Shown here: one piece after another, positions 1 through 64,000 of the stretch
How the letters are laid out: every line of letters begins with the position of its first letter
How positions within the stretch are numbered: position 1 is the stretch's first letter
Assembly: GCA_036339735.1 (NCBI GenBank)
Contig: JAYZAL010000019.1
Span: 32,001 to 96,000, forward strand
Length of the DNA stretch: 64,000 nt
Reading direction: 5' to 3'
From: Candidatus Poribacteria bacterium
GTDB taxonomy: Bacteria; Poribacteria; WGA-4E; UBA9662
Program-made: the position numbers and the translations under genes
Notes under the pieces: generated by a model
Database searches by the model: none
Told to the model about the DNA's origin: nothing
Seen by the model: only the letters and a program-made list of their open reading frames with translations

Positions 1-403
1 CTAAGGGTAATACATCCAAAGCCGGTTGGCCACTCAAACTTTGATTAATATTTCGGCTTTTCCGCCTTCGGTCAAATCCTGACCGAATTAGGTCAATAAC
101 TTTACTTTCCCGCCCACCTGGTAATGTCGGTAATAAATCTTGGTCATTATATTTGAGGCGTAATAAACCACGTGGGGGAATTCGGACAAGATCCTGATCA
201 TTGACAAAATCTCCCCGACGAAGGAATACCCAAACCTTATTTTCGGTTGGATCACTAGCCTGAAGGACCTCAATTTTACCAAAAGTAAAAAGAATTCGAT
301 GAGAAGCAATTGCCGAAGAAGAAATTAATAGAAGAACCATAACTATCAATAAATAGCAAAAAACCATAAAGCCATTCTTCGGTTTGGACATCGATAATAT
401 CAT
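1..403 (-). CDS. Secreted/membrane-anchored hypothetical protein, possibly FecR-like N-terminal region; runs off the window edge
   Basis: Manual translation from ATG at 403: MILSMSKPKNGFMVFCYLLIVMVLLLISSSAIASHRILFTFGKIEVLQ...WVFLRRGDFVNDQDLVRIP..., open to position 1. Hydrophobic signal. Starts 2 nt after the stop of the upstream gene. Not in the ORF track. Confidence 0.7.
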   Translation of the reverse strand, partial: MILSMSKPKNGFMVFCYLLIVMVLLLISSSAIASHRILFTFGKIEVLQASDPTENKVWVFLRRGDFVNDQDLVRIPPRGLLRLKYNDQDLLPTLPGGRESKVIDLIRSGFDRRRKSRNINQSLSGQPALDVLPL

Positions 404-405
404 AC

Positions 406-2757
406 TTATTTCTCCTCAGAATTGAAATTAGAACTCATGTTTTGGTCGAAATAGTTTACCAAAGAGTGATTGAGATCAGACTCCATTCGGCTTTTTATCG
501 TATCAAAGTCGAACGGAAAAATTGCTTCCGAATGATGTAAAGTGTTAGCCCCATACTTTTCCCATGCTTGGCCTACAGTCACGGAATTCGTCACTTCTAA
601 CTGATTCAGTTGATTTAAGGCACCTTGCCATGCAGCAACAAAACCAGAATTAATTAAGGTCGTTTCAATTGGAATCCAAACAAAGCCGTTAATAGGCAAA
701 TAAATATCGGGCAATGACATAGCTTGAGCCATTTCAATCGAAATATTGTCTAATTGGAATGCCATTAATACATGATTGGGTAATTGAATTAGAGCAGTTT
801 TGATACCAACTGATTCAAGCAAGGTACAATATAGTACTGTACTATCATCGCAATCGCCGAAGATAACATCAGACTCTTCATTTCTACTGGTGTACATATT
901 ACTATTTGATAGTCGTTCTAGCATTTCGAAAGGGTAGATGATCTTGTCTACCGTTCCACTTTCAAAAGGTATATTTGGGTCTTTAGTGTAGGAAAAACCG
1001 TATAAAGCATCAAATAATACTAAAGCCATTGACAGATCTGTGGGTAAAGAATTCGATTTTATCCTAGAACCAAAAGCTGTTTGTACCTGATCAATAAAAC
1101 TACGAATACCAGGGTCATCATAGGAAATGAAAGAACTAAGTTTCCCTATGTCATCTAGACGTGTTGATTGGTTTCCATGCAAGACTAATTGAGCCGATAG
1201 CAGACGATACGCGGTCCCACCGATTTCAGTCACTTTAATTTTAGCCTCCACGGTTTGCGCCTGACTCATCTGAATTGCTTGACGCGTTAGTACAATTTGT
1301 CTCAATGGGATCGACATGCGCTTGAGTGGTGGAACCACGACCTGGCTAGCAACTTCTGAGCCACTTTCACTTATGAATTCAGGGACAAACAATTCGACCC
1401 GAACTTCTTGTGGCTTTGAACTTTCATTTCTGAGCCAAATTCGACCAATTGTGTCTTCAGGCATCATTGGATAGTAACGATCAAGATCTGCTACGCTCAA
1501 AATCGTGGGTTGGTTGGGATTATCCAAGACCTGCTCTGAAGCAAATCTGTTGGTTTGAGCATAAAAGTTATAGTGAACCGGATAAAGATGATTTAACCGC
1601 ACTTGTTCGATCTCAACTGGTAGAGTCCTACGATCCAAACGGAGTGAAAATTGGGCGTAGGTTGTGGGAGGCAGGTCACTTGGTATCAAATAAGCCCAAT
1701 CAAATCTGAAAGTCTTATATTGGAAGTGTACACCCATCGTTAATGTAGGTCTTAATTGACTTTGAGCCGAAAGCTGACGATACAAACCAGTACGAAACCC
1801 CAAATACGGGTTAGGTTTATATTCAATACCAATATTCAACCGATCAGATATGTCAGCAGAAAACTGTAATTGGGAGGAACGTTGATAACCCAAACCAAAG
1901 TGAAGTTTAGGTGAACGGTATTTTTCAACAACACCTGTGTCATGACGGATCCAAGTTCCCCAGATAGAATTAGGTTGTAAGCCAATATCTAAAATATCAG
2001 TCACCACGAAACCAAAAGCCCAACTAGGGTTAATTTTCGATTGAGTCCAGGTACGCTGAGGTCGATTTAGCAATCTAAACCAAATAGGCGACAATAAGTT
2101 CGTTCGAAACACGGACTGACGAACATGAAATAATACACCTACGTCTGTTCCCCACCCAATTTCCGATCCCCTTAACCTTCCGTCTAAGCTTGCTGTGTTA
2201 GTTAGATACTTAAGATTTAATCCTGCGGAGAACCAATTTGTTAATGAGTAACTATAAGAAAAATGAAAAAGATTCTTACTAACCATCAGTTCATCATCAT
2301 CGAGTGCTGTTTGATTCCAGTTGAGGCCAAGTGCTAATCGATCTGATAAAGGGAAGACACTAGAAAGTTGGTTAGTCTCCAAGATTTGAAACAAACGAGA
2401 CGGTGAATGTTCAAATCCTAGATAATATTGGCCGTATTTAGCCAAATTAGCGGGGTTCTTGAGGCTATTGGCATCTGAAAAAACGGCTATACCACTATCA
2501 CCTTTTCCGATTGTTGAGGCTTGACTAAGATAGTTAGCCTGAGCTAGAAAAACAGTTGATAATAATAAAATGAGACAGTACAGATACCTCGGCCATACCA
2601 GATAAAAAATCCGAAACCAATATTTCAGAAGATGTTGTGTGAAAATCGGTGAATCAGAAGTTAGATAGGACACGGTCAACGGCGGAAATCGTCGTCTCAA
2701 TGTCTTTTTCTGTATGGGCAATAGATACAAAAGCTGCTTCAAATTGGGAGGGAGCAA
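406..2757 (-). CDS. PorV/PorQ-like outer-membrane beta-barrel fused to a C-terminal transglutaminase-like domain; true start probably downstream (GTG near 2673)
   Basis: Signal-like [18 protein letters not shown] motif, amphipathic strands ([26 protein letters not shown]), C-terminal GDCDD...NHV...PIETT. Confidence 0.6.
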
Positions 2758-3958
2758 TGTATACGCCTTGATTTAATAAACCCCAGAAGAACTCAGCGAA
2801 TCGGTCAGTGTCTGAAGTCTTAGCCGAGGCAAAGTCGGTAACAGCCTGATCAGTAAAAAAGCAACTCAGCATTGATCCAACCCGGCTGTGATAGCTAGGA
2901 ATTCGATATTTATGGCTAATATGTTTGATGCCTTCAGCTAGTATAGAAGATATGTTTTCTAATGTCTCATAAAAATTAGGAGATTTGAGTGCAGTTAAAG
3001 TTTCAATCCCTGCGGCCATAGCCAAAGGGTTCCCCGAGAGAGTACCAGCTTGGTAAACTTCCCCAACAGGAGCTACTTTAGACATAATTTCTCGTCGGCC
3101 ACCATAAGCACCGACAGGTAATCCACCACCAATGATTTTTCCTAAACAGGTAATATCAGGATTCACATCATATAATTCCTGTGCTCCACCATAAGACACA
3201 CGAAACCCAGACATTACCTCATCAAAAACCAACAACACTCCATGTTCTTCGGTGATTTCGCGTAACTCTTGCAAGTAACCATCTCTTGGCGGGATAACAC
3301 CCATGTTACCCGTTACTGGTTCTAAAATTATACAAGATACATCGTCAGAATTATCCTTGATTGCCTTTCGCACAGCTTCAGCATTGTTAAAAGGAACAGT
3401 CAGAGTAAGCTTCGCAAAATCTTCTGGTACCCCGGCACTATCTGACAAACCAAAAGTAGTTATTCCAGAACCAGCTTTAGCTAGTAGGTAATCTGCATGA
3501 CCGTGATAGCACCCTTCTACTTTAATGATTTTATCTCGCTTTGTATAGCCACGAGCCAATCGAATAGCGCTCATTGTAGCTTCAGTACCAGAATTGACCA
3601 TGCGTACCATCTCAATTGACGGAACTGCCGAAATGATTAATTCCGCTAATTGTGTTTCCAGCGGTGTTGGCGCTCCGTAACTTGTACCGTTTTGCATGGT
3701 TCTTTGCAAAGCTGATAAAACTGTTTCATTGGAATGGCCCAAAATCATCGGCCCCCAAGAGCCAATGTAATCAATGTAACTATTACCATCAACATCAACT
3801 ATACTTGAGCCTTTTGCGCTGGAAATGAAAGGGGGACTTCCACCCACAGATCGAAACGCTCGCACAGGACTATTGACGCCGCCAGGAATAAGTTTTTGGG
3901 CTGATTCCCACTCTTTTTCAGAAATTTTACTTTGTCGAATAGGTTGACTCACGATCAT
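2654..3958 (-). CDS. hemL: Glutamate-1-semialdehyde 2,1-aminomutase
   Basis: [55 protein letters not shown]. Confidence 0.97.
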
Positions 3959-4195
3959 TTCCTTTTCAGTTTACTCTTATAATCAGTTGTCGCCAGTACA
4001 TTCCAGCATATTATTTTGAATTAGTCTTTCTGAAGCAACTTAGCTTGTAGATAAAAACACCCTGATTGTAACTAAAAACCATCAAAGAAACAACAATTTA
4101 AAACTTTTCTAGTCGTCGTGAAATGAACAGATCCACACCATAGCAACCATACATAGATCTAGATAACCATTATCCAATAGGCTATAATCATTCTC

Positions 4196-6112
4196 ATGAT
4201 TAACCATTCACCAAACGATAAAAAGAAATCACTAGTTGGGAGTAGTTGGCGGTCAATATGCCTTGGCACACTTCTGATTATTCCCAACACATACTGGATT
4301 GTCGATTCAGGTGGACAGGGCTTTCCAACAACAGTTTCTCTCTATTACAACGTCATTTTTTGCATATTCTCCTTAGTAGGATTCAATTGGTTTATCTCTA
4401 AAATAAACTATAGCTGGGCCATGAAGCAAAGCGAATTATTGACTATTTACATGATGCTAGCAATCGCCTCCTCTCTAGCTGGTCATGATGTAATGAGAGT
4501 TCTAATACCCATGATTCCTTATCCTTTTTGGTATGCTACTTCAGAAAACGATTGGTCTGGTTTATTTCACCGATTTATACCAGACTGGATAGCCATCAAG
4601 GACAAAGAATTTTTAGTTGATTATTACAGGGGAGAATCCTCTTTTTACAGGTGGGAAATCATCGAAGTCTGGCTAACACCAATACTGGTATGGGGTGGAT
4701 TTTTAGCAGTAATGGTCTTTTTAATGATTTGTATAAACAGTGTAGTACGAAAACAATGGACCGAAAACGAAAAGTTAAGCTATCCAATTATCCAACTTCC
4801 GCTTGAGATGACTTATGGTGGTGGACTGACCGGTGTACTTAAACTAAAAACCTTATGGTTAGGTTTCCTTGCTGCTGGAACTATTGACATCCTCAATGGT
4901 TTACATCATTTATTTCCCTACGTACCTAGTTTGGGTGGAAAACTCTACGACCTAAAGCCTTTTTTTAGCCAGCGACCTTGGAGTGCCGTCGGTTGGACCC
5001 CGATTGCGGTTTTCCCATTTGCTGTTGGTTTGGCATTTTTCATCCCTTTGGATCTTTCTTTCTCATGTTGGTTTTTCTATTTATTTTGGAAAGTGGAAAG
5101 AATTGCAGGTGATGCGTTAGGCTTACGGACTATGCCAAATTTTCCTTTTGTTGATGAACAATCTTTTGGTGCTTACATCGGTTTATTTATAATTGCTGTC
5201 TACACTTCCAGGGAACACTTGAAAAGAATTTTTAGCAAAGTTGCTTTTAATGATCCAAGAGTAGATGATAGCAAAGAACCAATGTCATACCGGTTAATGG
5301 TCATAGGATCAACCCTCTCGATCTTGGCCATAGTTCTTTTCTGCAACGCAGCTGGAATGTCTATTTGGGTTGTTGTCATATTCTTTGGTATATACTACGC
5401 CGTTTCTACTGCTGTAACACGAATGAGAGCTGAACTTGGCTCACCCGTTCATGACCTACACTTTATTGGTCCAGATGAAATGATGCCACGTATATTCGGT
5501 ACCCGATTACTAGGTCCCAATAATTTAACTATGTTCGCTTATTTGTTTTTCTTTAATCGAGCTTACCGAGGTCATCCAATGCCCCATATTTTGGAAGGAT
5601 TTAAACTGGCCGAAAGATCAAACATGAAAAATCATCGCTTGATATTAGCAATGATAATTGCTATTTGCGTTGGCATTTTTTCAACCTTCTGGTCGTTTTA
5701 CCACGTTTCTTATTTGGAAGGAGCACTGGATTGGTTTGCTGATCGGCCATTTAACAGATTACAAAGTTGGTTGACAGTTCCACGTCCCCCTGACATACCT
5801 GCTATAGCCTCTATTTTCGTTGGTTTAGGTCTTACGTTTCTTCTTATGTTAATGAGGATGAATATATTCTGGTGGCCACTTCATCCCGCGGGTTTCGCCA
5901 TCTCTAGCAGTTGGTCAATGAATGTATTTTGGTTTTCAATCCTAGTTAGCTCTATCTTGAAATTGATAATCTTAAAACATGGGGGGATGGGAACGCACAG
6001 AAAGGTTACACCTTTTTTCCTAGGACTGATTCTTGGCGAATTTATTGTTGGTGGTATTTGGAGTTTGATCGGAATTTCGATCGACCGACCTATGTACCGA
6101 TTTCTATTTTAA
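4196..6112 (+). CDS. Polytopic membrane protein, DUF6785/DUF6784-like (OPT-like putative transporter), paralogue 1
   Basis: Many TM segments; KQWTENEKLSYPIIQLP, RMRAELG, WWPLHPAGF, GLILGE motifs shared with 8103 and 59618. Confidence 0.7.
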   Translation: MINHSPNDKKKSLVGSSWRSICLGTLLIIPNTYWIVDSGGQGFPTTVSLYYNVIFCIFSLVGFNWFISKINYSWAMKQSELLTIYMMLAIASSLAGHDVMRVLIPMIPYPFWYATSENDWSGLFHRFIPDWIAIKDKEFLVDYYRGESSFYRWEIIEVWLTPILVWGGFLAVMVFLMICINSVVRKQWTENEKLSYPIIQLPLEMTYGGGLTGVLKLKTLWLGFLAAGTIDILNGLHHLFPYVPSLGGKLYDLKPFFSQRPWSAVGWTPIAVFPFAVGLAFFIPLDLSFSCWFFYLFWKVERIAGDALGLRTMPNFPFVDEQSFGAYIGLFIIAVYTSREHLKRIFSKVAFNDPRVDDSKEPMSYRLMVIGSTLSILAIVLFCNAAGMSIWVVVIFFGIYYAVSTAVTRMRAELGSPVHDLHFIGPDEMMPRIFGTRLLGPNNLTMFAYLFFFNRAYRGHPMPHILEGFKLAERSNMKNHRLILAMIIAICVGIFSTFWSFYHVSYLEGALDWFADRPFNRLQSWLTVPRPPDIPAIASIFVGLGLTFLLMLMRMNIFWWPLHPAGFAISSSWSMNVFWFSILVSSILKLIILKHGGMGTHRKVTPFFLGLILGEFIVGGIWSLIGISIDRPMYRFLF

Positions 6113-6145
6113 AGTTGAAATATTAGAAAATAATCGGAGGTGTAG

Positions 6146-6955
6146 ATGACAACTCAAACTTCAGAAATTAAGTGTCGTTTAGAGATAGCTAAGTCAATCG
6201 CTCATCAAGCTGGAAAGGTTACACTTCAGCATTTCCAACAGACAAAACTGTCAGTTGAACGGAAATCCGACGACTCACCCGTCACTATTGCTGATCGATC
6301 TGCGGAACTTTTGATGAGACAGGAAATACAGTCCCATTTTCCCAAAGATGCTATTCTGGGTGAAGAATTCGAAAACATGTCAGGCAATTCGGGCTACCAA
6401 TGGATCTTAGATCCAATTGACGGAACAAAATCTTTCATCTGCGGCATACCACTGTATAGTACATTGGTTGGTATAGAGTACCAAGGTGCGGCGGTCATCG
6501 GAGTTATTCATCTACCAGCCTTGAATGAAACCGTCTACGCTAGTCGGTCTCAGGGGGCTTGGCATCTAATAGGAAGTAATGCACCTATACCGGCCAGAGT
6601 GTCAAATCGCTCTTTGGACAATGGTTGCTTAGTTACTTCACAAATTGATCTATTTGAACACACCAATCGGAAAGATGCCTACAGACAATTAGAACAAAAA
6701 GCTTATATTACTCGTACTTGGGGTGATGGTTATGGCTATCTGCTGGTCTCAACTGGCCGTGTAGAAGTAATGATAGATCCACTAATGGAAATATGGGATG
6801 CGGCGGCAATCCAGCCAATAATTGAAGAAGCAGGAGGTACTTTTACTGACTGGCAAGGAAACCCTGTCTTTACTAGTGGAGAAGGTATTGGTACAAATGG
6901 TTTAGTCGCCAAAGAAGTTCTTGAAATTACCCGTCAATACTCAAATAAACCTTGA
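6146..6955 (+). CDS. hisN: Histidinol-phosphatase, inositol monophosphatase family
   Basis: KSDDSPVTIADR, ILGEE, WILDPIDGTKSF, WDAAA. Confidence 0.8.
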   Translation: MTTQTSEIKCRLEIAKSIAHQAGKVTLQHFQQTKLSVERKSDDSPVTIADRSAELLMRQEIQSHFPKDAILGEEFENMSGNSGYQWILDPIDGTKSFICGIPLYSTLVGIEYQGAAVIGVIHLPALNETVYASRSQGAWHLIGSNAPIPARVSNRSLDNGCLVTSQIDLFEHTNRKDAYRQLEQKAYITRTWGDGYGYLLVSTGRVEVMIDPLMEIWDAAAIQPIIEEAGGTFTDWQGNPVFTSGEGIGTNGLVAKEVLEITRQYSNKP

Positions 6956-6987
6956 GATCTTAATGTTGGCGAGCTCCATCCTTAGTT

Positions 6988-8094
6988 ATGAATACTTCAC
7001 TACTTCAATTTCAGAAAAGGTTATTGGGTTGGTTCTCTATTCACCAGCGAAATCTACCTTGGCGCCAAACCAATGATCCTTATTGCATTTGGGTTTCTGA
7101 GGTAATGCTTCAGCAAACTCGAGTTAATACTGTTATTGATTATTATCATCGATTTTTAGATAAATTTCCAACCATCAAACATTTGGCTGATTCTGATCTT
7201 GATGATGTGCTTAAAATTTGGGAAGGTCTTGGTTACTATGCTCGCGCCAGAAATTTAAAACGGGCCGCCGAAATCGTAGTTTTCGAACTGGAAGGATGCA
7301 TACCAAATAACTATCGCCAATTTCAGCAATTACCAGGTGTTGGAGACTATATTGCGTCTGCGGTTCAAAGCATTGCCTTCGGTAAACCTGTAGCCGCAGT
7401 AGATGGAAATGTGAAACGTGTCCTGGCTCGTCTATACCGTCGAACTGAACCCACCAATGTCGCTAAATTCAATAAAATATTTCAGGAATTAGCAGATAAA
7501 CTACTTGTAACTAATCAACCTGGTACACATAATCAAGCCTTGATGGAATTAGGTGCAATGGTTTGCCGTCCGAAATCACCGACTTGCCTAGTGTGCCCAG
7601 TACAGAATTCGTGCGATGCTCATCAAAAATTAGAGGTTGGTCTTTTTCCTGTTCGTCAAGCTAAAAAGAAAAGGCCAGAACAACGGTTGGTTTCTAGTAT
7701 TTTTATCAACTGTAACAATGAAGTTCTCGTTGTTCAACGTCCACTAAAAGGTTTGCTCGGTGGCCTCTGGGAGTTTCCTAACCATCATATTGGCCAGTCG
7801 GCTGATTTAGTGAGAGCTTGTAAAGAATTGGCTGTTGACCTGTTCAACATAAAAGAAGTTTCATACTCGCTGACTTATCTAACCCAAATAAAACATGCCT
7901 ATACTCACTTTCAAGTGGTTGTTGATGTTTTCTTCTGCTATCTTAGTACAGATCCGAGTCTTCAGGCTTTAGACTTCAAAAACTGGACCAGTGCTCAGTG
8001 GAAAACTATTGAAGAGTTAGATCAATTAGCACTTACCGGTATTTCTAATAAATTGATCCCTATACTCAAAAAATCATCCCACCTTAATTCCTAG
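6988..8094 (+). CDS. mutY: A/G-specific adenine glycosylase
   Basis: WVSEVMLQQT, GLGYYARARN, HhH LPGVGDY, VDGNVKRV, 4Fe-4S CRPKSPTCLVCPVQNSC, GLWEFP. Confidence 0.96.
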   Translation: MNTSLLQFQKRLLGWFSIHQRNLPWRQTNDPYCIWVSEVMLQQTRVNTVIDYYHRFLDKFPTIKHLADSDLDDVLKIWEGLGYYARARNLKRAAEIVVFELEGCIPNNYRQFQQLPGVGDYIASAVQSIAFGKPVAAVDGNVKRVLARLYRRTEPTNVAKFNKIFQELADKLLVTNQPGTHNQALMELGAMVCRPKSPTCLVCPVQNSCDAHQKLEVGLFPVRQAKKKRPEQRLVSSIFINCNNEVLVVQRPLKGLLGGLWEFPNHHIGQSADLVRACKELAVDLFNIKEVSYSLTYLTQIKHAYTHFQVVVDVFFCYLSTDPSLQALDFKNWTSAQWKTIEELDQLALTGISNKLIPILKKSSHLNS

Positions 8095-8102
8095 GCAAAG
8101 AC

Positions 8103-10061
8103 TTGGACACGAATACCAAAATAGATTTTTTCAATTCAGTCCGATATCATCGAATTTTGCCGATAACCTTGACATGGATTATTTTACAAACCTGCTTGTA
8201 TGGTTATATTCATCTGAATGGTTTTGGTCAATTCATTGCTAATCACTTGCCAGTGGGTAGCGTCTTCTTTTTAGCACTTTTATCTTTTGTGGTTAACCCG
8301 TGCCTAGCACAATTTGGTAAAAGTGCTCATTTCTCTACGGCGGAGCTAACCCTTTCTTGGGCTATGGTCACTGCAGCTGCATCAGTTCCAGGTTATGGAT
8401 TAATGGAATTTATTTTCCCTTATGTTGCTGCTCCAGTTTACTTTTCTACGCCTGAGAACCAATGGTCGGAGCTGATTTTTCCTCATTTGAAGAGTTGGTT
8501 ATATGTTTCTGACCGATCAGCACTAGATAAATTCTGGATCGGTATCGGCCGGTACGACCTAATTCCTTGGTCAATATGGTTTAAACCTGTTTTTATTGCT
8601 ACCATTTTTGGTTTGTCATTCTTCTTGTCTGTATGCTGTTGGGCCGTTATCTTACGGCACCACTGGGTTGACAAAGTTCGCTACACCTTTCCATTAGTTC
8701 AAGTTGGTGCAAATTTAACTCAGGCAGATATCGGACAATACAAGTTCCAACCATTCTTTCGTAATCGGTTATTTATCTTCGGTCTCGCTCTTGCATCAAT
8801 GATTCACTTAATCCGAGGACTTCATTCGTTTTACCCCTTTTTACCGAGTATTCCACTTGACTATCCCATTCGGCATCTATTCCCTAACAAACCATGGCGT
8901 TCGATTGTAGAAGGATGGCCATTGCTGTTCCGGTTACGTTTGTCAGTAGTTGGTATCACCTATTTTCTACTTCCTGATGTAGCTGTTAGTATTTGGTTTT
9001 TCTTCCTGTTTTATAAAATTCAAGAGGTCGTAATTTCAGCTTTCTCCATCAATCGAGTAAATACTCAACAACAGGTTATGGGTGCCGTCTTAGTTTTAGC
9101 TTTGGTTTCAGCATGGCAAGCACGACGGCATCTTTATTCAGTTTGGCGAAACACATTTATACCGACAATACACAAACGTCTTTTCAACGATGATGATGAG
9201 CCATTGTCTTACCGAACCGCCGCATTAGGAATGATTAGTGGTTTTTTATTTATGGGTGGATTAGGGGTTGCTATGGGATTATCCGTTTGGATGGCATTAT
9301 TATTTGTTTTGTTGATGTGGATTCTAGCAACAACAGCTGCTTGGCATGTATCTAATGCCGGTTGCTTATTAGTCAATGTTGGTTTTACACCGTTTAATTT
9401 CTTCCGCATGATTTTCGGCAGTCGTATCCTAGGTGTACAAAATTTGATTTTATTAAGTTTCGATCGATCATCGATTCCAAATTGGTCCTCACAATCGCTA
9501 ATGGCCTACTCTATCCAAAATTTCCGTTTGGTCAATGTGCATCAACTCTCATCTAGAAAAATGAGATTACCCCACTGGATGTTAATAGCAGTAGTAATTT
9601 CGGCGATAGTCACCTTTTTTAGCACACTGACTTGGATTCACCATCGAGGTGCCATCAATTTAACTCCTTGGATTTTCAACGTTGGCCCCGGTGCTATGCG
9701 ACGAGCAGTTGGTGAAATACTGAACCCATCTACACCGAATTTCTCTGGTATATTAAGTGCTGGTGTTGGTGGTGGTATTATGTCATTATTACTCTTTATG
9801 AGACAACGATTTTTGTGGTGGCCACTTCATCCACTTGGATACGCATTAGGAGTCACTTGGGCTCCCTCTAGACTCTGGTTTTCTACCCTAATTGGTTGGG
9901 CCATAAAATTTCTCATTTTACGCATCGGAGGTTTTCGTGCTTTTCAGCGAGGCCAACCTTTTTTCTTGGGGCTAATCATAGGTGAATATTTCATGACAGC
10001 TATCTGGCAGATATCAGCTTTGAAAACGGGTATTGGCTACTGGGGCGGGCCACCAAGCTAA
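8103..10061 (+). CDS. DUF6785/DUF6784-like membrane protein, paralogue 2 (more divergent)
   Basis: TPENQWSE, RHHW..RYTFPL, WWPLHPLGY, GLIIGE. Confidence 0.65.
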   Translation: MDTNTKIDFFNSVRYHRILPITLTWIILQTCLYGYIHLNGFGQFIANHLPVGSVFFLALLSFVVNPCLAQFGKSAHFSTAELTLSWAMVTAAASVPGYGLMEFIFPYVAAPVYFSTPENQWSELIFPHLKSWLYVSDRSALDKFWIGIGRYDLIPWSIWFKPVFIATIFGLSFFLSVCCWAVILRHHWVDKVRYTFPLVQVGANLTQADIGQYKFQPFFRNRLFIFGLALASMIHLIRGLHSFYPFLPSIPLDYPIRHLFPNKPWRSIVEGWPLLFRLRLSVVGITYFLLPDVAVSIWFFFLFYKIQEVVISAFSINRVNTQQQVMGAVLVLALVSAWQARRHLYSVWRNTFIPTIHKRLFNDDDEPLSYRTAALGMISGFLFMGGLGVAMGLSVWMALLFVLLMWILATTAAWHVSNAGCLLVNVGFTPFNFFRMIFGSRILGVQNLILLSFDRSSIPNWSSQSLMAYSIQNFRLVNVHQLSSRKMRLPHWMLIAVVISAIVTFFSTLTWIHHRGAINLTPWIFNVGPGAMRRAVGEILNPSTPNFSGILSAGVGGGIMSLLLFMRQRFLWWPLHPLGYALGVTWAPSRLWFSTLIGWAIKFLILRIGGFRAFQRGQPFFLGLIIGEYFMTAIWQISALKTGIGYWGGPPS

Positions 10062-10108
10062 AAGATTTTCTTACCCTAAAAGCCAACAAGTGTCTTAATA
10101 GCTTGATC

Positions 10109-10137
10109 TTGACAGTCTTTATGGCCAGTGCTATACT
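10109..10137 (+). promoter_or_regulatory. Sigma70-type promoter for the YCF48-like gene
   Basis: TTGACA-17 nt-TATACT with TG extension; supports ATG 10175 as start. Confidence 0.7.
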
Positions 10138-10174
10138 TGCGAAATGTCATTTTTTCACAAAGGAAACTAATCGA

Positions 10175-11188
10175 ATGAAAGTATCAAAGACAGTACCATT
10201 TATCACCATTTTGGCCATATGGCTGGTTATTTTAACCCCAAGTTGGTCCGGTCAATGGGAGACTCTTCAGCCAGTAGGTGACTTCGACTTTTTCTCAGTT
10301 GCTTTTATCAGTGCTACTGAAGGATTCGCTGTCGGTTCTGATCCCTTTGAATACGAAAAACCTGGGGCTATTGGGCATACTACTGACGGAGGGAAAACTT
10401 GGAAAAAAGTTGACAACGTCGCTTTCGAAAGTGACCTAAAATCCGTTTTTTTCGTTAACGAGAAAAACGGATGGGCTGTTGGAGCCAACGGTTTAATCGT
10501 CGCAACTGATGATGGGGGAAAAACTTGGGATCTCCAAACCAGCAAAGTCGGTAATGGTTTATCATGCGTAAGTTTTGTCGATACCAAAATTGGCTTCATT
10601 GGTGGTGAAGGTGAGACAATTCTAAAAACTACCAATGGTGGCCGAACTTGGAAGGTCTTGACTGGTGGTCAAGCAGCTAGCGGTTTTGGTGATGATGATA
10701 CCAGTGTTTTTAGTGCAATTCATTTTGCCGATGCTAATACTGGCTATGTAGCCGGTGTCAGAATCACACCATCCAATCAAGGTCAAGAAACCCTGATCCA
10801 GAAAACAACTGATGGAGGACAAACTTGGGTAAAACAGCCTACTAACACCGAGGATATTCTGGAAGATATGTACTTCATTAACGGAACTACGGGGTGGGCT
10901 GTTGGTGAGAACGGCGTTATTTTCACCACTACCGATGGTAATAGTTGGAAAGCTTTGGATAGTGGAAGTGAGGAAAAGCTAAGAAGCGTTCGCTTTGTCT
11001 CTGCTAATACCGGTTGGGCTGTTGGTGGAGATATGGGGGTGAATGTCATATTACAGACTGAGGATGGAGGAACGACCTGGACTGAACAAAGTAGTGGTAA
11101 ATTATTCGCTTACGACGTTTTTTCTCTTGACGCTAACAACGTATGGATTGCTGGACAAAATGCCATCATCATGAAATATACTAAATAG
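10175..11188 (+). CDS. Secreted YCF48/BNR (Asp-box) beta-propeller protein
   Basis: Signal peptide MKVSKTVPFITILAIWLVILTPSWS; repeated GWAVG...TxDGGxTW; AAGGA RBS. Confidence 0.85.
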   Translation: MKVSKTVPFITILAIWLVILTPSWSGQWETLQPVGDFDFFSVAFISATEGFAVGSDPFEYEKPGAIGHTTDGGKTWKKVDNVAFESDLKSVFFVNEKNGWAVGANGLIVATDDGGKTWDLQTSKVGNGLSCVSFVDTKIGFIGGEGETILKTTNGGRTWKVLTGGQAASGFGDDDTSVFSAIHFADANTGYVAGVRITPSNQGQETLIQKTTDGGQTWVKQPTNTEDILEDMYFINGTTGWAVGENGVIFTTTDGNSWKALDSGSEEKLRSVRFVSANTGWAVGGDMGVNVILQTEDGGTTWTEQSSGKLFAYDVFSLDANNVWIAGQNAIIMKYTK

Positions 11189-11199
11189 AACTTGATATA

Positions 11200-12363
11200 A
11201 TGGTTTTTGCAACACGAATGGATCAGTTGGGAACAGAATCAGCTTTTGAAGTTCTCGCAAGAGCTAAAGCATTAGAAGCTGAAGGACGAGATGTTGTTCA
11301 TTTAGAGATAGGGCAACCCGATTTTTCCACACCTGATAATATCTGCCGGGCTGCCTATGAAGCCATGAAACAGGGACATACTGGATATGCTCCTTCTGCT
11401 GGCTTAGACGAACTAAGAAATACTGTCGCTGATCATATAACCCAAACACGTGGCGTTCTAGTTAATGCATCAGAAGTTACCATAACGCCTGGCGCAAAAC
11501 CCATTATTCTCTTTACGATGCTAGCGTGTGTCAATGCTGGTGATGAGGTAATATACCCAGATCCTGGTTTCCCCATTTACCGCTCTCTTGTTGATTTTTT
11601 GTCTGCAGTACCCCGGCCTTTACCACTAAGAGAGTCAGTTGACTTTCGATTCCGAATCGAAGACTTAGTAGACCTAGCATCTGATCGTACGAAACTCCTG
11701 ATTATTAACTCTCCACAAAATCCCACCGGCGGTGTTCTAACAAGGGAAGACTTAGAAATTATTGCTGAGCTAGCCAACCGTCACGATTTTTATGTTCTGA
11801 GCGATGAAATCTATGCAAACTTGGTTTATGAAGGGCAACACGAAAGTATACTATCAGTGCCTGGTATGAAGGAGCGAACCATTTTACTAGATGGCCACTC
11901 CAAAACTTATGCTATGACTGGCTGGCGATTGGGCTATAGCGTGTCAACTTCAGAAATGTCGGAGAAAATAACTCGACTAATGATTAACTCCAATTCTTGT
12001 ACAGCAACCTTCACACAAATAGCAGGTGTAGAAGCACTGAAGAACTCTTCTGATTTTGTAGATCTGATGTTTGGCGAATTCCAGCGTCGTCGTGAAGTAA
12101 TTGTTGATGGCCTTAATTCTATTGAAGGCATTAGCTGTATCCGACCACAGGGTGCTTTTTATGCATTTCCTAATGTTAAAAACTTACCTTTACCTTGTAG
12201 TGAACTTTCTAATTACCTTCTCAATGATGCTGGCGTGGCTGTTTTATCGGGCGATTCTTTTGGAGAGATGGGAGATGGATACTTGAGAGTATCCTATGCT
12301 AACTCAATAGAAAATATTCAAATTGCCTTAGATCGAATACAGGAATCTTTAGCAAAGTTGTAG
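11200..12363 (+). CDS. PLP-dependent class I/II aminotransferase (aspartate aminotransferase-like)
   Basis: IGQPDF, NSPQNPTG, SDEIY, SKTYAMTGWRLG. Confidence 0.92.
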   Translation: MVFATRMDQLGTESAFEVLARAKALEAEGRDVVHLEIGQPDFSTPDNICRAAYEAMKQGHTGYAPSAGLDELRNTVADHITQTRGVLVNASEVTITPGAKPIILFTMLACVNAGDEVIYPDPGFPIYRSLVDFLSAVPRPLPLRESVDFRFRIEDLVDLASDRTKLLIINSPQNPTGGVLTREDLEIIAELANRHDFYVLSDEIYANLVYEGQHESILSVPGMKERTILLDGHSKTYAMTGWRLGYSVSTSEMSEKITRLMINSNSCTATFTQIAGVEALKNSSDFVDLMFGEFQRRREVIVDGLNSIEGISCIRPQGAFYAFPNVKNLPLPCSELSNYLLNDAGVAVLSGDSFGEMGDGYLRVSYANSIENIQIALDRIQESLAKL

Positions 12364-12364
12364 T

Positions 12365-13339
12365 ATGGCAGAAATCTACCTGTCGGCCACAGCGAAAATT
12401 CCGGCCAGTACAACTAATCTGGGTCCTGGTTTCGATGTATTAGGGATTGGTTTATCACTATATAGTCAGGTTATCTTGGAAGAGAAAGCTAGTGAGACTA
12501 AAATCATCTGTCTAGGTAAAGATTCAGAAAAAATTCCTATAACTCCAGATAACATTGCGTATCAGGCTGTGATGAAAATTTTCGATCATTTCGACTATCA
12601 TCCGCCAGGTATTCAACTCACTATTAATAATGGAATCCCTGCAATTCGAGGCTTAGGTGGAAGTGGTACAGCCATTCTTGGTGGTTTACTAACGGCAAAC
12701 TTGATTTGTCATAAAAGACTTGGAACTGAATCACTGAGTAATTCAGAAATTTTGTCTTTTGCCACTGAGTTTGAGGGGCATCCCGATAACGTGGCTGCGT
12801 CTTTATTTGGTGGAGTCGTCGTTTCTGCAATGGAACATTCAAATAAAGATCGTCTTCCATCAATCAAGAGTATCAAGTTACTGCCCCCATCCGATTTACG
12901 TCTAATAATAGCTATTCCTGACTTCACACTCCCAACCCAAAAAGCTCGTAACATACTACCGAATTCGGTTAACTTCTCGGATGCGGTTTTCAATATTGGT
13001 CGATCATCTCTACTAGTAGCAGCATTAGCGACTGGTAACTTAGATCTACTAGCAACAGCTATGCAAGATCAGTTGCATCAGCCATACCGTGCAAAGCTTA
13101 TTCCTGGTTTTAACGAAGTTATTGAGGCAGCTATGTCCGCAGGAGCTTTAAGTGTTTCTTTGAGTGGTGCAGGACCGACAATGATCGCATATGCACGTTC
13201 TTCATCAAATACTAACGAAATCTCTGAAAAGATGGCATATGCATTTAAAAATAACGGTCTAAGCAGCCAAACACAAATACTTTGTGTGGATACGAATGGT
13301 GCAGAGGTAGGTTCACCTTCTATAAAATCCAGTCGTTGA
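12365..13339 (+). CDS. thrB: Homoserine kinase
   Basis: PASTTNLGPGFDVLG, GLGGSG, EGHPDNVAA, LHQPYR, SGAGPT. Confidence 0.95.
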   Translation: MAEIYLSATAKIPASTTNLGPGFDVLGIGLSLYSQVILEEKASETKIICLGKDSEKIPITPDNIAYQAVMKIFDHFDYHPPGIQLTINNGIPAIRGLGGSGTAILGGLLTANLICHKRLGTESLSNSEILSFATEFEGHPDNVAASLFGGVVVSAMEHSNKDRLPSIKSIKLLPPSDLRLIIAIPDFTLPTQKARNILPNSVNFSDAVFNIGRSSLLVAALATGNLDLLATAMQDQLHQPYRAKLIPGFNEVIEAAMSAGALSVSLSGAGPTMIAYARSSSNTNEISEKMAYAFKNNGLSSQTQILCVDTNGAEVGSPSIKSSR

Positions 13340-13401
13340 TTTCTGTACAAACAAGTAACAAATCCACTCATCTTCTAAGCTTTTGCTATATTTAATTTAA
13401 A

Positions 13402-16218
13402 TTGCGATCTGATATGATAGACTGGTCTACAAAGACAATCCCTAATCTCCTACATGATTTAGATACAGACATAGACAGGGGGCTGTCTGCCGACGAAGCG
13501 GCGAAAAGACTTATACAAAATGGCAAAAATAGCCCAGTTGGTAAATCCTTTATTGGTGAAAGTTTTTTTAGTTGGTGTGTGAATCAACTCCCACTTTTAT
13601 TACTTTACTCAGGGGCACTTTTCCTTCTTATTATTCCTCATTTTTTGGCAAAATCAGAACAATTATCTTTAGAAGTCATCTCGAGTACTATTTTTATTAG
13701 TATTGTCTTTTTTGTAAAAATCTCACTTCGAATTTATCAAAGACAAAAAATAATATCAAATAGACAAAAAATATGGTCAGCCTCCGAAGTTCAGGTGCCT
13801 GTGATGCGAGATGGAACAATTGTTTGGTTACTACCCCATCTGGTCGTTCAAGGTGATTTACTATTGCTATTTCCCGGTGGATATGTCGCAGCAGACGCGC
13901 GAATTGTTGAAACTGAAGAAATGGTCTCAGATGAAAGTCCGATTTTTCGTCGATCGGTATTTAGCACTAAAACAGCTGATGTTTTAGAACAGAGTAAACC
14001 TTTGACGGAACAAAGAAACATTTTATTCGGTGGAACTTATGTGATCGATGGACAAGGACGAGCCATAGTAGTAGAAACTGGTAAGAACCTGCAAATCAAT
14101 CAAAGACATCAGCAATCTAACTTGGAAAACGATGAATTAGAATCAGATGCTGAAAATACTGGCAATTTCTTGACAAACAGCTTCACTATAATAGGCGTAC
14201 TGATCTCATTGTTCTTTTTTGCCCTTTACTATTTTGCTCAACCATTTAGTTTTTGGTCTAGCCAAAGTCTATCGGAAATATTGATCAAATTGGCCCCAGT
14301 TTATAGCATTCTGTTAGTAGTAGTTCCGTTTGATCTTAAGCATTTGATTAATACAGGTTTAAACGAATCTGCTTACCGAATTTTTAAACATGGGGCTTCA
14401 ATCCGAAAGTTGATTGATGTTGAACGACTGAGCAATTTGACAAGTCTTTGTATACAGCAAGCTACCAACTTTACTATGAATACCTTTTCAGTTTCTCATA
14501 TCATAGTTGAGGGCCAATATATCGGCAAGTCAATTTGGAAACAGTTGAATTTAACAGAACAAGAAATTACCAATTTAGAAGAAATAGAAAATGAGACAGT
14601 TATTAAACCAATGAATGAAGAAATACCTTCAACATTTCCTTGGTTATTATGGGGGGCTAGCCAGTGTATTAAACACACTACTCACCCAATTTTATCTCAA
14701 GATGGGACTGTTTTCCCAGAGATTGATGACTCCTTGACTTTACTACTAGAAGACTCTATTCGAACAAATGAAATTGACCTGACGGAGTATGAGAACACCT
14801 ACGAGCGCGTGGCACAAATTCCACAAACTGAAGACCATCCCTACACTTCATTACTATTCATGGCTAATACAACAGATAACGCACCTGCGGGGCAATTTTT
14901 ACAACTCTCGTTCGGACCAATAGATGAAATTCTACATGCGAGCTGGGATATTCAGTTAAATCAAGGGATAAACCAGTTGACGGCTGACCAAAAGTTATAT
15001 TTGTCGCAGCTATCCCGACAATTTTCCGTTGAAGAGAATGGACTTCCAAAACCATCTTACACCCTAGGTTTTGGCTTCAGAAGCTTCGCAAACCGGCCCA
15101 CACAAGAAGACATGTGGTCGGACTTGACATTCTTGGGAGCAATTGCTTTTCGCCAACCTAATTATATGGGTATTGAATCATCAATTAGCGAATGTTTATC
15201 ATCAGGCATGAAAGTTATTATGATGTCAGACCAACCACCAGACCAAGCATCTGATGTTGCACATGAATTAGGTCTAATCCATGATTCGAACGCTGTCACA
15301 AGCGGCGAAGATTTGACAGCCATGGACGAAACCCAATACGATTCCATGGTTGAATTGTTATTAGTCTATTCCCAAACTTCAGCTGAGCAACGAAGGAACA
15401 TTGTTCAGCATTTAAGAAGGCGAGGACATAATATCGGTTTTTGGGGGCAAAGCAACGAAGATTTGAGGACAATGAGAACCGCTAATATTAGCTTCGTTAG
15501 CGCAAACAATGTACCACATTTACTACAACGCAATTCAGGTGTGGTCGTTAATCAATTAGGCTTCGATGTCATAGTGAAAACTTTGCTAAAGGCTAGACAA
15601 GCATATGCGAACCTCAGGAATTGGGTACGTTGGTACCTATCTTGCGTTGTAGCTCAGTCTTTGACACTTGTGGCAGGATTAAGTATACATATCTTTGATC
15701 CTAACCGTTTCCCTTTGGTATTAGACCTTCCCCATTTATTCTGGATCAACCTATTAGTTATTGCTTTTCCATGCTTAGCGATTATTTACAAAAAAGATCA
15801 TGGTAGCTTGATAAAAGACAAACCTGAAAAAACACCACCATTTCTGGTTAAGAATGTATATTCTGACTTTGTTATGCGGGGCATAATTATTTCACTGATA
15901 TCATTAGTCAGTTACGCATTCTCTGTCAATAGTAAGGGTGATTCAATTCAAACGGTTACTTGTACTACGTTGATTTTCAGTCAGTTATTCTCTGTGTTCC
16001 AGTGTTTTCGGCACAAAGATGACAGATTGATCGAAGTTCTTCAGTCAAATATCTGGGTGCTGATGACTATATTGTTTAGTGTCATCCTACACATAACTAT
16101 TATCAGCTTTCCATATCTACAAACGGCTATTGGCTTTACCAATATAACACACGAATGGCAGTGGATTATTCCCTTATCCATCTTGATGTTTCTACCTTTA
16201 AATCTTACGTCGCGATAG
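13402..16218 (+). CDS. P-type ATPase (type II-like) homologue with degenerate catalytic motifs, putative pseudo-ATPase
   Basis: GLSADEAAKRL..GKN, VMRDG, LVVQGD, ADARIVE, AIVVETGKN and the TM layout are retained; DKTGT, TGES and GDGxND are replaced. Confidence 0.75.
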   Translation: MRSDMIDWSTKTIPNLLHDLDTDIDRGLSADEAAKRLIQNGKNSPVGKSFIGESFFSWCVNQLPLLLLYSGALFLLIIPHFLAKSEQLSLEVISSTIFISIVFFVKISLRIYQRQKIISNRQKIWSASEVQVPVMRDGTIVWLLPHLVVQGDLLLLFPGGYVAADARIVETEEMVSDESPIFRRSVFSTKTADVLEQSKPLTEQRNILFGGTYVIDGQGRAIVVETGKNLQINQRHQQSNLENDELESDAENTGNFLTNSFTIIGVLISLFFFALYYFAQPFSFWSSQSLSEILIKLAPVYSILLVVVPFDLKHLINTGLNESAYRIFKHGASIRKLIDVERLSNLTSLCIQQATNFTMNTFSVSHIIVEGQYIGKSIWKQLNLTEQEITNLEEIENETVIKPMNEEIPSTFPWLLWGASQCIKHTTHPILSQDGTVFPEIDDSLTLLLEDSIRTNEIDLTEYENTYERVAQIPQTEDHPYTSLLFMANTTDNAPAGQFLQLSFGPIDEILHASWDIQLNQGINQLTADQKLYLSQLSRQFSVEENGLPKPSYTLGFGFRSFANRPTQEDMWSDLTFLGAIAFRQPNYMGIESSISECLSSGMKVIMMSDQPPDQASDVAHELGLIHDSNAVTSGEDLTAMDETQYDSMVELLLVYSQTSAEQRRNIVQHLRRRGHNIGFWGQSNEDLRTMRTANISFVSANNVPHLLQRNSGVVVNQLGFDVIVKTLLKARQAYANLRNWVRWYLSCVVAQSLTLVAGLSIHIFDPNRFPLVLDLPHLFWINLLVIAFPCLAIIYKKDHGSLIKDKPEKTPPFLVKNVYSDFVMRGIIISLISLVSYAFSVNSKGDSIQTVTCTTLIFSQLFSVFQCFRHKDDRLIEVLQSNIWVLMTILFSVILHITIISFPYLQTAIGFTNITHEWQWIIPLSILMFLPLNLTSR

Positions 16219-16413
16219 CTGTCAATCTTATTCCAATAGAATCCAATAGGACTGATTAGAGACTAAATTAGATCTTGTTAGTCTAAATAAACATACGCGT
16301 ATTTTGATTTGTTTTTACACACTTCAATATTTCTTGGTTAATTTATTTAGTTATAATGCCGGAAAGCATCAAAACTTTATTTCTCATATTTCATAAGCAT
16401 CAAGGAGAAAGTT

Positions 16414-17172
16414 TTGACAATAACACCAACTACATTTAACATCCACCAACACTCTGAACTCCGGTCAAAAATTACATCTGAGCAGTCATTAGGAATGGTT
16501 AAAATCCCCTCTGGCCACTTCGATATGGGGAGTCTAGAAAAAGATAATGAAGAACCAATTCACAAAGTTGAAATTAGTTCTTTTTTAATAGATATAAGAC
16601 CTGTTACTGTAGGTGAATTTCGCAAGTTTGTTGAAGCTACTCAGCGTAAACCACCTAGCTGGGACCATATTCTGATAGATTCTCCAACGGACGACCATCC
16701 TATCATTTATATAAGCTGGCGGGATGCCATGTCCTATGCAGAATGGGTGGGTAAACGTTTACCCACTGAAGCCGAATGGGAATATGCCGCTGGTGGTGGA
16801 ATCAGTCAGTTAGATTTTAATTCGTTGGACAATATCAATTTCTATGGTCAAAAACGGATGACCAATGTCGCTGGTGAGTATCCACCCAACGGCTATGGTT
16901 TATATGACATGCGAGGGAATGTATGGGAATGGTGCCTAGACGCTTATATCAAGAACGCATATAATGATTGCAAGCGTCTAAACCCAATTATCTTGCCAAA
17001 AAGTGAGTTGGATAGAAAAGAATTAATGTTTACTAGCCTGTCAAGAGTGATCAGAGGTGGAAGTTGGAATAACTACGCGTTAGCAACTAGAATATCTTTT
17101 CGTGCTCATCAATCTCCACAACAATTCTATGATTACAACGGATTTCGCTGTGTCATGGATACTGACAGCTAA
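16414..17172 (+). CDS. FGE-sulfatase (SUMF1) domain protein lacking the FGE catalytic cysteines
   Basis: FDMGS, RLPTEAEWEYAA, NGYGLYDMRGNVWEW, RGGSW, GFRC. Confidence 0.88.
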   Translation: MTITPTTFNIHQHSELRSKITSEQSLGMVKIPSGHFDMGSLEKDNEEPIHKVEISSFLIDIRPVTVGEFRKFVEATQRKPPSWDHILIDSPTDDHPIIYISWRDAMSYAEWVGKRLPTEAEWEYAAGGGISQLDFNSLDNINFYGQKRMTNVAGEYPPNGYGLYDMRGNVWEWCLDAYIKNAYNDCKRLNPIILPKSELDRKELMFTSLSRVIRGGSWNNYALATRISFRAHQSPQQFYDYNGFRCVMDTDS

Positions 17173-17182
17173 GGAAAAAACG

Positions 17183-17917
17183 ATGCTAACAAATAAGCAA
17201 ATTGCTTCTTTTAAAGATGATGGTTTTTTAATTTTGGAAAATGCCATTGATCAGGATCTTCTCTCTAGTTGGCAAACAGAATTTTGGTATACTCTGGGTG
17301 GTAAATTTGAAGATGATGAAACTTGGCCTATAGACCAAACTTTCATCAGTAGATGGAGATTTACACCACCTTATCCAAATATAGCTACAATACCAGCTGT
17401 TCAAGCGGCAGCTTATGATTTGGGTGGTGAGAATTTCTTTGGTGGCGGTGGTGCCCCCATAATTAAATGGCCTTCTCAAAAGGCTAATTGGTCTATGCCT
17501 ATGAGTAGCCATATTGATGGCTATGGAGGACCAGCACAACATCCTGCTGGCGGATTAACCTTAGGCGCAACCATGTATCTCCATGACGTTGAAGAGAAAG
17601 GTGGTGGATTTATCTACTGGCCGGGTACTCACTTGAATGTACATGATTACTTTCGTGAGCGCCCAGAACATATTGATGGTAGTTTTCTAGATGCTGATGA
17701 TTGGAACCACACTAAATTTTCTCATGGATCCAAACCAGTTGAGTTTGTAGCAGCAGCAGGAACAGTATTACTTTGGCATGGATTTTTATCCCATAATGGT
17801 TCAACTAATGTTCAAAATACTCCTCGGATTGGAATTTTTGGTCGGTGGCATTACACCAAATTGCAAGAGATGCGGTACGACATATTAGATGATTTGTGGA
17901 AACACTGGTCGATCTAG
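17183..17917 (+). CDS. Phytanoyl-CoA dioxygenase (PhyH) family Fe/2OG dioxygenase
   Basis: Start after AAGGA RBS: MLTNKQIASFKDDGFL; HID...PGTH...HNGS. Confidence 0.85.
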   Translation: MLTNKQIASFKDDGFLILENAIDQDLLSSWQTEFWYTLGGKFEDDETWPIDQTFISRWRFTPPYPNIATIPAVQAAAYDLGGENFFGGGGAPIIKWPSQKANWSMPMSSHIDGYGGPAQHPAGGLTLGATMYLHDVEEKGGGFIYWPGTHLNVHDYFRERPEHIDGSFLDADDWNHTKFSHGSKPVEFVAAAGTVLLWHGFLSHNGSTNVQNTPRIGIFGRWHYTKLQEMRYDILDDLWKHWSI

Positions 17918-17943
17918 CTGATGGTCTGTTTGAGTTTTGTTTG

Positions 17944-17972
17944 TTGACAAGATTTTAACATTGAAATATAAT
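17944..17972 (+). promoter_or_regulatory. Consensus sigma70 promoter for the LamG gene
   Basis: TTGACA-17 nt-TATAAT, perfect consensus, upstream of AGGAG RBS and ATG 18011. Confidence 0.8.
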
Positions 17973-18010
17973 ACCACCCCTAAATTTATTATTTAAAATC
18001 AGGAGATTGC

Positions 18011-18814
18011 ATGAAAACATTCAGGTTTATTATTGTTGCTCTAGCTGTTTTGTTCGTGATCGCACCACTGCTTCACCTCGCACAAGCTAAATCAACAGGG
18101 GGTCCTGAACCTTCTCTGATACTCTATTTACCTTTCGATGAAGGCGAAGGAAATATTGCTGGAGATTCCTCAAGGTATGGTAATCATGGTAACCTACAAG
18201 GAATGAAACCAAATTTGCCTAATTGGGTCGATGGTAAATTCGGTAAAGCCCTCGAATTCAACGGTCAAAATAATTGGGTTGAAGTTCCACATAAAGATAT
18301 TCTATCTGTTGACAAGGCCGTCACAGTTATGGCTTGGATTAAGGCAAAACGCCATACAGGCGGATCAACCAAAGCTCAATGGGCCGGTGTTGTTACCAAA
18401 GGTAATAATCCAAGATCCTACAGTTTATATACTACAACAGATGGTGGTGGTGCCTTACACTTTAGCTCGATGGGCGGTTCTACCAGTGCATTGACAGTTG
18501 AGTTGAATAAATGGCAACACGTGGTCGCACAACACACTGGCAAATCACACATCTACTACGTAAATGGTGAGCTAGCAGGTGAATTTGATGGTAAAGCAGC
18601 ACTACCTGGTCTAAAAGACGATGCTAGTGTGATGATTGCTCGAAGCCACGAAGGTTCACGTGAATTTGAAGGCATCATTGATGAAGTCAAGATTTGGAAT
18701 CGTGTTTTAAGCGAAAAAGAAGTCAATCACCATATGAGCGTGGGTAAAGGTCAAGTCTCAGTTGAGCCGGAAGGTAAATTAGCAACAACTTGGAGCCAAC
18801 TAAAACGCCTATAA
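18011..18814 (+). CDS. Secreted LamG/ConA-like jellyroll protein with conserved C-terminal tail
   Basis: Signal peptide; LYLPFDEG, GKFGKALEF, TVMAWI, WQHV, GIIDEVKIWNR; ends VEPEGKLATTWSQLK. Confidence 0.88.
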   Translation: MKTFRFIIVALAVLFVIAPLLHLAQAKSTGGPEPSLILYLPFDEGEGNIAGDSSRYGNHGNLQGMKPNLPNWVDGKFGKALEFNGQNNWVEVPHKDILSVDKAVTVMAWIKAKRHTGGSTKAQWAGVVTKGNNPRSYSLYTTTDGGGALHFSSMGGSTSALTVELNKWQHVVAQHTGKSHIYYVNGELAGEFDGKAALPGLKDDASVMIARSHEGSREFEGIIDEVKIWNRVLSEKEVNHHMSVGKGQVSVEPEGKLATTWSQLKRL

Positions 18815-18828
18815 ACTAAAACCTACTC

Positions 18829-18859
18829 AAAACGCGGCTCATCTGAGTCGCGTTTTTTT
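18829..18859 (+). terminator. Intrinsic terminator between the two LamG genes
   Basis: AAAACGCGGCTC-atct-GAGTCGCGTTTT followed by a T run. Confidence 0.75.
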
Positions 18860-18870
18860 ATGGGAGGAAA

Positions 18871-19650
18871 ATGAAAAGTAAAATCTTTATCTTATTTTTG
18901 TTGGTAATGATCGTTTTTGTATCTAATTTTGCTCTAGCTGCTGAGTTAGAGAAAAATTTAGTCCTCTATTTGTCCTTCGATGAACTAGATGGGAAAAAAG
19001 TTGAAGACCATTCGATTCATGGTAATCATGGCGAAATTGCTGGCAAGCCCACATTAGTTGACGGAAAATTTGGTAAAGCCCTAAAATTAAATGGTAAAAC
19101 GGACTGGGTCACGGTCGCACATGATAATAGCTTATGCGTCAGTAAAGCCGTTACAGTCATGGCTTGGATCAATGCTGAATCACATAAAGGGGCAGGAACA
19201 GCCCAATGGGCTGGCATTTTAGCCAAAAGCAATAACCCGCGTTCCTACAGTTTCTACACTACAACCGATGGCGGTGGAGCCTTACACTTTAGTTCCATGG
19301 GTGGATCTGTGTCCAATAAACCTGTAGAGCTAAAAAAGTGGCAACACGTAGTTGCACAAATGACTGAAAAGAAGGCTCATCGATACTATATAAACGGTGA
19401 ATTAGCCGGTGAATTTGCTGGTAAAGGGGCTTTACCGGGCAAGGTCGATAATGCTGATGTTTTTGTCGGAAAAACACATGAGGGTAATCGACAATTCGTT
19501 GGCACCATCGACGAGGTAAGAATTTGGAATCGTGAACTCAGCGCAAAGGAAGTCAAAGAACAAATGGAGTCGGGTCGACTGAAATTGTTGGGGGTGGATC
19601 CTCAACAGAAATTAACTTCGACATGGGGATTATTGAAGAAGGAAAAATAA
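18871..19650 (+). CDS. Secreted LamG-like protein, tandem paralogue
   Basis: Shares YTTTDGGGALHFSSMGGS with 18011; ends VDPQQKLTSTWGLLK. Confidence 0.88.
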   Translation: MKSKIFILFLLVMIVFVSNFALAAELEKNLVLYLSFDELDGKKVEDHSIHGNHGEIAGKPTLVDGKFGKALKLNGKTDWVTVAHDNSLCVSKAVTVMAWINAESHKGAGTAQWAGILAKSNNPRSYSFYTTTDGGGALHFSSMGGSVSNKPVELKKWQHVVAQMTEKKAHRYYINGELAGEFAGKGALPGKVDNADVFVGKTHEGNRQFVGTIDEVRIWNRELSAKEVKEQMESGRLKLLGVDPQQKLTSTWGLLKKEK

Positions 19651-19676
19651 CAGAAAAAGTTTCTCGCTTCGAAAGC

Positions 19677-19712
19677 AAAAAGGCCGTCTATATCTAGAAT
19701 AGGTGGCCTTTT
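19677..19712. terminator. Bidirectional terminator
   Basis: AAAAGGCCGTCTAT...ATAGGTGGCCTTTT between convergent genes. Confidence 0.7.
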
Positions 19713-19728
19713 CAATATGCACACACGA

Positions 19729-22338
19729 TTAATCTTCTATAGAAAATAGTACGTCTCCCCCGCCTGCTTTTTGATTGTAGATCTGCTTTAAAATAGTCAA
19801 CGAAGACAAAATCCAAATTGTTTTACTGGTTCTATCGGTTTCCCATTTGCGTCGACTAGAAAACCCTTTTTCTACATTGGAATCAGAATTCAGCATTTTC
19901 CTTAATCTTTTACTGAATTCTTTGAAGTCGCCTGTCCACTGATGATTTTGATCAGTTTTCTTAAGATAATCTCTGTACGAATTATAAACAAACTCTGTAT
20001 CTATAATTTCAGTTCCTTCTTTCCTGATTCGGATACTAGTACCAAACAAATCACTAGGTCCTGCAATCTCTTCCTTCTCAATACATTGTTCAAACCAACC
20101 TACCATTGGGTCACTTTCTCGTAATTGTTCATAATAAGTCAAAGTTATGACACGTTCCTTCGGAAAATCAAATCCATCTATATCCCTTCGCATCATTAGT
20201 TCGAAAAAAGCTTCTTTGCCTCCATTATTCCACTCATCGTCTATGGACTGAAAAAAATGGCTTTTTCTATCCGCTTGTTCCTTATTACGAATGTTTTCGG
20301 TCGCAAATTCTTCACTTACGTCAATAAATTGCCATCTACGGTCGCTCTCGGTTAAATACACAACCCAACTGTCATTAGAGGCACAAATTACCCTCGAATA
20401 ATTTGCATACTGAGTGGCATCAACAAATTTTTCCTCTACCGTTCGTTCACGTTCAGTGATCAACGATTTCATTTTTCCTACATCATTTCGATTACCACCC
20501 CAAACAGCTTCATCAGAAAATATCAGTAGGTTATCTCTCATCCAAGCATTAAATTTACCAGTTAATTTGTCAGCATCACCTGTTAAATGGAAATAGTGGG
20601 GACGAAATAACTTTCCTAACGTATCATTTATGAATTTCCCTTTACCTGTGCCTTCTTTACTCCGTAGTACAATACTACACACACGTGAGTGTTTCGCCGG
20701 ATTTTGAAACGCATCTGCTATCCAATTTAACAACCAGTCATATAACTTGTCGACTTTATGTGTATCTGTCTGATAAAAAGGTTCCCCACTGGTATCTGAA
20801 CCAACACGTTTTTTCTGATTTCCACAAATGACTTGTCGGATTAACTGCAAGTAGTTTTTACAATTATACTCAAGCTGTTGATTTGACAACCCTCTCATTC
20901 TTTGATAAATCTTAGGATTTAATTGCTTTACAAAACCACTCTTATCAGGATCCCCTCGCCAGTTATTATCTGGCGTTGCAGTTGACCAATCATCCCACAA
21001 ATTCCACTTATCTGAATTATTAGGGTTTTTCCTACCCGAAGGATCAAAAATGAGCCCCTGATAAGTTCGTCTTCCTTCCCAATCTAGCCACAAACTCGCC
21101 AATTTAGCTTTTCGGTTCTTATGTCTGACAGATTGTGGATTTAATAATTTAAAGTCTGACGGACGCATACCAACTCTTGGTACATGTGTTTGTTGAAGGT
21201 CATCATATTCTGTATGCATGATGCCAACTTTGCTACCTTGTTTTAAAACAGCATACTTATGATTCAACAATTGAAGTTGTTCTAAAACAATATCATCATA
21301 TTCAGTTTCGTTAGATGATTGCGTTACATCTCTATTTTTAATACCAAAATTTTGGCATAACTCATCTATAACATCTGGTAAAGACATATTGCTATTTTTC
21401 GCAATAAAGTCCATGGCATCTAGCACCTTACCGTGGCTACAACCAGAATGACACTTCCACTTATAAGTATCCATATTTATGTTTAAGGAAGGACGACTGG
21501 AACCTCGTCTTTCACCGTGTAAGGGACAAAACGTCACCATCCAATTACTACTGGTTATATTACCTCTCTCTACACCTTCAAAGATGTCTTCAAACTCTAG
21601 ATTAGATATCAAATTTTGATATCTCCATCCTTTTTGATAAGAGGATACTTGAAACTGAGTTATCTTTGGTGAGTTTGGTGATATTTTTTTCTGGTGTGAT
21701 TGGCTTGGTAAAATAGGTAATCGGTTATGTACATAATCCAAAATGGATTTACCTGATTGGTGAAAAATTTGGGCTTCAGTGATTTGATAACCAACTTCAG
21801 GAAAATCACCTGTAAAAATCCTAGCTAGATCTGTAGCATTTGTATCAAACCGTGAAATTCCATCCGGTCGACAATAGGATCCTACAATAGTTTGTATTGA
21901 TTGTTGATATTTATTTGGATCAGTTAACTCTTTTTGTAAGGGAAAATAAACATGAAACTTAGGTCTTGCAACACGTATACCTGAGTTACTACGCTTGTTT
22001 TTATTATGATTTTTTGATTCAACAATCCAAAACTCGTAATCTGAAAAATCTGTTTGAAATTGTTGAATAGTTGTCCAATCTTCAGGTTCATCCCATGCAG
22101 ATGTTGGTTGACCATCGTTGTCTATATCTAGTGCAATGACATCTGCACTTAGCCAATTATCAGTAGCACGTTCTTGGTTGTGGTAATGTCCCATCGCATG
22201 TACATAACGTACCGTTTCAATAAATTGTTCCTTTGTTTCTACTTGTTGTCGAACCGGCAATTGTCTTATATGCACAATATCGGTTTCATTTGCACGACAG
22301 AGATTAAAGGGAGTTATTGGCTTTGGGCTTGGAATCAT
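19729..22338 (-). CDS. Primase-helicase: AEP-type primase/polymerase + CHC2-type Zn finger + SF3/D5-like (DUF5906-like) helicase
   Basis: ALDIDND (DxD), RPKFHVYF, CPLHGE..PSLNI..WKCHSGC, Walker A EGTGKG, Walker B FSDE, SND..DRR. Confidence 0.8.
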   Translation of the reverse strand: MIPSPKPITPFNLCRANETDIVHIRQLPVRQQVETKEQFIETVRYVHAMGHYHNQERATDNWLSADVIALDIDNDGQPTSAWDEPEDWTTIQQFQTDFSDYEFWIVESKNHNKNKRSNSGIRVARPKFHVYFPLQKELTDPNKYQQSIQTIVGSYCRPDGISRFDTNATDLARIFTGDFPEVGYQITEAQIFHQSGKSILDYVHNRLPILPSQSHQKKISPNSPKITQFQVSSYQKGWRYQNLISNLEFEDIFEGVERGNITSSNWMVTFCPLHGERRGSSRPSLNINMDTYKWKCHSGCSHGKVLDAMDFIAKNSNMSLPDVIDELCQNFGIKNRDVTQSSNETEYDDIVLEQLQLLNHKYAVLKQGSKVGIMHTEYDDLQQTHVPRVGMRPSDFKLLNPQSVRHKNRKAKLASLWLDWEGRRTYQGLIFDPSGRKNPNNSDKWNLWDDWSTATPDNNWRGDPDKSGFVKQLNPKIYQRMRGLSNQQLEYNCKNYLQLIRQVICGNQKKRVGSDTSGEPFYQTDTHKVDKLYDWLLNWIADAFQNPAKHSRVCSIVLRSKEGTGKGKFINDTLGKLFRPHYFHLTGDADKLTGKFNAWMRDNLLIFSDEAVWGGNRNDVGKMKSLITERERTVEEKFVDATQYANYSRVICASNDSWVVYLTESDRRWQFIDVSEEFATENIRNKEQADRKSHFFQSIDDEWNNGGKEAFFELMMRRDIDGFDFPKERVITLTYYEQLRESDPMVGWFEQCIEKEEIAGPSDLFGTSIRIRKEGTEIIDTEFVYNSYRDYLKKTDQNHQWTGDFKEFSKRLRKMLNSDSNVEKGFSSRRKWETDRTSKTIWILSSLTILKQIYNQKAGGGDVLFSIED

Positions 22339-22549
22339 ATCCTTTCTTTCTCGTTATCCGAGGTTTTTTCAAAATCAGATTTTGGTGTGATATATAAGGA
22401 TGAAAAAATCCGTCATTTTGTTTTAGGTCGTGGAGTGAAATTTTGCTAGTCGAACAAAACAACACTACATCGAATAACACTTTTCGGGATGTTAATTGGA
22501 AGGTTCTGTTTCTTTTCCGGGTCTGGCTCGTCTGTTTCTTTTGATGTCA

Positions 22550-22732
22550 ATTTAAACAAAATTGAGCCTTGAAGTCAAGGTTAAAAAAGAGCTCGGGTGA
22601 TATTTGGAAGGTCGATTTGGTTATTTAAAAGTTATCTAACCAGATTCTACAAGGGGATTTAAACAAAGTTGGGCTTTGAAGTCAAGGCAAAAAAATTCGC
22701 TTGCTCTATATGGAGGGTCGGTTTGGCTATTT
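22550..22732. repeat. Imperfect ~76-bp direct repeat, two copies (22550-22626, 22657-22732)
   Basis: ATTTAAACAAAaTTGaGCcTTGAAGTCAAGG...TGGAaGGTCGaTTTGGtTATTT vs ATTTAAACAAAgTTGgGCtTTGAAGTCAAGG...TGGAgGGTCGgTTTGGcTATTT. Confidence 0.85.
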
Positions 22733-22812
22733 TATTCTGTCACCTTACATCACAAACAGTTTTTGTTTTTTTTGTTTTCTTTAACCTTTTTTCGTAATAA
22801 AAATACGAAAAT

Positions 22813-22839
22813 TGATTGTGATGATTGTGATGATTGTGG
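22813..22839. repeat. Tandem 9-mer TGATTGTGA x3 (iteron-like)
   Basis: TGATTGTGA TGATTGTGA TGATTGTGG. Confidence 0.8.
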
Positions 22840-22869
22840 TCAGACCAGTAATATTGAGAAAAAGTTTAT

Positions 22870-23517
22870 CTACTGTAAAAGTATTCTACTAATTTGACTA
22901 GGGTTAAACTTATTTCCTTTTCCATTTGTATATCCCTTTTCTTCTAATAAATCGGCAATTTTCCTCAGTGAAAAGCTCTTCTTTCTTAAACACTTAACTT
23001 TTTCAACAAGTACCGTATCTATTTCTTTATAAGACTTTCTACCACCAACTTTCCCTCTTCCACGTAGATCTAAATTACCTTCCGTAACACTTTTCCTACG
23101 TCTACGTCTACGTCCAGTTTCCAGTTTTAGCCCAGGTTTTTGGTAGATGCTAATAATTTGCAAAAGTTGCTGAGTTTCTATATCTAGTTGGTCCTCACCA
23201 GTAGCGTAAATTAAAAAAAGCCCGTATTCTCTCAAAAGATTGGTAGCTAGTCCACGCTCTAAGGGATTTGGACAGAAAACCTTTGGGCTATGACAGACTA
23301 TTGTTGAAATGTTCTTTTCTTCGGTGAGTTGTAGTAAGTTACGAAATGTCTTTCTCTGTACTACAGCAACATTTTCCGCATCACGATCGATAAGATGTTT
23401 TCCTTGGGAAGTCCAACCGTGTTGCCTAAGGAATTTGTTAATCTGACGTTTTTGATCAAGTGGAATTTCGTTTCCTTGTGCTAAGGGATGGTAAACGATA
23501 ACTTGTTTATTAGCCAT
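22870..23517 (-). CDS. Serine recombinase/resolvase-like protein lacking catalytic residues, with C-terminal HTH
   Basis: Start MANKQVIVY after AAGGA RBS; resolvase-like layout; GGRKSY...SLRKIADLLEEKGY..FNPSQISRIL. Confidence 0.65.
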   Translation of the reverse strand: MANKQVIVYHPLAQGNEIPLDQKRQINKFLRQHGWTSQGKHLIDRDAENVAVVQRKTFRNLLQLTEEKNISTIVCHSPKVFCPNPLERGLATNLLREYGLFLIYATGEDQLDIETQQLLQIISIYQKPGLKLETGRRRRRRKSVTEGNLDLRGRGKVGGRKSYKEIDTVLVEKVKCLRKKSFSLRKIADLLEEKGYTNGKGNKFNPSQISRILLQ

Positions 23518-23599
23518 GTTGAATCTATCCTTACGGTTTTCTACCGACATATGGATACGACAACAACAAGTAAAAGGTTTCAGAAAAAGTTTCATATAT

Positions 23600-23638
23600 A
23601 AAAAAAGGCCAATCTAGTTACTTTTAGATTGACCTTTC
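23600..23638 (-). terminator. Terminator of the Gfo/Idh/MocA gene
   Basis: AAAGGCCAATCTA...TAGATTGACCTTT with A run (U tract on the minus strand). Confidence 0.6.
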
Positions 23639-23675
23639 CAAACTCTGACCGAAATCAAATTTTTGTTTTAGCTCA

Positions 23676-24677
23676 TTACAAATCCGATATTAGAATTTCA
23701 CGTCCTTCTTTAGCACTCAGAACAGCAGCAAAAACCATAGACATAGACTTTAGATTATCTGCAGCATTACATTCAGGTTCTCGGTCCTCTTTAATCGCGC
23801 GAACAAATTCGTTAAGAACGGGATTTGGACCATCAATATCATCTAGATCGACTTGTTTGCGTATTGTTGGGTTTTGTCGATGATTAAGTGTCTGATAAAG
23901 ATCAAATCCTTCCCAAGTCAAAGTACCTTTTGGTCCTTCATATCGCCATTCACCGTTATGTCCAGCAGGAACATGTCCCATTGTACACCCAATACCTCGA
24001 TGGGTTGCAAATACACCATTTTCGAATTTAAAAAGAATTATCTGACAAGCATCGCCCTGATGCCAACCCCAAGGCAAATTCCAAGTGATGGCTTGGGCAC
24101 TAATTGGATCAACTCCTAATGTATATCTCATCATATCAAAATGATGAATTCCCATATCTGTCAGGAACATGTATGGTTCTGTCACATAATGGCTTCCTGG
24201 GCTATCAGCCCAATTTACATATAGTGAGACATCTAATTGTGCGATTTCACCAATTTTATGATCTTCTATTAATCTTCGGGTTGTACGAGGTAGAGCGTTG
24301 AACCGGTAGTTTTGAGTAATCATGTGTTTGACATTAGCACTTTCGCCTGCAGATACAATACGTTTAGCTGCATCAAAATCATCACTCAAAGGTTTTTCAC
24401 CAAGTAAGTGCAAACCTAGATCAAAAGATTTCATTGCAATAGCTTCATGTACAGATGGCGGAGTAACATCAACAACGAAATCAGCCCCAAAACTCTGGGG
24501 TACATCGTTCAGATCTGCGAAAATTTTATTTTCTGGTATTCCCCTTTGATCAATAGCTCTTTGACGATTTTTCTCCGATGCTTCCACGTAGGCAACAAGT
24601 TCCACTTCCTTATGATCTTCACAAGCCGATAACCAGTGGTAGCCTCGACCGCCAAGTCCGACAAGGATTGCTTTCAT
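23676..24677 (-). CDS. Gfo/Idh/MocA family oxidoreductase
   Basis: VGLGGRG, EKP, QNYRF, DMGIHHFD. Confidence 0.9.
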   Translation of the reverse strand: MKAILVGLGGRGYHWLSACEDHKEVELVAYVEASEKNRQRAIDQRGIPENKIFADLNDVPQSFGADFVVDVTPPSVHEAIAMKSFDLGLHLLGEKPLSDDFDAAKRIVSAGESANVKHMITQNYRFNALPRTTRRLIEDHKIGEIAQLDVSLYVNWADSPGSHYVTEPYMFLTDMGIHHFDMMRYTLGVDPISAQAITWNLPWGWHQGDACQIILFKFENGVFATHRGIGCTMGHVPAGHNGEWRYEGPKGTLTWEGFDLYQTLNHRQNPTIRKQVDLDDIDGPNPVLNEFVRAIKEDREPECNAADNLKSMSMVFAAVLSAKEGREILISDL

Positions 24678-24863
24678 AGTAACTCCTAAGTCCTAAGATC
24701 CATTTAAACAGTCAGCGATTATAACATCGATTCAAGCAACCAACAACAGCGAATTTAAGTAGAAAAGCTGGCAAATGTTTAAAAAAATCGTTATATTTCA
24801 TTGGGTCTATTTTAGAGAGTCAGCCATAGACATTTGTCTGCCTAAACACAAGAAGAAAAAATT

Positions 24864-27158
24864 TTGATTAGTGTAAAAAATAAAAGATTATTTATCATAT
24901 TTCTACTGTCATCAGTGATTGCCCTTGAAACCTATTCTAGTGAAATAAGGGGGAGAGTTCTTCGCCAAGGTTCACAAGAACTGGTTAGTGGAGTAATTGT
25001 GAAAGTTTTGGGAACGGATCAAAAATTTATAACCGATGATCAGGGAGAATTTGAAATAACTGAACTACCAACTGGAACTTATCAATTAACCTTGACAAGA
25101 TTCCGTTTTCGTTCAAAAACAATTGAAGTCTTGGTACTTGACGATCAACCCCTCGATTTAGACGTTCGGCTAGAAAGAATCGATTTCATCTTCGACGAAA
25201 TAGTTGTGAGGGGGCAGCTTTTAACCGAATCGGTCAGTCGTCAAAGTGTGACTGGATTAGAAATAAAGCGTATACCGGGTGCTGGTGGAGATGCGTTGAG
25301 AGCTATCCAAGCTTTACCAGGTATCAAGGCTGGTGCAGATTTCGGAGGTCAACTTTATGTCCGTGGTGGTGGACCAGAAGATAATCAGATCTATTTTGAT
25401 CGTTATCCCTTGGCTAATGCTTATCATTTCGGAGGTTTAGTTTCAACTGTAAGTTCTGAAATTCTACAACGGATTGATATCTATGCTGGTGGATTTGGAG
25501 CTGAATATGGTCAGGATTCGCAGGCAATAATAGATATTTATTCGCGACCTGGTAATCGTAAGAACTTCAGTGGCAAAGTGAATTTAAATATTCTTTATGC
25601 TGAAGGACTGATAGAAGGTCCACTAGGGGAATCAGGGTCTTGGTATTTTGCAGGTCGTCGTAGTTATTTTGACCTTTTTCCGTTAGAAAGAGTAATAACG
25701 GTTATAACAGCATTCCCTAGATTCTGGGATTATCAAACACGATTTAACTACGAAATAAACGAGAAATACCAAATAGATTTTACAGCATTTGCAGCTGATG
25801 ATTTTGCAGAATTGGCTTTTACAGAAGAACAGCAAGATGAAGAAGAACTAAGAGGTGCCTTATACATAAAGAATTCGGCACATGTTCAAGGCTTCCACCT
25901 CCGTGCTTTGCTTACCCCACGCCTAACCTACGATTTTAATCTTTCTCACAACAAACAATTAGTAAATTTCAAGATTGGTCAAGGATTCTTCCTTCGTATA
26001 CAACCTGACGTGTATGATGTTAGACATGATGTAGTATATGAAATTTCGCCCAATGTACGTTTAGAAACAGGTTTGTTAAATTCAATTGGTGACGTTGTCG
26101 TTCAGCTGTTTTTTCCTAATCCTCCGGAAGAGGGAGATCCGAATTACGATTTTTTAGAAGCCGAAAAGAATAGAGTTGATACACAACAGGAAGATTATCA
26201 AGTGGAAGGCTACGTTCAAACACGTTTTACTCTTGGGGAATACCTATCCTTTGCATTAGGAACTCGAGTCGATTATTCTGCAGATTTAACAGCTCAGCCA
26301 ACGCCTCAACCACGTTTAAGTTTTAATTTAACAATGCCAGGATTACCACAATTAAGATTAGCTTACGGCCGTTATATGCAAACACCGCAGCCACCTCAGT
26401 TTTTTGAACCTGGGGGGAATCCAGAACTTGAGGAAAGTCTCTCAGACCATTTTATCCTAGAAATCGAAAGAGCTTTTGAAAATGGTACAGTGCTCAAGGC
26501 TGCTGGTTATCGTAAGCAGTTGGATAAACAGATTGAACCTGATCCTGAGGAAAATCCAGTAAAAAATAAGAATTACCTCAATATTGGAGAAGGTTACGCA
26601 CAAGGTGTCGAATTCTTACTCCAATATCGTCAAGGAGATCGATTTTTCGGTTGGTTGAGTTATGCAAGGTCTGTTTCCAAAAGAAGGGACGATCCAGATC
26701 AAGATTACCGATTTTATTCCTATGACCAAACACATATTGCAACTATCATCGCCAGCTACAAATTTACCAAGACATTTGAGATTGGAGGAAGATGGCAGTA
26801 TGCCACGGGAAACCCCTACACACCATTAACCTGTGAAGAAAATATTAGCAATCCATGTTACGAAAATATTATCAGTCCGAGAGATGGAAAAACTAGAAAA
26901 GTACCTCTCTATGGATCAATAAATTCTTTCCGTGTAGAACCATTTCATCGTCTCGATGTGAGAATCAGCAAAAATTTTGTTTTTGATACTTGGCAAATTG
27001 GAACCTACCTAGAATTAATAAATGCCTATAATCGAAAAAATGTCCTTCAGTTTAGCTATGACGACGAGTATGAACGCGACAAGGATGGAGAAGTGAAGAA
27101 AGACATAGTAGGACAGTTACCATTGCTACCTTATTTCGGAGTAATCATTGAGTTTTAA
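24864..27158 (+). CDS. TonB-dependent receptor with N-terminal carboxypeptidase-regulatory-like domain
   Basis: TDDQGEF, plug LPGI...VRGGGPEDN, GGFGAEYG, RLDVR, NAYNRKN, C-terminal Phe. Confidence 0.9.
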   Translation: MISVKNKRLFIIFLLSSVIALETYSSEIRGRVLRQGSQELVSGVIVKVLGTDQKFITDDQGEFEITELPTGTYQLTLTRFRFRSKTIEVLVLDDQPLDLDVRLERIDFIFDEIVVRGQLLTESVSRQSVTGLEIKRIPGAGGDALRAIQALPGIKAGADFGGQLYVRGGGPEDNQIYFDRYPLANAYHFGGLVSTVSSEILQRIDIYAGGFGAEYGQDSQAIIDIYSRPGNRKNFSGKVNLNILYAEGLIEGPLGESGSWYFAGRRSYFDLFPLERVITVITAFPRFWDYQTRFNYEINEKYQIDFTAFAADDFAELAFTEEQQDEEELRGALYIKNSAHVQGFHLRALLTPRLTYDFNLSHNKQLVNFKIGQGFFLRIQPDVYDVRHDVVYEISPNVRLETGLLNSIGDVVVQLFFPNPPEEGDPNYDFLEAEKNRVDTQQEDYQVEGYVQTRFTLGEYLSFALGTRVDYSADLTAQPTPQPRLSFNLTMPGLPQLRLAYGRYMQTPQPPQFFEPGGNPELEESLSDHFILEIERAFENGTVLKAAGYRKQLDKQIEPDPEENPVKNKNYLNIGEGYAQGVEFLLQYRQGDRFFGWLSYARSVSKRRDDPDQDYRFYSYDQTHIATIIASYKFTKTFEIGGRWQYATGNPYTPLTCEENISNPCYENIISPRDGKTRKVPLYGSINSFRVEPFHRLDVRISKNFVFDTWQIGTYLELINAYNRKNVLQFSYDDEYERDKDGEVKKDIVGQLPLLPYFGVIIEF

Positions 27159-27562
27159 TGGCTAAATTAACGTCGAGCAGACTAGTTTCCCGAATAACCT
27201 TTCTTTTTCTTTCATTTCAAATTTTTTGTTTGCTCTCCTGTTCTGTGTTTGGTGGAAATTCATGTGGGGGGTTAGAAGATTTGGGTCAGTCTGCCCCAAA
27301 TGATTGCTGCCCTTATCATACATCCAATTCCACAGAAAAGTGTTGTTGGAAAACTGTAGTTATTACAGATCAAAAAAAGCCTCTTAAAATCTCTACGTCT
27401 GGTAACCAAAAAGGGTCTACATTTTTAGCATCTAGTCAAAGTGTGTTGGAGAGACAAAAGCTTGAGGGTCAAATTTGTTTTGTTTTTGTTTTGATTCCTC
27501 ATATTTCTTCAAAAGAATCACTATCCTTACCAAATCGATCGCCTCCTATCTCCATAATTTGA
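27158..27562 (+). CDS. Cys-rich secreted/lipoprotein-like small protein ending in RSPP (DUF2946/CutF-like candidate arrest leader)
   Basis: TAATG overlap with the receptor; signal/lipobox-like LLSC; CCPYH...CC; NRSPP four residues before the stop. Confidence 0.6.
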   Translation: MAKLTSSRLVSRITFLFLSFQIFCLLSCSVFGGNSCGGLEDLGQSAPNDCCPYHTSNSTEKCCWKTVVITDQKKPLKISTSGNQKGSTFLASSQSVLERQKLEGQICFVFVLIPHISSKESLSLPNRSPPISII

Positions 27563-27625
27563 GTTTTGTTGATGAGTAAAATGAAAATTATGAAAAAACG
27601 ACCTAAGCTATTATGGAGATAATAA

Positions 27626-28681
27626 ATGAAAGATAGAAAAAAGTGGATCTTGTTGGCAATATTGTTTTTTATTTTAAATTCGATACCATATGTCATTGCT
27701 CAAGATGCTTGAGGTGCCTGAAGTAACCCCATAATCCCTGAAATGGGGCCGAGCCGTGAGCTCGATATAGAAACGAAGAAAAAATTTCGATTCACTTTTA
27801 ACGTCACACGTTCTTTCAATGCAGAAGGTGGACATAGTGAAACAGGCGGATTGACAACCGATGGTCGACTAATCGAAATTGGAAACCATTGGCATCACGT
27901 GTCTATGTCAATGAGCCGTTTTAATTTAGGACTGCATTACCAATTAAATCCTCGAACTAAGCTAGCACTAGTCTTACCATATAGTATTAAAAATCAGTCA
28001 GCTGAAATTGAATGGGAAGCCTCAAACCCAAGTGTGAGTGACCAGGATGCAGCTATCCGGAATGGTTATATCCATCATAGAGATGAAACATATCGTGGGT
28101 TTGAAGATCTGAATTTAACGACTAACTACCACTGGAATGGGTTTACATCTATAAAAAACGACAGAATTACTCTGTCTGCTGGGTTGTCTATACCAACGGG
28201 TAAAATTGAACCTGATCCATATAAGCTCGGCGACGTAGGAAAAAAACATTTACATCTGCAGTTTGGTACAGGAACACTAACTCCAAGTTTCCAAGTTATC
28301 TACATATTGCCAGTAAACGATTTGCTGTCGGTACAATCTCGGTTATCATTTCGACGTCCCTTCTACGAAAACAAGTATAGTTTTCTGTCTCCTCCAGAAA
28401 CAAGTACCTATTTTGGTATAGCATTAAAAGTCTCGAATATCCTGAGATTACATGGGTCTTGGATGGTATTTAGGCAAGGATTTGGGTATTGGGATGGAAA
28501 TAGAGATCGAAATACTGGTATGCAAATGCATGCTTTACAATTGGGAACAAACACAACAATTGGTCGAAAAACCCCTTTAAATATTAGCGTAATTGTACCT
28601 ATCCATCAACAAATGCTTAGTACGGGGGATACATTCGAGCATGGTATTCTATTGTCGTCTAGTGTTTCTCATGTCTTTTAA
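27626..28681 (+). CDS. His-rich outer-membrane beta-barrel transporter-like protein with N-terminal UxxU (two in-frame TGA): candidate selenoprotein
   Basis: GGAG RBS 27615-27618, ATG 27626, MKDRKKWILLAILFFILNSIPYVIAQDA-TGA-G-A-TGA-SNPIIPE-M, in frame with track ORF 27743; GLSIPTG, LQFGTGT, C-terminal HVF. Confidence 0.7.
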
Positions 28682-28692
28682 AACTAACTAAA

Positions 28693-28722
28693 TTGACAGT
28701 CAGAGGTCTGAATTGTTAGAAT
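28693..28722 (+). promoter_or_regulatory. Sigma70-type promoter
   Basis: TTGACA-18 nt-TAGAAT with TG extension. Confidence 0.55.
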
Positions 28723-28784
28723 GGGATAGTTTATGGGAAGCCATTTGGCAGTTTAGGTCAGGCAATGAAAATTAAGGAGTTTCT

Positions 28785-29792
28785 ATGGCAGATGTTATTC
28801 GTGGTGGAGTGATAGGATATGGTGGTGCTTTTAATATGGGGCGTAGCCATGCTGGGAGTATGCAAAACACTGAAGGTATAGAATGCGTGGCAATTTGCGA
28901 CATTGACCCAGAACGTACTAAAGCCGCTAAAGAAGATTTTCCACAAGTTCGTACTTACAACGACAGTGATGATTTTTTTGCTGACGAAAGCATTGATTTA
29001 GTAACTATTGTTCTGCCTCACAATTTACATGCTCCTGTGGCTATTCAAGCACTTAATGCTGGTAAGCATGCAATAACTGAAAAACCGATGTGCATTACAG
29101 TATCAGAAGCGACTTCGATGATTGAGTCAGCAAAATCTAATGGAAAAATGTTATCGGTTTATCACAATCGGCGTTGGGATCAAGATTTTTGGACATTAAA
29201 GGGTATAATAGAGAGTGGTGTTATTGGTAGACCGCACACGATTGAAATGCGTGCTAGTGGTTATGGTCGGCCGAACCCAGATTGGTGGAGAAGTGTAAAG
29301 TCTGTTTCGGGTGGTATCATATATGACTGGGGGGCACACTATATCGACTGGCTACTAAACGTAGTTGATAATAAAATGATCAGTGTAACCGGATTTTATA
29401 TTGATAATGAAGTCTGGACAGATATTAGTAATGAAGATCATGCACGTGCGTTCATTCGATTTGACGGAGACTTAGTAGCTGACGTGGAATTTTCCCAGAT
29501 CGCTAAAATTGGAGGAGATCGATGGAAGATCTTAGGTACCCATGGGGCAATTCAATCCGCAGATGGCCATTTCAAAGTGTGGTCAGAAATCGAAAATCAG
29601 CAAAGTGAACAAGAAATCTCATATCAAGGTCGCCCAGGCCATAGTTTCTATCAAAATATTGTAGCTCACCTCAGAGAGAATGAACCATTAATAGTTACAC
29701 CAGAGTCTGCTCGACGGGTAATTGCTGTAATGGATTTGGCTGAGAGGTCAGCGAAGTCGCATCAAGCTGAAACCGTACCTTACGAATTTTAA
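28785..29792 (+). CDS. Gfo/Idh/MocA family oxidoreductase
   Basis: IGYGG, EKP, HNRRWD, DWGAH. Confidence 0.9.
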   Translation: MADVIRGGVIGYGGAFNMGRSHAGSMQNTEGIECVAICDIDPERTKAAKEDFPQVRTYNDSDDFFADESIDLVTIVLPHNLHAPVAIQALNAGKHAITEKPMCITVSEATSMIESAKSNGKMLSVYHNRRWDQDFWTLKGIIESGVIGRPHTIEMRASGYGRPNPDWWRSVKSVSGGIIYDWGAHYIDWLLNVVDNKMISVTGFYIDNEVWTDISNEDHARAFIRFDGDLVADVEFSQIAKIGGDRWKILGTHGAIQSADGHFKVWSEIENQQSEQEISYQGRPGHSFYQNIVAHLRENEPLIVTPESARRVIAVMDLAERSAKSHQAETVPYEF

Positions 29793-29804
29793 AGTTTTAA
29801 AAAA

Positions 29805-29854
29805 TCGACATTGGGGTTCTGCCTGATATAATCTAAGCAGAACCCCAATGTCGA
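29805..29854. terminator. Perfect 18-bp inverted repeat between convergent genes
   Basis: TCGACATTGGGGTTCTGC-14 nt-GCAGAACCCCAATGTCGA. Confidence 0.75.
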
Positions 29855-29888
29855 CTCTGCCCCTCTATCAAAAAGATTTCCAACCTTT

Positions 29889-31577
29889 TCAAATGTTCCC
29901 TGTTCCTCGGTGTTGACTAAGCCGGTTAACAGCGTAAGTTCCAATTGAAACTATAATAATAGCAATTACCCCTAAGCTCGCGCTTGGTCCTCTACCTGTA
30001 GTTTCTTGCATATACAAATATATGCCGTAAGAAATAGGGGCCATTTCATTTCTTGGTACGAGCATTAAAGTCGAACTTAATTCGACTGAAGAGCTAATGA
30101 AGGCCATGATTCCACCTGCTACAATACCTGGTAACATTAGGGGTAAAACGATTTTAGTAAAGGTAGATAGAGTATTTGCACCTAGATTTTTTGAGGCTTC
30201 TTCTAGAGATATGTGAATTTGTTGCAACGTAGCATAGCAAGATCGAACTGTGTATGGTAATCTGCGAACCGCGTAGACAATTACTAGGATCAACCAAGTC
30301 TCAGTCAGTGGTTTACCAATGACAGGCAAATCTATCGTGTGGAATATTCTTAGGTAGCCAATTGCCAAAACTACACCTGGGACTGCTAAAGGTAATGTGG
30401 CAATGAAATCCAAAATTGTTCGGCCTAGCATCTTTCCTCTAAGCAGTATGAAAGAAATTATGGCTCCTAGAAATATATCAATCAGAGCCGCCAATGCAGC
30501 GTATACAATAGTATTAAGTATCATTTTTGGGGCATCGGCAAAAACTCTGGTGAAATTGGTAGTGGTATAGATTTTGGGCAGAACTGTAAAGTTCCAAGAT
30601 TTAGCAATAGACATTAGAAAAATACCTATGTGTGGCAGTAAGCAAAAAGTTAACAAAATTATACAGAAACCACTAATCGTCCAACCTTTCCAACCAAAAA
30701 TTTGCAGTCTAGAAATGGAACTACCTGACTTTTGTTGTACATATTCCGATTGCTTAAGATAGTGCAGTGCAAGAACCAATGAGAAGAGAGATAACACAAC
30801 CAGAATTACAGAAATAACATATCCCATTGTACTATTGCCATTAATAGCGGTAATTTGTTGATAAGCTAGAGGTGCTAACAAATTATGATAACCAAGCATC
30901 AGGGGAGTACCGAGATCGTCTATACTTTTGATAAAAACAATTAGTGCACCAGCCATATACCCTGGTTGCATCAGTGGAAATGTGATTTGGCGAAACAGTT
31001 TCCATCCGGAAGCTCCTAGGTTTCTTCCAGCTTCTTCCAGGGAGAGGTCTGCGTTTTCTAAGGCTGATACAGAATTAAGTAAAATAAAGGGAAAGTAGTG
31101 TAATGTTTGAACTAAAACAACACCGGTTAATCCGTCCATGAAAGGAATGGTCGTACCAAAAAACATCCGGATAATTTGATTGATCATACCACTTCGCCCC
31201 AAAATTGTTTGTAGAGCAATAGCGCTAACAAAAGCTGGCATGACCAATGGTAAAACGCCCAGTGTTTGAACGATCAATCGACCTTTGAAGTTATAACGGG
31301 TGGTAAATAAAGCCAAAGGTAAGCTAATAATACTGCTAAAGAAAACTACGATAACACCTACCCATAAACTTCGCCACAAAGCCTCGTTTAGCGAAGGCTG
31401 CTTGAAAAAATTGACAAAGTGGGTTAGTGTTAGGCGACCATTTTCAGTAAATGCGACGTAAATCACTTGCAAAATTGGGAGTAGGATGAAAAAAGATAAG
31501 AGTACCAATAAGCAAATGAAAAGAAGGAATTGGCCAGGGGTTGATGAACCCCGTATTCGTCTGAAAAGTTCTTTCAT
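29889..31577 (-). CDS. Fe3+/FbpB-type ABC transporter permease (two BPD modules)
   Basis: Two EAA loops (LEEAGRNLGA, LEEASKNLGA), DDLGTP, LAVPGVV. Confidence 0.88.
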   Translation of the reverse strand: MKELFRRIRGSSTPGQFLLFICLLVLLSFFILLPILQVIYVAFTENGRLTLTHFVNFFKQPSLNEALWRSLWVGVIVVFFSSIISLPLALFTTRYNFKGRLIVQTLGVLPLVMPAFVSAIALQTILGRSGMINQIIRMFFGTTIPFMDGLTGVVLVQTLHYFPFILLNSVSALENADLSLEEAGRNLGASGWKLFRQITFPLMQPGYMAGALIVFIKSIDDLGTPLMLGYHNLLAPLAYQQITAINGNSTMGYVISVILVVLSLFSLVLALHYLKQSEYVQQKSGSSISRLQIFGWKGWTISGFCIILLTFCLLPHIGIFLMSIAKSWNFTVLPKIYTTTNFTRVFADAPKMILNTIVYAALAALIDIFLGAIISFILLRGKMLGRTILDFIATLPLAVPGVVLAIGYLRIFHTIDLPVIGKPLTETWLILVIVYAVRRLPYTVRSCYATLQQIHISLEEASKNLGANTLSTFTKIVLPLMLPGIVAGGIMAFISSSVELSSTLMLVPRNEMAPISYGIYLYMQETTGRGPSASLGVIAIIIVSIGTYAVNRLSQHRGTGNI

Positions 31578-31692
31578 TGTCTATGATGATACCATTTGTT
31601 TCTGGATTTAGTCAGGTTTGAATGATGAAAATAGTATTTAGAAAGTTGAGCATTTTCTGTTCGTAAACAAGTGTTACAAAAACTTAGGTAGG

Positions 31693-33282
31693 TTGATGGA
31701 AACAATTAATGGAGACTATGCCATCGCTTGGGGAGCTATAGAGGCTGGGGTATCAGTGGTAACTGGTTACCCCGGTTCTCCTGGAACTGGGACATTTAAC
31801 GTTTTATCGGAAACTAAGCTGAAGTTTGGACATCAAACTCAATGGTGTCTTAATGAACGAATAGCTCTTGATATTGCAGCTGGTGTATCTCAGGGAGGTA
31901 AGCGCTCCTTAGTTTGCCTTAAAAGTGTTGGTATGAACGTCGCTCTAGATACTCTAATGGTCTTGAATATGACAGGCATTCATTCGGGATTGGTTATTCT
32001 TGTTGGTGATGATCCTGGTGCTTGGGGGTCTCAAAATGAGCAAGATACTAGGTTTATTGCTCAGATGGCTGAATTACCCATGTTAGAACCCTCCACATTA
32101 CAAGAGGGTCGAGAAATGGTCAAGTGGGCCTTCGAATATTCAGAAGAGCTGAAAACAATAGTAATCATTCGGATAACTCGTAGTTTCACGACCCGACAGG
32201 AAATGGTACCTCCCTTACAACCTCCTAGTTATCACCCAGCTCAGCATCCAGACCGATCTCCGATGCGATGGATTGCTGCCTTGGATAAAACAACTAGCGA
32301 TCACAAGATACTGCACCAAAAGAATGAACAATCGACTCTAGATTTTAGTCAACTACCTTTCAACAGTATAGAGGGTAATTCTCAAAAATCGAAGGGCATT
32401 ATTGCAACAGGTTTTGTGTATACGAAGTTGCAAGAAGCACTAGATGGATATAATTCTAGTGTAAAACTGATGAAGATGAATTCGCTTTATCCTTTACCTA
32501 AAAAACTAGTGATACAATTTCTCAGTCAATGCGAAGAAATTTTGGTTTTTGAGGAAGTAGATCCTTACTTGGAAGATTCTCTAAAATCTATTGGTTACGA
32601 CAGTGGGCATTGCCCCAAGCTTTATGGAAAAAGAACGGGCCATGTTAACTGGGTCGGTGAGTTATTTCGATGGCATATTCAACAATCTTTGAGAAAATTT
32701 TTACCCGATTTTAGACCAAAGAAAAAGTATCTAGAAGCCAATTGGGAACAAGAGAAACCCTTTCGTAAATCTTATTGTGCCGGCTGTCCATATATTGAGA
32801 TTTTGACAAGTCTTAGAGAAGAAGCAGAGAAACTAGACCAGAACCCATTTTTAATAGGCGATCCAGGCTGTGTTATCATGGCAGGTAAACTTTTGGATGC
32901 TAAACTGTGCATGGGTTCATCCATAGGTGTAGCAATTGGTCATCAGTCCGCAGATATAGGGCAAAAGTCGGTAGCCGTATTTGGTGACTCAGCATTTTAC
33001 CATAGTGGAATAAATGCCCTAATACAAGCAAGATTTAGTAATAAAACTCTACTGGCTATTATTTTAGATAATGGTGGAGCTGTAACTACAGGAAATCAAC
33101 CTACTCCAGACAAAAATGGTGTGCCAATCGTAGACTTGATACAAACTTGCCAAGTCGATAAAATGTGGATAATTGAAGAGTGTGATGATGAAGCAACAAT
33201 GCGATCCATCTTTTATCAGGCACTTAGCTCACCAGATGGGTTATACGCAATTGTAATTCGGAAGAAATGTAGACCAGTATAG
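31693..33282 (+). CDS. iorA: Indolepyruvate:ferredoxin oxidoreductase alpha-like subunit, without C-terminal ferredoxin domain
   Basis: GYPGSP, NE, KSVGMNVA, DDPG..SQNEQD, CAGCP, GDPGC, GDSAFYHSG, LDN. Confidence 0.8.
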   Translation: MMETINGDYAIAWGAIEAGVSVVTGYPGSPGTGTFNVLSETKLKFGHQTQWCLNERIALDIAAGVSQGGKRSLVCLKSVGMNVALDTLMVLNMTGIHSGLVILVGDDPGAWGSQNEQDTRFIAQMAELPMLEPSTLQEGREMVKWAFEYSEELKTIVIIRITRSFTTRQEMVPPLQPPSYHPAQHPDRSPMRWIAALDKTTSDHKILHQKNEQSTLDFSQLPFNSIEGNSQKSKGIIATGFVYTKLQEALDGYNSSVKLMKMNSLYPLPKKLVIQFLSQCEEILVFEEVDPYLEDSLKSIGYDSGHCPKLYGKRTGHVNWVGELFRWHIQQSLRKFLPDFRPKKKYLEANWEQEKPFRKSYCAGCPYIEILTSLREEAEKLDQNPFLIGDPGCVIMAGKLLDAKLCMGSSIGVAIGHQSADIGQKSVAVFGDSAFYHSGINALIQARFSNKTLLAIILDNGGAVTTGNQPTPDKNGVPIVDLIQTCQVDKMWIIEECDDEATMRSIFYQALSSPDGLYAIVIRKKCRPV

Positions 33283-33299
33283 GTATTTAGAATTAGTTT

Positions 33300-34064
33300 A
33301 TGTCAAAGAAATACAAATTAACAAATTCTGAGAAAAAACAATTAGACCAAAAGGGTTACATAGTTATACCGGATGTACTATCTTTGGCCGAAATTGACCA
33401 TTACCGATCGCGATTATTGCAGTTAGCAGAGATTGAACAGGATAAAGGTATTGCCTTGTCTCACTCAGATGGTAAAGGCCAATTAGTCCGATGGTTAGTG
33501 AATAAAGGAAAATCTTTTGAACGGTTGGTTGCTCACCCAAGAGTCGTACCATATTTCGAATACATGTTGGGGGAAGACTATATTCTTAGTACACTAACTT
33601 CCAATATTATTAGGCCGGGAGCAAAAGATAGTAATTACCATATAGACCACACACTAAGCCAGATGCCGGAACCCTTACCAAGTTTTCCCGTCTTTGTTAA
33701 TTCTTTGTGGTTATTAGACGATTTCAGCGCAGAAAACGGTGGCACCCGATTTGTTCCCGAAAGTCACCTCCGTCTTAAAAAACCGCCTCCTAATTTATCC
33801 ACTGATTCAGGTGAAAAACGACTTCATGCACCTAAGGGGTCCGTTTTTCTGTTCAATGGTGCAATTTGGCATGCAGCTGGTGCTAATGTAACCGAAAGTG
33901 ACCGTATTGCTTTAATATGTTTTTGTGGCCGATCTTTTATGAAACCCCAGTTTGATTTTGTCAACCATTTGAAAGAAGAAGTCTATCAACGCTCTACACC
34001 AGAGATGCTTCGTATCTATGGATTTGACTCACAACCTAGAAAACCAGACGAGTATTATCAATGA
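33300..34064 (+). CDS. PhyH family dioxygenase
   Basis: HID, LDDFSAENGGT..VPESH, WHAAG. Confidence 0.88.
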   Translation: MSKKYKLTNSEKKQLDQKGYIVIPDVLSLAEIDHYRSRLLQLAEIEQDKGIALSHSDGKGQLVRWLVNKGKSFERLVAHPRVVPYFEYMLGEDYILSTLTSNIIRPGAKDSNYHIDHTLSQMPEPLPSFPVFVNSLWLLDDFSAENGGTRFVPESHLRLKKPPPNLSTDSGEKRLHAPKGSVFLFNGAIWHAAGANVTESDRIALICFCGRSFMKPQFDFVNHLKEEVYQRSTPEMLRIYGFDSQPRKPDEYYQ

Positions 34065-34265
34065 TTATCATTATGATCAACGGATCAAAGCGTACTAAAT
34101 CAGTTGAAGGTGCTACTTGATCAGAAAAAATTGCACCATATCGATAGAGATTCGAAATTCAATCATATCCAAATAAATCAACCTTAGTAATGGTAGAGAT
34201 ACCAGAAATTTGTGGTCTATTATAATCGACTAAGGCCAACTTTAACTGACAATTAATCCATATTC

Positions 34266-35591
34266 ATGCCTAATATCCTGTTAATTTTGACGGACCAACA
34301 GAGTGCAACAATGATGAGTTGCGCTGGTAATCAGTATTTTCAGACACCAGCTATGGACAGTATAGCTCAGAGAGGACAACGATTTGAAAAGGCTTATTGC
34401 ACATTCCCTGTTTGCTTGGCTTCTCGGTTTAGCTTAATGACAGGCCGGATGCCTAGTGAAATTGGTCTGCATCCTCCCATAAGTGTAAATCCACCAATTT
34501 CGCCAAAAATCATCAAAAAAACAATTGGAAATTTACTTAATAACGCTGGATATGAGACCTACTTTGCAGGGAAACATCACTTTCCGAATGCTAGTGCTGA
34601 GGACTGTGGCTTTTCCGTTCTTACAACTGATCAAAGGAATGAATGTGCTGATGTCTGCGCTAAATTCCTGACTCAAAGGGATAGAAAAAAGCCATTTTTT
34701 TTGGTGGCGTCTTTTATCAATCCACATGATATATGCTATATGGCTATCCGCTCAGCTTTACCGAAAATCAGTTCCTATCAAGACGAAGCATATAAATTAG
34801 TAGATAACGGAAAAATTGAAATTAGTACGTTGGATCGAGCATTAGAAAAACCACCTAATATTAGTGAAGACTTATTTTGGCATAAGTTATGCCCCGAACT
34901 GCCAATCAATCATCAGCCTTGGAATGATGAACCTTCAATGGTAAACAAAATATTGAGGCAACGTCAGTTTCGCTCTATCGTGAGAAAAAATTGGACTGAC
35001 CAAGATTGGCGTTTGCATAGATGGGCTTATGGTCGGTTAACAGAGATGGTAGATGAGCAGATTGGTCGTGTTCTTCGCGCCTTAAGACAGTCTGGTTTAG
35101 AACAGGATACAGTTATCATTTTCACTAGCGATCATGGAGATCATGATGGAGCAAGGAAGATGGAGCATAAAACTTTTCCTTATGAAGAAGCCACACGAAT
35201 TCCGTTAATTATTTCTTTTTTGGGTGAAAGTAAAGAAGGGAGTGTCGACAAAACACATCTGGTTTCTAATGGGCTGGATTTGTTGCCTACATTATGTGAT
35301 TATGCTGAAATTGATATACCAAATGAACTGAATGGTAGAAGTCTTCGTCCTTTAACGTTAGCTCAAAGTGATTCCAAATGGAGACGAAATTTGTTGATTG
35401 AAAGTACCAATAGCCGAGCGATTCAAGATAACCGTTACAAGTATATTTTGTATAATCAAGGCAACAATCGTGAACAATTTTTTGATCTTCAGACTGATCC
35501 AAATGAAATGGTAAATCTGATCAATGAACTAGAGTATATAGCTCCTTTTGAAGCCTTGAAATCTAAGCTTATTAAATCAATGGAGGTGTAA
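34266..35591 (+). CDS. Cys-type sulfatase (choline-sulfatase-like)
   Basis: PNIL..TDQ, CLASR..MTG, GKHH, PHD, SDHGD. Confidence 0.9.
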   Translation: MPNILLILTDQQSATMMSCAGNQYFQTPAMDSIAQRGQRFEKAYCTFPVCLASRFSLMTGRMPSEIGLHPPISVNPPISPKIIKKTIGNLLNNAGYETYFAGKHHFPNASAEDCGFSVLTTDQRNECADVCAKFLTQRDRKKPFFLVASFINPHDICYMAIRSALPKISSYQDEAYKLVDNGKIEISTLDRALEKPPNISEDLFWHKLCPELPINHQPWNDEPSMVNKILRQRQFRSIVRKNWTDQDWRLHRWAYGRLTEMVDEQIGRVLRALRQSGLEQDTVIIFTSDHGDHDGARKMEHKTFPYEEATRIPLIISFLGESKEGSVDKTHLVSNGLDLLPTLCDYAEIDIPNELNGRSLRPLTLAQSDSKWRRNLLIESTNSRAIQDNRYKYILYNQGNNREQFFDLQTDPNEMVNLINELEYIAPFEALKSKLIKSMEV

Positions 35592-35596
35592 ATGTT

Positions 35597-36388
35597 ATGC
35601 CATTTCGCGTTTTAATGATCATTTTAGTTTTCTGTGTTCTTTCAATTGATGCTCAGGTGAATAAAAAAGGGTTGATCATCCACTATAGTTTTGATAAGAA
35701 AACCATCACCGGAAAGGAAATTAAGGATCTATCTGGTAACAAAAACCACGGTGTTATAAAGGGTAGTCAAAAGACTGTCAAAGGTAAAGTTGGACAAGCT
35801 ATGGAATTTAAAGGGGCAGCACCTGACTATATTTCGGTTCGGAACCATCACTATTCCAAAGCTAATATTGAAGAATTTTCTATTATGGCTTGGGTTAGGG
35901 CTCCGAGTCGTGGGATGATCGCCTCTTGGGACCGAAGTGAATTTTTTCGTTTTGGTGTTGGAGATGATCAACTGGGAAATAATGATTTTATTGCGTTTGA
36001 TACCTGTTGTGGAATACATGATTGGCATGGGAAAAAGAAAATTACCGATGATAAATGGCATCATGTGCTCGCGACCTATGATGGGAAAAATAAGCGGATT
36101 TATGTGGATGGAAAGCTTGATGCAGAAACAGCTGTACCACATAAGGTTATGGGGAAAGCTATCACTCGATATGGGTTCATCGGAATAGGATCGGAAGCTG
36201 GTGCTTTCGATGGTCCAACTGGTCCAAATTGGGCTTTCAAAGGCTTAATGGACGAGTTTCTTCTTTATCACAGAGCCCTAAATGATAAAGAAGCTAAATA
36301 CCTTTCTACAGGACCAGTAAATCCGTTTGCTGTTGATCCCCAAATCAAATTAGCAACAAATTGGGGCCATCTTAAGGTAAATCAATAA
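35597..36388 (+). CDS. Secreted LamG-like protein with conserved C-terminal tail
   Basis: HYSFD, WHHV.ATYDG, YVDG, GLMDE; ends AVDPQIKLATNWGHLK. Confidence 0.85.
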   Translation: MPFRVLMIILVFCVLSIDAQVNKKGLIIHYSFDKKTITGKEIKDLSGNKNHGVIKGSQKTVKGKVGQAMEFKGAAPDYISVRNHHYSKANIEEFSIMAWVRAPSRGMIASWDRSEFFRFGVGDDQLGNNDFIAFDTCCGIHDWHGKKKITDDKWHHVLATYDGKNKRIYVDGKLDAETAVPHKVMGKAITRYGFIGIGSEAGAFDGPTGPNWAFKGLMDEFLLYHRALNDKEAKYLSTGPVNPFAVDPQIKLATNWGHLKVNQ

Positions 36389-36457
36389 TCATTCCAAAAC
36401 CTGAATTTTTGGAAGTAAAGCTATCAGGTTTTCTTGGTAAAGCAAGCAAATTTATTA

Positions 36458-38092
36458 ATGAATACAATACAGGCTATAACTAAAATTCTAAAAGCTGAAG
36501 GGGTGAATTTCATCACTTGTTTCCCCTCGAATCCTCTAATCGAAGAATTAGCTAAAGCAAATATTCGTCCTGTTATGTTTCGCCAAGAGCGCGGTGCATT
36601 AATGGCTGCAGATGGATTTAGCAGAATTAGCGACCGAAAGAGTTTTGGCGTAGCCTTAACTCAAAGTGGTCCAGGAGCAGAAAATTCGATGGGGGGGGTG
36701 GCCCAAGCTTTTAGTGATAACGTACCTATTCTTTATTTACCGGCAGGACCTCGACTGAGTGAATATGCTGTCCGTCCTAATTTCTCTGCTGTGAAAACTT
36801 TTGAAACTGTTACTACCCACGCTGAAGTGATTACGAATGCGGATCAAACAGTCAATGTTATGAGAAGGGCATTTCATCATCTTAGGAATGGTCGGCCTGG
36901 TCCAGTAATTATCGAAATTCCTGCTGATGTTGGTAGTCAAAAATTATCTTATAAAAGCATTAATTATATCCCACCTAAACGATACGCACAGCGTCCAGAT
37001 TCGACTGACGTTAAACAAGCAATCGATTTGTTATTGGATGCAGAAAAACCCGTTATTTGGGCTGGAATGGGCGTACTATTAGCTGGTGGAAGTCGGGTGC
37101 TGAAGAGTTTCGCTGAAGCAACAGGTATACCTGTTTTTTGTACTATGGGTGGGAAATCAGCATTTGACGAACGGCATCCTCAATCTCTTGGATCTGGTAG
37201 TGGGGCTACTACTTTGCCGGGATATCGGTGGATTCAGGAATCAGATGTTCTATTAGCTTTAGGTTCCAGTCTGACACGTACACCTTACGGACAATCAATT
37301 CCTGATAATAAAGATATTATTCATAACACTGAAAGTCCGGAAGACATCAATAAGGACTACTCAGTCAAAATTGGCCTAGCTGGTGATGCTAAATTGACTT
37401 TAGAATCTCTTTTGGACGAATTTCAATCTAGATCGGTCCAACCCATAGATGCAACCAAGGAAATTAGCCGGTTGAAACACGAATGGATGAACCAATGGAA
37501 ACCGTTATTGACATCCAATGAGGTGCCATTGAATACTTATCGAGTTATTTATGAAATTATACAAAATCTGAATTTAGAAAATAGTATCATTACTCATGAC
37601 GCTGGAGCACCTAGAGATTGTATCGTTCCCTTCTACCCAGCCACCGTTCCTCATAGTTACATCGGTTGGGGTAAGACAACTCATCTTGGCTTTAGTATCC
37701 CACTGATGATTGGAGCCAAGCTGGCACAACCCAGTAAGTTTTGCCTAAACCTTATGGGGGATGCGGCTTTTGGGATGTCTGGATTAGATTTAGAAACTGC
37801 TGTTCGTTGCCAAACGCCGATTACGACTGTTGTTCTGAATAATAGTGGAATGGCTACGTATCCCATCGGGACGTCCTTACACATGCCTGTTGCTTACCAA
37901 CGTTTTGGTGCGACAAAAATGAAAGGTGATTATGCCCAAATGGCTCAAGGGATGGGTGCTACTGGTTTAGTAGTTAAACAACCACATGAAATGGCGGAAG
38001 CTTTGAAAGAGGCGCAGCAGCTAAACTTTGATGGGAAAACTGTTTTAATTGATGTTCATTCGAACATGGAGGCTCAACGATCTCGTCCGTAG
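36458..38092 (+). CDS. Thiamine-pyrophosphate-dependent enzyme (acetolactate synthase-like)
   Basis: RQER, ADGFSR, SGPG, GRPGPV, GDAAFGM...LNN. Confidence 0.88.
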   Translation: MNTIQAITKILKAEGVNFITCFPSNPLIEELAKANIRPVMFRQERGALMAADGFSRISDRKSFGVALTQSGPGAENSMGGVAQAFSDNVPILYLPAGPRLSEYAVRPNFSAVKTFETVTTHAEVITNADQTVNVMRRAFHHLRNGRPGPVIIEIPADVGSQKLSYKSINYIPPKRYAQRPDSTDVKQAIDLLLDAEKPVIWAGMGVLLAGGSRVLKSFAEATGIPVFCTMGGKSAFDERHPQSLGSGSGATTLPGYRWIQESDVLLALGSSLTRTPYGQSIPDNKDIIHNTESPEDINKDYSVKIGLAGDAKLTLESLLDEFQSRSVQPIDATKEISRLKHEWMNQWKPLLTSNEVPLNTYRVIYEIIQNLNLENSIITHDAGAPRDCIVPFYPATVPHSYIGWGKTTHLGFSIPLMIGAKLAQPSKFCLNLMGDAAFGMSGLDLETAVRCQTPITTVVLNNSGMATYPIGTSLHMPVAYQRFGATKMKGDYAQMAQGMGATGLVVKQPHEMAEALKEAQQLNFDGKTVLIDVHSNMEAQRSRP

Positions 38093-38116
38093 CGTGAAAA
38101 TCGCTGATAAGTCTAA

Positions 38117-39223
38117 ATGTCAAATATGATGTCAGGTTCTTCGTCTTTAGATCATAGATCAATATTCAATCACGATGGCTATTTAGTTATAGAAAATCTA
38201 CTTAATTGGCAGAATGATATCTTACCACTTGTATTTGAATATCAGAAACTCATCGACGCACTTGCTGAAATTTTTCTGATCGAAGCAAAGGGTGTTGATA
38301 AAAGCCAATTAGACTCTTTATTAGGTAACTATCCTGAATTAGATTTTCCTGACCGTTTTGCTACCTTGATAGGTGCTAGTGGTGGAAGAGCCTTGCACCA
38401 CTTAGATCCTGTCTTGAACATTTATTCACCTGATTATCAATACCGTAGAGATCTACCTTCTGCTCAGATACCCCCACTATTTGATTTTGTTCGGCACACC
38501 AAGTTGTTAGATGTAATTGAAGAACTTATTGGCAGCGAAGTTTATGCTTCGCCTATTTATCATCTCAATATCAAGTTATCTAACCCGCATTTGATGAAAG
38601 CAGAAAATATAGCAAAAATTACTCGACAAAGATCTCCTGCCGAAGATGTGTTTTACAATTTTCAAGTAGGGCAAACGAATTGGCATATGGATGCTGTCGC
38701 CGGTTTAAGCGATTCGCTGGATAGTAGGATCGTAAATGCTTGGATACCGATAACTCAAGCTCATCAAGAAAATGGTTGTTTGATGGTAGTTCCAGAGTCG
38801 CATCAATTAGGTTTAATGAAAGAAATTCCACCGAGTATAGTTGAGAAGTCAATTAAATTAGAGGTTAAACCTGGTGATGTAGTGTTTTTAGATAATAAGG
38901 TACTTCATGCTTCATCCCCAAATAATAGTCAAGACGAATATCGTTGGGCTTTTAATTTTCGATATTTGCCACCGAAACAATCATGTGGTCGTCCTTTTCT
39001 TCCTGGTTTTATTGCACGTAGCCGCGAATCACCTGAAACTGAACTTTGTAATTCTTACTTGTGGTCATCTATGTGGGATCGAGCACTAGCTTATGTGACC
39101 AATAATGGTGTACCTTATACTTACGCAGATCTGGGAGAAATCACGTACCATCAAGCAAAATCTTTCACAGAAGACTGGTGGAGATTAACACCCAATCATA
39201 ATAGTTGGCTCAACTTACATTAA
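38117..39223 (+). CDS. PhyH family dioxygenase (long form)
   Basis: DGYLV, WHMD, ENGCLMVVPESH, HASSPN, RW. Confidence 0.82.
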   Translation: MSNMMSGSSSLDHRSIFNHDGYLVIENLLNWQNDILPLVFEYQKLIDALAEIFLIEAKGVDKSQLDSLLGNYPELDFPDRFATLIGASGGRALHHLDPVLNIYSPDYQYRRDLPSAQIPPLFDFVRHTKLLDVIEELIGSEVYASPIYHLNIKLSNPHLMKAENIAKITRQRSPAEDVFYNFQVGQTNWHMDAVAGLSDSLDSRIVNAWIPITQAHQENGCLMVVPESHQLGLMKEIPPSIVEKSIKLEVKPGDVVFLDNKVLHASSPNNSQDEYRWAFNFRYLPPKQSCGRPFLPGFIARSRESPETELCNSYLWSSMWDRALAYVTNNGVPYTYADLGEITYHQAKSFTEDWWRLTPNHNSWLNLH

Positions 39224-39246
39224 ATAAAAATCAGTTAAGGTGAAGA

Positions 39247-40149
39247 TTGAACATGTATGAAAAAATCGGAATTGTCACCAATATCTGGGCCCAAAGAATG
39301 GATCAAGGAGACTCATTTATTGATTTAGCACAACAATTTGGCCAGAATGGTTTTACCCAATTTGAAGTGCGGGACGGTGATTATTTACGTCAATCAATGT
39401 TTGGTGACTTGTTGGAAAAATTGAAAGATGTTATGAGAAATTATAACACGGAAGAGTGGGAAGAAATCTGCAGAAGCATTTGGCAATCAACTGAAAAAAA
39501 AGAATTTGTCGTCGAACATCAACAACTATTCCAACAATTTGGAGATTTCGTCGCAAAAATTTTCCCTTTTCGGTTTAGTTATGCGATTTCTCACCCTTGG
39601 CTATCTCAACCAGATGATTTATTAGCTGATAATAATTTTATTAAACAGGCAAAACGGCTATCTTACCTATTTTGTCCACAATCACCTAGGTTACGGCTAG
39701 TAGACTTGACAAGTCCTATTTCTGTAGATTTTGAAACGGCGAAAAGTAATATCAACCGCTACCTAAATTTGTCCCCCCCAACGATTTTTGCTGTCGAAAA
39801 TGCTGTTCAGCCAGCTACTGACTTAATTAAGCTAATTGAACATACTCCAGTAGTTTTGACTTATGATGAAGCTAATTCGTATCAACCTGATGGATCTGTA
39901 AAAGACGATTTATCTGCATTCTGGAGAAGCATTCAGATGAAGGATCTAACTTCTGTTCACTTTAAACAAAAGACAACTGATGGGGTGCTAACTGAGTTAG
40001 AAGATGGTTGGGTTGATTTAAGGTCTATTATACGGAAACTTAATCAGAGTAATTATCAAGGGGATCTTCTACTAGAAAATACGCCTTCTAACGATCCATT
40101 AACCGATGCGATAAATAGTCGTCATTATTTGTTGGATTGTCTTGATTAG
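39247..40149 (+). CDS. TIM-barrel sugar-phosphate isomerase/epimerase-like protein
   Basis: AVEN, YDEAN, VHFK, GWVD, YQGDLLLE. Confidence 0.6.
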   Translation: MNMYEKIGIVTNIWAQRMDQGDSFIDLAQQFGQNGFTQFEVRDGDYLRQSMFGDLLEKLKDVMRNYNTEEWEEICRSIWQSTEKKEFVVEHQQLFQQFGDFVAKIFPFRFSYAISHPWLSQPDDLLADNNFIKQAKRLSYLFCPQSPRLRLVDLTSPISVDFETAKSNINRYLNLSPPTIFAVENAVQPATDLIKLIEHTPVVLTYDEANSYQPDGSVKDDLSAFWRSIQMKDLTSVHFKQKTTDGVLTELEDGWVDLRSIIRKLNQSNYQGDLLLENTPSNDPLTDAINSRHYLLDCLD

Positions 40150-40153
40150 TTGT

Positions 40154-41146
40154 CTAAGATAAGTGGCAACGGGAAAAATTGCCGGGAGAAATTTCTCGTA
40201 AATCCGGTCGCTCGACTCGACAACGTTCTTCAACTTTCGAGCAGCGAGGATGAAACACGCAACCAGTTGGTAAGTTGGATGGGTCAGCTACTTCCCCCGA
40301 TAAAAGCTGACGATCGGGTTTAATTATAGGATCTGGCATTGGGACCGCTTCCAAGAGAGCTTCAGTATAAGGGTGATTGGGTTTTGTCATGATTTCTCTG
40401 GCAGAACCTAATTCTACTAAACGACCAGCATACATGACAGCAATTCGATCTGATATGTGTCCTACAACACTTAAATCATGAGCGATAAACAAATAAGTTA
40501 ATTTAAAGGCACTTTGCAAATCTTGTAGTAGGTTCAAGACTTGGGCTTGGACGGAGACATCAAGAGCAGAAACAGGTTCATCAGCAACTATTAGTTTTGG
40601 TTTCAATGCTAATGCTCTAGCAATACCGATACGTTGTCTTTGTCCACCACTGAACGCATGAGGATATCGGCGTAAATGCTCAGTTTTGAGGCCCACTTGC
40701 TCAAGTAAATCGCAAATAATATTTTCTCGTTCGGAGTTGTTAACCATTCCGTTAACCAATAATGGTTCGCCAATAATTTCAGCAACTGTCATACGAGGAT
40801 TAAGAGATGAATAGGGGTCTTGAAAAATCATTTGCATGTATCGCCTTAGTGGTCGTAATTCGTGGGTCTCGAGACTAGCTAAATCATAACTTTTTCCATT
40901 AATTTGAAAAATCACCTCACCGGCTGTTGGCTTTAGGGCACGTAATATAGTTCGACCCACGGTTGTTTTCCCTGAACCACTTTCTCCTACTAATCCAAGG
41001 CATTCGCCTGAGTACAATTCGAAGCTAACGCCATCTACTGCTTTTATTTGTCCGACTACTTTATTAAAAAACCCTTTTTTAATAGGGAAATGTTTTTTCA
41101 CCCCCCGAACTTCTAGTAATGGAAATTTGGCAGTTTCTTTATTCAC
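40154..41146 (-). CDS. Dipeptide/oligopeptide ABC ATPase (DppF/OppF-like)
   Basis: [36 protein letters not shown]. Confidence 0.93.
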
Positions 41147-42173
41147 TTTTCTGGTTCTTAATAATCTTGAATAGTGGTTGTCTTTTAACGCAGGCGGCTT
41201 GGTGATTTTTTTTAATAGTTGTTAATGGTGGAGGATGACCCGTGTTACAATCTCCGGATATAAACTCCTCACAGCGAGGATGAAATGGACAACCATCAAT
41301 TTTTTCAAAAGGACTAGGAACAGTTCCAGTTATAGCACGAAGTTTGGTTTTTGGTGCCTTATCTGGTCTTGGAATAGAATTCAGTAAAGCTTTAGTGTAA
41401 GGATGCTGAGGGTATTGAAAAATCTCGCTAACTTGTGCTTGTTCGACTATACGCCCTGAGTACATGACAGCAACATAGTCAGCCATTTCAGCCACGACAC
41501 CAAGATCATGTGTAATTAACAAAATCGACATTGACAGATCTTTTTGCAAATCTCGCATCAGTTGTAAAATTTGAGCTTGGATAGTCACATCTAAGGCGGT
41601 AGTAGGTTCATCGGCAATAAGAAGTTTAGGTTGACAAGAAAGAGCCATGGCGATCACAGCCCTTTGCCTGAGACCACCACTCATTTGATGAGGATACTGA
41701 TTAAAACGCTCTGTTGGGTTTGGAATACCCACTCGGCCCATAATGTCGATCACTTTTTTTTTCGCTGAATTTTTGTTGGTTTTCATGTGGAGCCTAATTG
41801 CTTCCATGATCTGATTACCAACAGTATGAACTGGACTCAAAGATGTCATCGGTTCTTGGAAAATCATGGCAATCTCATGACCTCTGATTGAGCGCATTGT
41901 TTTTCCTTCGCTTGGTAAGTTAGTCAATACTAGGTCATTTCGATTATGCCATATGATATCTCCACCAACGATACGACCTGGTGGAGATATTAGCTGTAGG
42001 ATCGAGAAAGCCGTAACGCTTTTTCCTGAACCGCTTTCTCCCACAATAGCCAAGGTTTGACCGGATGGAATTTCTAAATAAACTCCATTGACTGCTTGAA
42101 CAACACCTTCATCTAAGAAGAAGTGTGTTTTCAGGTTGTTTATGGTTAAGAGAGGTTTAGACATAAAACTCAC
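41139..42173 (-). CDS. Dipeptide/oligopeptide ABC ATPase (DppD/OppD-like)
   Basis: [32 protein letters not shown]. Confidence 0.93.
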
Positions 42174-42178
42174 TAGAT

Positions 42179-43330
42179 TTATCCACGGTCGTAAGGGTCC
42201 GCTGCATCACGTAAACCATCCCCCATAAAATTAAAGACTAATACAGTTAGAATTACGAAAACTGAAGGCGTCAGCAACCACGGATAGAATGCAACGGTTT
42301 GAATGTTTTGAGCTTCCTGTAGTAATACTCCCCAACTAGTAATTGGGGGTCTCAACCCTAATCCCAAAAAGCTGAGCGAGGTTTCACCAATTATCATACC
42401 AGGAATAGCTAAAGTTAAACTAACGATAATATGACTCATGAACGAAGGTAGGAGATGGTATAACATTATACGGATTTGGCTAGCTCCAGCTAACATGGCG
42501 GCAGTTGCAAAATCTTCTTCTCTTAGCGATAGAATTTTGCTTCTCACCTGACGTGCAAGCCCAGTCCAACCGATAATTGAGAGTACTACGGTAATACCGA
42601 AATAGATTTGGATGGGAGACCAAGTTGAAGGTAGTACTGCCGACAGTGCCATCCAGAGAGGAATTTGTGGAAACGAGCGAATGATTTCAATAATACGCTG
42701 AATTACGTTATCAACCCATCCTCCATAATAACCTGAGACAACACCTATCAACAATCCTAACAAAAAGCTCATCCCTACACCAATCAGACCAATTGTTAGC
42801 GATACTCTTGCACCATAAATAATCCGGGACAACAGATCACGCCCCATAGAATCAGTACCAAGTAGAAACAAAGTCCCACCATCACCAATACCGATCAAAT
42901 GGATTTTCGTTTCAAATAAACCCCAGAAACGATAAGGATGACCTTGAGTAAATAATTGAATCGGATATTTGTGATTTTTGTCTTCCTGATAGAATTTCTG
43001 CAAAGTTTCAGGGTCACGCTTACCTTTGAGTCCATAGACAAAAGGCCATAAATGTAATCCATCATCGGATATAAAGTGGATCTGTTGTGGTGGTGCATAG
43101 GCGTATGAAGTGTCTTGAAATGATAAAGGGTAGGGTGCCAAAAACTCACAAAATAAAGCCATTAAATAAAGGCAAGCTAACATCATCATTGACCATACAG
43201 CAATACGATGCCGACGGAATTTCCACCACATTAACTGCCATTGAGAAGCTGTGGAAAAACTGTTTCTCAAATCATTATCTAGAGTTTCATCCTTCGTGTT
43301 TTTAGATGAACTAGTAGTTAAAGTCGACAC
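42179..43330 (-). CDS. Peptide ABC permease (DppC/OppC-like)
   Basis: LGTDSMGRD, SLSFLGLG, SWG, GDGLRDAADP. Confidence 0.92.
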   Translation of the reverse strand: MSTLTTSSSKNTKDETLDNDLRNSFSTASQWQLMWWKFRRHRIAVWSMMMLACLYLMALFCEFLAPYPLSFQDTSYAYAPPQQIHFISDDGLHLWPFVYGLKGKRDPETLQKFYQEDKNHKYPIQLFTQGHPYRFWGLFETKIHLIGIGDGGTLFLLGTDSMGRDLLSRIIYGARVSLTIGLIGVGMSFLLGLLIGVVSGYYGGWVDNVIQRIIEIIRSFPQIPLWMALSAVLPSTWSPIQIYFGITVVLSIIGWTGLARQVRSKILSLREEDFATAAMLAGASQIRIMLYHLLPSFMSHIIVSLTLAIPGMIIGETSLSFLGLGLRPPITSWGVLLQEAQNIQTVAFYPWLLTPSVFVILTVLVFNFMGDGLRDAADPYDRG

Positions 43331-43635
43331 TGACGGAATCTCATTTTTTAGCCTTATATTATTTTGTGCCTATAATTCTACGATAAAAGTAACAAAATTT
43401 CACTAAATTGTAACAATAAACACCCCAAATTAACGGGCAACACCAACAACTTTGAAATTGATTGATTTAATAACAAAAATAATTATGTTAAACTTTATTT
43501 GACTGACAGGTCTATTTAGAAGAACACATCAACCCTAACAGAGATGAAATTTTACTATCTTTTTACTGTCTTTAGGATCTATATTGGTAAATAATAAATG
43601 TTAAAACTTAATTCTTTTATTAATCGAATATTAAG

Positions 43636-44277
43636 ATGGATTTTCTGAGCCAATTTTATTTAGCTTTCACTATTTTTTCGGTGGGTATTACGGTCTTGGA
43701 TCTGATCGGGGTGTTAGGACAATCAGATGACGATGTAGATGTTTCTTTATCAGATGCATCATTATCAAACGATAATCCCGAAACTGATCTGACAATAGTC
43801 GACGATGCCGAAACAGATGTTGTGTTGCCAGATAACCCAGATTCACCGTTAAATTCTTCGGTTCTATCTTTATTATCTTATCTCAGAAGTTTGGTTTATT
43901 TTGGATTGGGTTTTGGACCAATGGGCGTATTTTCTTGGGCGACTAATAACACTGGTCTGAACAGCTTGTTTTGGTCAATACCCTCTGGTATTTTGGCTAC
44001 TATTCTGGCTCGTGTATTTTTTCGTTTTCAAAAAACACAAACTGACTCAACTCTCAAACCTCAGGAAATTTTATTCCAACAGGCAAATGTAACTATACCG
44101 ATTTCTCATGACCAGATGGGAAAAATCCGCATTCAAATTGGTATGAATGTGGCCGAGTATTATGCGTTATCCCGAGTAACCGATGATTCTTTCAGGAAGG
44201 ACGAAGTTGTTTGGATTACTGAAATAACAGACGAATATGTTTTTGTAGAACGAGATTTACTCACACATACTGATTAA
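43636..44277 (+). CDS. NfeD-like membrane protein (flotillin partner)
   Basis: N-terminal TMs with acidic linker, FGLGFGPMG, C-terminal OB-like region; directly upstream of SPFH genes. Confidence 0.7.
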   Translation: MDFLSQFYLAFTIFSVGITVLDLIGVLGQSDDDVDVSLSDASLSNDNPETDLTIVDDAETDVVLPDNPDSPLNSSVLSLLSYLRSLVYFGLGFGPMGVFSWATNNTGLNSLFWSIPSGILATILARVFFRFQKTQTDSTLKPQEILFQQANVTIPISHDQMGKIRIQIGMNVAEYYALSRVTDDSFRKDEVVWITEITDEYVFVERDLLTHTD

Positions 44278-44295
44278 TTTAGTTAGGAGGTTTTC

Positions 44296-45708
44296 ATGCT
44301 AACCTTAGCTGGCACATCAACCAATCCCGTTCTGTTTGGTGGATTAGGTCTTTTGGCCTTTTTGGCTTTGATTACTATTTTGAAATCGTTTGTTCGTGTT
44401 TGCCCAACTAACCAAATCCTAGTAATAACAGGAGCTAAAACTAATGTAGGTGGTAAGCAATACGGATTCCGTATCCAAAGGGGTGGGTGGACTACGGTGA
44501 TTCCGTTCATTCAGGGAGTCGAGCGTATTGACTTGGGTATTATACCAATCAATGTTCAAATCGAAAATGTCAATTCAGCTAATGGAATTACCGTCGGAGC
44601 TGATGCAACTGCTTGTGTTTGCGTAGATGATACAGTGGAAACACAATTGTACCAAGCTATTCAACAATTGCTGGGTAAAAGTAGAGAACAAATTACAGAT
44701 CAGATTCAGCAAACTATGGTTGGTAATTTTAGGGCTGCACTTAACAAGACTACACCACTTCAAGCTATTGGTATGGTCGAAAGTGCTGATAATATTGGCG
44801 AAAAGGAGTTAACGACAACAACTACAATCGATGTTGGAATTAACACCGAATCAACGACTGATAGAGACTCGGACGGGGAAAGGGCTTTGTTTCGTAGTGT
44901 TTTATTACAGGATTGTAGAGAAGATTTGTCGACTTTTGGTATTGACGTAGTTTCTGTTTCTTTACAGAGAATTTGGGATACTTCAAACTATATCTCAAAT
45001 TTAGCAAACAAAACATTATCAAAAAAAAGACAAGATGTTGAAATCGAAGAAACAGGTTTGAAAGCTAGAGCTGAACAAGCCGAATCTGATTCAGAACGAC
45101 TGATATCAGTCAGTCAAAGTAAAGCTAATGAAGAGATTTTAGCAATTCAGCAAGACGTTGACTTATTTACCAAAGAGGCCGAGGCACAGATCAGCCAAGC
45201 TGGACTCGAAGCTACGAGTTCAGTAGAAAAATCGGATAGCGAAGGGCAGCGTCGAGTTCAGGAATTGTTAGTTGAACTGCAAAAACTCAAGAACCAGTCC
45301 GAAATCACAATACCGGCTGAGGCCGAGCGTAGAGCAGCTGAAATCACAGCTGAAGGTGAAGCAAAGTCAGTTGAAATTACCGAGGTGGCTAAAAACGAAT
45401 TGCTTCAGCAAAAAGCAGAACTTCTAACTCAAGCTGGAGACATCGGTAAAATAGCACTCTTCTTCACTAAAATCCCATCTCTGTTCGATGCCTACGCAGA
45501 AAATGCTAAAGATCTAAAAGTTAACAACTTATTAGTTTTAAATGAAAAAGACGGGTTCAATAGTGCGGTTAATCGAGGTCCTGCGGCTTTTGTTGATTTT
45601 TTATATCAATTTGAAAAGGGGTTTGGTATAAGTGTCCGCCAATTGATGACTCAGAAGAACTCACCCCATCCGCGCCGAGATGACAATCAAATTTTGGAGG
45701 AAGCATAA
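44296..45708 (+). CDS. Flotillin/SPFH-domain protein 1
   Basis: TM, VCPTNQILVITG, RGG..VIPF, coiled coil PAEAER..AEGEA. Confidence 0.85.
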   Translation: MLTLAGTSTNPVLFGGLGLLAFLALITILKSFVRVCPTNQILVITGAKTNVGGKQYGFRIQRGGWTTVIPFIQGVERIDLGIIPINVQIENVNSANGITVGADATACVCVDDTVETQLYQAIQQLLGKSREQITDQIQQTMVGNFRAALNKTTPLQAIGMVESADNIGEKELTTTTTIDVGINTESTTDRDSDGERALFRSVLLQDCREDLSTFGIDVVSVSLQRIWDTSNYISNLANKTLSKKRQDVEIEETGLKARAEQAESDSERLISVSQSKANEEILAIQQDVDLFTKEAEAQISQAGLEATSSVEKSDSEGQRRVQELLVELQKLKNQSEITIPAEAERRAAEITAEGEAKSVEITEVAKNELLQQKAELLTQAGDIGKIALFFTKIPSLFDAYAENAKDLKVNNLLVLNEKDGFNSAVNRGPAAFVDFLYQFEKGFGISVRQLMTQKNSPHPRRDDNQILEEA

Positions 45709-47111
45709 TGGGTACGATAATATTTTTGATAACTCTTGGCGGTCTGATCTCAATAACTCTGTTTGTCCAGTTAATTTCTCGTATGAAGTTGGTTCCGCCC
45801 AGCGAGCTTGCCGTAGTTCATGGTCGTAATAAGACATATCGAGGCGGTAGAATTTTTGTGTATCCTCTAATTGAGCGGTTTGATACGATGGACCTGACTC
45901 CACAGACGACTAGTGTGGTGGTCGAGTCAGCAATTGCATCAGGAATTGTCCCCCTAACAGTAACAGCTACTGTTAGTTACGCAATATCGACCAGTGAAAA
46001 GGGTAGGCAAAATGCAATAAAGCGTATTTTAGAAATGACCAAGGGTGAAAAGTCTAAACTACAGACTATTGCTAGCTCTATAATCGAAGGTCATTTGAGA
46101 GATTCAATTGCAGCAATGACACCAGAAGAAGTAATGCGAGAAAAAGATCAGCTGATTTCAAACATGATCCAAATCTGTAAATCAGATTTAGAAGGGATTG
46201 GTTTAGAAATTACTACTATGAACATCGCCGACGTCGATGACCATAGACTTAGTGGAGTTGAGGAGAAACATCTATACATTGATCTTCTAAAGCGTGTACA
46301 GACAACTAACGCTGACTCTCAATCCCGAGAAGCGAAAGCTAATGCTGAATCTAGTGCTCGTGAGAAAGAAGAGCAAAGACGAGCGGAAGTAGAAAAAATA
46401 CGGCTAGAAAATGAACGCCAAAATCTGGAAGCTGAGTTAAAGGTTAAGATTGCACGAGAGAAACAACGTAGTGCTGTTGGCGCACAGGAGGCATTAAGGA
46501 ATGCTGAGTCTGAAGTAGCCGGAATTGAAGCCCAGATTGAAGCTGAAAAGCAGAGAATTGAGATGGTTAGAGCCAAATGTGAGGCTGAAATATTAATTCC
46601 AGCTCAAGCAGAGAGAGATAAGGCGATTGAGTTATCTAGAGCTGAAGCCGCCAAGATTCGAGGAGAAGCTCAATCGGAGCTAACCCAACTTAAACGTACA
46701 ATCGACATTTTGGAATCGGCCGGAGACCAAGGATTAAATGCCTACATTATCGAAAAATTTGATGAATTAGTAAAACCGTTCGCCCAAACCCTAGATTTGT
46801 TTCCAGTAGAAGATTTATCGGTAATTGCAGGGACAACGCCAAATAATGGTCCTATTTCGTCAATTCACCCTCATTCTGTCGACTTGGAACTTAACCGTAG
46901 AGTTGAGGCCATAATCTCTAATCAACAAAAATTGGATCGAGTAGAAATGGACGCCGTCAATATTCTTCAGGATGCACTAGAACAAGAAAATGAGCAAATT
47001 GAAGAAACATCTACTTCACAAGGTAGTAAGAAAAGTAATCGAGATTCACGTCAAGAACGGGTGCAACGTTTCAAGAGTCTACGAAAGCAACATGACTCTG
47101 ACCAAGACTAG
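45708..47111 (+). CDS. Flotillin/SPFH-domain protein 2
   Basis: TAATG coupling; VPPSELAVV, EGHLR...MTPEE, PAQAER. Confidence 0.85.
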   Translation: MGTIIFLITLGGLISITLFVQLISRMKLVPPSELAVVHGRNKTYRGGRIFVYPLIERFDTMDLTPQTTSVVVESAIASGIVPLTVTATVSYAISTSEKGRQNAIKRILEMTKGEKSKLQTIASSIIEGHLRDSIAAMTPEEVMREKDQLISNMIQICKSDLEGIGLEITTMNIADVDDHRLSGVEEKHLYIDLLKRVQTTNADSQSREAKANAESSAREKEEQRRAEVEKIRLENERQNLEAELKVKIAREKQRSAVGAQEALRNAESEVAGIEAQIEAEKQRIEMVRAKCEAEILIPAQAERDKAIELSRAEAAKIRGEAQSELTQLKRTIDILESAGDQGLNAYIIEKFDELVKPFAQTLDLFPVEDLSVIAGTTPNNGPISSIHPHSVDLELNRRVEAIISNQQKLDRVEMDAVNILQDALEQENEQIEETSTSQGSKKSNRDSRQERVQRFKSLRKQHDSDQD

Positions 47112-47168
47112 TTGACCTTATCTGCTAAGTGACTGAAAAAATTGATTTATTTAATTCAAGGAGAATGA

Positions 47169-48302
47169 TTGAAAATAACTAACATCAAAACCTTCATGGT
47201 ACAAATTAATAACCGATCTCGTGCCTTGATAAAAATTGAAACAAATGAAGGTATTCATGGTTGGGGGGAAGCTTATTCAATTGGTCCAGATTTAGCAGCA
47301 GAACCCATTGCTAACTACATTTTTGAGTTAATAAAAGGGGAAGATCCTAGACGGATTGAATATCTCATGTTGAAATTACACCAGCAGTTTCGATTTCCGA
47401 TTGGTGGTGTAGGCTTGGCAGTAACTTCAGCTGTTGATCATGCATTGTGGGATATTAGCGGAAAAGCCGCTGGCTTACCTACTTACATGCTCCTGGGCGG
47501 TTCAGTTCGAGATCGAGTAGAAGTATACCTTCATTTAGGAGGTCAATCAGGTAAAGAAGCTGCTGATCAGGCAGGACGGTTGAATGAAAATTGGGGCGTA
47601 ACGGTTTTTAAAACCAGTCCATATCGTGTTGATATGTTGGCCAACAGATGGGGTATGGTCTGTGCAACTGCAGCAAGTTTTTTTTCAGATTTGCGTCAGC
47701 ATACGCCGAGTAATTGGGAATTTGCTTTTGATGCTCACGCAAAAGTTTTCGAGCCAATTCGCGCATTACAGCTAGCAAATGCTTTAGCCGATTATGATCC
47801 TTATTTTTACGAAGAGCCAATTCGACCGGAACATATTCCGGCTTGGTCTCAGCTAAGATCACAAATACAGGTTCCTCTGGCAACTGGCGAATGCTTGTAT
47901 ACTCGTTTTGAATTTCTGGATTTGATCACCCAAAAAGGTGCAGACATAATTCAGCCTGATGTATGTGCATGTGGTGGACTTTTAGAAATGAAAAAAATTG
48001 CAGCTATTGGTGAAGCCCACTATGTTTCCATTGCGCCGCACAATCCGATGGGACCGCTAGCGACAGCAGTTAATTTTCACTTCGCTTTATCAACTCCGAA
48101 TTTCAAGATTTTGGAATACAATCTGCCTGATGCATATCCTTGGGTTGATGAGCCTTATTTGCCTAAAGACGGTTACTTAGAAATCCGTGACAGACCTGGC
48201 TTGGGAATAGATATAATTGAAGAAGCCATCCCAGAAAAATCTTATCAACATTGGCAACGTGACAGCTTGACTAAACCTGATGGTTCAACCGGATACATTT
48301 AA
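47169..48302 (+). CDS. Mandelate racemase/galactonate dehydratase-like enolase-superfamily enzyme
   Basis: GWGE, ALWDISGK, DAH, EEP, ATGE, QPD, PHN, PGLG. Confidence 0.88.
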   Translation: MKITNIKTFMVQINNRSRALIKIETNEGIHGWGEAYSIGPDLAAEPIANYIFELIKGEDPRRIEYLMLKLHQQFRFPIGGVGLAVTSAVDHALWDISGKAAGLPTYMLLGGSVRDRVEVYLHLGGQSGKEAADQAGRLNENWGVTVFKTSPYRVDMLANRWGMVCATAASFFSDLRQHTPSNWEFAFDAHAKVFEPIRALQLANALADYDPYFYEEPIRPEHIPAWSQLRSQIQVPLATGECLYTRFEFLDLITQKGADIIQPDVCACGGLLEMKKIAAIGEAHYVSIAPHNPMGPLATAVNFHFALSTPNFKILEYNLPDAYPWVDEPYLPKDGYLEIRDRPGLGIDIIEEAIPEKSYQHWQRDSLTKPDGSTGYI

Positions 48303-48303
48303 T

Positions 48304-48696
48304 CTAGGCTTTTTGTTCGTTACTATAACTAAAATCTGAAAGTTCAAAGAAGGTGTCTTCGAAGTTTTCTTCTTCCTGGTGTTGACACGGGAAATCCTTC
48401 TCTATCAATAGATGTAGCTGATCATTTTTATTCACTGATAGATGATATTCAATGCTAACCTGATCCGAATTAGCCCATTGGGTAACTAATGGCTTCGGTA
48501 ATTGAACAATAATGTTCCCATTGGTGTAGCTAATTTCTGGTTGGTTAATTGTATTAAGCGATTGCAGTTGATAAACCAAAGTCTGTCCAGGTCTGAAAGT
48601 CACACTCTCATCTATCTGACTTGTTTCTTGTAACTTTTTCAACTCAGACTTGCGTAACCGCAATCGTAGGCTATTGTGTACAAAACGTAATTTCAT
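48304..48696 (-). CDS. Hypothetical protein (DUF7009-like)
   Basis: MKLR..NSLRLRL...LLIEKDF.C pattern. Confidence 0.65.
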   Translation of the reverse strand: MKLRFVHNSLRLRLRKSELKKLQETSQIDESVTFRPGQTLVYQLQSLNTINQPEISYTNGNIIVQLPKPLVTQWANSDQVSIEYHLSVNKNDQLHLLIEKDFPCQHQEEENFEDTFFELSDFSYSNEQKA

Positions 48697-48771
48697 TTGT
48701 CCTACGCTACCTTATGAAATCAATGTCAACTATACTCAGACTGACGCTTAAGTGTCAATCCAATCTGCTGA

Positions 48772-48800
48772 TTGACAAACTTACCCTCCAATGCTATGCT
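48772..48800 (+). promoter_or_regulatory. Strong sigma70 promoter about 260 nt upstream of lolA
   Basis: TTGACA-17 nt-TATGCT with TG extension. Confidence 0.7.
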
Positions 48801-49059
48801 ATCGAGCTTTGATTAGCAAAGGTGCTTGGCGTTAAAAATATGCTTCATGTTCCTCCCTGTGGACAATCGTACTGAGTCGGTTCCATGGTTGTATTGGTTG
48901 CTCATTGAGGTTTGTTACTCTCCATAGAAATCGCCACCGAGAGAAGAGGGAAAAGAAAAATGTTTAATTCCTCTCAGAGATACGCAGGATAAAATTTACA
49001 TAACAAACTAAAAGGAGCTCAGTGTTCTCCTAACTCTTAAGAGTAGGGAATTCGACGAT

Positions 49060-49791
49060 ATGATACCTATGAGACGAATAAAAATTAAAATTGGATACCT
49101 ATTATTACTCGTTTCCGTTCAGATGAACATCAGTTTTGTTCATGCATATACTGCCGAAGAAGTTTTTGATCAGTTCAAATTGGCTTATGAAAAGTCAGTG
49201 AATTTTGCCGCCGATTTTGAAGAAACTACTATTCGAAACACTAATAAAGGAATAGCTCGTGGTCGTATATCCTTTAGTAAACCTAATCTGTTACGTCAAG
49301 AGTATGTTAGCCAAGAAGACCCAGATAATATTGTCCAGTTAATTATTTTAGATGGAAAATTCTCTTGGTCTTATACACCTTTTCTCAATCAGGTTAACCG
49401 TATGAAAATTGAGGATCCTAAGCAGAAAGAGCTGATACCTGGAATAGGTATTTCCTTGGAAGGAACAGAACAAAATTATCAAATCAACCTAGTTTTAGAT
49501 GAAGCTGCTCAAAAGAAGGATATTTATCAACTCGAGTTGAAACCTAAGCCTCACTTGATCGCCAAGAATGATGATGGTTCAAGTGTTAGTGAAGTATTGG
49601 AGATATGGATTAGTGCAAAAGACTGGCTTCCAGTCCAGTTCGGTTATCGTTCTTCTAATCAACAAGGAGATAAAATGAGCGTCATTGTAGCATTGAAAAA
49701 TATTCGTCGAAATAAGAACATACCAGCCCAAGCGTTTAGGTTTGAAATGCCAGATGATGTCGAACTGGTTGATCTGACCGAAGAGAAATAA
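49060..49791 (+). CDS. lolA: Outer-membrane lipoprotein carrier LolA family protein
   Basis: Signal peptide, ADF, G..FSKPNLLR.EY, DGK.SWSY.P..NQV, FRFEMP. Confidence 0.75.
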   Translation: MIPMRRIKIKIGYLLLLVSVQMNISFVHAYTAEEVFDQFKLAYEKSVNFAADFEETTIRNTNKGIARGRISFSKPNLLRQEYVSQEDPDNIVQLIILDGKFSWSYTPFLNQVNRMKIEDPKQKELIPGIGISLEGTEQNYQINLVLDEAAQKKDIYQLELKPKPHLIAKNDDGSSVSEVLEIWISAKDWLPVQFGYRSSNQQGDKMSVIVALKNIRRNKNIPAQAFRFEMPDDVELVDLTEEK

Positions 49792-49827
49792 ATTTGAGTT
49801 GATGGTTTCCGGTTAGGTAAATAAATA

Positions 49828-50433
49828 ATGATTGATTTCATAAAAAAGCACATTGCTAATGCGTTAACTGTTCTTCGTTTAGTAATGACACCAATCTTTA
49901 TTTTTATGTTCTTGCATGGTCAACACGTAAACGCTTTAATTATGTTTTCCTTGGCTGCCATAACCGATTTTTTAGACGGTAAATTAGCCCGAATGTATAA
50001 TGTGTCAAATTTTGGAAAGATAGCTGATTCTTTAGCTGATAAATTTCTCGTTGGCGGGGCATTAGTTGTTTTTTCATTATTTCCAAAAGGAGGATTAATT
50101 CCGGCTTGGATGGTTATGGTAATCTTGTTTCGAGAGGTGATAGTAACTGTACTGAGATCAATTTTTATTGCACGATACGGAAAAGTAGTACCTGCTAATA
50201 TATGGGGTAAACTCAAGACCAACACACAAATGATTGCTGTAATTATCGTGTTGATAATGTTTGCTTTTCGAGAGTTACGACCAGGTGTTGAACAACTAGC
50301 CTTACATTTGCAGGGACCATACGGTTCCGTTTTTTTGATGATGTGTATTCCACTGATTTGCACTGTTGCATCAGGAGGTCAGTTTTTGTGGGCGAATCGA
50401 CGGGCTTTGTCGGGCTTGTTAGGTTCGAACTAA
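49828..50433 (+). CDS. pgsA: CDP-diacylglycerol--glycerol-3-phosphate 3-phosphatidyltransferase
   Basis: NALTVLR, TDFLDGKLAR, FGKIADSLADK, GKLKT. Confidence 0.88.
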   Translation: MIDFIKKHIANALTVLRLVMTPIFIFMFLHGQHVNALIMFSLAAITDFLDGKLARMYNVSNFGKIADSLADKFLVGGALVVFSLFPKGGLIPAWMVMVILFREVIVTVLRSIFIARYGKVVPANIWGKLKTNTQMIAVIIVLIMFAFRELRPGVEQLALHLQGPYGSVFLMMCIPLICTVASGGQFLWANRRALSGLLGSN

Positions 50434-50991
50434 ATGGAGTCGGGAAAAATTCGTTGTTTCGTAGCAATTGAAATACCAATAGATATCAAGTCTCAATTAG
50501 CTTCGATTCAAGAGAAAATTCAATGGGATGAATTATCCTGGGTCGAATCAGAAAATATGCATCTTACGGTTAAGTTCGTCGGATTTATGCCCCAAGCGGA
50601 CCAACCTAAAATCGAAAAAAAATTAATAGAAGTTTCTAATCAACAACGGCCTTTTATTCTCAGGGTTGGGGATTTAGGTGCTTTCCCTAACTTTTTTCAG
50701 CCCAAAGTTCTCTGGGCTGGTATAAAAAACGGTAAAGAAGTTTCGGATCTATCGATTCGAATAAACAAAGCTTTAAAAGTTATTGGCTATTTACCAGAAA
50801 AGAGACAGTTTGTACCTCATATAACTTTGGCCAGAGTTCATACCCCAGTTAATCTACAAAAACTTGCAGACTATCAGCTCCCAAAAGATCTATCGATAGC
50901 AGTCAACCATATATCACTAATGCAGAGTCAGCTGTTATCTTCCGGTGCTGTATATGATCGCTTATCGTTATTTTCGTTCGCTTCAGCTTAA
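50434..50991 (+). CDS. thpR: RNA 2',3'-cyclic phosphodiesterase (2H family)
   Basis: Two HxT motifs (HLTV, HITL); between pgsA and recA. Confidence 0.9.
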   Translation: MESGKIRCFVAIEIPIDIKSQLASIQEKIQWDELSWVESENMHLTVKFVGFMPQADQPKIEKKLIEVSNQQRPFILRVGDLGAFPNFFQPKVLWAGIKNGKEVSDLSIRINKALKVIGYLPEKRQFVPHITLARVHTPVNLQKLADYQLPKDLSIAVNHISLMQSQLLSSGAVYDRLSLFSFASA

Positions 50992-51026
50992 ATTGCTTAA
51001 TTAAATTATTAAGGAGAAATATATAA

Positions 51027-52079
51027 ATGAGTGATTCCGAAAAAAGCCGAATTATTGACTTGGCAATAGCTCAAATCGAGAAACAACACGGAAAAGGCTC
51101 GATTATGCGCTTTAATAGTGATGATATTGTTCCTGTTGAAGCTATCCCAACTGGTTCAATTGGTCTTGATATTGCTCTAGGTGTTGGCGGAGTACCTAGG
51201 GGCCGAATAGTTGAAATTTACGGCCACGAAGGAAGTGGGAAAACAACCCTTACGCTTCATGTAGTAGCTGAAGCCCAGAAGATGGGGGGGGTTGCGGCTT
51301 TTATTGATGTTGAACATGCTATTGATCCTCTCTATGCTCGAAACATCGGTGTTGATATGGATAGCGTCCTAATCTCACAACCAGATACTGCCGAGCAGGC
51401 ATTAGAAATTGCAGAAACTTTAATTCGTAGTGGAGCTATTGATGTGGTTGTCGTTGACTCTGTAGCAGCACTAGCTCCTTCAGTTGAGATTGAGGGTGAG
51501 ATGGGAGATGCTCATGTTGGTGTATTACCACGATTAATGTCAAAAGCTTTGCGTAAGCTAAGTGGGGTAACTAACCGATCGAAAACGACCGTTATTTTTA
51601 CCAACCAAATTCGACAGAAGATAGGAGTTATGTTTGGAAATCCGGAAACGACACCTGGTGGATTAGCTCTTAAATTTCATGCTTCTGTTCGATTGGAAGT
51701 TCGGCGAGCTGAAGCTCTAAAAGATGGTGGAGAAACGACCGGAAATCGGGTGCGAGTTAAAGTTGTCAAAAACAAAGTTGCGCCTCCCTTTACTCAGGTC
51801 GAGTTTGATATTGACTTTGGTAAAGGTATTTCTAAAGTCGGTGATTTAATTGATGTGGGAGTCGATAAAGAAATCGTAAGAAAAAGTGGGGCCTGGTTCT
51901 ACTATGGTGAGCAGCGACTCGGCCAAGGTAAAGAAAACGCTAAGAATTTTCTGCTTGAGAACAATGAAGTACGAACTTCCATTGACAAAGAAATTAGATC
52001 TGCTCTCAATTTTGGCGATGAGCAAGTAGAAGAGGATACGTTAGAAGATGTAGCTGCTGATCAGCTAGACGAAGTTTAA
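51027..52079 (+). CDS. recA: Recombinase A
   Basis: [32 protein letters not shown]. Confidence 0.98.
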
Positions 52080-52085
52080 ACACAA

Positions 52086-52140
52086 AAGAAGTTCGCTCTT
52101 CGAGTACATCGGATGAAGCGAACTTCTTGTTTTATTTTTT
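52086..52140. terminator. Terminator after recA, probably bidirectional
   Basis: AAGAAGTTCGCT...AGCGAACTTCTT followed by a T-rich tail. Confidence 0.75.
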
Positions 52141-52148
52141 GTTATGCG

Positions 52149-52316
52149 TCAGCGACGTTTGCTGGGGTCGGATAAGCCTTTCGATGCGGAAGCACTATCT
52201 GGCATGCCAAACCCAGCAAAGGGGCCTGATTCGGGCATCTTGTAGAAGAGACCTGCCAAAACAATAAGTGCTATCAATGCAGCCATCACTACGTAGGCCG
52301 CGATTGGTAGTTTCAT
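52149..52316 (-). CDS. 55-aa single-pass membrane protein, not in the ORF track
   Basis: AGGAGG RBS; MKLPIAAYVVMAALIALIVLAGLFYKMPESGPFAGFGMPDSASASKGLSDPSKRR*. Confidence 0.7.
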   Translation of the reverse strand: MKLPIAAYVVMAALIALIVLAGLFYKMPESGPFAGFGMPDSASASKGLSDPSKRR

Positions 52317-52462
52317 CTTTTCCTCCTAGAGAATTGAGCCTGGTTCCCATTTTAAAGTCAGGTTTTTTTGCATTGAAACAATGATCTATTACTGCTATTT
52401 TAGCATTAAGCCGGTTTCTATGCGAGATTTTTTAAAACAGTATTTCAGGAGCAGGGAAAAAA

Positions 52463-54355
52463 ATGAATACGCTATTAATTGCAGTTGCTAGCTTTGTTGG
52501 TTTCATTGTTGCTTATCATACCTATGGTAGATGGTTAGCAAGTAAAATTTTTGGCTTGGATTCAGAAGCTGTGGTTCCAAGCCAAGAAATGAGAGACGAT
52601 ATTGATTATGTTCCGACCAAGCGTGAGATTATTTTTGGACATCATTTTACCAGTATTGCTGGTACTGGGCCAATTGTCGGACCTGCTATTGCTGTGTTTT
52701 GGGGGTGGTTACCAGCTCTTTTATGGGTGATCCTAGGCTCGATTTTCATTGGTGCTGTACATGATTTTGGTGCTTTGGTGATTTCGATGAGGAATCGTGG
52801 GCAGACAGTAGGTGATATTGCAGGGCGAATGATCACACCTAGAGCAAAAATTTTCTTTTTATTGGTTCTGTTTATGTCTCTGACAATTGTTTTAGCCATT
52901 TTTGGATTAGTTATAGCTTTAATTTTTGCGCTCTACCCAGAATCAGTCTTGTCCGTCTGGATCGAAATCCCATTGGCTATCTCTATTGGTATATGGATTC
53001 ACAGAAAAGGTAAAAGCTTACTGATACCCTCCGTCTTAGCTTTAGGGGTTATGTACGTTTCAATGGCAGTTGGGGCTTATATTTTACCGATTGATTTGTC
53101 TCGCTTATTTGGTCTTCCGTTGGTAGGGCAAACACTAGCCAATGTGGTAGTTGTTTGGACAATGATTCTATTCGTTTATTGTTTCATCGCATCGGTTTTG
53201 CCCGTTTGGACTCTTTTGCAACCTAGGGATTATATTAATTCTCATGAATTAATTGTAGCTCTAGGGTTACTCATTATAGGATTGGTTATAGCAGGTGTAA
53301 CAGGCAAAGCTGATTTGCTTGTGTCGGCGCCTGCAGTCGCAAATAAAATTCCGATTGATGCACCACCAATTATGCCATTTTTGTTTATTACTATCGCTTG
53401 TGGCGCTATTAGCGGATTTCATTGTTTAGTTAGTTCAGGTACATCTAGTAAACAGATCGAAAGTGAAGCAGATGCTCAGTACGTTGGATATGGCGCCATG
53501 CTTCTGGAAGGTGGATTGGCTGTGGTTGTAATTTTAGCCTGTTGCGCCGGAATTGGTATGGGATTGTTCGAAAAAAGTGGTACTGGTGCTAGTTATGCCT
53601 TTACTCCCGTCGTAGACCAATCGACTGGTAAACAGATATCAGGCCGATTAGCTTGGGAGTCTCGGTATTCGGCAGAAATCAGTCAGATAGATGGAAAGCT
53701 AGTCGGGGGATGGAAGAACCACAGCTTGGGTAAAAAGGTGAGTGCCTTTATTGATGGAGGTGGAAATTTTCTATCTGTCATTGGTATTCCTCTGAAAATG
53801 GGCATTACGATAATGGCAGTATTAGTAGCGAGTTTTGCTGCAACCACTTTAGATTCGGCGACAAGACTTCAGCGCTACGTTATTCAAGAACTTGGTCAGA
53901 CCCTTAGCTTATCTTTTGTTACCAATCGTTATGTGTCCACCGCAATAGCATTGATTTTAGGAGGAGCCGTCGCTTTACTACCAGGTCCTAGTGGGCCTGG
54001 TAGTGGTGGGATGATCCTATGGCCTTTATTCGGAGCAACTAATCAACTACTGGCAGGTTTAGCTTTCATGGTGATTCTCTTTTACTTGATTCGCCGCAAT
54101 AAACCTGTTTGGTTTGTTGCTTTGCCAATGTTGGCTATGATAATAATGCCAACTTGGGCCATGATGCATAACATATTTAATCCCGAAACAGGTTGGTGGA
54201 TTAATCAAAAGTACTTGCTAGTCTGCTTTGGCCTTGGAATTCAATTCTTGCAATTTTGGATACTTGTAGAGGGTTTGACCGCGCTGAAGAATGCAAAAGG
54301 TAATTATCCGGAATTGCCTCCGATAGAAAAAAGCCAAGCACAAGTGGTTAGCTAA
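52463..54355 (+). CDS. cstA: Carbon starvation protein A family transporter
   Basis: GHHFTSIAGTGPIVGP, LLQPRDY, IACGAISGFH, TTLDSATR, LWPLFGATNQL. Confidence 0.93.
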   Translation: MNTLLIAVASFVGFIVAYHTYGRWLASKIFGLDSEAVVPSQEMRDDIDYVPTKREIIFGHHFTSIAGTGPIVGPAIAVFWGWLPALLWVILGSIFIGAVHDFGALVISMRNRGQTVGDIAGRMITPRAKIFFLLVLFMSLTIVLAIFGLVIALIFALYPESVLSVWIEIPLAISIGIWIHRKGKSLLIPSVLALGVMYVSMAVGAYILPIDLSRLFGLPLVGQTLANVVVVWTMILFVYCFIASVLPVWTLLQPRDYINSHELIVALGLLIIGLVIAGVTGKADLLVSAPAVANKIPIDAPPIMPFLFITIACGAISGFHCLVSSGTSSKQIESEADAQYVGYGAMLLEGGLAVVVILACCAGIGMGLFEKSGTGASYAFTPVVDQSTGKQISGRLAWESRYSAEISQIDGKLVGGWKNHSLGKKVSAFIDGGGNFLSVIGIPLKMGITIMAVLVASFAATTLDSATRLQRYVIQELGQTLSLSFVTNRYVSTAIALILGGAVALLPGPSGPGSGGMILWPLFGATNQLLAGLAFMVILFYLIRRNKPVWFVALPMLAMIIMPTWAMMHNIFNPETGWWINQKYLLVCFGLGIQFLQFWILVEGLTALKNAKGNYPELPPIEKSQAQVVS

Positions 54356-54360
54356 CTCGC

Positions 54361-54389
54361 TTGACGGCTATTGATTTGAATAGTATAAT
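54361..54389 (+). promoter_or_regulatory. Sigma70 promoter
   Basis: TTGACG-17 nt-TATAAT. Confidence 0.7.
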
Positions 54390-54454
54390 TCGCCGAGTTT
54401 GGCCTTCGCTCGGAGTGCCGTTTTTAGAAAAAATAGACTAACAGGAAAGATCTG

Positions 54455-56356
54455 GTGTTAAAAAATCTCAAAAGTATTACCGTATTGGTACTAGTGTTGA
54501 TTTTAGGTGTGGTATGTTTATCTGCCCAACAGTGGGAAGTGGTAAAAAGTGCCAAATGGCAGGCCAAGTTCAACGATGTGTTCTTTTTGGATAATTCGAC
54601 TCAAGTAGGTTGGATTGTTGGTTCTCACTCTACTATTCTGCATACCAAAGACGGCGGAAAAAATTGGGAACGTCAGCCGAACGTACCATTTCCATCTTCT
54701 TTTGATAAGATAGAACTCAATAAAATTCGTTTTATATCTTCAACCATGGGATGGGTTTGTGGTGATAATGGAACGGTTCTAAAAACGATAGATGGCGGAA
54801 AAACTTGGGATAAGCTGAACACCGGTACCAATACCGTACTAGTTGCCATTACTTTCGCCGACGAAAATAATGGCTGGGCTGGTGGTGATGGTGGTTATGT
54901 TACTCATACCAACGACGGTGGTCGAAGTTGGAATGCTCAAGATACAAAAACTAACAACGTAATTATGGGTATATCTTTCAAAAGTCCAACCGTGGGTTGG
55001 GCTGTTGGTGGAGGCGGAACGGTTCTCGGTACTGTTGATGGTGGGCAAACCTGGAAGTCACAGAAAAGTGGAACAGCATCAACTTTGGACGCACTGTTTA
55101 TGTTGACCGATCAGGTCGGCTGGGCTTCGGGTGGTAATGGAGCTCTTATACATACTGCTGACGGAGGAAAAACTTGGGAAAGTCAGGAAAGTAAGGTGCC
55201 AAATACCAATGGTATGCCAGAGCCAATTTGGGGTATACACTTTGCTGATGAAAACCATGGTTACGGTGCAGCTGAGTTTGGTGTTATCTTGGCGACCGTT
55301 GATGGTGGTAAAACTTGGACTACTAGACCTCAGGTAGAACGTCCGGTACAGAAAAAGCTAAATTCAGTTCACTTAGTAAGTCCGAAAGAGGCTTGGATCG
55401 TCGGTGATTTCAGCACTGTTTTGCATACGACTGACGGTGGTAAAAACTGGGAAGTTGTATCGAGTAATAGCGATCTGACTCGAGTATCTTTCTACGAAAA
55501 TCAAGGCTGGGCGATCGGTTTGGCCGGTGCTGTTATGCACAGTTCTGACGAGGGGCAAACTTGGAAGGACCAGATTAGTGGTAATGCTTTCGAGCTGTTT
55601 GGTGTTGGATTTACCTCTGAACAACGGGGTTACATCGTTGGTAGCAATGCAACCTTACTGGAAACAAAAAATGCGGGTTCGAAGTGGCATATGGTTAATG
55701 ACCCTAGAGATGAAGGACATGGAACTGCTACGCGGATCGTATTTGATGATCCAATGACCAGTTGGAAAAGTGCTTTGGGCTTCTACAATTTGCATTTCCC
55801 CACATCCACTCACGGTTGGGGGGTTGGTGAAATGGGCAAAATTGCGGTTACTACGGATGGTGGCGAAAATTGGTATGGTCAATCGACGAACAATCCTCAG
55901 ATAGACTTCAATAACTTATTTGGAGTACATTTTGTAAGTGAAACAACGGGATGGGTTGTTGGTGCGGGGGGATCCGTAGCAAAGACAATAGATGCAGGTA
56001 AGACTTGGTTCGCACAATACTCAGGGCCCGAAGAATTGCGGGCCGTTTTCGCGGTTGATGTCAATACTGGTTGGATCGTTGGATCAGATGGCGCTATTTA
56101 TCACACCGCTGATGGTGGAAGTAGTTGGTCAAGGCAAGTTGCTCCTGTAAAAGCGACACTTACTGGTGTTGTCTTTTCTGATTCAAAAATGGGTTGGATC
56201 TCGGGTGATGATGGAACACTCTTGCATACTCAGGATGGAGGTGTAACTTGGTTGCAACAAGAAAGTCCAACTACTAATAACCTCGCGGACATAACACTTT
56301 CTAAATCTGGTAATGTTTGGGCTGTTGGTGAATCTGGAACAATCCTTCGCTACTAA
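54455..56356 (+). CDS. Secreted YCF48/BNR repeat protein (probably a double beta-propeller)
   Basis: Signal peptide; more than ten GW.VG..G.vl.T.DGG.TW repeats. Confidence 0.88.
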   Translation: MLKNLKSITVLVLVLILGVVCLSAQQWEVVKSAKWQAKFNDVFFLDNSTQVGWIVGSHSTILHTKDGGKNWERQPNVPFPSSFDKIELNKIRFISSTMGWVCGDNGTVLKTIDGGKTWDKLNTGTNTVLVAITFADENNGWAGGDGGYVTHTNDGGRSWNAQDTKTNNVIMGISFKSPTVGWAVGGGGTVLGTVDGGQTWKSQKSGTASTLDALFMLTDQVGWASGGNGALIHTADGGKTWESQESKVPNTNGMPEPIWGIHFADENHGYGAAEFGVILATVDGGKTWTTRPQVERPVQKKLNSVHLVSPKEAWIVGDFSTVLHTTDGGKNWEVVSSNSDLTRVSFYENQGWAIGLAGAVMHSSDEGQTWKDQISGNAFELFGVGFTSEQRGYIVGSNATLLETKNAGSKWHMVNDPRDEGHGTATRIVFDDPMTSWKSALGFYNLHFPTSTHGWGVGEMGKIAVTTDGGENWYGQSTNNPQIDFNNLFGVHFVSETTGWVVGAGGSVAKTIDAGKTWFAQYSGPEELRAVFAVDVNTGWIVGSDGAIYHTADGGSSWSRQVAPVKATLTGVVFSDSKMGWISGDDGTLLHTQDGGVTWLQQESPTTNNLADITLSKSGNVWAVGESGTILRY

Positions 56357-56406
56357 TAGGATTTGTTTGCTTGACAATTGATTTAGTAGCCCACTACTTG
56401 GAGATG

Positions 56407-56443
56407 AGTGCCGTAGTCAATAACACACGGCACTTTGTTTTTT
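56407..56443 (+). terminator. Intrinsic terminator or attenuator between the YCF48 and TolC genes
   Basis: AGTGCCGT-12 nt-ACGGCACT-TTGTTTTTT. Confidence 0.7.
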
Positions 56444-56471
56444 GCTTCCTGCTAGATACCTTCATTTCGTA

Positions 56472-57947
56472 ATGATTAAGAAAGAGCCCAGGTATTTTTA
56501 TTATCTATTAACTTTCTTGGTTTACTATTGCCTTTCGTCTTATATCATTTCATTAGCAACCAGCCAAGAAAAAAATGAGCCACTTGTTTTTACCTTGATC
56601 GATAGTGTTGATCATGCACACAAGCATAACCTGAAAATTCAGAGCTTGATTGATAAACTCAATTTGCGCAAAAAGCAGCTCCGAGTAGCCCGTCCAATTG
56701 GATTACCACAGGTAAACCTAAATTCAAATTACACATATGCTAGGGATTTACCCAAATCCATTATCGACTTTGGGGGAAATTCGCCGTTTCCTGATTTTCA
56801 ATCACCAATGCAACCGTTGGCTTCGCAACAGGTCGAAGAGAAAACTAATGAACTACAACCTCCAATTTTATCTGAAGATGTAGAAGGAAAATCCAGCATT
56901 ACAGAAATGGAGTTCGGTGCACACCATACTTTTCAAGGTGGGTTGTCTTTGGTTCAACCGCTGTTTTCTTGGGGACGTTATTACTACACTTATCGTAGTG
57001 CAAAGGCCACACTGTCAGCCAGTAAATCAGAATTAGCAGAAGCTTACAATCAACTCAACTTAGACGTGGCGACTGCATTTTACCGCCTTTTGCTGAGTAT
57101 GGAGTTTGTGAAAGTTTCAAAGCAAACTGTGGAGTTTTCTAATCGGCAACTTGAGATTGCTCAAGATCTTCTTGCATCTGGAGCCTCAACTAACTTTGAT
57201 GTTATTCGTGCTAAAGTGCAAGTGGCTAACTCTAGATCGACTTACATTCGATCGAAAAACGCGGTCAATTTAGCCAAGGACGCCTTCAAGAATGTGCTAA
57301 ACTTGGATTTTGATCAAGATATACAAGTTAGCGGAGATTTCCGCTATGAGCGGATCGACTGGCTTCTTGATGACTTAATTGAATGGTCTCTTATAAATCG
57401 ATCAGATTTACAGCAGGTAGAACAATTAAAACAAGCTGCTCAAGAAATGGTCAAGGTTACACAAGCGGCGACTCGACCCAGTTTATCTTTTTTAGCTGAC
57501 TATAGGATAGATGACAACGAAAAATTAACTGAGATGAACAAGGTGTGGAATGTCGGTTTGGCTCTTAGTTTCCCGATTTTTGACGGTTTAATGACTTATT
57601 ATCGTGTACAAGAAGCAAAATCAGCGGTTTCCCAGTTGGCCGTTCAACATTCACAGTTAGAAGACGGAATTCAACAGGAAGTAAGAGCTGCTTACCTACA
57701 AATTTTGGAAGCCCAATCGCTGATGGATGTACAGAAGGAAACAGTTGAGCAAGCTAACGAAGGTCTCCGGTTGGCTGATCTGCAGTACAAAAATGGTTTG
57801 ATTACTAGTGTTGAATTAACCGACGCCCAGTTAGCACTGACACAAAGCGAAGTAAACCGGATTCAGGCTCAGCATGATTATTCAGTAGCACTAGTTCGTC
57901 TAGAAAAGGCAATAGGACAATCACTTTCAACATTAAAGAAAAAATAA
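56472..57947 (+). CDS. TolC family outer-membrane efflux protein
   Basis: LP.VNL, QPLFSWG, FPIFDG, YKNG..T..EL.DAQ, LEKAIG. Confidence 0.9.
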   Translation: MIKKEPRYFYYLLTFLVYYCLSSYIISLATSQEKNEPLVFTLIDSVDHAHKHNLKIQSLIDKLNLRKKQLRVARPIGLPQVNLNSNYTYARDLPKSIIDFGGNSPFPDFQSPMQPLASQQVEEKTNELQPPILSEDVEGKSSITEMEFGAHHTFQGGLSLVQPLFSWGRYYYTYRSAKATLSASKSELAEAYNQLNLDVATAFYRLLLSMEFVKVSKQTVEFSNRQLEIAQDLLASGASTNFDVIRAKVQVANSRSTYIRSKNAVNLAKDAFKNVLNLDFDQDIQVSGDFRYERIDWLLDDLIEWSLINRSDLQQVEQLKQAAQEMVKVTQAATRPSLSFLADYRIDDNEKLTEMNKVWNVGLALSFPIFDGLMTYYRVQEAKSAVSQLAVQHSQLEDGIQQEVRAAYLQILEAQSLMDVQKETVEQANEGLRLADLQYKNGLITSVELTDAQLALTQSEVNRIQAQHDYSVALVRLEKAIGQSLSTLKKK

Positions 57948-57955
57948 ATAGATAA

Positions 57956-59605
57956 ATGATGTTCATAAAACGTTTTCCTTCATTCTTGACTTCTTTGATT
58001 TCCTTACTGGGAGCAATATTATTTTTAGGAGCGGCTGCTTGTCAACCATCGAAACAGAGTGAACGGATCACGGAACAAAAATCTGAACAGTTGGGCACCC
58101 AAGGTTTAGCAAAAACTAGCAAACCCGTAGAAGTAGCGGTTGCTAAAACTGATGAAATCCGCTCTGAGCTAAATCTCTCAGGAACCATTATGCCTAATGC
58201 AAAAGTCTCCATATTTTCTAAAATGGCGGGACAGATTGTGAAAATGCCAGTAGAAGTCGGTCAACAGGTCAATAAAGGAGACCTTTTAGCAGTAATCGAA
58301 CACGAAGAATTATTGCTTAATAAGCGTCAAGCGCAAGCTGCCTATAGGTCTGCTGAGGCTGCGTATAACCAAGTTCAAAAATTGGCACGTATCCAAATCG
58401 AAGGTCAAGTTGCACAGGCACAAGCTAGCGTGTCTGCTGCTGAGACATCATTACAACAGGTAAAAGATTTATCTGAAACTAGAGCAAAATCTCAAATCCA
58501 ACAGGCTGAATCTGGTTTGGCTTCACTCCAAGCAAACTTGGAAAAGATCAAGCGTGGTGCTCGGGCTGAAGACCGTCAACAAGCTCAAGCGGCTGTTGAC
58601 CAAGCTAAAGCTAGTTTATCAAACGCAAAAAGCAATTTTGAACGTTTGCAACAATTGTTCGAAGATGGTGCTATTAGTCTTCAGTCTTTCGAGAGTTCAC
58701 AGACGCAACTTGATATTTCTAAAGCACAATACCAGATGGCACTTGAGCAGCAAAAGCTGATTGAGAAAGGAGCTCAAGTAGAAGATATTCAATCAATGGA
58801 GGCCCAAGTGGAGCAAGCCAAGGCTGCACTGAGTTTGGCCCAAGTATCTAGTCAGACCAAATCATGGGAGAAAGATATTGCTTTGTCAAAGTCACAGGTT
58901 GAAGCAGCAAAAGCTGGCCTTCGAACAGCCCAGTCATCTTTAGAGGCTAAGAGTTGGGAAGTAGAAATCATAGCAGCTGAAACACAAATGATACGAGCTC
59001 AAACTACTTTGAATTTAGTGAATAAGCAACTGAGTGATTCATCGATCGAGGCTACGATTACAGGGGTAATTTCTGCTCGCAATTTTGATTTAGGTAGTAT
59101 GGCAGTACCAAATGTTGCATTATTTGAAATTGTTCAAATGGAACAGCTAAAGGTTATCATCAACGTAATAGAATCGGATCTGGCTAAAATATCACTGGGC
59201 CGTGAAGTCACAATTAATGTTGATGTTTCTAATACAGATATTTTTGGAGAAATTATCCGAATTAGCCCAACACTCGATTTAGTCAGCCGGTCAGCTAGAG
59301 TAGAGATCAAAGTCGATAATACGATTGGCCAACTTAAGCCTGGTATGTTTGCCAAGGTGAATATTCCGGTCGAGGTGCGAGAAAATGTTGTATTAATTCC
59401 GCGTTCAGCGCTGATTGGAAGTCAAAAGGAACAATCTTCCGTTTTCGTCGTTGATGAAAATAATACGGGACAGCGTCGCCAAGTAAAACTGGGTTTAAGT
59501 CAGGGAGATATCGTGGAAGTAGATGGTATCGATGATGGTGATCGTGTCATTGTTGCTGGCCAATTTTCTTTAAAAAGTGGAGATTTGGTTAGAGTCGTAG
59601 ATTAA
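57956..59605 (+). CDS. Periplasmic adaptor (membrane fusion protein) with an unusually long coiled coil; lipoprotein
   Basis: Lipobox GAAAC, GQQVNKGDLL, long AQA heptads, I.ATITG, LKPGMFA, GDRVI. Confidence 0.9.
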   Translation: MMFIKRFPSFLTSLISLLGAILFLGAAACQPSKQSERITEQKSEQLGTQGLAKTSKPVEVAVAKTDEIRSELNLSGTIMPNAKVSIFSKMAGQIVKMPVEVGQQVNKGDLLAVIEHEELLLNKRQAQAAYRSAEAAYNQVQKLARIQIEGQVAQAQASVSAAETSLQQVKDLSETRAKSQIQQAESGLASLQANLEKIKRGARAEDRQQAQAAVDQAKASLSNAKSNFERLQQLFEDGAISLQSFESSQTQLDISKAQYQMALEQQKLIEKGAQVEDIQSMEAQVEQAKAALSLAQVSSQTKSWEKDIALSKSQVEAAKAGLRTAQSSLEAKSWEVEIIAAETQMIRAQTTLNLVNKQLSDSSIEATITGVISARNFDLGSMAVPNVALFEIVQMEQLKVIINVIESDLAKISLGREVTINVDVSNTDIFGEIIRISPTLDLVSRSARVEIKVDNTIGQLKPGMFAKVNIPVEVRENVVLIPRSALIGSQKEQSSVFVVDENNTGQRRQVKLGLSQGDIVEVDGIDDGDRVIVAGQFSLKSGDLVRVVD

Positions 59606-59617
59606 AATAACTTTCTT

Positions 59618-61606
59618 ATGGTCAAAAACGAGTCAGCTCAAAGGTCAACTTCCTATTCAGACTCAAGTCACGTTGGGACGACTGTAACTTGGCGTTCTAT
59701 TTTTATTGCCTTCCTGCTGATTCCTCCGAATGTGTTTTGGGTTGTTGAAACCGAATGTATTTGGCATAGTGGCCATCCAACAACAATTTCTCTTTTTTGG
59801 AACGTCGTCCTCAATCTATTTTTTCTCATCTTAATCAACCTAGGTATAAAGCGAGTTTCTCCCAAGTCAGCTTTATCCCAAGCCGAGTTCATCACTATTT
59901 ATGTAATGCTATCGATTGCCAGCGGTCTGGCAGGACATGATACTCTAGCATTAACAATTCCAGCCTTGCCACACGCTTTCTGGTTTGCGACTCCGGAAAA
60001 CGATTGGGCAGACCTAATACAAACACACATTCCCAAGTTTTTAGTAGTAACTGACCGAGAAATCCTCAGAGGAATTTACGAGGGAGAAACACCGTTCTAC
60101 AATCAACAGATAATGGGTGCTTGGATCCAACCAACTCTCTGGTGGACAACCTTCATAGTTGCTGTCAGTGCCATTATGATTAGCTTGAACGTGATCGTTC
60201 GTAAACAATGGACTGAACATGAAAAATTAGCATACCCTATTATTCAGTTGCCAATGGCTATTACCGAACGAGGTGGTGCTGCTAGCTTTTTCCGTAATCA
60301 ACTTCTATGGTATGGTTTTATTGTTGCAGCACTCATTAATATCTGGCATGGATTGGCTTATTTCTTCCCATCTTTACCTGATTTTTCGGTTCGCCATAAT
60401 GCCCGAGACTGGGGGAAATTTTTTACCGATCGCCCGTGGAATGCTATGGGTGGAATTCCAGTTCCGCTCTATCCATTCGTTATTGCACTAGGGTTCTTCT
60501 TGCCTTTAGATATGTCTTTTTCTCTTTGGTTCTTTTATATTTTCAGTAAAATACAAAGAGTAATTGGTAGTGCTGTGGGCATACCTGGTCCATTTCCTTA
60601 TTTATCTGAGCAGTCCATCGGTGGTTGGTTAGCCATATTTATAATGGCTGTTATTGTGACTCGTCGTCATTTAGCCAATGTCTGGAGAACTATCTGGGGG
60701 CAGGATAGTGGTATTGACGAAAGTAAAGAACCTATCAATTATCGTTCGGCTCTATTGTTGATTATTTGTGCTGGGCTATATATTCTTTGGTTTTGTTTAA
60801 AAGCGGGTATGACTGTCTGGATTATTATTCCCTATTTTCTATTTTTCTATGCCCTTTCAGTTGGAATTACTCGAGTGAGAGCAGAAATTGGACCACCCGC
60901 TCATGAAATGGCTGGAATGTGCAATGGTCAGCAGTTTTTGATCAATATTTTGGGCTCTCGACCTTTAGGAGGTCGAAATCTTGGCTTTATCACCTTGAAC
61001 TGGTGGATGTCTGGGCGTGGTTATCGAGAACACATCATGCCACATCAGCTAGAAGCTCTCAAAATGGCTGAGCGTGCCAGCATGAACACAAAGAAGTTGG
61101 TTTTCGCTATGCTATTAGCTGTAGTGTGGGGTTCATTAGTTACTTTTTGGGCTACACTATCAGAGCTTTACCGATTAGGTGGCGCAGTAACTGGTGCTGG
61201 AGGTGGGGGGATGGGCCCATCAATTGCGCATATTGGGCAATTTAACTGGTTAGCAGGTCTGCTAAGTTTTCCAAAAGAGCCAGATGTTCCAGCAATTACT
61301 GCTATGGCTGGTGGAATGGGATTTACTTTTTTTCTGATGATTCTGCGTTCTCGTTTCATGTGGTTCCCATTGCACCCAGCGGGCTATGCTATTTCGATGA
61401 CTAATGGGGTGGGTTATTTTTGGTCATGTCTGGTGATTGCTACTTTTCTAAAGTGGGTGACGTTGCAGTTTGGTGGTGCTGGAACTTACCGAAAAGCAAT
61501 GGTATTGATGTTTGGTATAATGTTAGGTGAGTATGTAGTTGGTGCTTTTTGGAGTGTATTGAGTGTAGTGATTCAGCAACCGATCTATGATTTTGCCCCA
61601 GGCTAA
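59618..61606 (+). CDS. DUF6785/DUF6784-like membrane protein, paralogue 3
   Basis: TPENDW, KQWTEHEKLAYPIIQLP, RVRAEIG, WFPLHPAGY, GIMLGE. Confidence 0.7.
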   Translation: MVKNESAQRSTSYSDSSHVGTTVTWRSIFIAFLLIPPNVFWVVETECIWHSGHPTTISLFWNVVLNLFFLILINLGIKRVSPKSALSQAEFITIYVMLSIASGLAGHDTLALTIPALPHAFWFATPENDWADLIQTHIPKFLVVTDREILRGIYEGETPFYNQQIMGAWIQPTLWWTTFIVAVSAIMISLNVIVRKQWTEHEKLAYPIIQLPMAITERGGAASFFRNQLLWYGFIVAALINIWHGLAYFFPSLPDFSVRHNARDWGKFFTDRPWNAMGGIPVPLYPFVIALGFFLPLDMSFSLWFFYIFSKIQRVIGSAVGIPGPFPYLSEQSIGGWLAIFIMAVIVTRRHLANVWRTIWGQDSGIDESKEPINYRSALLLIICAGLYILWFCLKAGMTVWIIIPYFLFFYALSVGITRVRAEIGPPAHEMAGMCNGQQFLINILGSRPLGGRNLGFITLNWWMSGRGYREHIMPHQLEALKMAERASMNTKKLVFAMLLAVVWGSLVTFWATLSELYRLGGAVTGAGGGGMGPSIAHIGQFNWLAGLLSFPKEPDVPAITAMAGGMGFTFFLMILRSRFMWFPLHPAGYAISMTNGVGYFWSCLVIATFLKWVTLQFGGAGTYRKAMVLMFGIMLGEYVVGAFWSVLSVVIQQPIYDFAPG

Positions 61607-62237
61607 ACTAAATTTTCGTATTTAACATCCAAAAATGATCTATTAACAAGACATGAAAGTTATAGATTGTTTCTACTTCATGATCTTCTAGCAATCCAGA
61701 TCTAAAATACCAGCGATTCAAACAATAAAGACCTCGCAATAGTTAAATAATCTCTTTTCCACTACTTCTGATCTCTATTGGATTACGTGTAACAACCACT
61801 CGTTTGGTATTGATTCTTTGTCTTTCAAACCTGACAATTAGGTTTTTCTGTCTTTGTTATACTATTTTGTCATCTTTTTTAATTTGTACTTGGGCAATCT
61901 ATTGGTAGTGTTTAGCCTGCAGAACGTCTCAACCATTTCTTACCGTTTTTCAATTGGGCTCAGAAGCCAATTGTCTGTTCCCAACAGACAATAAACATCA
62001 GAAATCGCCGCTTATTCTCGTTGTTTCAACCCAAGTAAAATAACCAGCTCAATCTCAATTTTAGTATCCTGTTTCTACGTTTAATTGATCACATTTTCCT
62101 TGTTCATGTAACTTTTCGATCTAACAATATATTGTGTTAAAATCAGAGCGAGAAGTTGATCTAACTTTAAGTAAATCAAACTACGACTAATCTTAACTAT
62201 TCTTGTCTAATTCTTGATTATTCTTAGAGGAAAAAGT

Positions 62238-63080
62238 ATGAAACCTGCACTAACACCAGAACAGCATGATTCTTATCAACGAGATGGATTTCTAATACTC
62301 GAAAATTTCTTTGCCCCTTCTGAATTGGAAATTCTTTATGCTGATTTTAATGGCGTAATTGAAAATTGGGCGAATATTTACTATAAGCAAGGTAGGTTGA
62401 CGGACTTGTTTGCTAATCACCCCTTTGAACGTCGCCTCTTCTCAATTCACCAAGCTATGGAAGGTGAATGCCACGAACTGTTAGCAGATGTCTCGGGTAA
62501 GCGAAAAACTGCGGCGATGTTTCATGTGATGACTATGCCCGAAATTCTTGATCTTGTGGAGTTCTTTATTGGTCCTGAGATCTTGGTTCATCCTCAATTT
62601 AACTCTCGTGCCAAGTTACCTGATCGAAAATCAGTTGTATCTTGGCATCAGGATCTTGGATATCTAGATAAAAGCGCTGAAGAGACATTTATGGTTAATC
62701 TTTGGCTACCACTAGTCGATGCCAACATCGAGAATGGTTGCCTAGAAGTCATCCGTGGAAGCCATAATCACGGTCTTTTACCCTATAATAGTGGTGGGCC
62801 AGAGGACTTAGTTCCAGAATTGATACCGGAGGGAGATGTGGTCTCTTGTCCTCTTCAGGTTGGTGGTTTACTGATGCTTCAACATAAAACGGTTCACCGT
62901 TCTACTCCTAATTTTTCTGATCATATTCGTTGGAGTTTAGATATCCGTTATAGTAATCCAGATCTGCCCACAGGTCGAGACCATGTACCTGGATTTTTAG
63001 CCCGTTCTCATGCACAACCGAACCAAGTGGCCAGAGATCATTATGATTGGTTAAAAATGTTTGCTGAAAATAGAAATTGA
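62238..63080 (+). CDS. PhyH family dioxygenase
   Basis: YQRDGFL, WHQD, ENGCLEV.RGSH, HRSTPN, RWSLD. Confidence 0.9.
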   Translation: MKPALTPEQHDSYQRDGFLILENFFAPSELEILYADFNGVIENWANIYYKQGRLTDLFANHPFERRLFSIHQAMEGECHELLADVSGKRKTAAMFHVMTMPEILDLVEFFIGPEILVHPQFNSRAKLPDRKSVVSWHQDLGYLDKSAEETFMVNLWLPLVDANIENGCLEVIRGSHNHGLLPYNSGGPEDLVPELIPEGDVVSCPLQVGGLLMLQHKTVHRSTPNFSDHIRWSLDIRYSNPDLPTGRDHVPGFLARSHAQPNQVARDHYDWLKMFAENRN

Positions 63081-63114
63081 TGGTGTCCTTCTGTCTTTTA
63101 TTAATCTTACTAGG

Positions 63115-63888
63115 CTAGAATAACCCGTTCTTAATAGACTGATAGATAAGTCTAGTTGCTAATAATATTAGCATCGTATTGAAGGCTAGGCGAAAAAGTT
63201 TTTCCGATATTTTAGTCAAGATACTTTTGCCAACCCATGTCCCTGTAGTACCCAATATAATCATGATTACCATCAATGGTAGATAGGGTGCAAAAGTAAA
63301 CCCTAGGAGGCCGAAGGTCAGAATTTTCACTCCATGTTGACATGACATAAAAGCGGCGTGGGTAGCCACAGTCATTCGGCGTTCATTAGTAGTAGCCTTA
63401 ACAAATGGCGCTACTAGCAAACCCGTACCACCAACAAACATAGTGGCAAAGGATGAAACAACTCCGATCCCAATAAAAATTATCCATGAAGATTTGAGAG
63501 CCTTGATGGAGGGAGTCCAAAGCGAATAGAGTATAAATAAACCGATAATACCTTGGAATAGGTTCCTCGGAATAGCAAAGACTATTTGGCTGGCTAGAGA
63601 GACACCAACTATGCTACCGATAACAAATGGTAGAGCCCAGACGAATTTGATATGAGCTCGTAACATTATGGATCTGACTAAGTTTGAATTGATTTGAATT
63701 ACACCATGGATAGGTATGGTAGCTATAGGGTTAAGCAATGATGCCATTATAGCTACTAGCATTGTTCCACCGCCAAGTCCAAAAGTCGCTGAGACTAAAG
63801 AGGTAAAAAAGCTAACCAAACACAGACTAATAAAAGCCCAACTGGAAAGCTCTGGAACACTACAAATAATTTCAGATATAGTATCCAT
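63115..63888 (-). CDS. Sulfite exporter TauE/SafE family membrane protein
   Basis: FGLGGG, PIHG, VGGTG, multiple TMs. Confidence 0.85.
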   Translation of the reverse strand: MDTISEIICSVPELSSWAFISLCLVSFFTSLVSATFGLGGGTMLVAIMASLLNPIATIPIHGVIQINSNLVRSIMLRAHIKFVWALPFVIGSIVGVSLASQIVFAIPRNLFQGIIGLFILYSLWTPSIKALKSSWIIFIGIGVVSSFATMFVGGTGLLVAPFVKATTNERRMTVATHAAFMSCQHGVKILTFGLLGFTFAPYLPLMVIMIILGTTGTWVGKSILTKISEKLFRLAFNTMLILLATRLIYQSIKNGLF

Positions 63889-64000
63889 TAAATCAGACGC
63901 AAACCTAAGAATGCAAAACAGGGATTTCTGCTTATGAAGAAGTCGATTTAATTTTAAAACAAGCTTATTATCAAATAGGCGATTTGATTAAAGATTCAAC

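What the first reader, a model, noticed from the sequence alone, without database searches (positions are those of the whole stretch)
27626..28681. Outer-membrane barrel with a hidden UxxU double-selenocysteine motif right after its signal peptide
Seen: the track ORF (27743) has no signal peptide. 117 nt upstream and in frame there is a GGAG RBS and ATG (27626) encoding a clean signal peptide, MKDRKKWILLAILFFILNSIPYVIA-QDA. It is followed by TGA(27710)-GGT-GCC-TGA(27719) and then the barrel. The two TGAs sit in CxxC spacing at the mature N-terminus. The barrel is His-rich (GGH, HWHH, IHH, HLH) and ends in Phe. Known: Sec is encoded by UGA and usually aligns to Cys in homologues; UxxU motifs are rare. 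Inference: an exported selenoprotein barrel with a diselenide/metal-binding N-terminus. Two independent nonsense mutations in this spacing, with the rest of the gene intact, are unlikely. Standard annotation would truncate this gene.
Basis: partly seen in the sequence, partly recalled or inferred. Interest (0 to 1): 0.9.

Follow-up and report, generated by a model that had tools for sequence, protein, structure and literature searches.

The report
Double-selenocysteine outer-membrane barrel of Poribacteria
The two in-frame TGA codons are almost certainly read as selenocysteine, so this is an exported outer-membrane barrel protein with two selenium atoms at its tip, and public databases have been cutting its gene short.

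Summary

**Selenocysteine reading**
- Among the window plus 80 Poribacteria loci, the second TGA is kept in 81 of 81. The first position is TGA in 61 and Cys in 20.
- More distant full-length homologues carry CxxC-xNP at the same place.
- The genome has selA, selB and a Sec-containing selD. tRNA-Sec is missing from this 92%-complete MAG but present in 4 of 4 complete relatives.
- Covarying hairpins follow the TGAs. The window's own hairpins miss the published bSECIS thresholds.

**Fold and family**
- The AlphaFold2 model is a 12-stranded barrel like FapF and the COG4313 channel.
- No Pfam or NCBIfam model matches.
- All 16 database homologues are N-terminally truncated.

**Function (inferred)**
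It is probably a channel or relay for thiol-loving metals. The Cys clade sits in an ArsR, MerT-HMA, CsoR-like, HMA, HMA-thioredoxin operon, and other relatives are fused to HMA or thioredoxin.

This looks like an undescribed selenoprotein family, found in 140 of 176 genomes of the phylum.

The parts
27615..27619 (+). Shine-Dalgarno-like GGAGA, 6 nt before the true start codon
   Evidence: Read directly from the sequence.
27626..28681 (+). Full coding sequence of the selenoprotein: 351 codons plus a TAA stop, with Sec at codons 29 and 32
   Evidence: Translation with TGA=U. The full-length frame is conserved in 80 of 80 related loci.
27626..27700 (+). Signal peptide, residues 1-25. It has a basic n-region (MKDRKK), a hydrophobic core, and ends VIA before QDA.
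   Evidence: Read from the sequence. An in-frame ATG-started hydrophobic leader was found in 80 of 81 genes; L031 had no ATG within range. No signal-peptide predictor was available.
27710..27712 (+). First UGA, Sec29
   Evidence: This position is TGA in 61 of 81 genes and Cys (TGY) in 20 of 81. More distant homologues have Cys here.
27719..27721 (+). Second UGA, Sec32
   Evidence: TGA in 81 of 81 genes and in 18 of 18 Sec-type metagenome loci. The CPAC, CAAC and CAGC homologues have Cys here.
27727..27748 (+). Hairpin 1: CCCCAU / AUGGGG with a 10-nt loop, -8.2 kcal/mol. It starts 17 nt after the first base of UGA1. The 3' arm contains the ATG that standard annotation uses as the start.
   Evidence: Across the family this helix is 87-89% paired, with compensatory changes that include synonymous sites.
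27750..27764 (+). Hairpin 2: CGAGC / GCUCG with loop CGUGA, -6.7 kcal/mol, z -2.86. The loop begins 33 nt after UGA2.
   Evidence: The equivalent hairpin in L018 and L019 meets all four published bSECIS constraints for UGA2. The family hairpin 2 is 94.6% paired, and 4 of its pairs show double changes.
27785..28678 (+). Beta-barrel domain, residues 54-351, about 12 strands, with a conserved His cluster and a C-terminal Phe
   Evidence: AlphaFold2 pLDDT 78, pTM 0.75. Foldseek matches FapF 5o67 and COG4313 4rl8 at E about 1e-12 with TM 0.70-0.73 by target length. The C-terminal residue is Phe in 77 of 114 genes.
27743..28681 (+). The truncated ORF that table 11 yields. This is the form held in the databases.
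   Evidence: All 16 database homologues start at or after this point.
27158..27562 (+). Upstream small Cys-rich protein (134 aa) with an N-terminal hydrophobic segment and CC pairs. It may be a partner; this is context only.
   Evidence: An ORF of the same kind sits at the same place in L018 and L019.
24864..27158 (+). TonB-dependent receptor (CarboxypepD_reg plus Plug domains). It is context only and is shared with just the two closest loci.

Best explanation
The gene 27626..28681 encodes one exported protein of 351 residues.

**What is made**
- A Sec-type signal peptide is removed, probably after VIA. That leaves a flexible N-terminal tail Q-D-A-U-G-A-U-S-N-P in front of a 12-stranded outer-membrane beta-barrel.
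- Both UGA codons (27710 and 27719) are decoded as selenocysteine by SelB with Sec-tRNA(Sec). Decoding is directed by mRNA hairpins that begin 17 nt after the first base of UGA1 and 8 nt after the first base of UGA2.

**What is shown**
- The frame, the conservation of the UGAs, and Sec/Cys exchange with homologues.
- The Sec-synthesis genes in the genome.
- Covarying hairpins downstream of the UGAs.
- The barrel fold.

**What is inferred**
- The two selenols, or one selenol and one thiol in the CxxU paralogues, act with a conserved histidine cluster as a binding and hand-over site for soft, thiol-loving metal ions such as Hg(II) or Cu(I), or as a redox-switched gate.
- A periplasmic thioredoxin-like partner keeps the site reduced.

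**My odds**
- Both UGAs are read as Sec: about 0.9.
- Outer-membrane barrel: about 0.85.
- Thiophilic-metal or redox relay function: about 0.4.

The confidence figure given for this explanation refers to the selenoprotein-barrel core, not to the function.
For: **1. Conservation of the UGAs**
- In the window plus 80 loci from different Poribacteria species genomes, the motif is UGAU in 61, CPAU in 16, CGAU in 2, CSAU in 1 and CAAU in 1. The second TGA is present in 81 of 81.
- A leader peptide with an ATG lies in frame upstream in 80 of 81.
- Protein identity to the window falls to 34-40% across these loci.

**2. TGA is not generally recoded**
- The window is densely coding under table 11.
- 21 of the 81 family genes end with TGA as their true stop.

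**3. Cys homologues**
- A profile search found 498 relatives at E <= 0.001. The full-length ones read CPAC-SNP, CAAC-GNP, CAGC-RNP and similar at the aligned place.
- 42 of 46 metagenome loci show the motif: 24 CxxC, 16 UxxU and 2 CxxU.
- On a FastTree tree of 126 rows, the states need at least 8 changes.

**4. Sec machinery**
- selD scores 359 bits against a cut-off of 125 and carries TGA at the catalytic position (SCAG-U-ASK). selA scores 579 bits. selB scores 362 bits.
- tRNA-Sec scores 75-80 bits in 4 of 4 complete Poribacteria chromosomes that carry the family, and ARAGORN calls it SeC(tca).

**5. RNA structure**
- Hairpin 2 is 94.6% paired, and 4 of its pairs change on both sides.
- Hairpin 1 is 87-89% paired in two registers, with covariation at synonymous sites: columns 24/52 show UA 40 and CG 21; columns 36/42 show GC 32 and AU 17.
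- Sliding the 3' partners by 1-3 columns drops pairing to 28-54%.
- In the 63 nt after the motif, Sec-type genes have a median z of -2.6, with 62 of 88 below -2. Cys-type genes have a median of -1.2, with 4 of 18 below -2.
- A hairpin meeting all four published bSECIS constraints (read in section 5 of PMC13188914) occurs in 39-42% of 72 UxxU genes and 65-70% of 20 CxxU genes. It occurs in 6% of 18 CxxC genes and 3-5% of shuffles.

**6. Fold**
-. The Atlas's nearest clusters carry PF13557.

**7. Function leads**
- In 20 metagenome loci (20 CPAC ORFs and 3 UPAU ORFs in the cluster), the gene directly upstream encodes an HMA-thioredoxin or thioredoxin protein.
- Locus L127 reads ArsR, MerT-HMA, methyltransferase, CsoR-like, HMA, HMA-Trx, barrel.
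- P0031 is a barrel fused to HMA. P0113, P0119 and P0134 are barrels fused to a His/Asp-rich stretch and a thioredoxin WCxxC domain.

**8. Independent samples**
- DNA contig of run X4 has 0 differences over 27400-27796.
- A contig of RNA library X17 spans 27538-27843, covering the ATG and both TGAs.
Against: - **No tRNA-Sec in this genome.** The Rfam best score is 45.2 against a cut-off of 47, and that hit is a tRNA-Ser. ARAGORN finds none. blastn with four Poribacteria tRNA-Sec genes gives only partial hits in the tRNA-Ser cluster. The MAG is 92% complete, so this is weak evidence.
- **The window's own hairpins fail the published bSECIS model.** Hairpin 1 has a 10-nt loop with no G in its first two positions. 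Hairpin 2 reaches -6.7 kcal/mol, not -7.5.
- **Weak single-sequence fold signal.** The 66-nt stretch folds with z of only -1.19.
- **Incomplete consensus structure.** RNAalifold recovered only hairpin 2.
- **No Rfam family matches**.
- **No peptide or selenium-labelling data exist.**
- **RNA-library contigs could be carried-over DNA**.
- **The N-terminal tail is unplaced.** Its pLDDT is below 50, so its position relative to the barrel is unknown.
- **The functional context is indirect.** It comes from clades 35-47% identical to the Poribacteria proteins. In Poribacteria no neighbour is shared by more than 19 of 80 loci (aldo/keto reductase upstream), and the window's TonB-receptor context is shared with only 2 of 80.
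- **Non-independence.** The Sec versus Cys hairpin contrast rests on few independent clades.
Confidence: 0.85

Rival explanations
1. The upstream frame is a dead remnant. The TGAs are nonsense mutations and the real protein starts at ATG 27743.
For: Table 11 gives this ORF, and every database entry has this form.
Against: - A barrel that starts at 27743 has no signal peptide.
- The TGAs, the leader and the SNP motif are kept in 81 genes whose proteins have diverged to about 35% identity, with no TAA, TAG or frameshift among them.
- Cys homologues are read straight through the same region.
- The truncated database entries are explained by gene callers stopping at TGA.
Confidence: 0.02
2. TGA is read here as a standard amino acid, Trp or Gly, through a changed genetic code or a suppressor tRNA, and not as Sec.
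For: Two database proteins, P0060 and P0062, show W at these positions.
Against: - The window and the family use TGA as a true stop: 21 of 81 family genes end in TGA, and the window is densely coding under table 11.
- Homologues carry Cys at these positions, not Trp or Gly.
- selA, selB and selD are present, and selD itself has TGA at its catalytic Cys position.
- L140 and L064, which match P0060 and P0062 through the N-terminal stretch compared by eye, have TGA at the positions where those entries show W.
Confidence: 0.02
3. It is a real selenoprotein barrel, but the UxxU is a redox catalytic or gating centre, not a metal-binding site. In this reading it is a diselenide/diselenol switch worked by a thioredoxin-like partner, which opens a plugged channel or reduces a substrate such as selenite, tellurite or a disulfide.
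For: - Thioredoxin is the most constant partner, either as the upstream neighbour or fused to the barrel.
- TehB/TPMT-like methyltransferases lie beside the barrel in L127.
- The structural relatives FapF and COG4313 are 12-stranded barrels. That their channels are occluded by N-terminal segments is recalled, not tested here.
- Most known Sec-for-Cys families are redox proteins (PMC13188914, abstract and passages).
Against: - HMA, MerT and CsoR-like neighbours, an HMA fusion and His/Asp-rich linkers point to metal handling.
- Seven conserved histidines fit a metal site.
- The two readings are not exclusive.
Confidence: 0.3
4. Only the second UGA is efficiently read as Sec. The first UGA mostly terminates translation and serves as a selenium-dependent throttle on expression.
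For: - The second position is invariant, while the first was replaced by Cys at least 4 times.
- Two UGAs 9 nt apart are demanding for a SelB system tied to one hairpin.
Against: - The first TGA is kept in 61 of 81 genes across deep clades. It also appears in the separate UPAU clades.
- It is replaced only by Cys, as expected for a functional residue.
- The register of hairpin 1 that sits closest to UGA1 is strong in UxxU genes (median -10.4 kcal/mol, n=61) and weak in CxxU genes (median -3.4, n=20).
Confidence: 0.1

Closest known systems
COG4313 / Pfam PF13557 (Phenol_MetA_deg) outer-membrane channels, e.g. Pseudomonas putida Pput2725 (PDB 4rl8), and the FapF amyloid transporter (PDB 5o65, 5o67)
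   Same: - They share the fold: a 12-stranded outer-membrane barrel. Foldseek gives E 1e-12 to 1e-11, TM 0.70-0.73 by target length and 0.55-0.59 by query length.
- The Atlas's nearest named clusters carry PF13557.
- 2 of 13 Cys homologues touch PF13557 at E 0.0013.
   Different: - The window protein has no Pfam match, and sequence identity to the structures is 10-13%.
- The [U/C]xx[U/C]-xNP tail and the conserved His cluster are specific to this family.
- No selenoprotein form of PF13557 appeared in the review passages I read.
HMA-type 'UxxU metal-binding (seleno)protein' (NCBIfam NF041115) and the MerT/CopZ fusion-like selenoprotein (NF045683)
   Same: - Two Sec residues occupy the CxxC spacing of a soft-metal site.
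- These families belong to heavy-metal handling systems. The 2026 review lists NF041115 with UxxU and 2 Sec, and NF045683 appears by its NCBIfam name in the hit list.
- The HMA domain fused to the relative P0031 hits these models.
   Different: - The window protein has no HMA domain.
- Its UxxU sits on an unstructured tail of a membrane barrel, not in a ferredoxin-like fold.
[quoted passage not shown]
   Same: It is the only outer-membrane barrel listed among prokaryotic selenoproteins in the passages I read from the 2022 and 2026 reviews.
   Different: - It is a different and much larger barrel family tied to extracellular electron transfer.
- It is listed with 1 Sec and with '-' in the table's Sec-motif column, though its family name says CXXCH-containing.
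- It does not match the window protein in NCBIfam.
Classical mer system (MerP, MerT, MerA)
   Same: - Cys pairs pass Hg(II) from protein to protein.
- The CPAC-clade barrel lies in one operon with MerT-HMA, HMA proteins and ArsR- and CsoR-type regulators.
   Different: - No outer-membrane component appears in the mer scheme of PMC8261052; 'outer membrane' occurs once there, in a figure legend.
- No MerA was seen within 4 kb in L127.
- The window has no mer genes nearby.

Membership tests
Bacterial selenoprotein (UGA read as Sec through SelB and a SECIS) | An in-frame UGA is conserved among orthologues, with coding sequence conserved on both sides | tested here: met
   The second UGA is present in 81 of 81 genes and the first in 61 of 81. 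The leader and the SNP motif are conserved. All 150 matches listed for the phylum carry 1-3 in-frame TGAs.
Bacterial selenoprotein (UGA read as Sec through SelB and a SECIS) | Homologues carry Cys at the aligned position | tested here: met
   The first position is Cys in 20 of 81 genes. Distant homologues have CxxC.
Bacterial selenoprotein (UGA read as Sec through SelB and a SECIS) | selA, selB and selD are present in the genome | tested here: met
   All three score over their curated cut-offs. selD has Sec at its catalytic position.
Bacterial selenoprotein (UGA read as Sec through SelB and a SECIS) | selC (tRNA-Sec) is present in the genome | tested here: not met
   It was not found in this 92%-complete MAG. 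It is present in 4 of 4 complete Poribacteria chromosomes that carry the family, so the absence is probably an assembly gap.
Bacterial selenoprotein (UGA read as Sec through SelB and a SECIS) | A bSECIS hairpin meeting the published constraints: loop 3-9 nt, stem at least 4 bp, G in the first two loop positions, 16-37 nt from the UGA, and at most -7.5 kcal/mol (PMC13188914 section 5) | tested here: inconclusive
   - The window gene has no hairpin passing all four constraints. Hairpin 2 fails only on energy at -6.7 kcal/mol. Hairpin 1 fails on its loop.
- Across the family, 39-42% of UxxU genes and 65-70% of CxxU genes pass. That compares with 6% of CxxC genes and 3-5% of shuffles.
- The review says that some bSECIS elements lie outside the model.
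Bacterial selenoprotein (UGA read as Sec through SelB and a SECIS) | Selenium is demonstrated in the protein | not testable with these tools
   This needs proteomics or 75Se labelling.
PF13557 / COG4313 outer-membrane channel | A Pfam model match over the gathering score | tested here: not met
   The window protein matches 0 families. 2 of 13 Cys homologues match at E 0.0013.
PF13557 / COG4313 outer-membrane channel | A 12-stranded barrel fold with a signal peptide and a C-terminal aromatic residue | tested here: met
   - DSSP gives 12 strands if 154-171 is counted as one.
- Foldseek matches 4rl8 and 5o67.
- The leader is read from the sequence.
- The C-terminal residue is Phe in 77 of 114 genes.
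HMA-type UxxU metal-binding selenoprotein (NF041115) | An HMA domain carrying the UxxU | tested here: not met
   The window protein has no HMA or NF041115 match.
mer-type heavy-metal operon component | Encoded beside MerT, MerP or HMA genes and metal-sensing regulators | tested here: not met
   - The window's neighbours are a TonB-dependent receptor, a small Cys-rich ORF and GFO oxidoreductases.
- The feature is met only in the CPAC clade and part of the UPAU clade.

The most novel reading that the evidence does not exclude
Two UGAs only 9 nt apart may be served by a register-switching SECIS.

- One G-rich 3' arm can pair with either of two C-rich 5' arms that lie 8 nt apart, at the Asn-Pro codons and the Ile-Pro codons.
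- As the ribosome advances from UGA1 to UGA2 and covers the first arm, the hairpin would re-form one step downstream. Each UGA would then see a hairpin at about the same distance.
- A second hairpin with a G-U-containing loop may hold a second SelB complex ready.

The product would be the first outer-membrane channel whose gate or selectivity site is a diselenol, and it is near-universal in four Poribacteria families.
Probability: 0.2. Interest if true: 0.85.

Novelty: new variant of a known kind. Interest (0 to 1): 0.72.

Why it matters
- **Annotation.** A protein present in 140 of 176 Poribacteria genomes, usually in one or two copies, is annotated everywhere as a leaderless 'hypothetical protein'. 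The true product is an exported selenoprotein.
- **Selenoprotein catalogue.** It adds an outer-membrane channel family to the selenoproteins. It also adds one of the few UxxU cases: the passages I read list three families with UxxU.
- **Decoding mechanism.** It offers a natural test of how SelB copes with two UGAs three codons apart.
- **Outer-membrane metal traffic.** The Cys relatives tie the family to mercury- or copper-type handling genes. That points to an outer-membrane step in thiophilic-metal traffic that the mer scheme I read does not include.
- **Ecology.** The organism is found in seawater metagenomes of many studies. The selenium demand of this protein may therefore bear on trace-element ecology.

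Tried and rejected
- **Rfam scan** of 27550-27900 at E <= 10 gave only two chance hits, a miRNA and a CRISPR repeat.
- **NCBIfam** on 22 family members gave nothing except one weak TIGR04565 hit at E 0.005.
- **PDB sequence search** with the family profile gave 0 hits at E <= 1.
- **RNAalifold** on the 81-row alignment gave only hairpin 2 and a 2-bp helix. Hairpin 1 had to be tested with structures I named, which favours them.
- **The TonB-dependent receptor as a conserved partner** is rejected. It is shared with only 2 of 80 loci, both close relatives in synteny.
- **No universal neighbour in Poribacteria.** The best cluster covers 19 of 80 loci.
- **The window's 134-aa ORF against the 146-aa upstream ORF of other clades** showed no similarity, E 23.
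- **Earlier notes of this scan** returned nothing.
- **Tree building.** The maximum-likelihood run with the default model did not finish in time, so the tree is FastTree, midpoint-rooted. Several long branches are flagged, so I draw no direction of Sec/Cys change from it.
- **Parts of the gene without RNA-library cover** are not evidence of anything.
Full report
**1. The observation**

The sequence is as described.
- GGAGA at 27615-27619 precedes ATG 27626.
- The first 25 codons give a typical leader, MKDRKKWILLAILFFILNSIPYVIA.
- After Q-D-A come TGA (27710-12), GGT, GCC and TGA (27719-21).
- The frame then runs open to TAA 28679-81, 351 codons in all, ending in Phe.
- Table 11 yields only the leaderless ORF 27743..28681.

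The window is densely coding under table 11, with 53 ORFs of 100 aa or more. The organism therefore does not read TGA as a sense codon in general.

**2. Is it a selenoprotein?**

*Database entries are all cut short.* A word-indexed search of 5.8 billion proteins gave 16 relatives. All are 288-313 aa and all begin at or after the position of Met40. That pattern is expected if gene callers stop at a conserved TGA.

*The TGAs are conserved in genome DNA.* Scanning one genome per prokaryote species found 264 related stretches. The 80 best were kept, and nearly all bear Candidatus Poribacteria titles. I walked upstream in frame in each.
- With the window included, the motif is UGAU in 61, CPAU in 16, CGAU in 2, CSAU in 1 and CAAU in 1.
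- The second TGA is present in 81 of 81.
- An ATG-started hydrophobic leader lies in frame in 80 of 81; L031 had no ATG in range.
- No gene has TAA, TAG or a frameshift at these positions.
- 21 of the 81 genes use TGA as their true stop.

*More distant relatives carry Cys.* A profile search of 1.84 billion cluster representatives gave 498 relatives at E <= 0.001. The full-length ones read CPAC-SNP, CAAC-GNP, CAGC-RNP or CSGC-TNP at the aligned place.

*A metagenome scan adds more states.* It gave 46 loci, of which 42 show the motif: 24 CxxC, 16 UxxU and 2 CxxU. The UxxU group includes new UPAU clades.

*The two 'Trp' entries look like artefacts.* P0060 (CSLW) and P0062 (WGAW) show W at these sites. 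L140 and L064 match them through the N-terminal stretch, compared by eye, and read CSLU and UGAU. The W's therefore look like products of a TGA=Trp gene call.

*The tree.* On a FastTree tree of 126 rows, the three states need at least 8 changes. CxxU arises at least 4 times inside the UxxU Poribacteria clade. The rooting is arbitrary and several long branches are flagged.

*Sec machinery.*
- The genome (4.32 Mb, 107 contigs, 92% complete) has selD at 359 bits, selA at 579 bits and selB at 362 bits. All are over their cut-offs.
- selD has TGA inside the motif SCAG-U-ASK. That this is the catalytic Cys position is recalled.
- tRNA-Sec was not found here.
- It is present at 75-80 bits, and called SeC(tca) by ARAGORN, in 4 of 4 complete Poribacteria chromosomes that carry the family.

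*Independent samples.*
- A DNA contig of run X4 covers 27400-27796 with no difference.
- A contig from RNA library X17 covers 27538-27843 with no difference. It therefore spans the ATG and both TGAs.
- Contigs from an RNA library do not prove transcription.

**3. RNA structure after the UGAs**

I aligned 84 nt from each of the 81 genes.

*Hairpin 2.* It is typically UGAAGUYA-GUU-URACUUCA. It is 94.6% paired, and 4 of its 8 pairs change on both sides.

*Hairpin 1.* It exists in two registers that share one 3' arm.
- The outer register uses the Asn-Pro codons as its 5' arm. The inner register uses the Ile-Pro codons, 8 nt downstream.
- Both registers are 87-90% paired.
- Both covary at synonymous sites: columns 24/52 show UA 40, CG 21 and UG 5; columns 36/42 show GC 32, AU 17 and GU or UG 8.
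- Sliding the partners by 1-3 columns lowers pairing to 28-54%.
- I chose these structures from the sequences themselves, which favours them.

*Single-register folds.*

| Gene type | n | Median dG, outer-only fold | Median dG, inner-only fold |
|---|---|---|---|
| UxxU | 61 | -10.4 kcal/mol | -6.8 kcal/mol |
| CxxU | 20 | -3.4 kcal/mol | -7.5 kcal/mol |

- The contrast rests mainly on one clade (CPAU, 16 genes) plus L024.
- L041, L044 and L022 still look like their UxxU sisters.
- Some clades form one long hairpin instead of two alternative registers.

*Sec-type against Cys-type genes.*
- In the 63 nt after the motif, Sec-type genes have a median z of -2.6, with 62 of 88 below -2.
- Cys-type genes have a median of -1.2, with 4 of 18 below -2.

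*Published bSECIS constraints.* I read these in section 5 of PMC13188914 and applied all four.

| Set | n | Share with a qualifying hairpin |
|---|---|---|
| UxxU genes | 72 | 39% for UGA1, 42% for UGA2 |
| CxxU genes | 20 | 65-70% |
| CxxC genes | 18 | 6% |
| Shuffles | - | 3-5% |

*The window's own gene does not qualify.*
- Hairpin 1 (27727-27748, -8.2 kcal/mol) has a 10-nt loop without an early G.
- Hairpin 2 (27750-27764, loop CGUGA, 33 nt after UGA2) reaches only -6.7 kcal/mol.
- In its sisters L018 and L019 the same hairpin 2 passes for UGA2. In L018, hairpin 1 passes for UGA1.

The support for a SECIS is therefore comparative. The window sequence alone does not show it.

**4. The protein**

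- AlphaFold2 with 22 relatives gave pLDDT 78 and pTM 0.75. Residues 18-49 are of low confidence, and long strands run from residue 54 to 350.
- Foldseek against the PDB puts FapF (5o67, 5o65) and the COG4313 channel (4rl8) first. E is 1e-12 to 1e-11, and TM is 0.70-0.73 by target and 0.55-0.59 by query.
- Pfam, NCBIfam and PDB sequence searches find nothing for the window protein.
- 2 of 13 Cys homologues touch PF13557 at E 0.0013. The Atlas's nearest named clusters carry PF13557.
- Invariant residues in 22 Sec-type relatives include Q26, U29, A31, U32, S33, N34, P35, H70, H88, H90, H150, H151, R152, E195, H208 and H210.
- The Cys homologues keep the two Cys, N-P, and the His residues at the matching columns.

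**5. Function**

*In Poribacteria the neighbourhood varies.*
- The best shared neighbour is an aldo/keto reductase, in 19 of 80 loci.
- An SBP_bac_5 ABC system follows the gene in 15 loci.
- The window's TonB-dependent receptor is shared only with L018 and L019.

*In the CPAC clade and three UPAU loci the context is consistent.* The gene directly upstream encodes an HMA-thioredoxin or thioredoxin protein. This cluster covers 20 loci.

*Locus L127 reads on one strand:* ArsR-type regulator, MerT-HMA, methyltransferase, a 74-aa ORF, CsoR-like repressor, HMA protein, HMA-thioredoxin, barrel.

*Domain fusions.* Other relatives are fused at the C-terminus to an HMA domain (P0031), or to a His/Asp-rich stretch plus a thioredoxin domain (P0113, P0119, P0134).

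*Precedent.* The 2026 review lists Sec forms of MerT, of an HMA-type UxxU protein and of metal ATPases. [quoted passage not shown]

*My inference.* The barrel is probably the outer-membrane member of a thiophilic-metal relay, with the [U/C]xx[U/C] tail as the first ligand. A redox-gate reading is a live rival. I put this inference at about 0.4.

**6. Distribution**

| Group | Genomes with a match at E <= 1e-10 |
|---|---|
| Whole phylum | 140 of 176 |
| Genomes at least 90% complete and at most 5% contaminated | 109 of 133 |
| Family f1 | 6 of 6 |
| Family f2 | 11 of 11 |
| Family f3 | 10 of 29 |
| Family f4 | 112 of 112 |
| Seven further families | 0 of 17 |

- Many f4 genomes hold two copies. 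Where both copies appear among the listed matches, one usually has 1 TGA and the other 2 TGAs.
- All 150 listed matches have 1-3 in-frame TGAs. 98 more matches were not listed.
- This genome has one copy.

**7. Novelty**

- 'Poribacteria' with 'selenocysteine' returned 3 papers (listing only). None is about this protein by title or abstract start.
- 'UxxU' with 'selenoprotein' returned 6 papers.
- 'selenoprotein', 'outer membrane', 'beta-barrel' and 'selenocysteine' together returned 11 papers.
- In the passages of the 2022 and 2026 reviews that I read, the UxxU families are a Prx-like oxidoreductase, the HMA-type metal-binding protein and an FmdB-family protein. The only outer-membrane barrel there is the MtrB/PioB family.
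- NCBIfam release 20, whose accessions the 2026 review's table gives for many of its families, does not match the window protein.
- I did not read the whole tables, and supplements were closed. The family could still sit in a survey's list as a hypothetical protein.

**8. Verdict**

This is a real double-Sec outer-membrane barrel of an apparently undescribed family, and it is wrongly truncated in public annotation. The metal function and the way two adjacent UGAs are decoded remain open.

Noticed in passing
window 27158-28681, compared with 23676-27158 and 28785-31577; L018 and L019: Between the window and L018, the flanking genes are 94-97% identical at the protein level. The barrel is only 77-78% identical, and the small upstream ORF only 35%. 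These two genes evolve much faster than their neighbours. That could reflect surface exposure or recombination.
   Followed up: partly
window 27158-27562; L018 3562-3942; L019 3565-3939: A small Cys-rich protein of 124-134 aa sits between the TonB-dependent receptor and the barrel in all three loci. It has an N-terminal hydrophobic segment ending near L-x-C-S-x-F-G, CC or CxxC pairs, and a conserved C-terminal (N/S)R(S/P)PP(I/L)S. It has no Pfam match.
   Followed up: partly
G000:C70:27515-28441 (L001): The genome's selD is itself a selenoprotein, with one in-frame TGA in SCAG-U-ASK.
   Followed up: yes
P0060 and P0062, compared with L140 and L064: Public protein catalogues hold fragments of this family with Trp at the TGA sites. 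These look like gene calls made with a TGA=Trp code.
   Followed up: partly
L127 625-5032: In an unnamed metagenome contig, a compact one-strand operon reads ArsR, MerT-HMA, methyltransferase, a 74-aa ORF, CsoR-like, HMA, HMA-thioredoxin, CPAC barrel. A ZIP transporter and a TehB/TPMT-like methyltransferase lie on the other strand just downstream. No MerA was seen within the 9 kb held.
   Followed up: partly
G123:C5:4400-5476: One family member in the phylum survey shows 3 in-frame TGAs rather than 1 or 2.
   Followed up: no
window 27400-28800: 20 of the 24 public runs listed hold part or all of the stretch. They come from 15 studies, labelled seawater or marine metagenome where a label is given, and six are metatranscriptome libraries. 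That fits a free-living marine Poribacteria lineage. I laid only four runs.
   Followed up: partly
alignment A2, columns 53-69 compared with 57-75: In the window clade (window, L018-L020), hairpin 2 sits about 6 nt closer to the UGAs than in the other clades. It is built from different codons (P-S-R-E-L-D rather than S-E-V-S-L-T-S), although the proteins have the same length there. This suggests that a hairpin is what selection keeps, more than the peptide.
   Followed up: partly
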